Below are positions 1 through 64,000 of a DNA stretch of 64,000 nt, one piece after another (within the stretch, counting starts at the first letter, position 1; every line of letters begins with the position of its first letter). The DNA comes from Penicillus capitatus (taxonomy: Eukaryota; Plantae; Chlorophyta). Position numbers and translations under genes: made by a program. The notes beneath the pieces are model-generated. The model saw only the letters and a program-made list of their open reading frames with translations, was not told the DNA's origin and ran no database searches. The stretch lies in the NCBI GenBank assembly GCA_965649825.1, contig OZ287711.1:45201-109200 (forward strand), read 5' to 3'.

Positions 1-773
1 TCCCACATGAACTCTCCGGTTCAATTGTCGATGTCGATGAGGTGACACAGGCGAAGAAGGCCGTTAGAAATAAGCTACCCTATCTGTCCCATTTGCCAAA
101 ACAAGGTTTCTCTCCCCAAAGAGAGAACACAAAGCTGACAGTGCCGTCTTTCAGCTTCCCTTCGTTTGGTCGAGATTGATCTGACAGAACAGCTCCCGAG
201 ACAATGCTTGACCCCTGTCTTCGTCAAGAGATCGCAAGAACGCAAGAAAACGATGCGGGAGAAAGCATTGGCCCTTCAGCAGCAGAAGGAGAAGAAAGGA
301 GAGGACAGTAAAAAACGCTCACCACTCGATATGAAGAATATGCCACGCCTGTAAGATGATCATCCCATCATCATCATCTCCTCTCAAAGGAAGAACATGT
401 TTGACAGGACTGGATCCGCATCTGCGGACACGACATTCCAGTCTGCCACTCTTGCACAGGCGAGTCGCACCAGCGACCCCTTCTCCTTTGCCAGTGTCAC
501 CAAAAACGGATACGCGCCACGTAAAACGGTTCAGAAATATGCATAAGGCTTATGCTTTTATGTTCATAGGGTCAGTGCCGATCACACATACAACAAATCC
601 AGGTATGGTTGATCAAATGAGTCTCCCGTGCGATGCATCGGGGATTGTCATTTTTAGGGGAGGGCAGTAGGAAAGGACCTCAGCAGCAGAAGGGGCCCAG
701 GAGCAAGAAGAAGAAATCCGGCGGGCGAAAAAAGCAAAGGGTCCTCATGAGCACTGCGGTTACACGAAAGTGA
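1..773 (+). CDS. RNF10: 3' part of RING finger protein 10 / Mag2-like E3 ligase (5' end outside window)
   Basis: Spliced by eye: ...KLPYLSHLPKQ|ASLRLVEIDL..., ...SFASVTKNGYAP..., ending KKKKSGGRKKQRVLMSTAVTRK* (TGA 771-773). Matches recalled RNF10 motifs YLSHLP and the terminal KKKK..LLFSTS. Confidence 0.72.
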
Positions 774-878
774 TCCCCGACGCGTTTCAAGGCCATGCAC
801 TGCCTGCCTGGCAAAAACAGCACGTTGCATTAACATGATGTCGGGTGCGTTTTCTTTGAAAGCTGCTGCGAGAACGTT

Positions 879-1972
879 CTATGATCGATGACTCCTTCGA
901 CTACGTTCACGTTCAAACTCACGCTGATCCTCCAATCTTCCTAAAGGCGAACAAACAAACAGAGATCACATAGGGCTCCCCCATACAGAAGCCAGGAATC
1001 GCTACCGATGAACTGACTTCTCCGTTCTTCCTTCCAACACTGTCGAAGACTGGACTCCATACAGCGATCGTCTAGATCATAGTTATCCCTAAACCTGTAC
1101 CCCACGCATCGTAGAGTTCGATGGAGCACACAGGTCATCAACTGCTGACTTTGATGGATCGTATTTTGTACATTTTCTGAGCGCTGTACGCCAGTCCACA
1201 TCATCCGGACCGTCTTCATCTCCATCGTCGATGAAATCAGCCAGATCCGGAGGAAGAGTAGGGACAGGTCTCCGTCGGACAACAACCCCTGGCCTCTGTC
1301 GATCTGAATGCCAGATACACTTAATCATTATACGCATCTCACTCTTTCTCACTCTGTGATAACCGTTGTCCACTAGCAGGCAGTTCACAAGTGTCTCTTG
1401 CAAAAGAATGTCGACGCTGCTGCAGTCCATCCTCCACATTCCGTTCCGGTTTTCGCTTGATACCTGTGGTCCGCTGCACCACTTGCACCTTCTTCTTGAC
1501 AGGCACATCTCGAGATGGCGACATCTTCTTTATGCCTTCCTCCTTTAGACTGAGTCGCAGTTTCGCCTGCTTCGCCATACGTATCTTCTGAAGACGGTCG
1601 ACGTCTTTCCCTGCTGATTGTGTCTGGCGTGACTGCGGTGGAGCGCTGCCCAGATTTCTGACTGGGGGTAGATTCCTAGCGTAGGGTCTCTGCATTGTTT
1701 CTTCTCTCCGGGAAAGTGTTTTCAGCTTCCTGGTGGCATCTCCTTTCCTTGCCGCACGCTGAGGTGGCGGTGGCGTTTCGCCCTGCGCTACGCCTTCGAC
1801 ATTCTGCTGCTTGCGGACGGCAGCTCTACAGGTCTTGCGCGTCGACAGCGGTCCTCCAAAGAAAGAATGCTCCTCAGACCTGTCGCGTTCAACCACAGTT
1901 GCAAGTCGCCGACAACGCAAACACGCACTTCTGTGAGGGGCCCATTATTTTCTTCAGAACGTTCTGTCGCAT
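879..1972 (-). CDS. SPT2: SPT2-like chromatin protein
   Basis: C-terminal SPT2-type segment DWRTALRKCTKYDPSK|FRDNYDLDDRCMESSLRQCWKEERRSQFIG|RLEDQREFERER*, plus N-terminal HSFFGGP resembling the plant SPT2 GSFFGP motif. Start codon uncertain. Confidence 0.68.
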
Positions 1973-2140
1973 TCCCACAACGAAGTTTCTCTTCTTGGTC
2001 GACGTACTCAGAACACGTGCGTGCCACTCGAATGATCCTTGCATTTATACAGACGATGGATGCCCGTCGCGTCGCGTCGCGTCGAGAGGTGTCTGTCCGT
2101 CGCATCACATTTTTTGTGTTTTGAATGAGTTTACACAAAT

Positions 2141-2164
2141 GCGAGTGCGAGTGCGAGTGCGAGT
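2141..2164. repeat. (GCGAGT)4 microsatellite
   Basis: gcgagtgcgagtgcgagtgcgagt between the PTP1 stop and SPT2. Confidence 0.8.
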
Positions 2165-2332
2165 ACATGTCTCTTGTTCTCCTCGTCGCGCCAATGAAAT
2201 GCCCGAATCCAAAAAGCATTGGCAATACCTCCCCATGCAACAACACGGTTTCTCTTGTTTTATTTCAGTGGACATCATCTTGTCATTGCATCCATCATCT
2301 GTACGTCGTCGTCGTCGTCACTGTGCACGTTT

Positions 2333-3584
2333 TTATTGGCGTGAAAGCACGGCATCCAGTTCCTGAATGATGGTCTGATAACAGAAGTAGTATTGGTCGA
2401 TGGTTTGAACCATCCCCCCACGTTGCGAACGAAAGGCAGTGATCAATCGAGGAATGTTGACGGCGCAGTCGACCTTGTCACGGACGACACCATTCCTCTG
2501 AACGGCTTCGGGACTGAGAGCCATGTCATCCTATCACCCATCACCCAGTCACATCAGACAGAAGCATACGAGGAATATCCTCAAGCAGCTGCTACCTGAA
2601 GTGCCTTGAGTCGACGCAGAATGACATGAATCGTGCAGAAAGCACCCGTTCTGCCAACACCAGCCGAGCAGTGCACAATGATTCTGGACCTCCTTGCAGC
2701 GGATTTCTCTAACATGTTCACGAGATCTCTTGTTGGACGCGTGAATTGGGGGACGCCATGATCCGGCCATTCATGATAGTGATAATGCGAAACCTGAACA
2801 CAAACATGCCACTCCCTACCTCTGCAGGATAGACAGACAGACGCACTTCTATGACTTCGCGTGATGTTTCGTGTTCGAGTCGAAAACGTCGCACGGTGAT
2901 ATCCATGGTGACATCCTCACGTTCCATGAGCTTCACTTGAAGATGCCGTGTACGGATGACATGACCGACATGTCTCGGAAAGTAAACAGCACACTTTTCA
3001 GAGTTGCCCTCGATGAAGCGCGTTAGCATGACAATGGCACGGCACTGGTACTCGTACACCATTTGCCAAAAATCATCTACTGTATCTTTCATGGGACCTT
3101 GAGCAGCAATGAAGGACCAGTCGGGGAACTCGCCTGTCCATGCAAGGAAAAGTTCCACAACAGCACAATGCATGGTGGGTGCTCCACCTGTCTCACCGCT
3201 TGCACTCTCTACGAAACTGGCATTAATGTATGGTCCGCTTCCATTCGCACCCAGCTTCACTCGATTGTAATCAAAGGGAATAATATTTGTGTATCTGTTC
3301 AGCATGGATGCATGGGCACACAGAATTCTCACTCTTCACTGTCACTGTCATTGGTGATGGTGTCACCTGTTCTTGGGATGGGCTCGTTGGGTGATTGCTT
3401 CTGATGTACTAGCGTTGATAGGTATTTGTCTGAGTTGGGCAAATTCGTCATATATGCCCCTTCCTCCATTTTCCATCAGTCTATTCAGTTTACTCTTTAG
3501 TCGTCGGCTGGCCACTTCGACCACTGGCGATTCAGCCTCGAGAAGAGGACTCTCAGTCCAGAGCACGGGCCTTGCTGGCGGCAT
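2333..3584 (-). CDS. PTP1: Classical protein tyrosine phosphatase (PTP1-like)
   Basis: KNR|YTNIIPFDYNRV, YINAS, IAAQGP, EWPDHGVP (WPD loop), VHCSAGVGRTG active site and QTIDQY Q-loop all present after removing about four short introns. Confidence 0.93.
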
Positions 3585-3943
3585 TTTCGAAATAAAGGTG
3601 ACAGCTCAAGCAGAGTGCAGATGAAGGAACAGCTCGATAGCCACACCCAAAGGCGGTTAAGGCAAAACTAGATGACTGACAGAACGAGGTCGTGCAGAAA
3701 GCGCGTCGAGATATGTATGCAGCGTTCGTCGGCGAGAAAGATGCGGTCACTCTCAATAATCAACACGTCGCGAGAAGATAGGCGAGAAACGCAGAGCCGT
3801 CTCTCCGCGAAGCCGGGAACGAATCTATGAAGACACGGAAAAGCACAACAGCTGCGTTATTAAAATTTATGCGTTGTTAAAAGCATCTAGACCATCTGGA
3901 TTGCTGCCAGCACGAACACGAGCCTCTGTGAGCGAATAGTGCC

Positions 3944-6688
3944 ATGGAAGGCCGAAAGAAAAAGACAAGGGAGAAAGAAAGTGCGGTTGGCGATACGGGA
4001 CATGGGGAAGTGTCGCTCAGTGTTGAAGAAACGAACAAACTTCGAGCGTCGCTGGGACTGAAACCATTGGACGAGAAGAAAGAAGACAAGGACTTGCAGA
4101 GACAGCAAGGTGAGAGAGACACTGTCCTTGTCATGAACCTGTGATATCTGAGAATCGTTGGGGGTCAATCAATGTTCAGAGGAAGAGGAGGCAGAGAGAA
4201 AGAACGCAAAGACGACAGCGATACGCGAGAAATTGAGAAAGGCAAAGGAAAAGAGAAAGGAAGATGCGTTCTTTGCTGAGACAAAGACACTCGGTGAGCA
4301 CTGTCTCTGTGTTGGGCCATCACCGTTTCGATCTTGACAGCGAGAACGTGTGAGCAGGAGAGGCTGAGAGTGGCTCAGATGACGATCTGGCAGCCTGGAT
4401 CGAGAAATCGAGAACGACCGTTGCTCCTGTGGAAGATGAAGAGAAGACAGAACGAACGGAGAGGATAACGCCGAAAGGTGTTGTCGATACGGACAAAGAT
4501 ATCTGTCTGAACGTATGGGTGTGGTCGCCAGACGACGATGAGCAGTCTGTCGAGAGCAACGAGGCACCAGATATCGCTCCGGAACTCATTGGCACCAAAG
4601 TTCGTGCCTTTCCCATACTCTCGTCGCATTGAGATGCGGTTTCAGGTGAAACATAAATCGGAGGACATCAAGATCGGAGAGTCCATGATTTTGACACTGG
4701 CTGATCAGCCCATTCTGACCGAAGGAGGTGGAAGCTACCCATGCATATTCGGATGATACCCTGTCGTGTATAGGAGAGCTGAATGTGACAGAAGATGCAT
4801 TGGAGAATGCTCTAAAGGCAGAGGATGCTCGAAGAGAGAAAGCCTACCGTGCATCGAAGCCGAAGAAAGATGAAGTGTACGATGCGTTTGGCGACAAGAA
4901 GAGTCTCTTAAGTAAAGAGGTTGTTTCGAGAATGGCATGTTGCTCGCTGATCTCGGTGTCCATGATGAAGGCAAGTACGACGAGGAGGAGGACGAAGCAA
5001 TGGTATTGGATCCATTTGGAGGCGTATCTCTGGATACACTTAAGCCTGGCTCTTCTGTTCGTCCGGAGACGCTGCAGACGACCATGCGTTTGATTTCAGA
5101 CTATCAGTCTGCAGATCCCGAGGGGCACGATCGTCCGATCAAACGGAGACGGCAGAAGCTGCGAAAGAAGAAAGAGACGGAGGTGCTTGACATTGTCGGT
5201 CAGTTGGAGGCCTCACAGAATGATGGCAGTGGAATGGGTAAAGGCCAACGAACTTCTCTCGGTCATCGAACCTCCTGTTGCAGATTGGGAGGCAGATCAC
5301 GGATCACGATCGGAACGCCATCGTCGAATTCAGCAGGAAGAGCAAGTGATGCAGGAAGTCAAAGAACAGAAGACACGTCGATTTGACAAGGCCTTGGAGA
5401 GGGCCAACCTGCAGGCAATGAAACTGAAGCTTCTCAAAGAGGGGGACGAAGTGCGCCGACAATTCTCTCGTTCAGAGAAGACGCGGTGACGGTGATGCAT
5501 CTAGGGTGAAGATGAAGAGCTGTACGAGGCATTGAACAAAGCTCAGTTGGCGGCGAGCGAGCAAACCAAAACACGGTTCACACACATGGCCCAGGATGCT
5601 CAGCAGAGACAGACAAAGACTGAGCCGATGCCAGAGAACAAAGAAGTCGGTCTTTAGTCATGCCTTCCAAACACCGTGTTATCTTTGCTCTATGGATGCA
5701 GTTGGTGTTCACAGACACGACTGAATTCTGTCGCCTGTTTTCTACTGAGAACACAGAAGTGAAGAAGTTGCCACTGGAGAAGACGGAGGAAGAAGACATG
5801 GATGAAGGTATTCTCGCGAGCATAACATTGTCTCTGACGGAGATTGGGTGTTGTCTAAGCAGATGTGGTGCCCTCTGATCATTTCAAGAAGGACAGGCGA
5901 CGTTATCTTCGCTCCAAAGGGCCACGTGATCTCGAAGAAGGTGGTGCGAAGGAGAAAGAGACAAAACAAGAACAGCTCGGTGAAACAAATGCCCTCATAC
6001 GTGGCAGGCAATTCAAATGCTCTTCGGCAGGTGCTTTGAGAGAACCGGTCCTTGGACCAGGTCTGGCCACGGCACTCAGTACGCTGCGTGCCAAGGGCGA
6101 TCTGAGGGAGAAGTTTGAGTGGGTCGGACGTACAAATGACATGAAGAAGGTGGATGCACTCCGCGTCATCATCCGTCTATGCTCACAGAATGCATTGCTC
6201 GCTGTTTAGAGTCGTTTGATTGGCGTGGATGATTTCTACACGTGTGGAGAGGTGGAGGATCGAATGGAGAAGAGCATTGAGACCGCTTTGACACGAAAAG
6301 ATCATTTGGGACGTGTTCTGACGCCAAAAGAGGCGTTTCGTGAGATCAGTTATGCCTTTCACGGCAAGGGACCTTCTCAGAAGACGCTGGAAAAGAGAAA
6401 GCGCAAGATGAATGAAGACTTTCTGGCCACCAGATCCAACTTGGATCAGGAATCGCAGCTCGACCGACTGAGGGCCGTGCAAAAAGTCTGCCTCTACATA
6501 TACAAGGATGTGAAGGATAATGGTATGCGGTATAGGTCCAAGGAAATGCATATGTTGTTCTGTCTGGAGCTGAGCAACCTGGAAAAGAGATACCGGCCAA
6601 GAAGAAGAAGACGTCTAAGAAATCAAAGAGCCAGAGTGCGTGTTTCTTAGAGCGCGTTTGTGAATACGTGCAATGGAATGTTGTGTAG
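3944..6688 (+). CDS. SART1: U4/U6.U5 tri-snRNP-associated protein 1 (SART-1/Snu66)
   Basis: HIND motif SLSVEETNKLRASLGLKPL, ILTLADQPIL, GLATALSTLRAKG, GRVLTPKEAFREISYAFHGKGPSQKTLEKRKRK. Many short introns; last exon boundary approximate. Confidence 0.92.
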
Positions 6689-7113
6689 CGGCTCCAAAGG
6701 ATTCCTTCCCTTCATTGACGCCCATTCTTGACAGAGGAGACCCGAATGCTCCCTTGGAAGGTAAACCTTCATTCTGTCGTGTCTGGAGCGAGCGGGTGAT
6801 GCTGTTTTAGGCAAGAAGAAGGTGGAGGCCATGTTTGGAATTCTTCCATCGAAGGAATAGCTCAACAGAATCTCATGTTATACAGACACAGGAAAAACGT
6901 GCCATGCGGTTGGATGCATCGATCAGATCTAGCTGGTGTAAAAAGTCGGACGCATCTGTCCAGACCAGTCCACGTTACGCTCTTCCTGTTCTCTGTCTAT
7001 CTCACGTTGCCGCTCTTCACGCTCTGCTCTTTTGAGTCCTCCAGGAGCCAGAATGCCGACCTGCCACACAAAACCACGTCCATGAGATAGAGCCGGTGTA
7101 TAGGTGAATGTGA

Positions 7114-10100
7114 TCATGGAGATACCGATCGTCCTTGGACGCGTCTTCCGTAGTTTAGTGATGCACACAGATCCGCATCGAAACACCCAAGGCGTTCGAG
7201 GGAGCGTGCCACGTCTCGCTGTTCAACATGTGTCAAGCTCCGTCGTCTCTCTTCTTTGAGGAGCTAATGTCAAGAACAAGACGGTCGTGGAGATGGAATC
7301 TTCTCTGCTGATCACAGACCTCGTCCTTAATGGTGTTGAGGAATGCATCGTCACGTAATCCTTGAACGGCGGCCACAGAGATGAGACGCACGAACGGGAA
7401 GTTTAGCAGACTGCTCACTTTCTTGGGATCCCGCAACAACCTAGACCAACAGAAGGGGATGCAGCATGGCCCGTGCTCATCTGACTTGATAATCTCCATG
7501 AACTGTACGAAGTGGACGACGTCTGCCCGTATGCAGCCAAACATGAGATCGATGAGCGTGGCGGGCTTCATGACTTTGATGCGTAGCCCAGTTGCCTCCG
7601 CCAAGTACACACTGAAGAACATGGAGTCGTAGAACTGCAGTCGACACAGGGCAAGAGTGGCCATAGAGATGGCGGCAGGAGTAATTTGGCGAACACGATG
7701 AGGTCGAGCAAGTTCCTGACAGGCAGGCGAGAGCACGTCTTCCTTCTTGTACTGCAGCTGACTGCAGGCATTGATAATGTTGGCCAAACCTACATCCCCA
7801 TATCACCCACTGTCCATACAGGCGTTACACAGAGATCAGCTGATCTACTCTGTGCAGAATATCGCTCCATGCGATCGGCCCTGGACGCTTCCGTCATGAC
7901 CGACGTGACAAATCTCGCATCCTTGATCTGTGAGCACACAACCAAGCATACAGGTCACTTCATTGGCCTCGATGGTGACGCACCCCTAGACAGCCCATTC
8001 CGTAAACGATCGACGAGAGGTCGAAATCTGAGAAAGAATAGAGTCTGTCGGGATCCACGACCTCGTCCATGATGAGCTGCAGCGAAGAGAGATCGTCATA
8101 GCGACTGGCACCGAGTGCATAGAAGATATTGGCCAAATGCATCTTCTTCAGATTCTTCAGTCTAGGAACCAGGCATCCCACCATCAGACGACGTGCATCT
8201 CATCTCTATCCCGACCTCTTTGGACTGCTCAGTTCTCCCAGAACGGCATTGAACAGGTGCGAATTTGAAAAGCGCATCGAGGAGAAGGACGAGAGCAGAT
8301 GTGTTAAGCTGCTCTAAAACACATGCCCTTCGAGTGCTTCTACAGTGACGTGCTGGATGGTTATACGTCTTGCATTTGTTGGATTCTTCCTGGCCGCATG
8401 ATCTCCGTGATGAATGCATTGATGATTGCCGGTTCTCTGTATCTGCACATAGCCATGCCATAGAGAATACTTGTCAGATCCTGCTCGACGTAGTTTCTGA
8501 GATGTCTCTCTTCTGCAGCAACCGTAGCGATCATGCCAACGAGCCCTGGCTCGGGGTACCTCAAGTTGCCGAGAGACCACATAATATTGGCAAGGTTTGA
8601 ACTGGGGTACTCGTCAATATGCGCAACAACCTCTTTCAGCAACGTCGTCGTTTCATGTGGAGCCCAGAAACGTATGTAGCCGACAGCATAGATCGCAGCA
8701 CTGATGTTATGTGTTTCCAGTCTAGGAACAGCATCTCATCCACACGCATCCCGTGTGTCATGGGCCCGTCACCGTGGGAGGACAGCGTCTCCAGAAATCT
8801 CTTGAAGAAGCTTGCCCATGATGTCTCGATCGTTGAACTTGAGAAGAGACAAGCCATAGAGCACATTGACCATCATCGAAACGCTGTAGTTCTCCATACG
8901 GACAGGATGGACAGCTTCTTTCGCCAGTTTCTGAATAAAGGCGAAATCCAGTCCTCTGTCCCACGTGTCTGGATTGCGTTCCCTGTACTGAGCAGAGCTG
9001 CCCACGCGATTGAGGATGCCAAACGAGTAGATGACGCATGTGATATCTAAATCGGTACATGCTTCCAATACCTACGGAGAAGAGCATTGCCAGAAAGAGC
9101 GTGCATCGGCTGAGTGACCCTTGGATCATTGAACTGCGTTTCCCACTGTTTCAGAAGTGGCGGATGCAACAATCGCATTTTGGCACAGGCATGAAGGATG
9201 TTCGCCAGACCGATGGGCATCATCTCATGTGCATGTTGGACAGCCGCTTCAGCCATCTCGAAGAGTACATGGTTCGGGGGAGGAGGCCTCACACTCTTGA
9301 TGGCAAAGAAAGCCTGACAACAGGACGAGATTCATAGAGATAGGGCGGCAAGGATAGAGTGACATGAGATATGTCTTCGGCGATGTTATCTCCGGCGAGA
9401 TTCTGAAATGCCTCGTAGATTTGGCGCCAATTTGTCATATAACGAAACCCAGGTCCTCCTCGGCTTTGGCGAGAATACGTGCCCAATGGCTGTTGACTAT
9501 GCATAAAGCTACCGACAGGCTGCACTCCATCTTCATGCACAAAGGATCTCGCCCCTGGCAGACAAATCCTCACCTGATCTGAACAACTGAGTGACACATA
9601 CCGCCTCCATCCTCCGTAGACGTTGCACTTGTGTCTCCCAGATCAGATCCGATGGACATTGCATTTGCCTGTGAAAAGTCGGAGAGGAGGGGGATTGGAA
9701 GATGACCTTACTGCCGCGGCCAATGTGGATTTCATTCTCTCTCCGCCCATGTACCTTATAGCGTCCGTCTTGGCAAGATCAGATTCCAGCACCGGACGTG
9801 TGTCTAGCGATCCATCTGTCTGTTTCTTCGGCTCGATATGTGGACGCCTCCAAGCCATGGCATATCTGCAGGGAAAGCTATCTATTCGGTGCGCCATCGT
9901 TGGAGGTACTGACCGATCTCTTCGAATCGTCGGACGTGTCCGGTCAAACTTCAGTCCTGTGTCATACTGTCGTCCTAGGTACAGAGCCGGCAGGCGTTCC
10001 AATCCGTAATCTGGATTCAGTCTATCGGGATTGGGCACTCGGGATTGTGGAACAGGCCTCTCATCCAGTCGATCGCCTATTGACCATCGTTAAAGGTCGC

Positions 10101-10655
10101 GCGTCCAGCGGCATCAGGTTTTCTACCCAGAATTCGAATGTTTGTTGAGCTTCCTTTTCCAAGTTCACTCAAAGTTGATCTTGATTCATGGTCATAGACC
10201 ATTTCTGCGGAAAGGTCTTCGGCAATGGCCCCGCCGCCAGAGAAGTTCATTTGCTCGAAGAATTTCGTGGATGAATACTCCTTATCAAATACATACTTCT
10301 TTCGGCCGTCGAGGTTACTCAACCAAGTGCCCCATTTCTTCTCGCCCTCTTTCTGATAGGAAGAAAGCTCAAATTCTCACTCATTTCTCACACAATACCT
10401 TACAGGGGATGGTGGTTTATTGTTCTGTCTGTACTTGTCCTGCCACTTTTCATTCGCCACTTTCCTTTCGCAGACGAGACGGTCTGCCAATGTCTGTGAC
10501 TCGATCAACTGCTTCGTTTGGAGTTTCTCTGACGGAGACACGCGCTTGTGTGGATCATCCAAGTCCTCTTTAAGATAATCAAAATGCCCGAACCGCACAG
10601 AGTGTGATAGATCCAGACCGAATACCACACATCGATCCAGCACACGTGGAAACAC
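7114..10655 (-). CDS. Large helical-repeat (OPR/FASTK-like) protein, probably organellar RNA-binding
   Basis: Repeated ~38-aa units such as LANILHACAKMRLLHPPLL, LANIMWSLGNLRYPEPGL, LTSILYGMAMCRYREPAI, LANIFYALGASRYDDLSSL, LSSIVYGMGCLG, MANIINACSQLQY. The 5' exons I traced (10655 to about 9340) join in frame; true ATG not found. Confidence 0.72.
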
Positions 10656-10887
10656 GCGTTGCGTCGACGGCTGGGCACGCCCGTGAATGGAAACACAGTG
10701 CGCCGAGAATGGGTTAAGAGCTCACGTTCGATAGGCCGGATAGAATGTGTTTTAGCGTTGCTGCATAAGGGGGAGGCGTCTGCTTTGCACGTCTCCACGC
10801 CAACATTTTTCGAAGGGGTCGAGGATCGGATCGCGTGAAAAGACAGGACGAAGAGCGTCGTGGAATGACAGAGGCATAGGAGGAGGG

Positions 10888-13800
10888 TCATGATGACAAG
10901 GGGGATCGGCGTTCTCTTTCACACATGCCACAAACGGTGGCTCCACTGGGGTACTTGTAGAAGATTCTGCCGCCGAGAGGCTTACGACAGAGCACGCATT
11001 CTGTCTCGGCATCCACATACACCCTCCCTGCTATACTGGACTCCAGATCGTATCTGATATGCCACAGAGTTTCTGAGAGTCAAGGGGAATGACGGAGATC
11101 ACTTTTCAGCTTTGTACAGAACGTTTTGGAGTTTCTGCAGATGATGCGTGATCTTCGTCTGTCGTTTTCTGTGCGTTCGTTCTCTTAGCATCTGTGCAAG
11201 TGTGGGATAGGCTAAACTCAATGGCATGGTCTCCGAAAGAGCATCCAGCACACGCATCGGATCCAGATGACCACTTTCTGCATTCAGTACCTGCAACCAC
11301 CTCGAAGGAGAAGGAAAGCTTCGCAGAAGACGAATGACCTGTACAGCATCGGAGAAGAGTGGCTCCATACCGTCTCCTGGCTGTAACAGCATGTCTAATA
11401 GACTGATAAATCCTTCACTTCCTGCATAGAGCTTGCAGTACCTAAGTCAAACGCATCACGCCGCATTTCGAATAGGGTTTTCACGACCTGATGGCAGACC
11501 GAACATCACGGAGTTTGAGGGAGAGCACTCTGAGTGCTCGAACATGATCCTGGAGTCGACAGTGGAGGATCACCTGAATGCCCAATACCCGCTAAGAGAG
11601 ACAACACACGGAGTGCGGCTTCTGTGTACCTGTTCTTCATGAAGACATGTTCCTTCGATGTAATGCAGGACTTCCAATGCATCGTACCCCTGAAGTCGTT
11701 GTCAGTGATGTGACAGGCAACAATGGGCTCAAAGCACTTTGGATAGGAGCAGATGGTGCTGCAAGATATCTCTCAGATCCTGTCCAGTGAAGAGATTCAG
11801 TTCATCGGGCTCGAAGAACGCTTTGGGTGGTTCTGTGTGTTCCATCACCAGCTTTGGTCTCAAGGATACATCAAAGCTCAGAATATTCTTCTGAGATCGC
11901 GACATCTGGCTACCCGGATGTCGATAGTAGTCATCATCCGATGCAAACATGAATGGCATCTGATCGATGCAGTGCTCTCAAATCGGACAGGGTACAAACA
12001 TTCATACGAGGGCACCTTCTGCGAATGCTCGTCGAAATCTGAGTGTCCTTCCAGGAGCTGACAGAGGGACAGCGCAAGTCTCGTGTGATAATGTCCCTCT
12101 TGTGTTGGATGCCGTCCTGTGTGTACAAGATGATGCAGATACCTGTCGTTTGTTCGACACTCCGAACTGTCACCTCATAGATGCATCTCACCTGAAGCGC
12201 AAGTTCTCCTTGTTCTCCGAGATAAGGTTCAGGACCAGAGGCGCAGACAAAGGACACGACTGAAGTCACATCTGAACTTTCAACGATATTTGCATGAGAT
12301 CACTGTCGCTTACTTGGCACACGTATAGAAATCGGGCAGGAGATATGTTGACCAACCACCTGAGATGTTCTTCGACGAGCCTCGTCTCCACGCCTGGATC
12401 AATCTGCAAGGCACATGGAGTGGTTTTGCCGTTTGGAGGGAGTTTAGGATACGGACAAGGATGCAGGATGTATAGAAAACAGCGACTCTTTCTTGTTTTC
12501 CGTTCGCCGATCGAACGCTGCCGTTCTTTGACTTGACCTCCAGACACTTGCGGTAACTGAGATCTCTGAGGATTCCCAGTGCCTCTTCAAAATGATGCTT
12601 CCTCCAGCACAGAAGAGCTAAAGAGACAAACTGCTGGTGACGAAGCAAGAGGCCTCGGACATCGTCCATCTCGGCCTGAACCAGGATCCACACACGTGGT
12701 AAGACGGTGTAAAGCATGAAAGTCCTCACTCTTTGTTCTGTTTGCAGAAAAGCTTCCAGCCGTGAGAGATCCATGACAGATGAGAGCAAGCTGACGATCA
12801 AGGTATCCACTCCTTCAAGGCAGTGGACATTCGGCCAGTCTCGAACCTGGTGCCATGGAACAGTCGATAGATGCGAAGAGTTAACCATCGTCTCTATCAC
12901 ACCTTCAGCAAGTAGGTGGCAATGTGTGCTTGTGCTGCCTTCTCTTCTGGCATGTCTCTGCCACTCGTGCCAGATTCCATATCCATGCGATCGATCTCAT
13001 CTCCTACACAATGCCGACTGTCAGCAGACGGAGGAGGAATGCGGACTGGGTACTTGGTCGATGCATGGCAAAGAATTTCAGATCGGTCAGCTCAACATGC
13101 AGTCCCCAATAAGATTTCAAACACACCTGAGAAGAGAGGGACCTCGTCAGCTACCTCCTTGTGCCTGCATGGTTTCTCAACACGGACCTGATCTGCCCAT
13201 TTCTTGGTGTATTTTGGAAACAAAGGGAAAAGCTGTGATGGTTGAAACACGGACGTTGTGCATCGCTCGAAGCACTCCAATGCAAACTGCCACTGGCGAT
13301 CTAGAGACTCGACCACCACTTCTCACTCCCACGATTGCCCTTCAAAGGAAACTTGCCTTGTAGAAGGAGCAAGCCCGCTTGTGCGAAGACGTCTTCTGCC
13401 CATGATTCTGCAATGCAGTTCTCTGCCAATTCCAAAGCGGCCTCGATGCTCCCGCTCTTCAGCAGCTGAATCGTCTGTGCCTCATGAGCCACAGGTCGAA
13501 GCATCCAGACACATTGAGCAGACGCCAACAGAATCGTGGAACCAGATGGCGTATCGGCAGAGTGCAATGTGATGGTTTCTTGTTCGCTCGTGAACAGATC
13601 TACGTCATTCTTTTCTCCATCGGTAGGATGCCGCAGAGTTATATCACACTTTTCAAAGTGAATGGAATGCGTTGCACCAGTTTACTCGTTTTCTGGTCAA
13701 AAATAGTGATGCCGTCCCCCGAGTTCACTGAAAGACACGTCCAAAACACAACGAATCTGAGAGAGCACCGCTCTTTATCCCGGAGATGCTCACCGGACAC

Positions 13801-14810
13801 AATACACATGCCACCTTGTGTTAACAGCAGTGGTCTCGAATCAAAAACGAGTGGCGGCCGTGCAGCAGTGCCATCTGCATCGCTGACGACTCCCATACAG
13901 TCCTATCCAGTATCCATTGTCAGTACATACCATGTATTCTGTCAGGTTCCGTCGACCTCCCAGAGCATTGCGAGAAGACTCGGAATCGGAAGCGTGATGA
14001 ACTGGGTACCGACAGCAGGTTCCAGGATGACTCTGATCTGACCGTTGCGTATGGCAGAATAGGTATTTTTGGAGGAAATGATGATATCTTCACCCAGCCA
14101 TGCCAATCCCTATCCATAACTCCTTCACGACGGACTGGCCACAGGAGTCATGCAAAACCGCGACCTTGATGTCTTCCTGCACTGCATGATGTGCAATGAG
14201 TGTTGGCTGTGCGTCCCACTCTCTGGAAACTTCATAAACATCCACTCTGCTCTTTCGCAATCCAGATCTGAGGGCAATGGCGAAACGACAGGGCGAGACG
14301 TAACGTGGGTCTCCAGCCACCAGAATCACATTCTATCCGTACATAAAGAGCGATGCATCGAGAGACATGACAGTGAATGGACAGGTATGGCAGTGCCTTG
14401 ACCATCTTTTGACTCACCTCACCTGAGCACCGATCAATGGCACCGGATCCAATTGATCCAGATCACACAGTAATAGTTGGCCATCCTCAACAAGGACTGC
14501 CAGAATGCTTGCACCTCCCAACAGACAAATACTCCTGACAGGCTGCACCGTACAGAGATGTGATAGAGCTGTGTGGCAAGACAACAGAATGTGCCTTTTT
14601 GGAAGCTTGTCGCCGAGCACAGAGACGGGCAACGCAACCCGTTGGTTCATAGACAATTCGGTGCTCTTCTATAAAACCCGTATCGAGACCGACGTAGAAA
14701 CGGAGACCGTCGTTGTCGACTGCCAGTCCTGTAATGTGACTTCTGTCTTTGCGTTGCTGAATCAGACAGAGCTCAAAGGCCGTGCGGCCATCGACTGGGT
14801 CGACCATCAT
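10888..14810 (-). CDS. VPS3/TGFBRAP1-type (Vps39 family) CORVET/HOPS subunit
   Basis: N-terminal CNH-like beta region (ITGLAVDNDGLRFYVGLDTGFIEEH), central clathrin-like helical repeats, C-terminal DPMRVLDALSETMPL and zinc-finger CVLCRKPLGGRIFYKYPSGATVCGMC*. Confidence 0.82.
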
Positions 14811-14952
14811 TCTCGAAGATAGGACACATTATCGCCATTCGACGGGACGAAAGAGGACCTCACGTGCATCTCAAGCGGTAACTGGTGTCAACGTTTCGGC
14901 GCCACTTTGTCTCGTATTTGCGGACAAGACAACGCTTCCCGTACCACGGATC

Positions 14953-15551
14953 ATGTTGCAAAAACAACAGCGTAAGTGTTTTCGCGGGGGAGGGACTCTT
15001 TGGACTTACTCGCACGCGCGTTCCTGTTTAGTGTGCTTTCTGTTGCTGTTCGTCGTCTGCTGTTTGGCGTCGGACGAAGAATGCAAGTGCAGCAACTTAC
15101 CGATCGGAAAATGGGATGTCCACTTTTCCAGGACCGTTGTACCAGGGTATCGAACAGACGGCCACCTGGTGATGAAACATCGCTATAACGAGGTGTTTTA
15201 TGGTAAGGACCATTCTTCAACGAGGAAGATTTCACTGTCAGGGTCGTAGGTATGTTAAAGCTTTATGGATATCTCCCACTCCAATGGTTTCCAATGGAGT
15301 TCGCCGGGTACCTAAATGGAACCTCGTGCAAGTTCCGTGGATCGTTGGCCTTTGTTCCCGCTCGTTTGACTGTCGTCTTCGATCTTGACTACGACAATGA
15401 TAAGACTATGGAGGGACACTACAACAGAGCCACGGCGATCAGTGTTGACGATCACTTCGATCATATGGAGGTGAAGTTGGTGGATCCCGAGTACGAAGAG
15501 GAAGACGAGGAGTTTGAGTTTGATGGAAGAGAGAATGTTGCTGTTGTCTGA
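14953..15551 (+). CDS. Small secreted beta-rich protein, unknown family, copy 1
   Basis: Introns 14972-15031 and 15203-15249 (both phase 1) give MLQKQQLCFLLLFVVCCLA-SDEECKCSNLPIGKW...NEVFY|GMLKLY...NGTSCKFRGSL...DKTMEGHY... with an acidic tail. Confidence 0.75.
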
Positions 15552-15699
15552 AGACCAGACTGAAGAATCTTTTTTACTCGATTACTGTTGTGCGTCCCGT
15601 CACATTCAGTTTTCGAAATCAAGGAGGAGCCCAACAGAATGGATCAATTTTAATCAAACGCGTCAACTGTTTATCGACCGTACAAACGTTTAGCGCGAA

Positions 15700-18100
15700 T
15701 TATCTGTTAGAGGATGGAGATCGAAGACGCTGTTTGCGATGTGCTCGAGGACATTGCTCCGTCGGGGCTGACGGTGAAGAAACTGCTGGACGCGTTGAAG
15801 ATCAACGTGACAAAAGGTCGCCAGGTAACGCGTATGAAACCCGTGCTTGCGACGCGTTGACGCGGACTTTGTATTGTTACTCTGTTATGCAATCCGTTTG
15901 AATACGGGAGAGTTTCCAAAGTTCTCGGTACAATAGGATGTATGCGTAGGTTTCTTCGATACTTCAGCAAATGGTTCGCAAAGGACAGCTTGTCGAGACT
16001 CAAAGCGGACCTCTGTCGATCTTTTCGGTCAAGGAAGGTGAACCGAACGCTTGATTGTTGGTGGTTTCGATTAACGATGGTCGATCTTTGAGGTGAGGCC
16101 AATGAAGGTGTTTGCGTAGAGATAAAATCACCGAGGTCTCCATCGCCCGTGCTTGGACTCTTGGAATCTTCGGACCATCCGCAGAGGAGCTGCTCGGACA
16201 ATATGGAAAGACGATCATTGGATTTTCAACGTAAGCTCTATTGTCGTACACAGACGAAGTATACTCTTAAGTTCCTTCACGTTAAAATCACGCGTTTGAA
16301 CAACTTATTCGATTACGAATCACCCTCGGTCGTGTTCATTCGTGTTGAATTGTTCGGTCTAGAGACCAAACCCGATTTAAACGCTTTCCTGATGCATCTC
16401 TTCCTTATAAATGTTTGGGCGCAATGTTGTAGGGTTTCCCAACTCCTGCCCACTCGACGAGTTGAAACAAGTGACGATTCCAATGGAGAAATTCAATCAT
16501 CCGCCGATGGTGAGTTTTACTTTACGATGTTTGTACGATCCTCTTTACCGCAACTGAGCTAGTAGTTTGTTTTCGTGTCTTCAAGTGTTTGGACTTTTTA
16601 ACCCGTTTTCATTCATTTATTTGTGTTCTACTTAGATTCTGTCGTATTTGATAGAGATATTGAGTAGAATTCATCCAAAATCAACCTGCGCGCATGATGT
16701 GCTCACTTCGCACTGCATTCAGCCTGGGCTGGTATGAATTTTTTCCTCTCGATAGGACTGTGAACTCCTTTTAGGTGTTTTATGCTTTTAACACGCTGTT
16801 GAAGAGAAAAAGAGTGACGAAGTTCAAGAGATCGAATCGATGGTTTCATTTGTATCAATGGAATCCGCGATGCTCTTGAGCTCTTGAAGCATGTCAGCTA
16901 CAAAGTTGGCAAAACTGTTTAATCGTCGGACAATCCATTCTTAAACTCTCTGTTTTGATTGACTCGTTTTGACCTATTCTTATTATTGTCATCCGAACAA
17001 ACAAAGATGTTTGCACAATTATGGATTTCTGTCTTGCATACAGCGGTGGCGAAACAGTCATTGATTGTAATAATTGAAAATGTGTGAGGTTTCAAAAAGA
17101 AGCTTAGAATCGATTTTGTCAAAAGGATCCTTGCTACTCAAGTCGATGCCACTCTCTTTAGGGGATCGATCGTCTTTTTGTTGTTTATTGTGTTTGGCAA
17201 GGATGGAGACACTTCGTCAGATATGATTTTGTCTTCGATTGTCTCAAATCCGTAGGGGTGCAAACTGCATGACAGATAAAGGTATGTCATTTGTCACCGG
17301 GCTGGGAAAAGTAAATGGAAGTGTTTGGTGCATTAGGAACACGCCAATGTTGATTTGGAGTCTGAACAAAATGCAAAGTAGACAACATCGATTACATGGT
17401 CGTTTTTAGCCCTAGACTAGCGACAGGGATTTAGCTAATTGTTTGCTAAGGTGATTTCGTGTTTGCTTTTTTCTGAGTTCTTGAATGAAGATTTCTTAAA
17501 TTAAGTTTCTACCATCTCTAATAGTGCGTCTTACATCGTTTTTCAGATGTTTTTTTGCTTCATTCGCATTTCCGTTGTCGTGTTTGTCAACGGACAACGG
17601 GTTAACGACGAAGGCGTAAGGATTGCAAAGACTGTTCGAACAATAATTGTAAGAATTTATGCAATTCTTTGAACAGCTGCACGAAGGTGGACAGCTGTCC
17701 ACTGACACCGTGAATTCTCCGCAAGAGTTCACGCTAATCAGAAACTCTATCGTCTTACAAAGGCAGCCTGATACATTTCGGAATAGTTCCTGTTCCTTTA
17801 ATACTTTGCCGGAAGAATCCTTTGTCATCGGGTCTTATATAAGGAGCTCGTTCTGAACGACACCGTCGTATTTGTCAGAGCCACTTCAGCGCACAAGAAG
17901 ACGAATTTCGTGCGACTTGAAAGGACATCCAACCAAGTAGCGATTCGCGAACAGCGGTGAACTTATCTTCTTCGCGTGATCTAGTGAAGACGCGTAATAG
18001 TGTGTAGAAATCTGAGAGAAGTCGAAAAAAAGAGGAATCTTGCATCCGATGAATAGAAAGAGAATGCAAACAGAAACTTGCAAGAGACTCTTGTTCTCCT
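15700..18100 (-). pseudogene. AT-rich stretch with short protein-like frames broken by stops (decayed gene(s)?)
   Basis: Minus-strand fragments such as MQDSSFFRLLSDFYTLLRVFTRSREEDKFTAVRESLLGW*, EWIVRRLNSFANFVADMLQELKSIADSID* and RYLATFCHVDLQRVQQFLHRQ. No continuous spliced ORF and no recognised family. Confidence 0.25.
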
Positions 18101-18490
18101 TAAAGTCCGAATGATCTTACAGGGAGTCGTATCAAGCAAATCGCCTGTACATCAGACACCCTCGTAGATACAGCTTTGATTCAGAGCGAACCTGCACATA
18201 GCATCTCGTACCCATTCAGGAAAACATAACAGTAACGACCGAGTTGAAATCCACTGGATCTTCATCAATTTGCTCCAGTGGTAAGATGAGTATTTGAGGT
18301 GTTGCCACTTTTCCATTCCGGCATTCTAGATAACAGGATAAGGAAAATCTTGCATTCAAAACAAAAATCTTTTTCCTCTTCGAATCAGTACAGTAATGGT
18401 TCGCACAAACATGACACTTCGGCAACAGTTGATCCTCAGAACAGTAATAACGTCGACAAAAACAGATCGAGTAAATATTTGAACAGCATT

Positions 18491-19315
18491 CTAGATGCGA
18501 TCAACGGCAATAATCAAAGAGGTCCAAGTCCTGCTCTCCATCATGCCATCATGGTACTCGAACCCATCGCGGCCGCTTGCTTTGCCACTCCCTCTGATGG
18601 CAGACTTCTTGCCCTTCTGAAAACCTTCATAGGAGTAACGGCATCGAAAGAATCCACAGGAAACGATGGACTCAGGGTCCAGCATGTCCTTGCAAAGAGG
18701 ACAGGGTGTCTTGTGGAGCAGAGAACCAATATTGAACCCGGCAGTCTCGAAAAGAAACACGATGTCCTGCGGAGAACGACTAAATCCAAGGTTGCTCCAG
18801 GCCAGTTGCCCATAAGCTTGGCACTCCACGTTCGTACAGCGACCCTCCAAATTGAATCCACTAGCGATGCGTCTGTAGTTTGGAGCATTCTTGCCGAAAA
18901 GCCTGTTGCGACCGCTTTCCAAGCTGGCGAAGTCGAAGGCTACCGCAGAAAGGAACGCGCCTCCAACGCCTCTGAAGATCAAATGCACGATGGATCCGTC
19001 TTGAATGCCGCTGTCTCTGAGACGGTCTGTATCTCGCAGCGTCTTAACACCAAAAACCAAACGGTAGAGATCGACTGAGCACCCATCGTCCTTATCCCAT
19101 ATCTTGCGCTTCAAATCAATGACGGCGTCGTCCTCGGAGCAGCGGACAATGAGAGTCTTGTTGTTCTGTTTGAGAACTGTTACTCTCATTCCTTGTCGTG
19201 TACAGGAAAACGAACGGCAACGCTCTTGAACACTGTCGTGTGTGTCCGCGTCGAGCGTGTCGAGTCGACAGCCTGTAAGGTCGCCTTGGAGTGGTGCTAT
19301 GGCCAAGTCGGACAT
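18491..19315 (-). CDS. Ubiquitin-like domain fused to a Cys-rich domain; apparently intronless
   Basis: MRVTVLKQNNKTLIVRCSEDDAVIDLKRKIWDKDDGCSVDLYRLVFGVKTLRDTDRLRDSGIQDGSIVHLIFRGVGG is ubiquitin-like (second ATG at 19189). It is followed by APNYRRIASGFNLEGRCTNVECQAY...CPLC...CGFFRCRYSYEG...WTSL. Confidence 0.85.
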   Translation of the reverse strand: MSDLAIAPLQGDLTGCRLDTLDADTHDSVQERCRSFSCTRQGMRVTVLKQNNKTLIVRCSEDDAVIDLKRKIWDKDDGCSVDLYRLVFGVKTLRDTDRLRDSGIQDGSIVHLIFRGVGGAFLSAVAFDFASLESGRNRLFGKNAPNYRRIASGFNLEGRCTNVECQAYGQLAWSNLGFSRSPQDIVFLFETAGFNIGSLLHKTPCPLCKDMLDPESIVSCGFFRCRYSYEGFQKGKKSAIRGSGKASGRDGFEYHDGMMESRTWTSLIIAVDRI

Positions 19316-19886
19316 CTTCAAAAACGAAAACTTGACGGCGTCTGGCGAATTCGCGTCCTCGACTTTTGGCGCCTAGGCTGTCGCGTCTATCACAATCGCT
19401 TCCAACCTCCGGGTAATCTCAAAGTCACTTCAAAGGCACGGAAAGTCTTATCCTTCGGTTGCTGAACGCGGTTCCTTTGCTCTCCAGGTCACGTCATCTC
19501 GAAAAGAGATCTTGTCCCAATGCGCGGGTATGGAAAATTGTCGAGTCTCTCGCCAAGGGCCTCTCGATTGCGACTGTCAATTTCATAGAAAGAGAATTTG
19601 CGTGACGGTGTCTCCTAGTGCCGTCGTTATGCATATGTGCATACCGGTCGAACAGAGAGTGATCACAGCGTTCCGACATTGGCTCAGGTAAGACGCAAGC
19701 CGTTGATCTTGGAAATCAGAGGATGTCATCATGAAGTTCGGCGAGCATGGGGTATTTTCGAGGATATCTGAAACACAATCCTTCGGATACTGTATTAAAC
19801 AGAGATCGACAAAACAGATAGATTCTCAGCTCTTAGAGTCCACGGACGCATAACTTGACAAGACTGTCCACTTTTCAGCTCTGCAT

Positions 19887-20245
19887 TTACTTCAAGCAAA
19901 AGAGACTAAAAAAGAGTGACGATTTCAATTTCGCCAGATCTGATTTCACTGCAACGTTGGTTGCATGACTGTTTGGCTCTTCTGTCACTTTGACTAAGAA
20001 TTCAAGTTCGACTCCTTTCTGGAAAACGAGACAATGCGTTGAGCCACCAAAATGAAACATGCCAATTTCATCGCCCTTGCTCACATGCTGACCTTCTACA
20101 ACAGTGATCTCACAGCTTGACACTTCTCCCATGCCCACAGGCACGACGGCAACCATTCCAATAGCTGGTATGTCGGCACGGATGAAGATAACGGCACGTG
20201 TGGCCACTGATGCAAGGAAACTCTGAGACTTAGTCGGTGCCTTGG
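19887..20245 (-). pseudogene. C-terminal fragment of a phosphatidylserine-decarboxylase-family (pyruvoyl) enzyme
   Basis: SQSFLASVATRAVIFIRADIPAIGMVAVVPVGMGEVSSCEITVVEGQHVSKGDEIGMFHFGGSTHCLVF with the GGST self-cleavage motif. An in-frame TGA lies just upstream and only about 320 nt remain before the THI4 stop. Confidence 0.75.
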
Positions 20246-20574
20246 TCCTGTTCACTTCTCACTCTTTTCCAGCTTCAGCTTCATTTTGATCGGCCTCTGT
20301 CGTTGTTCTCATGGAGTTTTGGTATCTGTCCCTAGAGGACACCTTTCCTAGCTACACAGAACAGCAAACCTCTTGAAGGCTTGTTCTCGCCGCCGCGGGA
20401 GGTCGCGTGTATATCTCATACAGAAAAAAGACAATAGCGTTTCGATTAGGGAGTTGCTCGGTTTTGAATCGTCAGTTGTTCAATACTTCGCACATTAAAG
20501 CAGCGCATTTGGTTATCGATCGGGTACCATTCCAAAAAACCAAAGAACATTCAAAATCAATCCATTATCCGCAT

Positions 20575-21690
<1,116 letters not shown>

Positions 21691-21765
21691 TCTGACTTCT
21701 TCTCTTTCACACAACAAACGCCGACAAACACGCCTTCTCGCAGAATTCCCTGCGAAGCACAACAA

Positions 21766-21852
21766 CCACGCTTCCCGTCGCAGGCATTATCCCGGTCCGG
21801 TGCAAAGGGTATAATCTCAGCTCAGTCGCAAGGACTGGCACCCCTAGCGTGG
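21766..21852 (-). ncRNA. TPP riboswitch aptamer upstream of THI4
   Basis: Minus strand reads CCACGCU AGGGG UGC CAGUC CUUGC GACUG AG CUGAGA UUAU ACCCUUU GC ACCGG AC CGGG AUAAUG CCUG CG ACGG GAAGCGUGG. P1 CCACGCU/AGCGUGG, P2 AGGGG/CCCUU, P3 CAGUC/GACUG, conserved UGAGA and GAUAAUGC, P4 CCG/CGG. Confidence 0.93.
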
Positions 21853-22144
21853 ACCTTGTTCAAAACAAAGCGAACAAACATACACCTCAAAGCTATGTTT
21901 TCTTCGCCAATGCATAAAAAGACCATCGGCGCAACGGAGACGACCCGCTTTGAAAACACCATAAAAATCGACCTACCTTTTGACCAGAGCTGAAAATTCG
22001 GGGCGCTGGAGGAGATCTCTCAAAACCTAGATTTTCAACGTCGGCGCGACGCTTAGAAAAATGCGTGGTCTTGAGCAATTTTGCGAACTGAGCTGTCTTT
22101 TCATCTTGCATTAGACCTTGACCCTTTCCATTCGGAAACTGCGA

Positions 22145-23161
22145 ATGAAAGCTATGGGCGGACAAGCGAACTGCATTGCGTCCGACCCGTCATGCGAGTC
22201 GCAGTTCACAGACACAGACAGCGACATCTCAAGCAATGGGATCTTTGGGGAGATTGCAAAGAGATGCTGTCGCCAATTCAAAGTCACCGTACGAAAAGTA
22301 CTTCCCACCCTTCCTTGAAGACAGATCGCTGCACGGGAATATGTTTGTGCGTTCAGGATTTTCGAATAACGGATAAAATGACAGTAAGAATCTTATGCCC
22401 TTCTCGAGACATGGACAAGGCCAACGTACTTTCATTGCTCGTAGGCAACGGTGGGGGGCGAGTACTGTCTCCAGTCTGGTAAAGCAGAGCCTATAGCTCG
22501 TGTTGACTATACGGTGCGGTCGCTCCATCCCATGATCATCCACCATACACATAACGGATCGTTCTGTCAGTTGAACGATCGTTTTTTACTTCAAGTGGGA
22601 AACCGAAAATCCAAGCTCAAGATGAATGTGCCTGTCGAGTGCTGGGGAAGCAGACTTCGATTCATACCTGCCCTGCAGGTGAACTACGATGATCAAGTCT
22701 GTTATCCTTTCCAAGCCACGACGACATGACACGCAAATGCTGTTTCAGTTTTCGATGGGTGTCAGCATCAAGCTGGGGAACATGCGAACTCTGGCTGCCG
22801 CTTTAGGAGTCCTTTCAGGCAACTGCGTCGATCGCAGGACGACTTTTCAAGTTTTACCCCAAACAGATGTGATAAGCTGTCGAGTCTCTTCTCTGTATAA
22901 ACGGTATCCTGCTGCCAGGAGACCTCTGGCATAGATGTTAGCACAAAGCTGAGGGTTCGACGTCGAGGACAGTTGATAGACGGTGTTGTCCGTGAGATCA
23001 ATACTATCATCCATCTTGGACCACCACAAGGATTTCCACCTTCTCCTGCCATTGAAATGCGGACGCCATCAGGGAAAGGAAATGGACTTGTTCCTTTAGA
23101 TGAAGATGACGATATCGAAGCAGAAGACACGTCTTCCAGTGAAGCACAAGAGTGTACATAA
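22145..23161 (+). CDS. Beta-strand-rich orphan protein, candidate beta-barrel (copy A)
   Basis: Five phase-0 introns give ...CCRQFKVTVRK|DFRITDKMT|ATVGGEYCLQSGKAEPIARVDYT|LNDRFLLQVGNRKSKLKMN...NYDDQ|FSMGVSIKLGNMRTLAA...LPQTD|ETSGIDVSTKLRVRRRGQLIDGVVREINTIIHLGPP plus an acidic tail. Paralogue at 55042-56037 supports the model. Confidence 0.75.
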
Positions 23162-23830
23162 TGCCAACTCGATGAGAGGATGCTGTTTCATTTAGTTTTT
23201 GATTTTACGAACGCTGTAGCTCAGGAAGCGAAATTGAGAATGTATGACTACGTGGAATGCTTGTGTGTCTGACGACGGCTCGCTAAGAGCGTTTAAACAG
23301 ATGATTCGTCGCTATGAACGACATGCATGACCTTGGATCTTGCATCGTGTCATGTCGACGGTTATTCGCGACGTTCAGTCGAAGAGCCGCTTTACATACC
23401 GTCTTCGTTTACGGTTGACAGAATCTCTTTGAACACCGACGTTCTCTACGAAAGGCAAAGGCTGCTCTTTATGATTCCGGCTGCATAATTGGCAGTTTCT
23501 TCGATGAGACAGTTACAGGAAAATGACAAACACTGGCAATGAATATGGCGTGTCATGTATCGTCATTGATGAATTCAACGCTTTGTATTGTTGCACTTTC
23601 GAATCTTGCCATACGAAAGGCCATTGCTAGATAGATGCTTAACGATGTCATCATGGGATGAGATGAGATCATTTGTCGCTTTCGGGTATTTAGAGCGCAT
23701 TGGTTTGGCGTATTCGTCCACTGCCCGTTTTTGATCCCGAGCGCCGCCTTGCAGCCAGACGACGGAAGCAAGCAAACACAGCTGCTGACACTTTTTCTAG
23801 TCCCTGGACCTTAACAGCAACAGCATTAAC

Positions 23831-25923
23831 ATGGAGGCTCTCTCTTGTATCCGTTTCAGTTATATTCTGCTCTTTGTTTCTTACGTCGCTGCGCAAAACG
23901 CTGAAACAAAGAGCCCGGAAGGATTTGCTACGTTGGAGGCGCCAAAGTCAGTGCCAAGCCCTAGTCCAGTGCCCGTGCCGAGTCCCAGTCCAGTGCCCGT
24001 GCCGAGTCCCAGTCCAGTGCCCGTGCCAGTGCCATCGACAACACCGCGGCAGAAGGCCGATGTTCCTGAAAAGGATTTGATGCAGGCACTTTATCTGACG
24101 GAGACGCCCGACAGAACAGTAAGCAACGTTGCCAGGTTTGTGCCACATTCAATCCTTGCTTGCGCAGTACTACGTGACGGTCGGAATCGGAAACCCGCCT
24201 CAGTTTCTGCGTCTTCTCCTCCATACCGGAATTGGCGATATCTGGGTCCGCCAGTGTCATTCATACCTTCGATTTGAATGTCTGACACGTACATCCTATT
24301 GGCCAGCCCATTCATCGACGGCATCGGTAAGTTCTCGTCCAAGAGCTGAGGTTTCATCGAGATCAGACTGAGAGTATGTATGTCTGTTGCAGAGAGAGAT
24401 GTATTGGCAAGAGTATGTTCTGCGTTTTCATCCATCGACGTATCTCGCGGGGCATTTGGCTAAAGACAACATCCAACTGGGCAGCAAGACTATTCAAGAA
24501 CAATCCTTCGCTGTTTTTGATCGTGTCTATCATACTTCTACCGACTCTACGTGTTTCAACAACGATGAGGGATTCTTTGTCCGTATCTACATGTTCATCT
24601 GCGCCGACAGCGCAACACGATTCTTAGGGATTGGGACCTCCGCTCGGATCTGTGTTAATGGAACCATTCTTCATCAAGAGCATGGTCGCACAAAGACTCA
24701 TCCGAGAAAAGATCGTGTCGATCTACCTGCTAAAGAACGGAGGCGGTGAGTTAATGCTGGGCGGAATCAACCCTGCACACCGTTATTTGGATCGCACATG
24801 GTACGCTCCTATCTGTCTTTCAGCCAAATCCTGTTTCGAACCACTCATTTCTTCTATAGGGTGGTGGCATCCAACAATGATGGTGGCTGGGAAATTGTAC
24901 TTGAAGACATCTACATGCGCAACGCTGTCCACACGTGCGATGGTAGGAAGCAACTCTCACTGAGTCGATTGCCATCATTTACGTGCTGTTAGATTCATGT
25001 GACGCAACCATTTCGACCGCTACATCACACATCATGGGGCCTCCCGAGGATATCAAAATGATCAACGACTATCTGCTCTCTCGATCGTCGAAGAAGCCCA
25101 AGAAGTCCTCTGCGTTGTGTACTGATCGCGTCTACTCCATTATGAAGGAAAGCTTTCATAAGAGAGACAACAGCGCCTCAGCTGAAGAGGTATTCACGTC
25201 CTCCTCCCAAAGTGTCGTCCGTGAGAATTTTTGAGCGCCAAGGTGTGTATGTCTATGGAATGGTGTCATCGTGGTCATCTGGACAAGCAACAGACTTTTG
25301 ACTCTCGCAAGCTGCTGGAACAGGACGCTCAAAACTTTGAGCACAATTTTGGATGCGCTGCGTGTGTCGCAATCGTTGAATCTGTCAAAGTTGTTCCCTC
25401 TCTCACCGCATCGAATCTCACACTTGTCTGATGCAGAATATGGACAGACTGGAAGACTACGACCCCGAGTTTGGTGTTTCTCTTTGCACTTGGCTTTCCA
25501 TCTTGCCGTCGGAGAATTCCTTCCAGAACCACACAGAGGAGGTCGATTGTGATGCCGCTCCGTTATTCGAATTCCTTCGTATCCGAGTGAACGACAAAAA
25601 TCTCTATCTCGATTCTCGCGACTACATCTACAAGGTCCACATCCATGCCGCCTGCCGTGTGTGTTCATGCCATCGCGGTGTCGTGCAGAGAGTCCATCCC
25701 AATTTGGAAATCACGTGCCATACAGAATTCGTTCCGCATGATGATCCCGAGGGAGGCAACTGGATCTTTGGAACTTCTTTTCTTAGAGGTTCGCCTTTCT
25801 TCCCATCGCTCCTTCTCGTCACCATTTCTCTTTTCTGTAGCGTTTCACACTGTCATCGACTACGAAAAAACAAGCATCGGATTCGCTCCTGTCAACAGAC
25901 CCCTTTGGGTACGTCACTCTTGA
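23831..25923 (+). CDS. Secreted pepsin-family (A1) aspartic protease homologue, predicted catalytically inactive
   Basis: Signal peptide, Pro-rich linker, QYYVTVGIGNPPQFLRLLLHTGIGDIWV, FLGIG, GELMLGGIN, SCDATISTATSHIMGP, WIFGTSFLR, HTVIDYEKTSIGFAP. Confidence 0.85.
23951..24033 (+). repeat. 24-nt coding tandem repeat encoding (PSPSPVPV)x3
   Basis: Unit AGTCCAGTGCCCGTGCCGAGTCCC, about three copies, inside exon 1 of the protease homologue. Confidence 0.9.
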
Positions 25924-26200
25924 ATGATGCATTTGGTAAACCTCTGTGGTGAGCAGGTGCATTGAACAGACAGCAGCTTGCAACAACCACAAGAATCTGC
26001 CTTTTGCTTCTGTTTTTGCTTAGTGGGACGTATATTGCACAAGTTATCTGACTATGAATCATGCAATACTGCCAGAATGTGTACCGACCGGACATCCAAC
26101 ATAGTCACCACCTATGCAATCGATAATTTCGCCCCGATACAATCGCTATCGTCTTGTCTCTCCCGTCCTTTGAGACACAATCACACGGAGAACAGCACGA

Positions 26201-29200
26201 ATGGATGGAGATCTGCATCATCTACGTCGATGGCTTTTTGACGATCTGCGTCCAGGCAGCAGGATGGAATGGTGCGCTGGAGCGACGACAGTGCAACAGA
26301 GGCGAGGGTGTGATTCTGTGGTCACCGGGAGATACGGTTGTCTCTGGACGCAGCTCCGGGGCACCTGTCGTCCGGCGATCTCGCCCACACGCGCTTTCAT
26401 TGGGCGCATTACCTCGCGCCACTTTGTGAACGATGAAATGGAGTTCGACTGTGTAGCGCTGTCGCCACAGCGCACGGCATTTCTCGCGGTGGCAAACAAA
26501 CGCGGAGCTCTTTTCTTCTTGGATTTCGGTGAGCCATTTCACGCCATTGGCTAAGAATTCGGCAGTCTTCTGCACAACAGAGAGGAACAGATACGCACAG
26601 ATTCTGCGACGCGGACGCCGAATCAGCTGTCTGCACTTCTCCCTCTACGAAACGCATTGCCTGTTGATTGCGACATACGACGGGTGCGTTACTCGATACC
26701 ATATCCGAAAACGCCATGTCATCAGGTCCAACTCGCCGTCCGCGCTGCTGATTGGAGCGTCTGTGTGTGCAGCGAAATAAAGGGATTACACAAAACAGCG
26801 ATCCGTCGCCTGGAAACGACGACTCGCAGCGACTTGGCCCTCTCTCTAAGCGCCGAAATGGTGGCTCTCTGGAACGTCAGATCATCTACCGTCCTCTTCA
26901 AAAAGCGCGCTCAGATGCCCGAAGGAAGCTACGTTGGAGCTTGCGCCTTTTTTGAAACGAGCAGTGTCTGGACGCTTGATATTAGAGGACAGATTGTTTC
27001 GTGGAATGCTAAGGAGGGAGAGGCGCAGTGTGCCTATAACATCCATTTGCCCTTAGGAGACGCATTCTCTCAGATGCTTGGACGGATCACAACGGCGCCG
27101 TCCGCTGCTCATGCGTTATACATTGCCAGAACAAAGGACACTGTCCTCGAAGTGCAGCTGGACAAGGGCGAACTCCGCCCACTGTCATCGGATGCTGAGG
27201 AACATGAAGACATCTGCGGCATCGAGCTGTTCAAGAATGACGTTCTGGTTATCTGTCGTCGAAGGGGATGTCTTCTTCTAGATCTCGAACGCGAAGGATC
27301 TGTAGCAGAGGTGGATTTTGCCGTCCACGATGCGCAGCCGTTTGCAGGGAGGTCGATTGCGTTAGGCAAATCGATAATGGCTTGTCTGTCCGACACAGGC
27401 GTCATTCTCCTTTTCGACCTCGCAGCCCTTCCGAACGAGATGCAACTTCAGAAAAGCCTTACGTGTGCTATGACCCGCATGGTCGCGGTGGACCCGTCAC
27501 ATCTCGTTCCACGAGATCGTTGTGCGCAACATGTATCTCGGCCAAACACGGAGCTGAGAAACAGTCTTCTGTTCTACGGCGGTTATCCGTCCAAGTTCAG
27601 GAAGCTTGTCTGGAAGGAACTGCTCCGTCTACCCGTGAGCAGTGCCGCGTTCAGAGAACTGACGTGTAGACCACTGCCCTCGTTCATAGCGCTGAAGCAA
27701 TTGTTTCACGAAGATATCGGCGCGAGAGAAGACAAGCACGAGCGTCGACAGCGCCATGCTTTCGTTCGGCTCATTCAATGGTGTCCGATTCTTGCCGAAG
27801 TCGCCTTCGTCGAAGTCTTTGCGAGGCCGTTCGTCCGTCTGTTCAGCACAGATGAACATCTCGCCTTTGAAGCGATTGCAACGATTCTGGGCAACTGGGG
27901 ATGGCCCTTGCTGTCCTCCTATCCCGATCCGCCGCTGCAGCTGCTCTCGGAAACCGGCGCCCTTCTCAAAATGCACGATCCGCAACTGCATGCAGCTTTG
28001 GAATCTGCTCGATGTCTTCGGCGCGCGCTATGGCGGCTCATGAGTACTGGACTGTCGACGATTCTCTTCCCTTCGGACTGGCTGCTCGCATGGGATCACA
28101 TCCTGACAAACACCTTTGCATTCTATGTGTTCATGGTCGTGTCCATTGCCAAGAGTCAGCGGCAGAGACTGATGGCGGCGGCGAGAGACGGATGCATCGA
28201 AGAAGCACTAGCCACGCACCAGTCCGTTGACATTCTCCGCGTCATCCGCGATACATACGTTTTCGCCTCGACCACGCCAGAAATGCACATTCCAAGATCT
28301 GCCGCCTTTCGCCCTCTGCATCCAGCAGGCGTCGTTTACCCTTCTCTTTTTCCTCGAGATCTTCATCCGGACGGCGGACGCCTGTCCACCAAAAGTACGT
28401 CATCGCTTGTGACGACGAACGTTGTGTATCTTCGTTGTAGGTAAGAGACAGGAGCAATTGTCTTTGGATAAGATCCGGAAAGATGAAGAGGCGCTTCAGC
28501 GACAGCAATGCATCTTGAAAGAACTGGAGGAACAAGGGCTTGAATTGGAGCGGCACGTTGATGAGCAATACCACTCTCTCCACCAGACTCCGGCGACAGA
28601 CACGGTACCCGTCTTTTGGCAAAGATCTAATGACATTGTCGATGAATTTTAGCCAGAGATGAAGGGAAGAAACGTCGAAGCGCTGAGGTCGATGGTTGCA
28701 TCCAGAGAGGCAGACATAAAGGAACTGAAAAACAGTATACGCGAAGAGAAGCTCAAACATCTTCGGCAGATTAGCTCCCTCTTGGATCTTCGAGAGCAGA
28801 ATGAGCACCGACGAGCGCAAGAGAAGCAGTCGTTGCAATGTCAAAATGGTGCTGAGGAGATCAAGGTGCCACAGCTTCATTTTTAGAATTTCTTTACAGA
28901 AACGTCTTCCCTTTCGAATGTGTGCACAGGCGAAAGAAGAGCGCTACAAAACGCTGCTAATAGATGAGAGAATACGGCAGTTAGCGAGCGACCTTGAAGC
29001 TCGTTTGTTACAACAGGATCCAGCAAACAGCAAGCCAACCCCGCTGCTAAATCCAAAACCTGAGCACTCGCCTCCTTCGATCGTAGACGCCTCGTGCTGT
29101 ACAGATGCGTGTTCGACGGGAGATACTGACTGGCATCGATTCAGGGCCCATTTTCAGAAGTACGTACCGCACAAGGATTGTGGGGTTGCAGATGTATTGG

Positions 29201-29965
29201 CTTTTGATCGCGCAGGCCAGAACATCCAGTCGCTGACTGGAAGTCCTCCACAACCGATCCTTCCGGCGATGCCGCGTTTAATGACCAGACATGTTCTGCT
29301 CCACGAGTGAACAAAGAAACGAAAACGGAGAAGTCAGTTGGTCGGCAAGCGGACTTCTGCCAATCAATCGCCAAAAAAGAAGACGTCATGCGTGGAAACG
29401 ATGATAGCTTTCAGCCGCCGACGGCGTCGACTAGGTCTTCCTCGCTGAAGTTTGCTGGTTCTATGCTGTCTTCCAATGTCGAAGACGAAATCAAAGATCT
29501 TCGAGAGCGGATCCTTTGTCTACAATCGGTTTCGGCGACAACAGCTGAATCGCCACGAAGCTCGTCATCTGTGGACTCTTTCCAAAACCTAGATGCACTG
29601 CGCCGGCGCATTATGGAGAAGAGCGAACTGTCTGAAGAGTAAGTGCAGTCTGCAAGAGCTGCAGCCCAGAGAGCAAGATTCAACGCGTGCGAGCAGATCT
29701 ACTGATGCCTTTTAACCAACAAAAGATCTCGAATTCTTTGGAGTTCGTTTCTTATTTGGAAGAATCTGTCCATCAGTGGACTCTCAGTTGCAGTGGCTTC
29801 ATTTGTCGGACTTCTGCTTTTCCCAGACTCGGACGATATACGCTGCTGTCTTCAACTGTCATCAGATCTACTTATTGTGAACCTTGTTGTTCATGCATAG
29901 GAAGAACGTTGGCAAGAGCTTGCTCTTCTTCTCCAAGGGTTCCCATGCATAATGCCATTCGCTAG
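26201..29965 (+). CDS. TBC1D31: TBC1 domain family member 31 (WD40 + TBC + coiled coil)
   Basis: N-terminal WD40 segments, then LLFYGGYPSKFRKLVWKELLRLP, FARPFVRLF, FEAIATILGNW, YPDPPLQLL, HDPQL, DWLLAWDHILTN matching the recalled TBC1D31 TBC domain, followed by coiled-coil exons. Both ends approximate. Confidence 0.82.
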
Positions 29966-30227
29966 ATTTTTCCTTGTCACGTCTTTCTTTTCCATCCAAT
30001 GGAAGTCCCTTTTTGTCCAAGTCCCTTTTTTCAAGATAAGAACTGGAGATGATGATAAGAACGGCTCTGAATACTCTTCGAGATGAGTGCAGGAAGGTTC
30101 GCCAAAATCAAATCACGTATGGAATATGAAGGCAACAGAAGTGCACAACGATTAGATGGCTTTTACATCTCCCTTTGCACAATGTATATCGGGAGAGGGA
30201 CCAATACAAGCTATCAGTGTAAAGAGA

Positions 30228-31400
30228 CTATCCCCACATTCTGCCTTTAGTCTTCCAGTACATGGCAATTTGTTCAACAAATTCAGACAAGAGTTCAGGG
30301 TGTGTGAACACCAAAGCGATCGAAAGCGGTTGTTCTATTAAGTTCAGTTGTTGGCGGGCTCGCGAAAAGATCGGACATTCCAGCAGCAGATGATCTCTGT
30401 CTTCCATAGGTGCTCCGCATAGGCAGATTTGGTCCGGAACTCGTTCACCAAAGCGGTGTAGGTACTCCTTTGATGGGAAGTGATTCGCGGCGAACTGGTT
30501 TAGACGAGAGGCTTCAGATCGATTCAAATTCCTTCCAGGGAACTGTCCACGCCGGAAGCTCGAAAACCACTGCGTCAGGTGCTGGCTCTGATCCCGCTGA
30601 CAGATATCTGCGTGAGCTAATTTATCCAAAAAGCTCGAGATTGAGCATCGAGTCCAGCGTAGGTCCGGTGGAATTTCTTGCTGCAGACGCCTAGCCGGTC
30701 GTGAGCCACTGTTCCTGGCTTCAAGTTTTGCTGCTTGTATTAGGCTCCGACCTGGGGCCCAACTTTCTGTCGCCCAGAAGAAGCTGTTGCCAGCTAGCGT
30801 CCAAGTATATAAGCGTTCTTGAATGCCCACCGCAACAGAAGTGCACAGGAAAGTCGACAACAGAATACAGAACGCCAAGTAATTTCGATGGGGCAAACAA
30901 ATAGCCCAAAGACAGTTAAATACTGATAAATTTAGAAAGTCGCTTAAAAGGATCGTGCTGTTTTCACAACCTCATTTTATAAATCCATTCCGCATGACTC
31001 GTGATGACGTTTTACGGCGTGTCATGCTGGTAGCTTGTTGTAATCTTCCCTTCCCCACGACAATACCCACCTGGTGTTGCAGTGTGGACTAGGAAGTCTT
31101 CCAGACTTCAAGCAAAACTTTTCCACGACCTTTAAGTATCTAGAGGAGTCAAGTGATCCGTCAAATGGTGGCTGGTGGGTCTTTGTCTGATGTTTCTCTG
31201 AGCCTCGCCGTTTAGGTACTGCGATATTCACTACTTAATCCAAGATCTGTCGGGGGGAGCCCTTTCGGTTCGAGATTGCCCTCTTCTGTGATTGTCGTCG
31301 CGCGTCTACATTCTGCCAGATCAACGGGACCTTATATCAGGCGGAAACGACCAGGGTCGGAGTGCTAGATCGCTAGGCAGGGGAACTTCATGCCGCCCTA
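30228..31400 (-). mobile_element. Degenerate non-LTR retrotransposon (LINE) ORF2 remnant: C-terminal zinc-knuckle region plus eroded RT start
   Basis: EASRLNQFAANHFPSKEYLHRFGERVPDQICLCGAPMEDRDHLLLECPIFSRARQQL is the typical LINE C-terminal CxC...H....CP motif. Frameshifted DKDP..RIT.LLD.LKVVEK near 31100-31200 resembles RT RPISLL..LGKV.EK. Confidence 0.75.
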
Positions 31401-31699
31401 GGGGCATCTTCATTTTCTCGCTTTTGTCTAGGTGTGTTTGGGTCGGTTCTTTTCTTTTGCTCCGCTGACTGTTCGGAGTTCACACAAAGGGAAAGCGTGC
31501 GCGCCTATGTCAAAATGGCGCGCTTCTGAGGGGACACTGATGGGACGTCGTTGTAATGAGTGGCATTTCTGTCACTTGATGGTTCTCGCGCCTTTGGCCC
31601 TTCGAAGGTCTCATCCAAGAGGCCACGAGGCCACACGTGCCTCTCTCAGGAGCAAGCAAGCTCAGAAAACACTGGCGGAACATCGAGCTCGAATAGCTA

Positions 31700-32170
31700 C
31701 ATAGAACTCTCACAAGAGCACTCCGCCGCCGAGAACGACACCAACGCAGATTTGGATGGACCCCGATGGACCCCCACTCTCATTGAAGACTCAGTGAGTA
31801 AGGCAAAAGACCAGCACAAGTATGTAATCCGGAAGTGCAAGCGCGTTGCCTGGAGGGAATTTTTGGCAACGAATTCCGACACTCAGTCAGACATGTGGAA
31901 GACTGTCCGTAGAATGACCAGGTCACAGAGCCGCCCAGCGCTAGACTTTGTGCAAGACGAGCATGGAGCACTTATTCAAGATCCCGCGGACATAGCGGCG
32001 GCCTGCACACCAAGATCTTCCCGCCACTGACGATCAGGCCTTAAGATAGCGCCGCTAGAGCAGAGGAGATCCCCCTCTGCGGACAACCAGAAGGCATACC
32101 CTCAGTCTCGGAACTAGAAGCCAAGAAAGCCTTCAGCAACGGACGCTCCATGGCGGCACCAAGGAAGAAA
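31700..32170 (+). mobile_element. Second LINE ORF2 fragment (endonuclease-RT linker), opposite orientation
   Basis: HKYVIRKCKRVAWREFLATNSDTQSDMWKTVRRMTR...DEHGALIQDPADIAA, then frameshift and stop, then IPSVSELEAKKAFSNGRSMAAP, resembling P.IT..EV..AI......KAPG. Confidence 0.72.
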
Positions 32171-33448
32171 TTGGTATTGAAATGGCCCTAGGTTTTGGGC
32201 GAATGTATTCTTGATCAGTAGACTTGGACCTCTCCGCTGATGTTTAACCTAAAAAAGGATGTAAGCAGCGCCAACTTCTCTCGCGCCTTTGGCCGCGTCG
32301 AGATGAATAGGCATGAGTCGTGGCGACTAGGAGTGAGTTTCTGTGAAGTACTCATTGAAGTGCTTTAGAAGATTCTAGAATCTAATTGGGAACTTTAATG
32401 AAAACTTCACGGACTTTCCCTGTCGTCACATCAGGGACTGAGTATTTAAACGAAGGTCGGACACATAAAACATCTTTCGCTTAACATCCAAGTTTACACT
32501 TGTGTCTGTGAATCGCATACGTCTGTCTGTCAAAACATTTGCTGTCTATCGTCGTTGTAACAAGCTGTCTCTTTGCTGCAGACGTGGTGTGGCCACCGAT
32601 ATCCTTGCCCATCCTCACCTTGCCTCGAAACTTCCACTGCCCTTGTGAGATGAGCCAACCCGGAGACAATTCAGGCATCTAGTCTCCTCGTCCACGTCTT
32701 CCTTGCCGTCGCAGTGAGAGAGCGATACTCGTCGACGCCGAGGACATCATAAGGGACGTGGAGGGTCCGGCTGCCGAAGGGAGTTCTTCGCAATTACCTT
32801 GTCGGAAAAATTGCTCGTGGAACGTCGTCATCCATAAAATGATGCGATCATAACACATAAAACGACGCACCTGTGCTACTGTCACCATGTCTGATCAAAT
32901 TTCATCGTACTCTGCCCTCAAGGGGCTTGGATCAGACAACGACACTTTCAGTCCGAACAGAAGATGAGGTTATGAGCGACGGATTTGCGAATGCAGTTTG
33001 TAAGTCGATGTATTCAATTCTCAACGTCAGAACACAGGTTTTTGTTTTTGGATGTCGCGATTTATGGAGAATAGGAATGGTCGCTTTCCGAAAGAGGTAG
33101 TACTGTGATGTATGCCGCCACAGCATTCTCTCGCGATTGTTATGTCATCTAACAGATCTTCACCCATTGGCGACAATAAGTATACAAAGTCAATCAAACA
33201 GGAGAAAAACTCGCGTTATTGGGGTGCAGATACTAATCGTCTAATGCGCAAAGACCAGCGGCCTCAGAATAAAGAGCAACAAAAGCCACACATCTAGATG
33301 GACAAAATCTATACCCAGCTGGGTCACGAAGGCGATACAAAATCAAATGAATCTCGATTAGAACTCTGAGCAAATCTGCAGCAGATCAGATAAAACTTGT
33401 ACGAAATTCTTTCATCTTCGATCACGAAAGGATGCCAGAGCGCTGTAT

Positions 33449-34078
33449 TCACTCTGGGCCCAAATACTCAACCTCGAATCTGGACACGACGTCGGTGAGA
33501 ATGTTGGTGTTGATGGAGCCCATGAAAGGTCCAGAAAGTCTGTTGTTGCGAAGGGTCAGGACCATGACGTCATTAAACGGAAGAACCGTGAAGGAGTACA
33601 GCGACATGGAAATAGAACATGTCTTCGGGTCTCTGACCAGCAGGATGTCAGCGAGCGGAATATCCGGCGGGAGAATTTCGGGGTTAGGAAAGAACTCTGT
33701 CACGGATATGTTTGCCTTTCCTGCCGAAACGACGATGTCAGAACAGGCAGACGACGGTCGATGTGGACCTGTGTAGATGTTCGGAATCTGTTCGGTGAGG
33801 ACGATGTCTTGTATAGTCCGCGGCAAGAGAGTCGTGTTGCCAAGATTCGTTTGTGCGAAGGATACTGCCCTCCATCTTCCTTGCGGCAGCTCTTCGCAAC
33901 CGAAGAAGTGCTGCCAGGAGAAGCGACGAGCGTCGGCTGTAGTCGCGGACAGTGTAAGTAAAGCAGCCGCGACGAAAAGGACTACAGAACGGCATCGTCG
34001 ATTTCTGCCTGTCCAGGAAACGAAACTGTTTTTACCGCTCCAAACGCCTCCGGTGCTGCTTTTGTTCGGTGACATCAT
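33449..34078 (-). CDS. Small secreted beta-rich protein, unknown family, copy 2
   Basis: Introns 34035-33982 (54 nt) and 33768-33721 (48 nt), both phase 1, give MMSPNKSSTGGVWSVLFVAAALLTLSATTADA-RRFSWQHFFGCEELPQGRW...PNIYT|GKANI...RDPKTCSISMSLY...NNRLSGPFMGSIN...SRFEVEYLGPE*. Confidence 0.78.
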   Translation of the reverse strand: MMSPNKSSTGGVWSGKNSFVSWTGRNRRCRSVVLFVAAALLTLSATTADARRFSWQHFFGCEELPQGRWRAVSFAQTNLGNTTLLPRTIQDIVLTEQIPNIYTGPHRPSSACSDIVVSAGKANISVTEFFPNPEILPPDIPLADILLVRDPKTCSISMSLYSFTVLPFNDVMVLTLRNNRLSGPFMGSINTNILTDVVSRFEVEYLGPE

Positions 34079-34812
34079 CAAACGCAGTGCTGGAAAAGGC
34101 GTGTCTCTTAAAGGCGTATCTCCAAACGTCTCGGCAACAACTGGCAACTGAAGTAAAAGTATGGATGCTTCCGTAGCGGACTGTCTTAACCTCCGTTTTG
34201 AAGCAGTGGTTTTCTGTCTACGTGCCTTGACCGTCACTCACTGCAGAAACGGGCACCGTCCAGTAAAGGCCCGTCGGATGACCCAACGGATCTTTTTTTT
34301 GTCGACGAACGGTTTTCTTTCTTCATCACTGACTGGGGTTCCGTCCTCTCGTACGAGATCGATTGGCTGCAAGACGGAGAGATAACGGTTGATAACATAT
34401 GGCCGTCAAACATCTCTTACTGAGAATGCGATAGAATCGCAACCTGTGTAGCGAAAAAGTGGGATGAATACCCGGAAGACGTTTGGAGGATGGCGCACTG
34501 CTTCTTAGCGATGTTTTTCTGATCTTCTTTCGTCCGTCGGGCGACGATACGCTTGTAGCTCAGACACGAATTCGGTCAGCTTCTGCGTCCAAAGCATCTA
34601 AACACTCAATTGCTAAACGTACAAAGTAACCCCTTCGTCCGAATGTCAAAACGTCCCATCGTTTTCGTACAGAGCGATTCTCATAACAAGATCGCTGTCG
34701 CCATGGTCTTCTGCCGTTAAATCTCAGCCGAAAAATACACATCTCTATTCAGCCCCGAACGCGAGAAGGGAATGAGGAAAGGGTTCTTTCGATCCGATGT
34801 ATAAGTATGTGT

Positions 34813-36652
34813 TTACTGGGCCTTGTAAATCCGAGGGATGCTGACGGGATCTGGAAAATATTGGGTAATATTCGCAGAGGCACGCAGATCCCACATCTGC
34901 ATATGTCCACTATCACCTGCTCCAATGACAAGATGGCCAGCATACCTAACAGCCACGCACTCTCCTGATCCAGCCATCTATCAATAACAGTCTCATACTT
35001 GCAGAATCCACCAGCCAAGATTTCTCCAACGCTCAACGTTCTTTTCTCCACCAACTGAGGTGGCATTGCATCGTTCGTGTTGTGCCACACCTTCAACTGC
35101 GAAACAGACGACATCGCTGGTGGACCTCTCTCTGCACACGAGGCAGTACTTTTCCATCTTCGGATCCTGTCGCAAAGAGAGAGGACTGCAATGGACAGAC
35201 ACTCAGCACCGTTGCACTCTCTTTGTGCGCCGCCATTCTGAAGAGTGGATCCGATTTTGATCCTTTTCTGGCGTCGAACATCTGAACCGTCCCATCTTCA
35301 TCGCTGACCATATAGCACGTTGGCTGCTGTGTCCACCAGGTCACACATTCGCAGTCTGCATCGAGCTTCCATTTCAAAACCTCGCCATCCGGCTTGCGAA
35401 CATCTGTCTGCCACGAAGAGAAATTGCCGTCAGTGCAGGGAGTAACATTTTGATCGAGAGACCACGACACTCTTCTTGTCGTGTCCACCACTGATCAGAA
35501 TCGGCGGATCTTTTGGATTCCACTCGATGCTTTGCACCGTCGATCTGTGCAGCTTCATCTCAGATGTCATACTCCCTATAGACACAATCTCGACACACCC
35601 ACTGCCAGAGGTGCTTGCCTGTCGCGAGATCCCACACACGAAGGCGTTTGTCGTCGCCTCCACTTGCCATGACGTTCCGAACCTGTTCGTTCACCGACAG
35701 CGACATCGTCGACGTGCGACCCTTCTGATACAGAAGCACATGTCATGCATTGCTCAAACGCTCTCTAAATCTATCCCCTCACTTTGGAATCGATGTGCAA
35801 AGTGGCAACCGGCGAAATGGGATCGAGCACATCCAGATCGTAGACCTCGATATCGCTCATCATGCTGCCGACCGCCACCAGATGACGCGATTCAGAACCT
35901 AATCATCCTCCAAATGAACCATCCCATACTGAACAGACATAGACGGTACTTTTGGGCTGAACATCGAGGTACGCGCAACAGAGGGGATAAGCCGTGAGAG
36001 AAATGTCATGATGCGCAAAGAGATTGCCTTCCCGATGATCATCTGCCTCTTCATACACCCACACCTACGCAGCTCCGTTGCTAGCAGACCTCAGCCATAA
36101 GAGGCGGCACTTCGATGCCGCTCAGTATATCTTCGGCCTTCGTCGCCAACACCACCACATCGCCCTGTTCATACTCCAACACACTGTCTTCATCTGAATC
36201 TTCATCCTCTTCAGACGTCCCGCTCTTGGCTTCGTTTTCTGTCGATGCGTCGACAGGACGGGCCGCCACGATCTGATCGAAGAAAGACGCGTGTGTGCCG
36301 TCGTCTATGGACATGCCGTGTCACGGCAGTGGCGTTTATGAGATGGAGAGCAGCCACCGTCTGAGTCGTAGGCATCGAGGTCCAGTTCTTTCATCGCCTC
36401 TTCGACGTCGGGGTCGTGCGATATCGGCAGCTCCGCCGAGGTCAGGACGCGCTGCGCAGCGGTTTCGGCATTGCGGATCGCTTCATTCCGATCCCCGTCG
36501 ATCTCCATCTCCGCCGTATCTCCATCGTCGCGTCTCCTGCCCGTTCCTTCGAGTCGTCGACGTAGCTGCACCAGATCCTCCTGCGTGACTTCGGCGCGAA
36601 CGGGCCGTCGTTTCAGGACATTCAATGGCACGTAGCCAACGGAAGAAATCAT
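34813..36652 (-). CDS. PWP1: Periodic tryptophan protein 1 (WD40, ribosome biogenesis)
   Basis: Start MISSVGYVPL (cf. MISAVSWVP), KELDLDAYD, acidic DEDSDED then VVLATKAED, LHRSTVQSIEWNPKDPPILISGGHDK, MVSDEDGTVQMFDAR, LFATGSEDGK, HMQMWDL. Confidence 0.9.
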
Positions 36653-36704
36653 CAAACGTCGCGACTGTCGTACAAGAACGCTCTGCAACAAAGCACTTCG
36701 CAGA

Positions 36705-37886
36705 ATGTTTCGGCGCGGCACTTGGCGACACGGATGGACCCTTCTCGCCGCACTGCGGCAACCAAAATCGACGCCGACTGTTCTCAAAGGCGTCCTGACA
36801 ACGATAGCGCGTCCTGCGCCGCCGGAACGGACGTCCGCGTTGACGACAGGCGTCACGGGACTCGAGCGTTGGGACCCAACCTGCGCACGGGGTATCAGTT
36901 CCAGTGCCATTATCTTTCGATTCATGCAGCGATGGGAAGACGTGGCAGAGACGCTCGATCGACTGGACCGTCGTCGGCTCCTTTCGAGTCGTCACCTCTG
37001 CGCCGCTTTCCGAATTCTCAAAACTTTGCCGCGTCGTCCTTCTGATGCCTTTCTCCAGAAACTCCATGAAATGACACGACAACACGTGCGGCATTTCGAC
37101 GCCGGCGATGTCGCCGAGGTATTTGCAGCGACCGGGCTGCTTGGATGCCACGAGATGTGCCTGTTGGAAGACCTGACGCAGCACGTTCTCAGCAACGCCC
37201 TTCACCTTCATATGTCGCGGCGTGATCTCGTCCATCTCCTCTGCAGCTTACGTCTCGTCGTGCTCACTTTGCCAGAAAGTACCGAGGAGATGTTGTAGGG
37301 CAAGGACAGAGGGCTTTGAGCTTTGCCTCTTATGATGTGCTGAAAGAGGCGCTGGTGACAGAAGTGTTGCGCCCCAGTCGACGAAAGAAATTCACCGAGC
37401 GACAGCTTTACTGGATTCTGTTCTCGTTCGATCGATTCCGACCAGTGGTTCCTTTCGAAGCGGTCGAGAAGATTCTCCAAGAGCTGTCCATGCCGTTGCG
37501 GCAGATGCACCTGTCGGCGACCGATAAGATCCAGATCGCAACGACATTTACCTCACTCCATCAGCAAAGCAAAAATCTCACTCTTTTAGATACACGTTGC
37601 CTCGTGATCGTCGACGTCTTGTGTAGAGAGTGCCGTTGTCGATGCATGGATGACGAAATTGGTGGAGCCAGAGAATTTGAAGCAGTACACGTCCGGCGAT
37701 CTGTATCGACTATTCGACACCATCCTCACGGTTCGTCCAGAGGATCGCCCGACGTTGCTGGCGGCGGTCGCCGAGTTGCGTCGTCCGAGTCGCACAGATC
37801 GATTCTCCCCCGTCACTATTTCGACGATCACAGAAAGTACAGACCACGCATCTCAGACAACGCCACTAAAGCCACCTGCTTTCTGA
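36705..37886 (+). CDS. Helical-repeat (OPR/FASTK-like) protein with mitochondrial-type presequence
   Basis: Arg-rich MFRRGTWRHGWTLLAALRQ start; repeats HFDAGDVAEVFAATGLLG, FTERQLYWILFSFDRF, YTSGDLYRLFDTIL; two phase-1 introns join three frames. Confidence 0.65.
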
Positions 37887-38105
37887 CCAGAACTCATTTC
37901 CCACGGGTACTTAGACGACGACACCGTTCCATCTTTCTGGCGATACGGTCACATCGCTGGAGGGGAGGATACGAACGACCGGAAGAAACCGTCCCTTTTC
38001 TCACAGGTGAATACGACGCTCCATGGGTAGAGGTGCGTTTGAGTGTGAATACATCGTTTCTTACAAGAACCGTAGGAAGTGCGTGTCCTCCGGGCAACAT
38101 CATGT

Positions 38106-39602
38106 TTAGCAATAACAGATGTCTTCGTTGAGCATGTCTTTCCAATGCGTCGTCTTGCCGGACTCGCGGACAGCAGCTTCAAATGGATGACAGTCTCCAT
38201 AATGATTTCTGCACGAGACACAGGGTTCGTGAGATGCGAGAGAGAGAGGGTGATGTACCTTGGACATGGGCACGTCCTCTGTCGAGCGTTTCTGTAGGAA
38301 CAACAACGTCTTGCGGAACCGTGGCATCGCGTTATGTGTTGCGTCGAGGCGGCGGCGTTTCCGCGAACGTCGGCAGCTCCGATGCCGCCAATGGCAGAGA
38401 ATCCCTCGGACTTCGCTGAGGCGAATTCGTTCTGGACAGAGGAGTCCGCTTCGATGAACACCGAAGAGGTCACCGAGTGACCGTAAGCGTAGGCGACGGC
38501 GTCGACGAGAACAGAGGCCACCGGATGCGCCACTGCCATCGCGACACTCGTCTGCGTTGCTTCGACGTAACCCGATCCCTGCAGGTCTCCTTCGGCAAGG
38601 GCACTGGCCGTAGCCTTGGCAATGGCCACTGCAATAGCGTCGCCGTTGAACGTCGCGACAGCGACACCGTATTTGTTGCAGGCACGAGCAATACCTTTAA
38701 CCATCACCTAAAAAAGGGCGGCGCTGACGGAGTGCCGCAATTCTGTGCTCGAAGCCAACCTTAGCGAAGGCTTGCGCAACGGCCGTGGCCTCGGCAGTGG
38801 AGATTCCGTAAGCTTCGCCATGGCCATCGACCTCAAGAACGACAGCAGTTTCGACGAAAACTTCGGCAATGGCTTCGCCCATTGCAATAGCTTCTTCGTG
38901 GATTACGGCATACGCATCGCCGCCTTTATCGGCCCAAGAAAACACACGGTATATCCCCTCCATGACGGCATTCGTCTGACTGGCTACGGCCTGCAATGTA
39001 ACATAGACGTCGTGTAAATACGGCTCGGCGCGAAACGCACCTCGGCAACAGAAGTCGATTCGGCGTAGGTATAGCCACCTCGTGAACTGGCAAGAACATG
39101 AGCCAATGCCTCGGTGTCGTTCTCCAGGAGGTAATCTTCGATGATATCCGGATCGACGGATACAGCGTCGGCAATCGCTTCGACAACGGCATCCAAAGGC
39201 GCTCCGTTGTGCAGAGCTTCCGATACAGCCTCGGCAACAGACAGCGCCGATGCAAACCCTAATCCGCATAGATATGCGTGCATAGATGTGGAGCGAGGGA
39301 GAGTTGGTACCTCCTTTCGACATGGCATTGGCAACGGCGTCGGCGATGGCGTTTGCGTCTCCTTTCGCGACGGCTTCTGCCACAGCCTCGGCAACGGCCG
39401 TACCGCCTGTGGATGAACTGGAAGCTGTTGCCTCGGATGAAGCGGTCGCGTATGCCCTCAGCGTTCGGCTCACACGTATACCATCCAACCCTCGTTCTAA
39501 CACCAGATCATCGTCACGAAACAGATCTCAAACACTTGCAATTATACCTGAAGCGCCACGAGCGCTGGAGAGCGTGAGCGTGATAAGCAGGAATGCCAAC
39601 AT
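38106..39602 (-). CDS. Secreted Ala-rich low-complexity protein with Cys-rich C-terminus
   Basis: Signal MLAFLLITLTLSSARGA; body rich in AVAEAVAEAVAKG, AEATAVAQAFAK, AIAVAIAKATASALA; tail RCHGSARRCCSYRNARQRTCPCPR|NHYGDCHPF...ICYC*; about five short introns. Confidence 0.8.
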
Positions 39603-39985
39603 CGTGCGTTCGTGCGTGAAGTACTCCAAAATGAAACGGCGGCGCGGTTAGCGATCGGAAGAATGTTAAGAACTCTTGCGCCGGGCGCTGTTAACCCTTT
39701 ACGCGACTCGTGCGTGCCACGGTATGAAAAAACGGACTTGGAAAAGGGCGGTTTCGAACGGTCTTTTGAACGAGAGTACGTCTTGGACGAGGTAAAGTAT
39801 CGACGCGACGCCGTCCACCGATGACCGAAACCCCGAAGCGACGTCTCATCGCCACTCGTCGCCGTCACATCCATTTCGTGCTGCAGCAGCCAGCTGTCGA
39901 GCGCACGCGCGTTGACAGCTATTTAAGAATCTCAGCCAGAATAACACACAGGTTCTGTCGCTTTGCTGTCAAGCTCCACTCAGAT

Positions 39986-41349
39986 TTAGAAAGAGACGAG
40001 CATCTTGCCGACGTTTTTTCCAGCTAACATGTATTCCTCGGCGTCGACGACGGTTTCGATTCCACGAAAGCGCTCAAGAGCTGTGGCGTCCAACACAACC
40101 TTCAGCTTTCCTTCTTCGTACAGCTGAAAAGAACGCTGGCGACAGCGGGCAATCACATCTCGATCCTGCAGACAGATGCACGTCACATCATTCGACAATG
40201 GACGGTGATGCGACCCACCGATGGCCACGTTTGTCCGATGATACGTTTGCCTCTAACCGTCACGTTCTTTCTTTTATGCAGCACCTCCCACAGCGGCGGA
40301 GCGCCATCCACTAGGCCCTTCGTTTTTCCGCTTTCGTATCCTGCCGTATGGGGATACTGCGAAAAAAACCTGAAGAAATCTCTCGAGAGATGGGAAGACC
40401 GCCGCCAGCCACAGCATTCCTCACCCGATGGTCAATATCCTGCCGTTCGGCGCCAAATGCTCAAAGGCCGTTTTCCACAAAGACCCACCCACGCCTTCAA
40501 CAACGTAGTCCAGTCCATTCGGATACTCAGATTCCAAGACCTCCACAAGAGACTAGGAAACAGCTCCACACAAATCCGTCATCCCATTTATGGTACCGAA
40601 CCTCCTCTGTGTAATCGACCACCCGATCGAGTCCCAGTTCAACCAACTTCTCCTTCTTTGCTGCCGAGCCACAAGTCCCGATCACATGGCAGCCATGAAG
40701 TTTGCCAATCTGTGCCGCAATGTGTCCAACGCCACCGCACGCGGCGGTGACCAACAAGGTATCTCCCGCTCGAACCGGCTCCGTGTGTTCCATGAACCCA
40801 AACGCATACGACCCAGCCACTCTCAATGCCGTATACGCGGGATCTGGACTGGGAATCTCGACGCAGGCGGACTCCTTCGGTAAGGTGTACTCGCTGAAGG
40901 AGCGACAGCCGCCACAGGATACATAGTCACCTTCTTGGAGGGAGTCCACATTGGCTCCGACAGCAACGACCTCTCCCAGACCATCCGCACCCAAGTTCTG
41001 TATTCCCTTCCAGTCAGCAAAGGATCCTGTTCATGCGCAGCCATCTGTTTTTTACTCCTGTGGGAGATTCGAAAGCGGAAGCGACCTTCTCGGCATGCTT
41101 GAAAGGAATCGTGGCCGGCATTGACGGTGGCGTAGATCATGCGTAAGAGCACCTGTGAGAACGGCTGTTTGGCAGGGGGATAGATAGGTCTGGTGCGGAT
41201 CGGACTTCGTCTGCATCGGGCAGCTGCAGTTTGACGGTTCTGAGTTGTGCTGCTTTTCTGAATGACGGCGCCGCTCCGTCCGAAACCCAACGACGAAAAT
41301 GCGTCGGCAATCGGCTGCCGATCGTCGCCGAAGAGCGTGTTGATGCCAT
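39986..41349 (-). CDS. NADP-dependent MDR-family oxidoreductase (PTGR3/ZADH2-like alkenal or quinone reductase)
   Basis: ELGADGLGEVVAVG, TLLVTAACGGVGHIAAQIGKLHGCHVIGTCGS, LGLDRVVDYTEE, LDYVVEGVGG, YMLAGKNVGKMLV*. Confidence 0.88.
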
Positions 41350-41644
41350 GACGTGGCGGATCAAACGTGTCATCCGTTTTCAAACGACACAACACAGACT
41401 CCCTCGACACGCACACTCTGGCAGATCACAAGACACCCGAACGCAGCCGCGACATAGGTACCACCAGCAAAGAACCCCCGGAGGGTCGTCTTTGTCTCCA
41501 AGCAAGGAGCGATGGATGGAGAATCGTGGACATCGATCGTCAGACGCGACGTTGTCTCCTTCGCTAAGGTTTTCACCCGACCGTTATCGACGATCAGATG
41601 TATTTCCATTCCGCTAAGGCTCGGGCAGAAGTGCCGCTGTCGTT

Positions 41645-43283
41645 ATGGAAGGATCTACCGCGCGTCCTTCGATGGACGCATCCATGGCAGTCCTCTTCGC
41701 GTCTGAAGCATTTTTGCGGCGTGTGTTCGTGCATCTGATCGAAGACGGACTCCACGAATGCCGTTTGGTCTGTCGATTATGGAACGACACCGTCAAGAAG
41801 ATGCCGGTCCGACTGAAACTGTCCAATGGAAAACACACGCCGTTCTTGGTGAAAACTTTCCCCAACGCCGTCGCATTCAAGACTCCCGACATTGTGTTCT
41901 TCAACTACAGGAATTACATTCCTGTCGACGCCGTGTTCTTCCGTCATTGCGCTCTCTTAAAACAGCTCAGGCATCTCGAAATCTTAGTCCGAGGGTCTTT
42001 TTATCTCGGCGACGGTTTTGAGAGTTGTTTTCAGAACATGCTTCAACTGCAGTCACTAATAATACGTTTGGAACTGCAAGAAGGGGAGGCCTATCGGTTT
42101 TATGAAGGCATTCGGCAGTTGACCCAGCTGACCCGACTCGCCGTGAATCATTGGAGTAACCCATCCTTTCAGGCACCGCCCCTCAGGGAGCTCAAAAAAA
42201 TCCAGTCGCTCGATTGCTCTTCTTATCGGCCGACGACGCACAGTGGCGCACTCATCTGTCCATCACTGACAGCACTGACACATCTGTCTCTATCGCTGTT
42301 CAAAGATCTCATTGAGCAGTCTGGCGATAACAGCTTCCTCAAAGTGCGTCCTTTTAACACAGTCGACATCCAGTGGCGATCTGTTGCAGGTCTTCATGCC
42401 GTATGCCAGCACGCTTGTATCTCTGAGCGTTCGCGGACTTGGGATAAAAGCGTCGCCCATGCGGGACATGTCTCTACTGAAGAACTTTGTTCATCTGACG
42501 GCCTTGGAAATCGCGTACCCTCCGGCGGAAGATACAAATCTCTATGCGGTTCTAATGGATTTGACGCAGCTTAGAGAACTGAAGCTCATCGAACTGCGAC
42601 ACACTGTTGCTGCCTCTCTGCGAGCAGTGCTTGCGTTGACACAGCTGGATTCCCTCAATATGTTACCGTACGCTGGGACACCCGATGTCCTCGAAACCTC
42701 CCCCCTTGCGTCCGAGCTCAGCAACATGAAGCAGCTGACACGACTCTGCACCACGGAGGTGCTGATGCACTCCTCCCTTAGCGCACTGACACGTTTGGAG
42801 CATCTGGAAATTCACGTTGCGTGGGGCGTCAAAGTCCCTCGAAGCTTCCGGGTGCATACAAACCTCAGAATTCTGTCGCTCTGCTGTGCCAGTGGACTCC
42901 ATTTACCCCCAGGCATCTTCGCCCACTTTTCAAAGCTCCAACGTCTCGGCATGCGCGAAGTTGTCATGGATGACGAGCTGCTGCCATCGATCGCTGCCTT
43001 GCCTCAGTTAACGGCTCTGAGTATCCGCACGTCCGAAGAGGGGAAGTCACTTCAGTATACTCAAGTCAATCTCCTGTCCCGTCTCCGCCGCCTCACCTTC
43101 CTCGTACCGTCCGAAACACGCCCTCCCACTGAGTATATCCATGACGGCACGTTGCCCCGTTTGCAATACCTTGAGACGTATTCTGACGAGATAGCCGATC
43201 TCGTCTTCTCTCGACTTCGAACAAAGATGCCATGTCTGCGTCGATTTACCGCCAGTTGTCAGACGCCTTGCTGGTTGAGATGA
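41645..43283 (+). CDS. F-box / leucine-rich-repeat protein
   Basis: N-terminal FLRRVFVHLIEDGLHECRLVCRLWND F-box-like motif followed by many LxxLxxLxL repeats (LKQLRHLEIL, LTQLTRLAV, LTALTHLSL, LTRLEHLEI). One intron near 42350-42389. Confidence 0.8.
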
Positions 43284-43508
43284 ACCGTCGTTCTCCATGA
43301 TGAACAAACAAACTTATCATGTGCATTTCTCGCAAACGCATACCCATCGTTCAAATCGAGTTCACTGCTTGTTTCTATCGTTGTTATCGCCTAGAAACCT
43401 TTCCTCACCTGTGCGGCGACGTTTCGCTAAAAACGAACGAGACGGCGGGACCACACGCGTTTTGTCATTTCTTTTCGCGTCCGAGAACAAGTGTCCGTCT
43501 ACGGAGCC

Positions 43509-45426
43509 ATGGTGCCGTTGACCGCGTACACACGTCCAGGCCATTGCTCAAAAGCTATCATGCCGCATCTTCTGTGCGGACGTGTCTTCGTCGCGCCCTT
43601 CCGTACGGCGAAGATATCGCGCCCTCAACGAGACACAAGACGCAGCATGTCCATGCGCGCCAGCACTCCATCGCAAGGAGGCGTTCGCCCTGAAGCGGAA
43701 AACGCGTTTTTGCCGTCGGTAGAGGTGGACACCGAAAGCGATCGTGCTGTCGCGGGCGCAGACACGTTGTTCGATGAGTCCTTCGGTCAGACGGTCTATG
43801 TCGAAAAGGGAGAAGTCGGCAATACCGACAGCATTCCGACAGCGCCAGCGCTTCGCCTCGCCGAAGTCGTTCCCGATTCGCCAAGTTTCAATCTTGTTAG
43901 ACAGAAGCCGTCGATGGACGCCGGCCGTCAACGTCGACGCATTCTCGCCGAGGTGCTCTTCATAACCTCGCCTTCTATTTTGGTCGTTGACGTGACGATC
44001 GGCAGGTATTGACCATTACCATCCCAGCAATGGCAGCGCTGATGGCAGATCCGTTGATGTCACTCGTGGACACGGGCTGTGTGGGACAAATCTCTGCCAT
44101 CGATTTGGCCGCCTTGGGTCCCAACACCGCCATTTTCAACATGATCGCGGGGATCTTCAGTGTCATGGCGGCGAGCACGGCCAATCGTATGGCACGTAAC
44201 TCCATCAAGGTGCCTGGACTGAGCACAGAGGAGAAGACCCGACGTCGAGAAGACAATGAAACTGTTCTCAGTCATTCTTTAGTGATTGGCACAGTCATTG
44301 GCATCTCCGTCATGTGTGGTCTCATCGTCTGCGGTCCAGTCATCCTCCGTGCCATGGGTACAGCATCGATTGTCATGAAGCCTGCCCTACAGTACCTCTA
44401 CATTCGAGCCCTCTCCTTGCCAGCCTGTATTTTCATGGCAACATCACAAGGTGGATCGCGCCGCCGCCGCCGCCGCCAGCCTAGATGTCGTATATGATTT
44501 GTTTTCTAGGTGCTTGTCTCGGTCAGCAAGACATGTGGACACCCATGAAGGTGATGTTGCTCGCCGGTGTCATCAATTTGATGGGCGACATCGCCTTGAT
44601 TATCTTTGCGGGTCTGGGCACCGTCGGTGCAGCAGCGGCCACCACCGCCTCGCAAATCGCAGGTGCCTTGTTCTTCTTTTTTTATTTACGTCGCGGAGGA
44701 GATCACGGCGAAGTGGCGAAGCTCAAATGGAGAGGCCTTCCAGATGGCTCGACCGTGAAATCCATTGTCGATATGGCACGTGTCTTGGTACCCCGTTGCC
44801 TCGTCCTGATGGCAACCTATACTGGAATGACAACCGTCGCCACTGTCGCCGGAACACTGACCCTCGCGGCACACCAAGTCACACTCCAGATCTTTTGGCT
44901 CTTGGCGACCATTGCCGATGCCGGATCCCTCACAGCACAGTCCTTGATTGCCCGAGATCGAAACGACAAGCGCAAGATTCGTGAGATCTCATGGACACTC
45001 GTCAAGCTGGCAACGTATGCAGGAATGGTTCTGGCGGCCATTCAAGGATGTGCTCTGCAGTTCTTCCCTCAATTCTTCTCGTCCGATCGTGCCGTGATCG
45101 CCGCTTTCCAAACGGTTATTCCTCAGGCCATGTTGGGTATCGTCGTCTATCCAGTCTGCGTGACCTTGGAGGGTATCAGTATCGGCATGGATCAGATGGA
45201 GCATTTCGCAAAGGTCGTTGCTGGCTCCACGGCCATGACCATGTTCTCTCTCTGGGCGACCCAAACCTTCCAACTGGGTCTCTGTGGCGTTTGGACGTCA
45301 GCTGTCGTCTTCTTCGCTCTCAGAACCTTCTTGCAGTTGGGATTTCTCGCAAAGAACTGGACGCAGACGGCATTTGCTGCCTGGGATCCATCCTATGCCG
45401 TGCAACCGCAATTCGCCACCAGCTAA
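43509..45426 (+). CDS. MATE (DinF-like) transporter, probably plastid-targeted, copy 1
   Basis: IPAMAALMADPLMSLVDTGCVGQ, LAALGPNTAIFN, YLYIRALSLPA, GACLGQQDMWTP, GAAAATTASQ, LAAHQVTLQIFW; two introns. Confidence 0.93.
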
Positions 45427-47383
45427 ACTCTCTGACAACAGACATCTCTCTCTTTCTCTCGATTTTCAAAGAGAAACAGAAGACAACGGCTTCTTATAAA
45501 TCTGCCATATCTGTTGTACATTCACAGCTGTCTCCGGCTTTTTATGGGGGGCATTCTACGAAGAGATATGTAAGAATTCTTCGTGAATTGTCAAGATATG
45601 CTGCCAATAGCGATCGGTCTTGATTTCGTTGACCAGATCGTCGTTCCTCAGTTCCATCCATCCTAAAAAATACCACACCTGCTACTTTTGTTTCGATGAG
45701 CTCGTGTGTGAGTGGGAATCGATCTTTCGAGAAGAAAATAGACATGGACGGCATGCACACACGCGACAATATAACCCTTGCTGTAGAAGATGAACTTTCC
45801 TAGACACTCTTATTCTTTCGCTCTGTTACTATCGATCTGATAAGACCAGGATCGATCTCTCTTGGGGATTCTGTTGGGTCATCACATAGGCTGGATGATC
45901 AGCATCTTCATACAATTCTGAACGGAATGGCTGCGGTGACGGAAGAATCGAATTCTGTCTTTACAGAATAAGACTTTAGTAATACGTGTGTTGTTATTGT
46001 TGTTGCTGTGTCAAGGATGATGAGGTATTCCAAACGTCATCTCCGAGTCGATCTCATGGCTCGTGACATTTTGTCGACGACCGTACTTTGAGCCCATGAA
46101 TGCTTGAGCCGTGCGGATGGAAGAAAGCACATTCGCATGGCTAAAGTGCCAGAAGTTGTAACCAAATGGAAAAATTTGAAAGAGTCTCGATGCGCCGATG
46201 GATAAGACGCGGATAAGAAATCGCCCTCTATGGACTGGCTCCCTTTCCGAGAGACATTGACAGAGAAGGGACAGCCGATGCCTATCCAGCTCACTAATGC
46301 TCTGTACTGTCAAGCCGAGGAGCGAATGATTTGACTGATGGATACACTGATGGATACCTGTTGATATAAAAGACGCTAGATCTTGTCGATAACGCCTCTT
46401 TTTAACAAGTGCTGCAACCTCGGTTTTTATTCATCGTGATGGAATCACAGCACCTTGACGATGTGCAGACGCCGAATGGTCACAACAACTGGAAAACATT
46501 CATCGTTGTATCTGTTTAGGGTTTCGTCGGTTAGCAGATGCCAACCACTCCGACAGAGACGCGGTGACGGATAACGGCTTTCATCGGTGCGGATGGATAA
46601 GACGCCTCATCCTTCAAAGCATGTAGACTCTCGCACCCTCCGTCTTTCGCTTCTCAGATCCGTTAACCGAGATGGATCGCCCTACCTTCGGCTCTAAGAT
46701 GTGATCTTGGATAGGAAGCCTCGTCTAGAGCGCGCACAGGATGGACGTGGTCATGTAACTGAAGGAGGAGCGAAGAACAACAACTGAGAGGAGCGTCCTG
46801 TTCAAGCCGTGTGGCTTATGGAGCAGCTGTCGTCTCAGACACGACTTGATGCCTTCATTCAAGAGGCTAACCGACTCCCACGGACATTCCAAGGGATCTC
46901 AGGAAATCGCAAACTCCACCAAAACTGCGTTTGGCGATGGCCATGTTCTTGGCAAGGAGGTCTGGGTTGTGACCGAGAATTCATGGGTCTCTACGGTTTG
47001 CCTACAAGCCGTGTGCTGGCGCTTGGCTTTTCAACCATCACCGTGTTTGACTCAGCGCCGTTCTTTCCCTTGATGTGACTTGAGCAATCCTGACCTTTCA
47101 TTTGACAACGGGTCCCTATAAAAGACAAGAAAAGTTGCGTCTAAGTTGTCGCCTTTATTCATTCACGTTTGGAAGAGTCCGTGCAATTCTTTGCGCAAAC
47201 CGCGGCACCTCGTGTCATTTTCACCTGAAGAGTAGCGGCGTCAACTGACAAACATACCGCGACAGACACCTGTCTTTCGCACCAGATTCTGCCTTTGCCG
47301 AAGCGTCCGTCGGAGCGTTTGCATATTTCTACGCGTTTGATTCTCGCAGAAGCCTTTCATCCTCAGCAGCTCTCTGAACAGCC

Positions 47384-47954
47384 ATGTCGATTTGCAAAGG
47401 TTCGGCCATTTCGAAGCTGCGTTGCTGCTCGTTGTGACACGGAGCACTGTGCTTTCAGTTTTCTTCGTTGCGGTTGTCCTATCCGCATACAGCACGGCGG
47501 TTCACGCAAGAGGCTGCTTCTGGTGCATCTGCAGACCTCCACTCGAGGGCACATGGCGCATAGCGCAGAGTTTTCCAGACAAGAACGGAATGCTCGAGCT
47601 CCATGTCAACGCGGACCTCATGCTTCAAAATGTCGCCGCAAACATTTATAACGGTAAGTGCGCATCGCTGCTGTCAGGCAGCTAAGGATATGGGTTATGG
47701 TGACAGCGACGGGAATTGCCAACCAAGTGGCCCCAGTGCAGATACCGAACTTCCCGATCGTCTTGGTGGCGCAATTCGATGTCCAAACATGTGTATTGTC
47801 GGGCACCATCTATGCCAGGGATCTCAATGCGAGCAGTCCTTTCTCATGGACCTCCTACGGAGGAAGATATATGGAGGGTCCGTATCTAGGCGTGCTCAAT
47901 TATAATCTTTTCTTCCCGGCAACTGGCGTTCAAGAAGTCACCTTCATCGAGTAG
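47384..47954 (+). CDS. Small secreted beta-rich protein, unknown family, copy 3
   Basis: Introns 47400-47458 and 47654-47706 (phase 1) give MSICKVFFVAVVLSAYSTAVHA-RGCFWCICRPPLEGTW...AANIYN|ATGIAN...FDVQTCVLSGTIY...GRYMEGPYLGVLN...*. Confidence 0.78.
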
Positions 47955-48421
47955 ACATCTTTGCTGGGCCTCTCCTCGCTGCTATTATGCAAATAATAGA
48001 CGCATCGTCATAATGCACACACAAAGCTGGATTTGATGGACTTAAGATTCTTACACGCCGCACTCAGGGCAACAGATGCGATCCTCGCTTTCATATCCTC
48101 GCAGTGCTTTTTTCGCTTTCTTTCTAAACTATGCTCATTTGGTTTGACGCAGTCGTAGGGCCTTTCGCGATCTTCCGATCAAAGGCACTGTTATATGAAT
48201 CCTCCTGTCTGGCTGCTGCACACACATCTTGTTCTCAGCTATAGGAGATGATCATTTGACATTCGTACTAATAACATACATCTATGTCTGTCTATCTTTG
48301 GTAGTCAGAGAAACGCATTTGGCGTTCTCTTCTGCTGATGGGGGGTAAATCATTCCACTTTGGATGTCGATGGGACACTCAGAGACATGATGTTTCTGCA
48401 CCTCTTTCTGAGCACGCGCGT

Positions 48422-48990
48422 ATGGACTGCTTTAACAGAACCCTCAAATACGCCGCGTCTCATACGTCACATCACTTTTCCAGCTGCGTTCGAGCGTCCT
48501 CCGGCACTACAAAAGCAATGAGGTCGTTGATGGACAGCGTCCTCCCAATTAGCCTCGGTGACACACAGACAGGTCGTACTCGCGGGAACGCGGCTAAATG
48601 GGAACCGCTGGCTGCTGGCTCAACAAAGCGTCATATCCCGCGCGGCCTCGACACAAGCGACCCCCCGTGCGTTCTCTCGCGCTCAGCGTCGCTGAGAGGC
48701 GACGACGATTCACAAACCCAATGCTCAATAACAATGTCTGTCCACAAATACAGGCACAAGCAAACACGGTCTCTTCCATGTACGTACGATACACCGCCGC
48801 CTTCAATAGTGCAGAGCGGCAGCGTGCGATCGTCGTCTCATCGTTGTCATCTTGTTACCCCACCAGTCTGTGTTTCTTATGTTTATTGCCTTTCTCTCAG
48901 TTTTGGCAAAAACGAAAAGAATCGTTCATGGCAGCTACTATGACAATGAGCATCCCACGTGTCGCCGAGAGCTCACTCCACTGTGTATGA
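48422..48990 (+). CDS. Possible Ser/Arg-rich orphan ORF
   Basis: About 150 open codons from ATG 48422; a 35-nt candidate intron (48866-48900) would add PPFWQKRKESF...*. No recognisable motif. Confidence 0.25.
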
Positions 48991-49333
48991 TTTCGAAACC
49001 GAATGTCGGGAGACACCTCAACGGTTCGTCAGAGAAAGAGGATGCGAATAGTAAGGAGAGACAGGAAAACTCTCGTCAATCATTTTGAACGATTGAGAGA
49101 TGATGTGTTGGCAGAGGAGGGGATTGCTTAGAAGAGGACGTCCGTTACCCAGTCAGGTTACCAAACGTCAAAACCCGTCCTTGTCACGTCATCGGTGGCT
49201 GTCGTTTGTTCATACGGCTATTGACGCCGGTCGATATCAGAGCGACAATAGCCGTCAGTGTAGACAAACTCATATCTGTTCAAAAAACTTGAAGTCATTC
49301 GTACAGTACGTCAAATCACAAGACGTTCGCTTC

Positions 49334-50006
49334 TCAGGGTTTACGCCTTGGATCTTGGTCAAGAAAAGTGTCCAAGGCCTCGTCCAGGTCCGTGGCATCG
49401 GTCGACTCTAAAAACGTGAGAGAGTGTTTGGCGTAGTCGTTGTAGACCGATTCGCCTTCGACCGACGCCACAAATATACCCTCCATCGTGTTACCGTCGT
49501 AAATCCATCGAAAATCGTCAACCACACCAAGCTCGTGCGACACCAGGACACCGTAGAGAAAACAACTGTCCGTTTCGAACATACCCACAAGATTCATCCT
49601 CAATGACCAGGAACCGTCCATCGGGAAGACCACAGCCATTCCTGAAATGTCACGAGATGTGAAGAGTCGTCAACGAAGCCGCGCGCTTTTCACCGGAGTA
49701 CGTGTTTTTGAAGCTGGACGTCAGCAGAAGATACCCGTAGACCAGAACCGTTGGGTTTGATGGAGGTTCATAAAGCTCAATACCCCAGAGGCCCGTCGGA
49801 GGCATACGGCAGTTCCGCCTCTTCGGTCGTCGGTTTGCAGCAGAAGCATCTACTACGATAAGGCAGAACAGGAGTGCCCATACGAGACCTGAAGACAAGA
49901 CCGTCAATGGTTCACTGTACGGGGTTATGGGTCAGCGAGATGTGCTCGTCTGCAGGTCGAGGTTGTATGTCTTCTTACTTGTCGGAAGCGACATCTTGGT
50001 GGCCAT
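49334..50006 (-). CDS. Small secreted beta-rich protein, unknown family, copy 4
   Basis: Introns 49978-49889 and 49693-49642 (phase 1) give MATKMSLPTSLVWALLFCLIVVDASA-ANRRPKRRNCRMPPTGLW...KNTYS|GMAVV...FETDSCFLYGVLV...GNTMEGIFVASVE... with an acidic tail. Confidence 0.78.
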
Positions 50007-52672
50007 TCTGTGGTGTCTGATGGAGAGAGCGGGTGGAGTGGCAGGTGGAAGACAGATGACACAGAAAGAATCGATGCGCGACTTCAATACCTGACGCGCT
50101 TAAAAACTGATGTCTCGGGTTACATCAGTGTATTTTCTGTGCGAAATTTCTTGGAAACGCGGCACGGCGGTTGGTGTTACTGTATCTCCGTCGAAGCCCG
50201 ACGCGTTGTCGGATTCAAGTCCGAGACATCGTTGATACGATACTGCCGCACCGATCTCATCGACTACCGCGTTGCGCCGAGGAAGTTGTTAACTTCGTTG
50301 ACCGGCTCTGATGAAAGCAAACGTCAGCAAACGCGACAAAACAATCAACGTGTACGCCAGAATGGAACGCGTGGAGAGATGGGTGGAGCCGAAAGAGACA
50401 AGAGAAGTCGCGACATCGCTCACCTGTGGATCTGTCGCAAAACGCAAAACAAAATCGGTTCCGTTGTCGCAGGCGTCTGTCTGCTTGGAAGTTAGAGAGA
50501 AGACGCGTTTTCTGAAATCGAGCGATACGTTACGGATCTTTCACGGAAAAACGCATAGGCCAGCGCTTGTCGTATCGTAGAGTACTTTAACCAAGGTTTC
50601 GTGCAGGCGGCGAGCGTCTTCGAACATGTAACGAAGTAGGACAAAAAACCGCCGCGGGCAAAGCGACAGCATATGCGCAGTGCGAAAGAGTCCGATCGAC
50701 TTCTTTAAGGACTGTCGGTGAACGAGAATTCGATGAGAGAGGGACGCAAGAGCCGAGCGGGGTCGTTGGAGATATGTGTTCTCGTATGATGCATAATTTC
50801 AACGGGTCTTTGTCGACCGAGAAACACGTGAACGTGAGTTATTCAGACCGCTTTCGTGCATAAGAAAATGGTGCTACTCATCAGAAGCAACACACGCAGA
50901 ATGAAATTTAAAGAGCAAAAACGCGAGATGTCTCGATCAAGAAGACAAAGGGTCTAAGAATCAACAAATTGACGAATAAGACTGGTCTAGAGAGTGTGAT
51001 TAGACTTGGCATGTTTTACTATGTTGGAACGGTGCTTTTAGCTTTTGTCGATTTTAGACCTTCGAAGTAATTCGCCAAACTGTCACTTTACTGAATTGTT
51101 GTGAAGATGACAGTCGAACTGTATCTCGAATGCTATTCGCGAAAAGGAGAACGAAAGTTCGCAGAAACCAAGTGCGTTAAATGCACTATTCGAAAAGAGA
51201 TAAAGTGAGGAGAGAACCAAGATATAGCTCAGATAAACCACGAGTCACCTAACAGTCAATCGGACAGTTAAACTCTTAGTGCTTGCTGCCTCAGGCTATA
51301 GGAAATCTTCCGTATCTTCAAACGAAATTCGTTGCCTTGGTCAGAACCTTGAGTAAAACTTCACAAACTTCTTGACAACCGGAGGAGCTTTAATGGCTTT
51401 GTCACAAGTTTCACTGAGTAGCTGCTTGATCTTCCATTCGTCCAGATTTTAGCTAATTGAGCCTTTAGTTCAACACACTGTCACTATAATGAAGTCAAGG
51501 AAGGAGAAAGAACCGAAGGGGAAGGTCACGTCGTTACATGAAGCATGACGCCATCATAACGTCATGTTGAAAACCCATATAAAAAGGGGGGCTATCCGAA
51601 GAAACATCATTCTGTAAGAAAGAACGTATTCTGCTTTCAAAACTTCGATATTGCGCGTATCAACACCTTTGTAATATCCATCGTCACATTTCCTTATGCG
51701 GACACCCACAACCTCTTGTCTCATCAGTGCATTCACGCCAAAGAATGTCCTACTCAACTGGAAGCGAAGTGAATCGAGTTGCTCCGTTCGATTCTTTCAA
51801 ACCGATAGAAAGAGAGATGTTATTTGCAAAACTAATCGTTCTGGTACACAGTCTCGCTGCTTGGCAATAAAAAGACCAGAACGGTGAAGATCTTTTTGAA
51901 TGCAAAGAGCCGAAACCCGAAAGACCGAGCTCTCGTGGCCGGCATACTTCAGACGACGATCTCGCAGACTTCATCTCCCGAAAGGAGACTGTGAACGTCG
52001 GCCTAGCAGCCGATCCCGGGCCGGATGGGAAGTAGCGCAGAGATACTCCGTTGGAAAAAATAACTACATAACTATTGTGCGAATACAACAGAACAGTTCC
52101 TCTAAAATACCCCGGACCATGGACAGTCGCAACATTAAGCAAGCCTCTGCATGGCTGACGTGTTAACAAACGAAAGTCATGTAAAAATCCCGAACGATTA
52201 CTGTTACTAGCTAAGCCTCTCCTCATCTTCCTACGTCAGGGCTCCACCACTGAACCGTTGCTGGCGTGGTGCCATGCTTACGGTTTGTATGCGGCATCAA
52301 TCTTCGAAACATACGGCCTGAGACGAAGACTCTTAAGGCACTCTTGACAGTGATGTATCTCTCCCTTCGAAAACTAGCAAACGAACACGAATGTAACTGA
52401 TTAGTAGGAACTAGAAGCATAAGTTTTGCAAGATTTGGACAAAGTCGGTCTCTTCTGCTCGCTGTGAATTCTAGAAGGGTGTTAATTTTGAAGGGGATTA
52501 GTAATGAGGAGTTCGACTGTATTGCAAGCATAAGCTTCACATATCAAAAGCTCTGTGTTTCACGGACGTCATTTCACAAATTGTCGATTGCTAAAAAGAA
52601 ATCTATGACGTTCCTCATCGATTATCCGACGTTACGTTAACAGAAAGACAATTCTCGTACCACGTCCGTCCA

Positions 52673-52757
52673 TTAGCTTACAAGCCGTTCCTCGTTATTA
52701 GCCTTAGCTTACAAGCCGTTCCTCGTTATTAGCCTTAGCTTACAAGCCGTTCCTCGT
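52673..52757. repeat. Perfect 31-bp tandem repeat, 2.7 copies
   Basis: TTAGCTTACAAGCCGTTCCTCGTTATTAGCC at 52673-52703 and 52704-52734, partial copy at 52735-52757; no spacers. Confidence 0.92.
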
Positions 52758-53631
52758 CCGTTAACGTATCACGGCAATGAAAAAAGACAACAAAAGTGGA
52801 GGGACAATGCGCAATAGTCCTGATCTTTTGGCTTTTGTCGAAGAACTGATGGTACATCATAACTGCTCAGATTACGCAGATTACCTATAATCGGTAAATA
52901 AGAGTTGTTTTCTGTGAATCGGCATGATTCTGACGAAGTTTGGAGTTTGATAGCAGTGAAAACAAGCAAAAGATTTTTAACGACTCAAAACAGCAACAGT
53001 GGAAGCCTTTAAAACGCTGGAAGATGCAGTGAGTACTACTGTTTGCATGGACGGTGTGGCTAAGCAAAACGTACGGGCCAAGGACATCCAACGTTGGGAA
53101 TATGGTAAAATCAGGGATAAATTGAGAAGCTTGGAATATGACTTCAACTGACCTTACGTTATCTGTCTATGATTGTCCGAATCACTGGCATCTCTATCTG
53201 TTTACGGTTACTCTATTTAATGTAAGCGTTAATTGCGCCGTCAGCAAAAAAAGGGAAGCTTTGTGATGCCATACATTGCAGCAGTGTAGTCATTATTTTG
53301 GTTGCTCCAATGTGGTTTCAGTCTACGTACTTACTGCCTTGCTGGCGACACTTCCTTTAAGCAGACTAAAGAGTAGAGCTTTAGGCGTGTTCTGCTGCGG
53401 TGCTCGGACGGCTCGTCAAATGTGCGACGAGAGTAGCTTTACATGAAACAAAGCCAACAACCGTACAGCTCAAGATTAGGATGATGGATAGTATGCACGT
53501 GCCCGAGATTCGTCGTTTCGGGCAGAGGTAAGTAAAACATCAAGAGATACAGTGCAAACAAGCGTTCAACGACTTCGCGAGATTTGCCGATTATATTTGT
53601 ACTTAGCCAAAACGATTCAGACATATCTGAA

Positions 53632-53887
53632 TCAGTTCGGACCCAAATACTCAACCTTGAATCTGGACAACAACGCGTCGATGACGACGCTGGTGTCGAC
53701 CGAAGCGATGTGTAAGGTCCAGCAAGAGTGTTTTCTTTCGATAGTTGAGGATCATAACGTTATCAAACGGATCAGTGAAGACGTATAGCAACATAGCAAT
53801 GGCACATGTATGCATATCCATGATGATGAGGAGGTTATGGACCAGAAGAGGAGACACTTGTGGTTTGGAAACAATCTTACTCCTTTC
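53632..53887 (-). pseudogene. Frameshifted fifth copy of the small secreted protein family (last exon)
   Basis: Correcting three frameshifts gives LFPNPQVSPLLVHNLLIIMDMHTCAIAMLLYVFTDPFDNVMILNYRENTLAGPYIASVDTSVVIDALLSRFKVEYLGPN*, colinear with the copy 2 last exon (about 45% identity by hand count). Confidence 0.82.
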
Positions 53888-54146
53888 CTCCAAGCGACGT
53901 GCCGAAGCGACTTGGCGAAATATATCCAGCAACGTTTTGCAACAACGTCTTTATGTGACTTTACGCTTCCGATCGAAAATGCAAAGATCTGTAAAACAGT
54001 CAAAAACGAAGTGATGCTACCCGACCCCCCGTAAATCCTGTAGCGTGTCAACGATTCCTGGTGGACGTCTAGATTCATCCAAAAATTAAATATCTGATGA
54101 ACGCATCAATAGATTTTCGAAATTTATTTGCTGTTTGTTTACTTAC

Positions 54147-54398
54147 CAACACCTTCGACAGTATCCACGAATGGCGAAACGAACGCCTTCGTCGTTTTCG
54201 ACCCGAGACACGTTCTTAGCAGGCTGAATCGTAGGAAACCACTGATGCCCGAATATTTCGTCTCCGGCGAGCGACGAACGAACGCACTTTCCAGTAGATG
54301 AAAGCTCCACAGGTCGGTTGGTCGGTTCAGTGCATATCGCAGATAACCTTGGCGAGAACGCAAAGGACGAAGACGATCGCAAGACTCTTCAGGAACAT
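54147..54398 (-). pseudogene. Signal-peptide exon plus second exon, possibly the 5' part of the decayed copy or a separate decayed secreted gene
   Basis: MFLKSLAIVFVLCVLAK|LSSTGKCVRSSLAGDEIFGHQW...GYCRRCW|GTAAGT. The downstream acceptors I tested give an immediate stop. Confidence 0.4.
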
Positions 54399-55041
54399 TG
54401 TAGACAAAACAAGAGGCCAAGAGAACGCGATCATGTAAAATGGATGTCCAATCTGCAGCGATTTATCTAAAACCAGATGTCTATGTATGTCGAAGCGCAT
54501 CAAAACAGTCGAATGGTCTGTCCTTCATCATGACGTCAATAACGCACACGGTTCGTCAATAATCTTACCGTTGACAGGGCTAGACAACGGAATAGAAAGT
54601 CCGTTTACGTGAACCGTCCCTCGATGTCGCCTCTACGGAAATAGCGTCCATGCACCGCATTTCAGAAACGCCAACTGTCAGAGACTTCATGGCACTCACT
54701 GTACGGCTTTCTACTTGTCCTCGCTCCTTCTTTCAGTACTCTGTAGATGCCGTTTTTGTGCTTCGCGCCTGATCCAGCCGCCATTCGCGTGTCGTTAATA
54801 AAGACTCGAGTAAAAGCTTTCGCGACAAGAGCCGCGTAGAAAGCCGTCGAGACGCATCGCGTGACATACCAACGTTGTGCAGACGTCATGTTCCAATCCC
54901 CTCAACGAGCTCTGAAAAACAAAGCAATCCAGATGGATGCTAAGAAACCCACGATCTCCAACAAATCAGATGGGGACGAACGTATCACACAAACGAAAAA
55001 CGAGCCGGACAGTGTCTTCGCGGCAAAACAAATTTTGTCAA

Positions 55042-56037
55042 CTATTCGTCTTCACTCACGTAATCATCCTCCGTCGCATCGTCTTCGTCATCCGAGGAAC
55101 AGACCTCGTTCGGTGCGTTTCTCTCTAAGAAGTCGTGATCATCATCCGTTGGAATGTTGACCGGTTCGAGTGGCGGTCCCAGATGAATGGTGGTGTTGAT
55201 CTCGCGTACAACGCCATCCACGGACCTACCCTGTCGCCGACCCCTTAGCCTTGCGCTGATATCGAGACCTGAGGTCTCCTACACACGACACACGAGATCA
55301 TGCCAGGAAGGCATGCGTCCGACCGATGTCACATCTGTTTGTGGCAGTAGCGGTACAGTAATCTTGCGATCCACACAGCTGCTTTTCATGACTCCAAGCA
55401 CCGCCGCCAGTGTCCGCATGTTTCCCAGTTTTAGATTGAGTCCCACAGTAAACTGAACCACGACGATCGTCATTGCATGAAAAGACGTGTGGAGTGAGAG
55501 ACAGTGTCTTCATAGTTGACATAGAGTGAAGGTGTGAAAAGAACCTCGTTGCCAAGACAATGAAATCGCGCGTTCATCCTGAGTTTGGATTTTCTGTTCC
55601 CCACTTGTAGCGTAAAATTATCATTCACCTGACACCGCAGCTCAGACAGTGCACATCAGGAAGCTTTGGGATGATACTCTGTAATTCACTCGGGCAATGG
55701 GCTCGGCTTTTCTCGATCGGAGGCAATACTCACTTCCGACGGTCGCCTAGAGCAAACGAGGCAAAAGAGCATTCAGTTTCAGGGCAGGTAGCAGCCTACC
55801 ACCATTCTCTCCGTCACTCTAAAATCCTGAAGAGAGAGACACAATGATCCATGAGATCTGTAACGGTGATGGGACAGGAGGCACCTTTCGAACGGTCACT
55901 TTGAATCTCCGGCAGCATCTCTTCGCAATCTGGCCGAAGAATCCTCTTCCCGAGAAGTCGCTGTCTGTCTCTGTAAACAGTGGTTCGTAAGGACGTTCAG
56001 CTCTTTCAAGAGCTTTTTTCCCACCAACGACATCCAT
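55042..56037 (-). CDS. Beta-strand-rich orphan protein, candidate beta-barrel (copy B)
   Basis: Same five phase-0 introns as copy A: CCRRFKVTVRK|DFRVTERMV|ATVGSEYCLRSRKAEPIARVNYR|VNDNFTLQVGNRKSKLRMN...NYEDT|FTVGLNLKLGNMRTLAA...LPQTD|ETSGLDISARLRGRRQGRSVDGVVREINTTIHLGPP. Confidence 0.75.
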
Positions 56038-56403
56038 TTTACTGCCCGAATGGAAAAGAAGTCGTGTTGCTAAAATGACGGACGAGGATGAAAAGACGGA
56101 CGGACCTCTCTGGACACACGTCGTCATTTTCTGCATCTTTGGAGTCGAAATCCGTTCTTCTCTCATATCGGCGAAGCCTGTCACCTCAGCACATCTCTCC
56201 TACCACTCCCTATTCTTTACACCTTTGTCGTCCATAATCTCGCTTTCTGAGAAAAAAGGCGGAAAACGGTATGAAATAATGTCATTAAACATCGAAAGGT
56301 CGTTGCCCTGATCACGACCGTTCTGTCGTCCATCGAGGCGTTGTTGAGTCGCAAATACGTCAGATAGATAGAGGCATCTTGTTCGGAGAGGTTTGTCATT
56401 CCT

Positions 56404-57481
56404 ATGCTCTCTGCATGGACTGCCATTCGGACCTTTGCCCCGCGCCTCACAAGGGTGCCTTTTCGACTGAACCCCTTCATCTTGCGTACGCTACTCACAC
56501 TAACCAGACAGAAAGATGCGCATGAAGGTCTGGTCAGGCGACCATACCGCACACGTTTGTCGTTTGAAGGGGTCGCTGTTACAGGCATCGCCGTCGTGGA
56601 GTTAGCGAGACCAGAGGCAAAAAACGCGCTTTCGCTTGAAATGCTCGAGGCTCTGCGTCGTCACACCATCGAATGCGCTGAAGACCAGGACCTTCGCTGC
56701 GTTGTGCTCACCAGTGCCGTGCCCGATACTTTCTGCGCCGGTATCACATTCCGCACGCTGAGTATGTATCCCGTCCGTCTTCGCTTTTCCAGGGGCGGAT
56801 CTGAAGGAAAGACTTCGCATGTCCGTCAATGAAGCTGGAGAAACGGTCAGGAAGATACGTGCCGTCCTCGATGCCTTTGCTCGACTGTCGATGCCGACCA
56901 TCGCCGTCGTCAACGGCATTGCACTTGGCGGCGGTGCAGAGCTGGCCCTTGCATGCGATCTCCGAATAGGTCTCGTCATCTTTCCCGCCCTCTCAGATCA
57001 CAACAATCCAATGCCCTTTAGGAGGGCCCAACGCACGATTCGGTTTCCCAGAAACGCGTCTCGCCATCATTCCCGGCGCCGGTGGAACGCAACGCCTTCC
57101 GCGTGTCGTCGGTTTATCCAAGGCCAAGGAGCTCATATTCACTGGAAGGACTCTCGGTGTGTCCATCCACTCGTACAGGTCGCCGCGTCCAGAATCATTC
57201 ATGGCGTAGATGCACGGGCTGCACTCGACATCGGTCTACTGGATCATCTCTGTCAAGATCCGATAACCGAAGCGCTCAAAACGGCAAAGGAGATTTGCGA
57301 AGGCGGTCCGATCGGCGTACGAATGGCGAAAGAAGCTATCGACGGCGGATTCGGCAAGGTCATGGAGGAGGCTCTTGAGATCGAATCGCGCTGCTACGAA
57401 CAGACGTTGACCACTGAGGATCGTCAAGAAGGACTCCGCGCCTTTCAAGAGAAACGCAAACCACGTTACAAGGGACGCTGA
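56404..57481 (+). CDS. AUH: Methylglutaconyl-CoA hydratase / enoyl-CoA hydratase (crotonase), mitochondrial
   Basis: [12 protein letters not shown]|[64 protein letters not shown]. Confidence 0.9.
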
Positions 57482-59043
57482 TGCCGATGTCTTCTGCCCT
57501 TCTCTCTCATCTTTCGCCTCGCCGTGACGCCAAAATGCGCATCGGGTTGCGAACCGACCTGTCACATCACATCCCCTCGTCACAAACCTTGTCCCGTCAG
57601 TCGCACCTCCTCTTTGTAGTAGCGCACGTCATCGTCTTCCTCATTTAAGTCCTCGCGTGGGATCTCCTGCTGCAATGCTTTCCTTTTCCTCGTCTCCTTC
57701 TCTTCTCTCTTGGCCGCCACGCGTCGCTCCTGTCCATTTCAGAAGTGCATTTGGATTTGGACGTTGGGAGCTATGTCCTCCACCTGTTCTTTCCTGCGCT
57801 GGATTTTAAGCTGTGCCGTCTGTTCTCTGCGACGTCCCGTCTCGGCGATTTCTTCCAACGACTTCGTCACGTATTTGTTGTAGAGAACGAGTCCGTCCAT
57901 CACGCCTTGTTCAATCTTATGCAGTACCAGATCCATTCTGGGGCCCAACTGCATTCAAACGCCCTCAATCTTGTGTCCTCGTCGTTGCGATGCTCCCGAC
58001 TCACTTCTGTCAACTTCACACGACGCATCGTCGGTTCATCCTTCGTCAGTTCCGGCGCCAAATCGACGCGATTGTCCTCACCCTCGCTCTCCTGTCCACT
58101 CATCAAGATCGAAGGCGATGGTGCCGTTCGAACAACTCACAGAGGCATCTCCTTTGGAGAGCAGTTCATTGATACTGTGCATGTCGCCCAGATCCGGGAC
58201 GCCTTTCTCGTAGAGCAGTGCCCTCAGCCTCTTGTTCATTCCTCGCACCGGAATCGAAAGACGGTAATGCCGAAAATGAATGCGATCGTCATCAGCATCG
58301 TAGTGAAAGAGCACGACGCGTTTTCTGCTCTGGATCTCCGTAGACTGCGGCCGGATAGCAGGAAAGAGATTCTGCAGCAGCGTCACCAACAAGGTATGGT
58401 GCTGACTCTTCTGAAAATTCGTCATCACCACCAACGGAGCGCTTCGAAAACCGTGCTTCTGATCAAAGGAATGACCCAGTGCTGTCTGGACATTGCTCAT
58501 CAAACTGTAAGAGGTGATCTTGAACGAAGCCGTTGGACCCTGAAATCCCATACATACCAGATCTGCAGATGCAGTTTACGGTCGACAGGATCCGAGACCT
58601 GAGGCGATTTCATAATCTTGAGGTTGAGACTGGTGTCCGTGAGGAAGAGAGCCAAGACATGGCTGATGCCCAGCGGTCCACAGACGTCCAAGAAATCACG
58701 CGTCTTGTTGAATCGCCGCTCCTGATGCCATTCGCGTCGGCGAAGGGAGAAGACACACGAAACTGGTACTTTGACATTCTGAGCAGTATTCGGAAGAAAG
58801 ACGCGACGTAGATCGCGCTTGAGTTTCTGAACACCGGCCTGCAAAAGAGCACGATAGCATCCGAGATGCTGGGAAGAGGATCAGACGTTCTGAACGCCGT
58901 GAGTGATGACGAAGGTACGCGGCTCCTTCACCTCTAGTGTCTCCACTTCTCTTCGTTTCTCCTGTACGAACTCAATGAAGAGGGCGACATCGGCAGACGG
59001 TTCTTACGGAACGCCGCGTCGTCTTCGTCGCACGTCGCCGCAT
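57466..59043 (-). CDS. PPAN: Peter Pan / Ssf1 Brix-domain ribosome biogenesis factor
   Basis: EPRTFVITH, LKRDLRRVFLPNTA, DFLDVCGPLGISH, PQ|GPT, APLVVMTNF, RIHFRHY, GPRMDLVLHKIEQG, DDDVRYYKEE|VGSQPDAHF...PL*. Confidence 0.9.
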
Positions 59044-59121
59044 GAAATCGAAGTGGATTTAGGCCAAGGCCTGTCACGTCATCATTGTTGTTGCAAAACG
59101 AGAAATATCCTCACAGATCGT

Positions 59122-61444
59122 CTATTCCATTTGGGGAAATGTCAGACGATAGAGCAAAATGTGCGCCCGGCGCGCTTGGGGGATCGACCAGACGAGTCCC
59201 AGTTCCGCACCGCCCGCCAAAGGACTACTCGGATCAAAAACGAGCAGTTCGCCATCCACCCATTCAGGTTTCTTATATCCTGTCTGGGCAATGCGTCCTC
59301 GTCCACTGTACTGGAAACGAATGCCCAGCTCCTCTGAGTGCATCGCTTCGGGCACCGCCCGATTTCCGCGATCAATCCTTGCCCTGATCCACATCCAAGA
59401 TGATCATCATCATCCAATCGATCGTCCAGGACTCACATGAAAGAAAGCTCTCCGGCCGGGACATTTGAATCGCCAGTGATTTTGCGGACGTACACGCATT
59501 CCTTGCCATTTGTGATATCGATTTGCCGACTTAGATGCAGAACTTCCAGTCCATGTGGACCAAATCTGCCGATGAAGAGTCCAGCAAAGGGATCCGTCGT
59601 GGTGCATTCCTCCAAAGGCAAACGTGTGAACATCACTTCGCCTTCCAACTCTGCACTCTCCGAGTCTCTGCCTGTTTTGCTCCATCCCGGAAAATCTTCC
59701 AACTCCGTCTAGAGTCACACACACTCACATTTCTAAGCCTCATATGGACGCTTCGTTCGACCTCCTGTCTTTCTATCTTTTTGAGCACTTGCTCGAGGAG
59801 GCTATAAAGCTTCTTGCTCATAGAGTAGAACGATATCCGGTCCTTTCAAACACCACATCCACAGCGAGCATGGCAAATGTGTGAGGACTACCTTCAGATG
59901 AGGTTTGAGTTCACTCATGGGCATGTCATCAATCGCCTTTTCCAGGGCTTTTGTAAAATGCTCTTCCAAATCGAAAGATTCAGCATCAGTGGTGGCGGTA
60001 GTGGTATCAGTCGATGCGTCTTCAGATTCGTCCTCTTCATCCTCGTCCTCATCATCATCATCATCCTCGTCCTCGTCTTCGTTCTTTTCTTCGACTGCCG
60101 ATTCTTCATCCACACTCAGCACAAATCGATTTCGATCCCACCATTGCAGATCGGCAGGCAATCTCCATTCCACCCCATCGGCGATGGCTACACACAGAGA
60201 CAGAGGACACACCTGTACTGGAGTTCGAATGGAGCGTAGTCGCCATCGGGCTTGTCTTCGTCGACCACAACCGTATCGTCCGAATCCGATCCGTCACTGA
60301 CCACCACGGCTGCTACCTGGTGTCACACAAATGACAAATGCCAGTCATCAAGGGAAAACCGAACTTCGACATCTTCTGGCTCGGATGGCGGATGTGGCCG
60401 GGATGCATCTTTGCTGTCATCATCCATGCCATCTTGGTCATCCTGTTGCACAATGGAGACCATAACGCGAATGGCTTCGTGTGGTATGTCCTCGGCAGCC
60501 TTTACATACACTTCAGCTTCAATGTCATCCACCACTCCGCCACCCTCTTCTTCCAAAGCTTCCAGCTCAGGACTTCGTAAAACACAGCTCTGATGCTGAA
60601 TGGATCCGTTCGGATCGCGTCGAAGGAAAACTTCCATGGCAAAGTGCCCATCAGAAGACGTCTCTGCTCTTTCGGCAAATATATCTTCTGTCATAAACGA
60701 CTCCGATACACCACAGAGCGTCGCAATCTCATTCGGCGAGAAAATTCTCCCAGAATAGCGGCAAAATTCTTTGCAGATGTACATCAGTTGACCTCGAGGG
60801 TCGTCATGTCCACGGACAACCCACCAACCACACAGTCCTGCCAATCCCTCATCCCTGATCCTCGCTGCATCATCGTACCGCTCTTCCTCGATTGCCCTCG
60901 ACAATTCCTATCCATCAATCATCTCACAAAAGAGTGAGAGGTGTGAGAAGATGACATACATGTTGAACAACTGACAGGATATCTTGCTCATCGAGGGCCA
61001 CAAGATTTTTCTTCGTCTGACGTGCCTCATCGTAATTTTCGATCTCAATGTCTTCCTGTAATTTTTCCCGCAGCCACGTTCGTTCGTTCTCGATGGATTC
61101 AATGTGTGAAAAGTACTCCAACCAATCGTTCCACAGATGGTCCTGCCCCGTGCAAAACCTCGACTAAAAAATCACACCATGACCAACCTTCTTACGCGTT
61201 GTGTGCGATCTGTGCTCGCGGAAGTGAGTCTGGGAATATCAATAGGCATGACATCGAGATTAGCCGGCCCCTGACTCAACGCAGGTTTGCTCCACGCCTA
61301 AGTGCTGCCGACTCAGTCGTCTGCAATGTCTATACAAAGTATACGTGGCTGAAACGATCTGGCAGAGCCGGCAGACGCCACATCCGTCGTTTCACAGCGC
61401 TTCCCAGACAGCGCGTTGTGTTGCAGGTCTGAACATGGCGCCAT
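59122..61444 (-). CDS. EX1: EXECUTER-like plastid protein (UVR domain + DUF3506)
   Basis: WNDWLEYFSHIE, IEEERYDDAARIRDEGLAGLCGWWV..HDDPRG, DPFAGLFIGRFGPHGLEVLHL, KITGDSNVPAGELSF, YSGRGRIAQTGYKKPEWVDGELL. Start approximate; EX1 versus EX2 not resolvable by eye. Confidence 0.85.
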
Positions 61445-61756
61445 CGCGGCTGTGTCTACAGGACAGAAAGACGGCGTCTATACTTTAACACATGTCATGT
61501 CACACTTTTAGCAAAGAGTGAGACCGTGGAGCTGGGAATCTTTCGAAGGTCAAACCGCGCATCGCGAGCTCTTGTCGGACGGCGCTCTGCCTCAGCGATT
61601 TGAAACGTCGCATCAATTTATCACCGTCATGCGCATTCAGACAAAGAAGTTGCTATCGATTCATCCCGTCGTGTTCACGTACTGCTTGTTGCAGAAAAGG
61701 TTTTCGATTCGTGAACGCGCCTCGGAATCGTATTCGTTTCGTCCCTCGTCGTCGCC

Positions 61757-63603
61757 ATGGCGTTCATGACGGTCTACTCCTGCTGCACCCAGCGTCGAGC
61801 TTTCGTTTCTGTTCGGCGGCCGCGTCGGCCGGCAGCGCTACGTTGCCGCAGCCGTCGCTTTAGCAGACGCAGTGTCGGCGCTGTTGTTCGAATGCAGTTC
61901 GACAAGAAGAAGAACCGCATTGCAAAGACGCCATCGAGTGATGCCCCACGAAGGGAGGCACTCTTTGAGGAAGGGTTTGACCAGACGATGTATGTGGAAA
62001 AGGACACGGAGGCGCCGGTACCAACCCCAAAAATTCTTCAAGCCGAAGTCGTAACCGACTCGCCGAGTCTGAGCCTCGTCCGAACAACCCCTCCTCCGCT
62101 CGATAAGCGACAGCACAATCTTCGTACCCTTGCTGAGGTCGGCGACGAGAGTTTGAGAGTGTGGATGAGATGCGTGCATTGTGGTGCAGATTATGGCGAT
62201 TGCGCTGCCCGCTTTGGGGACCGTCTTAGCAGATCCGCTCATGTCGCTGGTCGATACGGCATGCGTCGGGCAAATCTCCGCTATCCAGTTGGCGGCACTC
62301 GGACCGAACACCGCCATCTTCAACATGGTTTTCGCCATTTTCGGCGTAATGGGTGCAGCACTGGCCAATTCCATGGCACGCCAGTCGCTAAAAGCGTTCG
62401 GCCTGACGAAGGACGAAAAACAGAGACGCAGAGAAGCAAACGAGACTATACTCAGCCACACCCTTGTGTCGGCTGTTCTACTAGGAGTTGCCGTGACCGC
62501 CATGCTCTTGTCCTGTGGACCAACGCTGCTGCGCTGGATGGGCACGTCGTCTCATGTGATGACAGCCGCTTTGCAGTATCTCTATGTTCGAGCACTCGCA
62601 ACGCCTGCTGTCCTCTTCATCGCTGTATCGCAAGGTCTGGAGTCTCTGTAGCTTCGGGGCAGCTTCACAACTCAATGTCCATCCAGGTGCCTGTCTTGGG
62701 CAACAGGATATGTGGACTCCGATGAAAGTGGTGTTAACGGCCGGAATGGTGAATTTGATTGGAGACATTGGTTTTATTATGTGGGCAGGCCTCGGGACGT
62801 TCGGAGCTGCTGCAGCAACGGCAGCTTCTCAAATCGCAGGGGCCATTTTCTTTTTCTACTACCTTCGCAGAGGTGGATTAGACGGCCAAGCCGTACGGCT
62901 CAAGTGGAAAGGACTGCCGAACCGCACGACTCTGAAGCCCATTCTCGACATGGGACGCGTCCTGGCTTCAAGGAACTGTCTGTTAATGCTGGCGTACACA
63001 GGAATGACAGCTGTCGCCACAGCGATGGGCACACGTACATTGGCGGCTCACCAAGTGGCTCTTCAGCTGTTTTGGTTTCTGGGATTCGTCCCCGAGCCGC
63101 TCTCGCTCACAGCACAATCTCTTCTGGCAAGGGATCGCGATAACAGGGCCAAAGTGCGCAGCATCTCAAAAGCTCTTCTCAGATTCGGCGCTATGGCTGG
63201 TATCGTTCTGGCCGCCATTCATGGCATTCTACTTACTCTGCTGCCGCGTTGCTTCACTTCAGATCTTTCTGTTATCGCTGCCTTTCAGGAAGTGATTCCT
63301 CACGGAATGGCGGCTCTATTTCTCTGTTCTGTTGCCATGATGTTTGACGGTATCTGTATTGGCATGAATCAATTCAAGCATCTCACCAGTATTGTCTATA
63401 CGTCCACTCTTGCAACGCTGGGCTATCTCTGGGTTGCTCAGAGACTGCATCTTGGACTCAATGGCATCTGGATGTCACTGGGGATCTTCTTTGCCCTAAG
63501 GACCCTTCTTCATATCACACACTTGACCAGAAACTGGAATCTGTCTCCGTTCAGTATGCCGGAATCGGCGCCGTCACTTGAGCCACAGTTTGCGACGAAC
63601 TAG
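61757..63603 (+). CDS. MATE (DinF-like) transporter, probably plastid-targeted, copy 2
   Basis: ALPALGTVLADPLMSLVDTACVGQ, LAALGPNTAIFN, GACLGQQDMWTP, LAAHQVALQLFW; same two intron positions as copy 1. Confidence 0.93.
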
Positions 63604-64000
63604 AAAGATATCCTGGAGAGATTACTGTCGACGGTGTCAAAGAAACTTTCCACGATGCTGAACGGATCTAGATATGTGTTTCTGTCTGTCTGGATTCGCA
63701 TGTTCCTTGCCTCTTTTAGTTATTTGCAAAAGCTGGCAATATGCGAAAGCTCTCAACAGTTTTTTTGTTGTCTGAGCTCTTCTAAACAAATGTTTACCTA
63801 AATCAAGGTTAAGCCTGTTCATCCCATTGCCTCGTTCCGAAGGTTGGGGCCGACTCTGAGTGTGTAGCTGTGGAGAAGACACAACGGTTTGGATAGTGAC
63901 AGTGAATTTTGAGGCGGCGCAAGACTGCGTCTCCTGTTTCATTAGTTGCGCGGAACATTGTCCATCTGTTATAAGGTCTTTGACCCCGTTCATATCCAAT

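Follow-up and report, generated by a model that had tools for sequence, protein, structure and literature searches.

A TPP aptamer upstream of THI4 in a Bryopsidales-type green alga and the nested 3' splice sites that it may control

The THI4 gene and its upstream aptamer

The window, which is the whole 64-kb stretch of DNA that was analysed, carries on its minus strand a gene for thiamine thiazole synthase, THI4, and a complete TPP aptamer that lies shortly upstream of its start codon. The gene and the aptamer are laid out as follows.

20573 to 21690, minus strand: coding sequence of THI4 (thiamine thiazole synthase), based on the gene model, Pfam and protein matches
21690-21508, 21455-21324 and 21264-20573, minus strand: exons of THI4, separated by introns of 52 and 59 nt
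21756 to 21855, minus strand: TPP aptamer (RF00059), with the core from P1 to P1 at 21852-21766
21852-21846 (CCACGCU) paired with 21772-21766 (AGCGUGG), minus strand: stem P1 of the aptamer, 7 bp

The product of THI4 has a length of 334 aa with a plastid-transit-like N-terminus and matches the Thi4 family (PF01946) with 372 bits over the entire profile (positions 1-235 of 235). The best homologues are green-algal thiazole synthases, with identities of 83% and 81% to Logan/JGI proteins; the identity is 78% to the protein of Caulerpa lentillifera and 71% to that of Bryopsis sp. KO-2023. By sequence comparison, the protein is nearest to those of Bryopsidales (siphonous green algae), and the alga may be similar to Ostreobium. 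A divergent neighbour gene, which is syntenic in the relative L006, begins on the plus strand with an ATG at 22154, and transcription of THI4 is therefore expected to start between about 22150 and the first donor site. Short introns were also predicted ab initio for a local splice-site model, but the 3399 candidates obtained were too noisy, and local intron statistics were for this reason limited to the two coding introns of THI4, with their 52 and 59 nt.

A scan of the whole window with Rfam identified the TPP aptamer RF00059 at 21855-21756 (minus strand) as the sole match, with a covariance-model score of 60.6 bits (E 2e-9) and model positions 1-105, hence complete. An earlier reading of this DNA, made from the sequence only, had placed a complete TPP aptamer at 21852-21766 on the minus strand and had proposed a covariance scan with RF00059 as a check; the core from P1 to P1 lies exactly there, and the score exceeds the gathering score of 54.3 bits. 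The aptamer contains the CUGAGA of J3/2, which belongs to the pyrimidine-sensor helix, as well as the pyrophosphate-sensor helices P4/P5 (ACCGG..CGGG..CCUGCG.CGGGAAG) including the conserved GCG. In a helix table of 8 related sequences, the elements of J3/2, P4/P5 and P1 are conserved or covarying. P4 reads CCGG/ACGG as compared to the consensus CCUg/uAGG, so that a U-A pair is exchanged for G-C, and the RF00059 alignment thereby confirms the compensatory change in P4 that had been claimed from the sequence. The variable stem P3a is missing. Folded in isolation, the aptamer adopts the canonical arrangement of P1, P2, P3 and P4-P5 at -31.7 kcal/mol. The start codon of THI4 at 21690 follows P1 at a distance of 76 nt. 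The TPP aptamer is genuine and far beyond chance, whereas none of the splice motifs around it, nor the hairpin discussed below, is beyond chance when taken singly.

The closest relative of the locus is L001, an ENA metagenome contig that carries the orthologous locus and is about 90% identical over the coding exons. Of the 88 aptamer positions, 86 are identical in the window and L001 (98%), while the flanking leader segments span 56-92% identity: 88% for the intron stretch upstream of the aptamer, 88% for the tract from P1 to the next CAG, 56% for the 34 nt past this post-P1 CAG, which is the least conserved segment of the leader, and 92% for its final 25 nt. Coding intron 1 is 63% identical. 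The higher identity of the aptamer compared to its flanks and to intron 1 indicates that it is under strong purifying selection.

The aptamer was also found at the THI4 loci of four further Bryopsidales-like lineages, including Bryopsis, and aptamers upstream of THI4 score above the Rfam cut-off in L001 (60.2 bits), L003 (64.3 bits), L006 (63.0 bits) and Bryopsis L009 (56.8 bits). One pair of P5 varies between G.U, G-C and A-U among the lineages with the helix being kept, P3 varies in length, and in L007 the P3 bases CAG/CUG are exchanged for CGG/CCG. An AUG in the aptamer loop L5 is kept in every relative examined. For Haematococcus THI4, the 2.5 kb that precede the annotated start contained no TPP match, and this gene was uninformative as a chlorophycean comparator. 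In the collection of papers searched, no report linking riboswitches to Bryopsidales was found.

Splice junctions in relatives and their counterparts in the window

Evidence on splicing was obtained from transcript-like contigs of relatives, Logan contigs being assumed to be RNA-derived, and the THI4 of those relatives with transcript evidence is only 73-83% identical to that of the window. L006 is genomic, since it carries the divergent neighbour gene, and reads GCAACG/GTGAGT...(121 nt)...CCACGCTAG/GGGTGCCC; L005 is the same sequence minus exactly that GT..AG segment. This 121-nt intron has its donor 112 nt upstream of P1, and its acceptor, here called A1, is the AG at the first two positions of P2. 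A distinct sequence from the same sample set, L007, has its junction at the P2 AG as well (exon/GGGTGCCCGG). Both spliced sequences, L005 and L007, retain the remaining aptamer plus all sequence up to the start codon; having lost the 5' strand of P1 to splicing, they fall short of the Rfam cut-off. The sequence-only reading overlooked this internal acceptor, which is used in these two independent transcripts. For green algae and plants, the AG of the P2 motif 'AGGG' is described as the acceptor used in experiments (PMC9544697). In L003 and L011 this AG is missing, and these sequences accordingly lack A1 since their P2 reads CUGG instead of CUAG.

Two further types of junction would remove the aptamer. 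In L014, from a lineage with a THI4 77% identical to that of the window, the 3' half of the aptamer is followed by ACAUGUGUGGACGCAG/GCCGUUCUG; L010 is free of the aptamer, its similarity to L014 starts exactly past the post-P1 CAG, and its differing upstream sequence ends in AAG. As the similarity starts after that CAG, an acceptor about 16 nt past P1 (A2) appears to remove the aptamer. L011, from a lineage that is 73% identical, keeps the aptamer together with the post-P1 CAG and 377 AUG-rich nt, and compared with L011 the aptamer-free sequences L012 and L013 have their junction at a CAG that precedes the start codon by 45 nt (A3). Thus, the acceptor that removes the aptamer differs by lineage, being A2 for L010/L014 and A3 for L011/L012/L013. 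The contigs compared in L010 versus L014, and in L011 versus L012/L013, come from different samples, and these differences could be genomic rather than the result of splicing. Judging by the junctions of L005/L006, L007, L010/L014 and L011/L012/L013, three kinds of acceptor are real in the group, located within P2 (A1), past P1 (A2) and near the AUG (A3). All relatives whose sequence covers the region have a U/G-rich tract and a CAG 15-19 nt past P1, and a YAG is located 1-45 nt from the ATG in L003, L005/L006, L007, L009 and L011.

The corresponding sites in the window, together with the upstream open reading frames (uORFs) and the hairpin that includes A2, are the following.

21977 to 22101, minus strand: putative first non-coding exon of THI4, 125 nt without an ATG, ending at D1 and 90% identical to L001
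21971 to 21976, minus strand: proposed donor D1, AAG/GTAGGT, identical in L001 and the counterpart of the proven L006 donor AACG/GTGAGT
21878 to 21885, minus strand: candidate donors D2, GAG/GTGTAT and GTATGT, kept in L001 and aligned to GCG/GTGTTT in L006
21822 to 21881, minus strand: 19-codon uORF described in the sequence-only reading, kept in L001, with no ATG at its start in L006
21844 to 21845, minus strand: internal acceptor A1, CUAG/GGGUGC, the first two bases of P2, with a homologous junction in L005 and L007
21707 to 21787, minus strand: 26-codon uORF that begins at the AUG of loop L5 (AUAAUGC), out of frame with THI4
21750 to 21765, minus strand: U/G-rich tract and distal acceptor A2 (UUGUUGUGCUUCGCAG/G), AG at 21751-21750, with a homologous junction in L010 versus L014
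21737 to 21756, minus strand: hairpin UUCGCAGG-GAAU-UCUGCGAG that contains the AG of A2, UUCGCAG(G) pairing with (U)CUGCGAG
21692 to 21693, minus strand: possible acceptor A3, GUCAG/A, 2 nt before the start codon

From the GT of D1 at 21976-21975, the distance downstream is 123 nt to P1 and 133 nt to A1, as compared to 112 and 121 nt in L006. Joining of D1 to A1 would define an intron of 133 nt and keep the larger part of the aptamer in the mRNA; joining of D1 to A2 would define one of 227 nt, by which the whole aptamer is excised. Upstream of the putative first exon, ATGs on the minus strand occur at 22131, 22111 and 22104 only. From the homologous sites of the relatives, the aptamer probably resides within a 5'-UTR intron of the window's THI4, and the homology together with conservation in L001 suggests that the window's own D1, A1 and A2 are used as splice sites. 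The proposal of an intronic THI4 riboswitch in the 5'-UTR that acts through a uORF, in the manner of Chlamydomonas, is in this respect supported by the splicing of the relatives, and the acceptor TTCGCAG ending at 21750 is present and plausible, with its counterpart being used in L010 versus L014. However, the intron of about 135 nt that had been drawn from 21885 to this acceptor did not hold up, as the donor at 21885 is unsupported and isoforms starting at D1 would have introns of 133 nt (to A1) or 227 nt (to A2). The donor motifs GAG/GTGTAT at 21885 and GTATGT at 21883 do exist, but the intron donor by homology, from L006 versus L005, is the one at 21976, and no use of the D2 counterpart was found in the relatives' transcripts examined. 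D2 may be an alternative 5' splice site or part of a U/G-rich tract before A1. The GTCAG in front of the ATG, earlier listed as an alternative acceptor, is likewise present and corresponds to A3, but it is a weak candidate in the window because a pyrimidine tract is missing and L001 has lost the AG (GUCGG).

The upstream AUGs are distributed such that the predicted isoforms differ in their coding potential. In the leader of the window, unspliced RNA has five upstream AUGs, the isoform from D1 to A1 has one (in L5, at 21787) and that from D1 to A2 has none; only splicing from D1 to A2, or to A3, yields a leader free of upstream AUGs. The 26-codon uORF starting in L5, whose stop codon ends 17 nt before the AUG of THI4, is carried by unspliced RNA and by the D1 to A1 isoform and is gone from the D1 to A2 isoform, and in L007 and L014 the uORF from L5 overlaps the main start codon. 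One isoform would hence carry a uORF and the other would not, with the inhibition itself being a prediction. The 19-codon uORF at 21881-21822, which had been assigned the regulatory role, exists as described; it would be restricted to fully unspliced RNA since it lies inside the intron from D1 to A1, so that it is removed in both D1 isoforms, and its start is missing in L006.

The hairpin over A2 had been proposed to hide the acceptor in a 7-bp stem. It exists, and as a piece of 25 nt it has a folding energy of -9.9 kcal/mol (z = -2.7), with 3 of 200 shuffled sequences being as good; in a context of 47 nt that was chosen regardless of the hairpin, z is only -1.4. The version in L001 reaches -7.4 kcal/mol (z -1.6), and a G-C pair of the window is there replaced by U/U along with changes in the loop, which is non-compensatory. 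The 3' arm is located within the leader segment of 56% identity. In the window and L001, the AG of A2 has a pairing probability of about 1.0; pairing is partial in L006, L003 and L009 and unreliable in L005 and L007. The hairpin occurs in the window and, in altered form, in L001 only, and we regard it as a lineage-specific feature, which may weaken A2, and not as the switch.

A switch between acceptors and the alternatives

Given the observed gene, aptamer, conservation and use of homologous splice sites in relatives, we consider it probable that the element is a functional TPP riboswitch of the green-algal and plant splicing type, which chooses between nested 3' splice sites of the THI4 5'-UTR intron. 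The pre-mRNA would start between about 22101 and 21990, and the single donor at 21976 would have a choice of two acceptors. Splicing from 21976 to 21750 would excise 227 nt with the aptamer and all five upstream AUGs and result in a translatable THI4 mRNA. Splicing from 21976 to 21844 would excise 133 nt, and the AUG of L5 would then open the 26-codon out-of-frame uORF, which would depress translation of THI4 and probably the stability of the mRNA. At high TPP levels, the splicing to 21844 or retention of the intron would be favored, and at low TPP levels the splicing to 21750, the outcome being feedback repression of a costly single-turnover enzyme. This direction of the TPP effect is suggested by analogy to Chlamydomonas THI4 and by the logic of feedback (PMC9544697). 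Some caution applies to the model, as conserved predicted TPP aptamers can be unresponsive, which is the case in diatoms (PMC9544697).

Like the use of the window's own splice sites and the direction of the TPP effect, the transmission of a structural change to the spliceosome is an inferred part of this model. A comparison of free and aptamer-constrained ensembles in five genomic lineages gave no consistent change in accessibility at any donor or acceptor. Minimum-free-energy folds of 250-430 nt were noisy. The 3' strand of P5/P4 (CCUGCGA) can form 7 bp with A2 (UCGCAGG) in the window; across 8 sequences, this pairing was not above that with shuffled flanks and was dropped as evidence for this reason. 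Similarly, a search up- and downstream for an anti-P1 partner of the 5' strand of P1 and the A1 region gave nothing above shuffled sequences, and no conserved alternative pairing or expression platform was found.

In the stretch of about 35 nt that precedes A2, a single adenosine position is common to all lineages, in the GGGAAG that separates P4 from P1. One extra adenosine occurs in this stretch in the window and L001 (GCGAC), and Bryopsis has two in the tract past P1. A nearby branch point for A2, if used, would therefore lie inside the ligand-stabilised aptamer in most lineages. A more specific version of the proposed switch can be built on this, in which three nested acceptors are arbitrated, TPP represses the productive splicing by locking the branch site of A2 inside the aptamer, and the lineage-specific hairpin over the AG tunes A2; we regard this version as unlikely. 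To our knowledge, no algal riboswitch has been shown to sequester a branch site within its aptamer.

Other explanations place the control at different sites. According to the sequence-only reading, an intron of about 135 nt extends from 21885 or 21883 to 21750, its retention exposes the 19-codon uORF, and TPP acts via the hairpin hiding the AG. Every motif of this explanation exists, A2 itself is supported, and coding intron 2 uses AAG/GTGTTT and thus a GTGTTT-type donor; D2 is kept in L001 and loosely in L006, and the hairpin folds stably at -9.9 kcal/mol (z -2.7), with the AG in the stem in L001 also. However, the sole relative with both genomic and spliced sequence has its donor 112 nt upstream of P1, and an intron from 21885 to 21750 would keep three upstream AUGs (21962, 21926 and 21915) if transcription starts upstream of 21976. 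The absence of the uORF start from L006 also speaks against it, as do the non-compensatory change of the hairpin versus L001, the low conservation of its 3' arm and the unreliable pairing of the AG elsewhere, and there is no link between the hairpin and the part of the aptamer that depends on the ligand. Such a mechanism is decidedly unlikely. An explanation of the Neurospora NMT1 or plant THIC type, by which P4/P5 masks D2 or D1 in the absence of TPP and the choice of the donor decides on the uORFs, would draw on the best-documented eukaryotic mechanism (PMC3597705) and on the two donor-like sites (21976 and 21885) upstream of the aptamer with three AUGs between them. Here, duplexes of P4-P5 with D1 or D2 were no better than those with shuffled donors in any of five lineages, the fraction of shuffled donors at least as good being 0.06-0.89. 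In addition, the segment between D1 and D2 has one AUG in L001 and zero in L006, and the alternative events seen in relatives concern 3' splice sites, which renders masking of a donor highly improbable.

It is also conceivable that alternative splicing is not involved, and that the aptamer resides in the mature leader where TPP blocks scanning or initiation, or that it is a non-responsive relic comparable to that of diatom THIC. Many algal TPP riboswitch leaders are without apparent alternative spliceoforms (McRose et al. 2014, PMC4260697), aptamers of diatoms are conserved but unresponsive (PMC9544697), and L002, L011 and L014 keep aptamer sequence in otherwise mature-looking mRNA. On the other hand, the retained form of L005 and L007 is without the 5' strand of P1 and can, thus, not fold the aptamer, and aptamer-free isoforms occur in two lineages. 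The P2 AG that is missing in diatoms is present in the window, and the aptamer is under strong purifying selection relative to its flanks. We therefore regard control of the mature leader, or a relic, as very unlikely, and TPP-dependent choice between the nested acceptors as the probable mode of action.

Significance and comparison with known TPP riboswitches

The analysis extends the THI4 5'-UTR TPP riboswitch, which is experimentally established in Chlamydomonas, to a Bryopsidales-type lineage and to Bryopsis. What is new is modest and consists of the occurrence in this type of algae and of a fixed aptamer that is combined with a varying layout of acceptors; the general understanding of how such riboswitches work is unchanged by the element of the window. 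Since the P2 acceptor is gone from two lineages, and the productive one is located either by P1 or by the AUG, the group provides a natural series for studying the evolution of expression platforms. The leaders are compact (about 230 nt) and are candidates for thiamine-repressible leaders in algal engineering.

In Neurospora crassa, NMT1 and THI4 are reported by Cheah et al. in 2007 to choose between two 5' splice sites via masking by P4/P5. The element described here resembles these genes in having the aptamer within a 5'-UTR intron and a repressed isoform with uORFs; it differs in that the alternatives in its relatives are 3' splice sites and masking of a donor is unsupported. The element of plant THIC is said, in the work of Wachter et al. 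from 2007, to reside in the 3' UTR, where P4/P5 masks a 5' splice site and alters 3'-end processing. Gene and UTR are thus different from those in the window, and pairing of P4/P5 with a donor was undetectable here. The class of the aptamer and the P2 AG as 3' splice site are shared with plant THIC (PMC9544697).

The closest likeness is to THI4 of Chlamydomonas reinhardtii and Volvox (Croft et al. 2007, as described in PMC9544697, PMC12371167 and PMC3597705). [quoted passage not shown] The systems have in common the gene, the aptamer in a 5'-UTR intron, the acceptor in the P2 AGGG, one isoform with a uORF and the choice of the 3' splice site. The lineage here is of the Bryopsidales type. As differences from the Chlamydomonas element, the aptamer in the window is without P3a and the uORF originates from the AUG of L5, while three acceptors occur among the relatives and the P2 AG has been lost in some of them.

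Acceptor use among related THI4 leaders

In two related lineages, L003 (503-617) and L011 (9-107), CGCUGGGGG is found in place of CGCUAGGGG, and the acceptor AG within aptamer stem P2 is therefore absent. Since this acceptor is missing, the off-state isoform must be made in these lineages by a route other than the P2 acceptor. In L011 the P3 region of the aptamer is also aberrant, and the aptamer's score of 46.3 bits falls under the Rfam cut-off.

The lineages also differ in the segment that separates the post-P1 acceptor from the one adjoining the THI4 ATG. In the window this segment comprises 58 nt without any AUG, whereas it spans about 140 nt with three AUGs in Bryopsis sp. KO-2023 (L009:2857-2998, BSYQ01000003.1) and 377 nt with many AUGs in L011 (116-492). 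Judged by this AUG content, splicing to the post-P1 acceptor would be unproductive in the Bryopsis and L011 lineages, in contrast to the window, where it would be productive.

At the 5' end of the spliced contig L005, the first 11 nt (L005:1232-1242, minus strand) mismatch the genomic sequence of the same lineage (L006:915-937), upstream of the point at which TTCAG meets CCTCAGTTC. The mismatch could represent an additional upstream 5'-UTR exon joined at the CAG of this motif, or mere strain divergence.

The divergent neighbour and other features of the window

A divergent gene lies head-to-head with THI4:

22154-22320, plus strand: divergent gene, beginning MGGQANCIASDPSCESQFTDTDSDISS, its start separated from the THI4 donor D1 by 177 nt

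A Pfam search with this gene returned no family. Its sequence is kept in L001, the closest THI4 relative, and a homologous N-terminus (…FTDTESDTS…) is likewise arranged head-to-head with THI4 in L006. The short spacing, the same arrangement in L006 and the conservation in L001 thus indicate that both genes have a common, very short bidirectional promoter region.

Further features of the window

44485-45423, plus strand: MatE (MATE efflux) ORF, paralogue of 62584-63600
62584-63600, plus strand: MatE (MATE efflux) ORF, paralogue of 44485-45423
30231-30896, minus strand: ORF with a weak, sub-threshold zf-RVT match (23.5 bits; cut-off 27.5)
2066-2163, plus strand: short tandem repeats of GTCGC (about 2066-2085) and of GCGAGT (about 2135-2163)

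The two MatE ORFs are separated by 18 kb, have the N-terminal motif CLGQQDMWTPMKV in common and are probably each an exon of a larger gene. The ORF with the zf-RVT match is likely a retroelement remnant.

Comparison with chlorophycean THI4

Chlorophycean THI4 genes are the classic carriers of the riboswitch. At the Haematococcus lacustris THI4 locus (BLLF01001041.1), no TPP aptamer match was obtained at E values up to 0.1 across the whole 8.7 kb, which takes in the 2.5 kb ahead of the annotated THI4 start; either that start may be wrongly annotated, or this chlorophycean may have lost the element.
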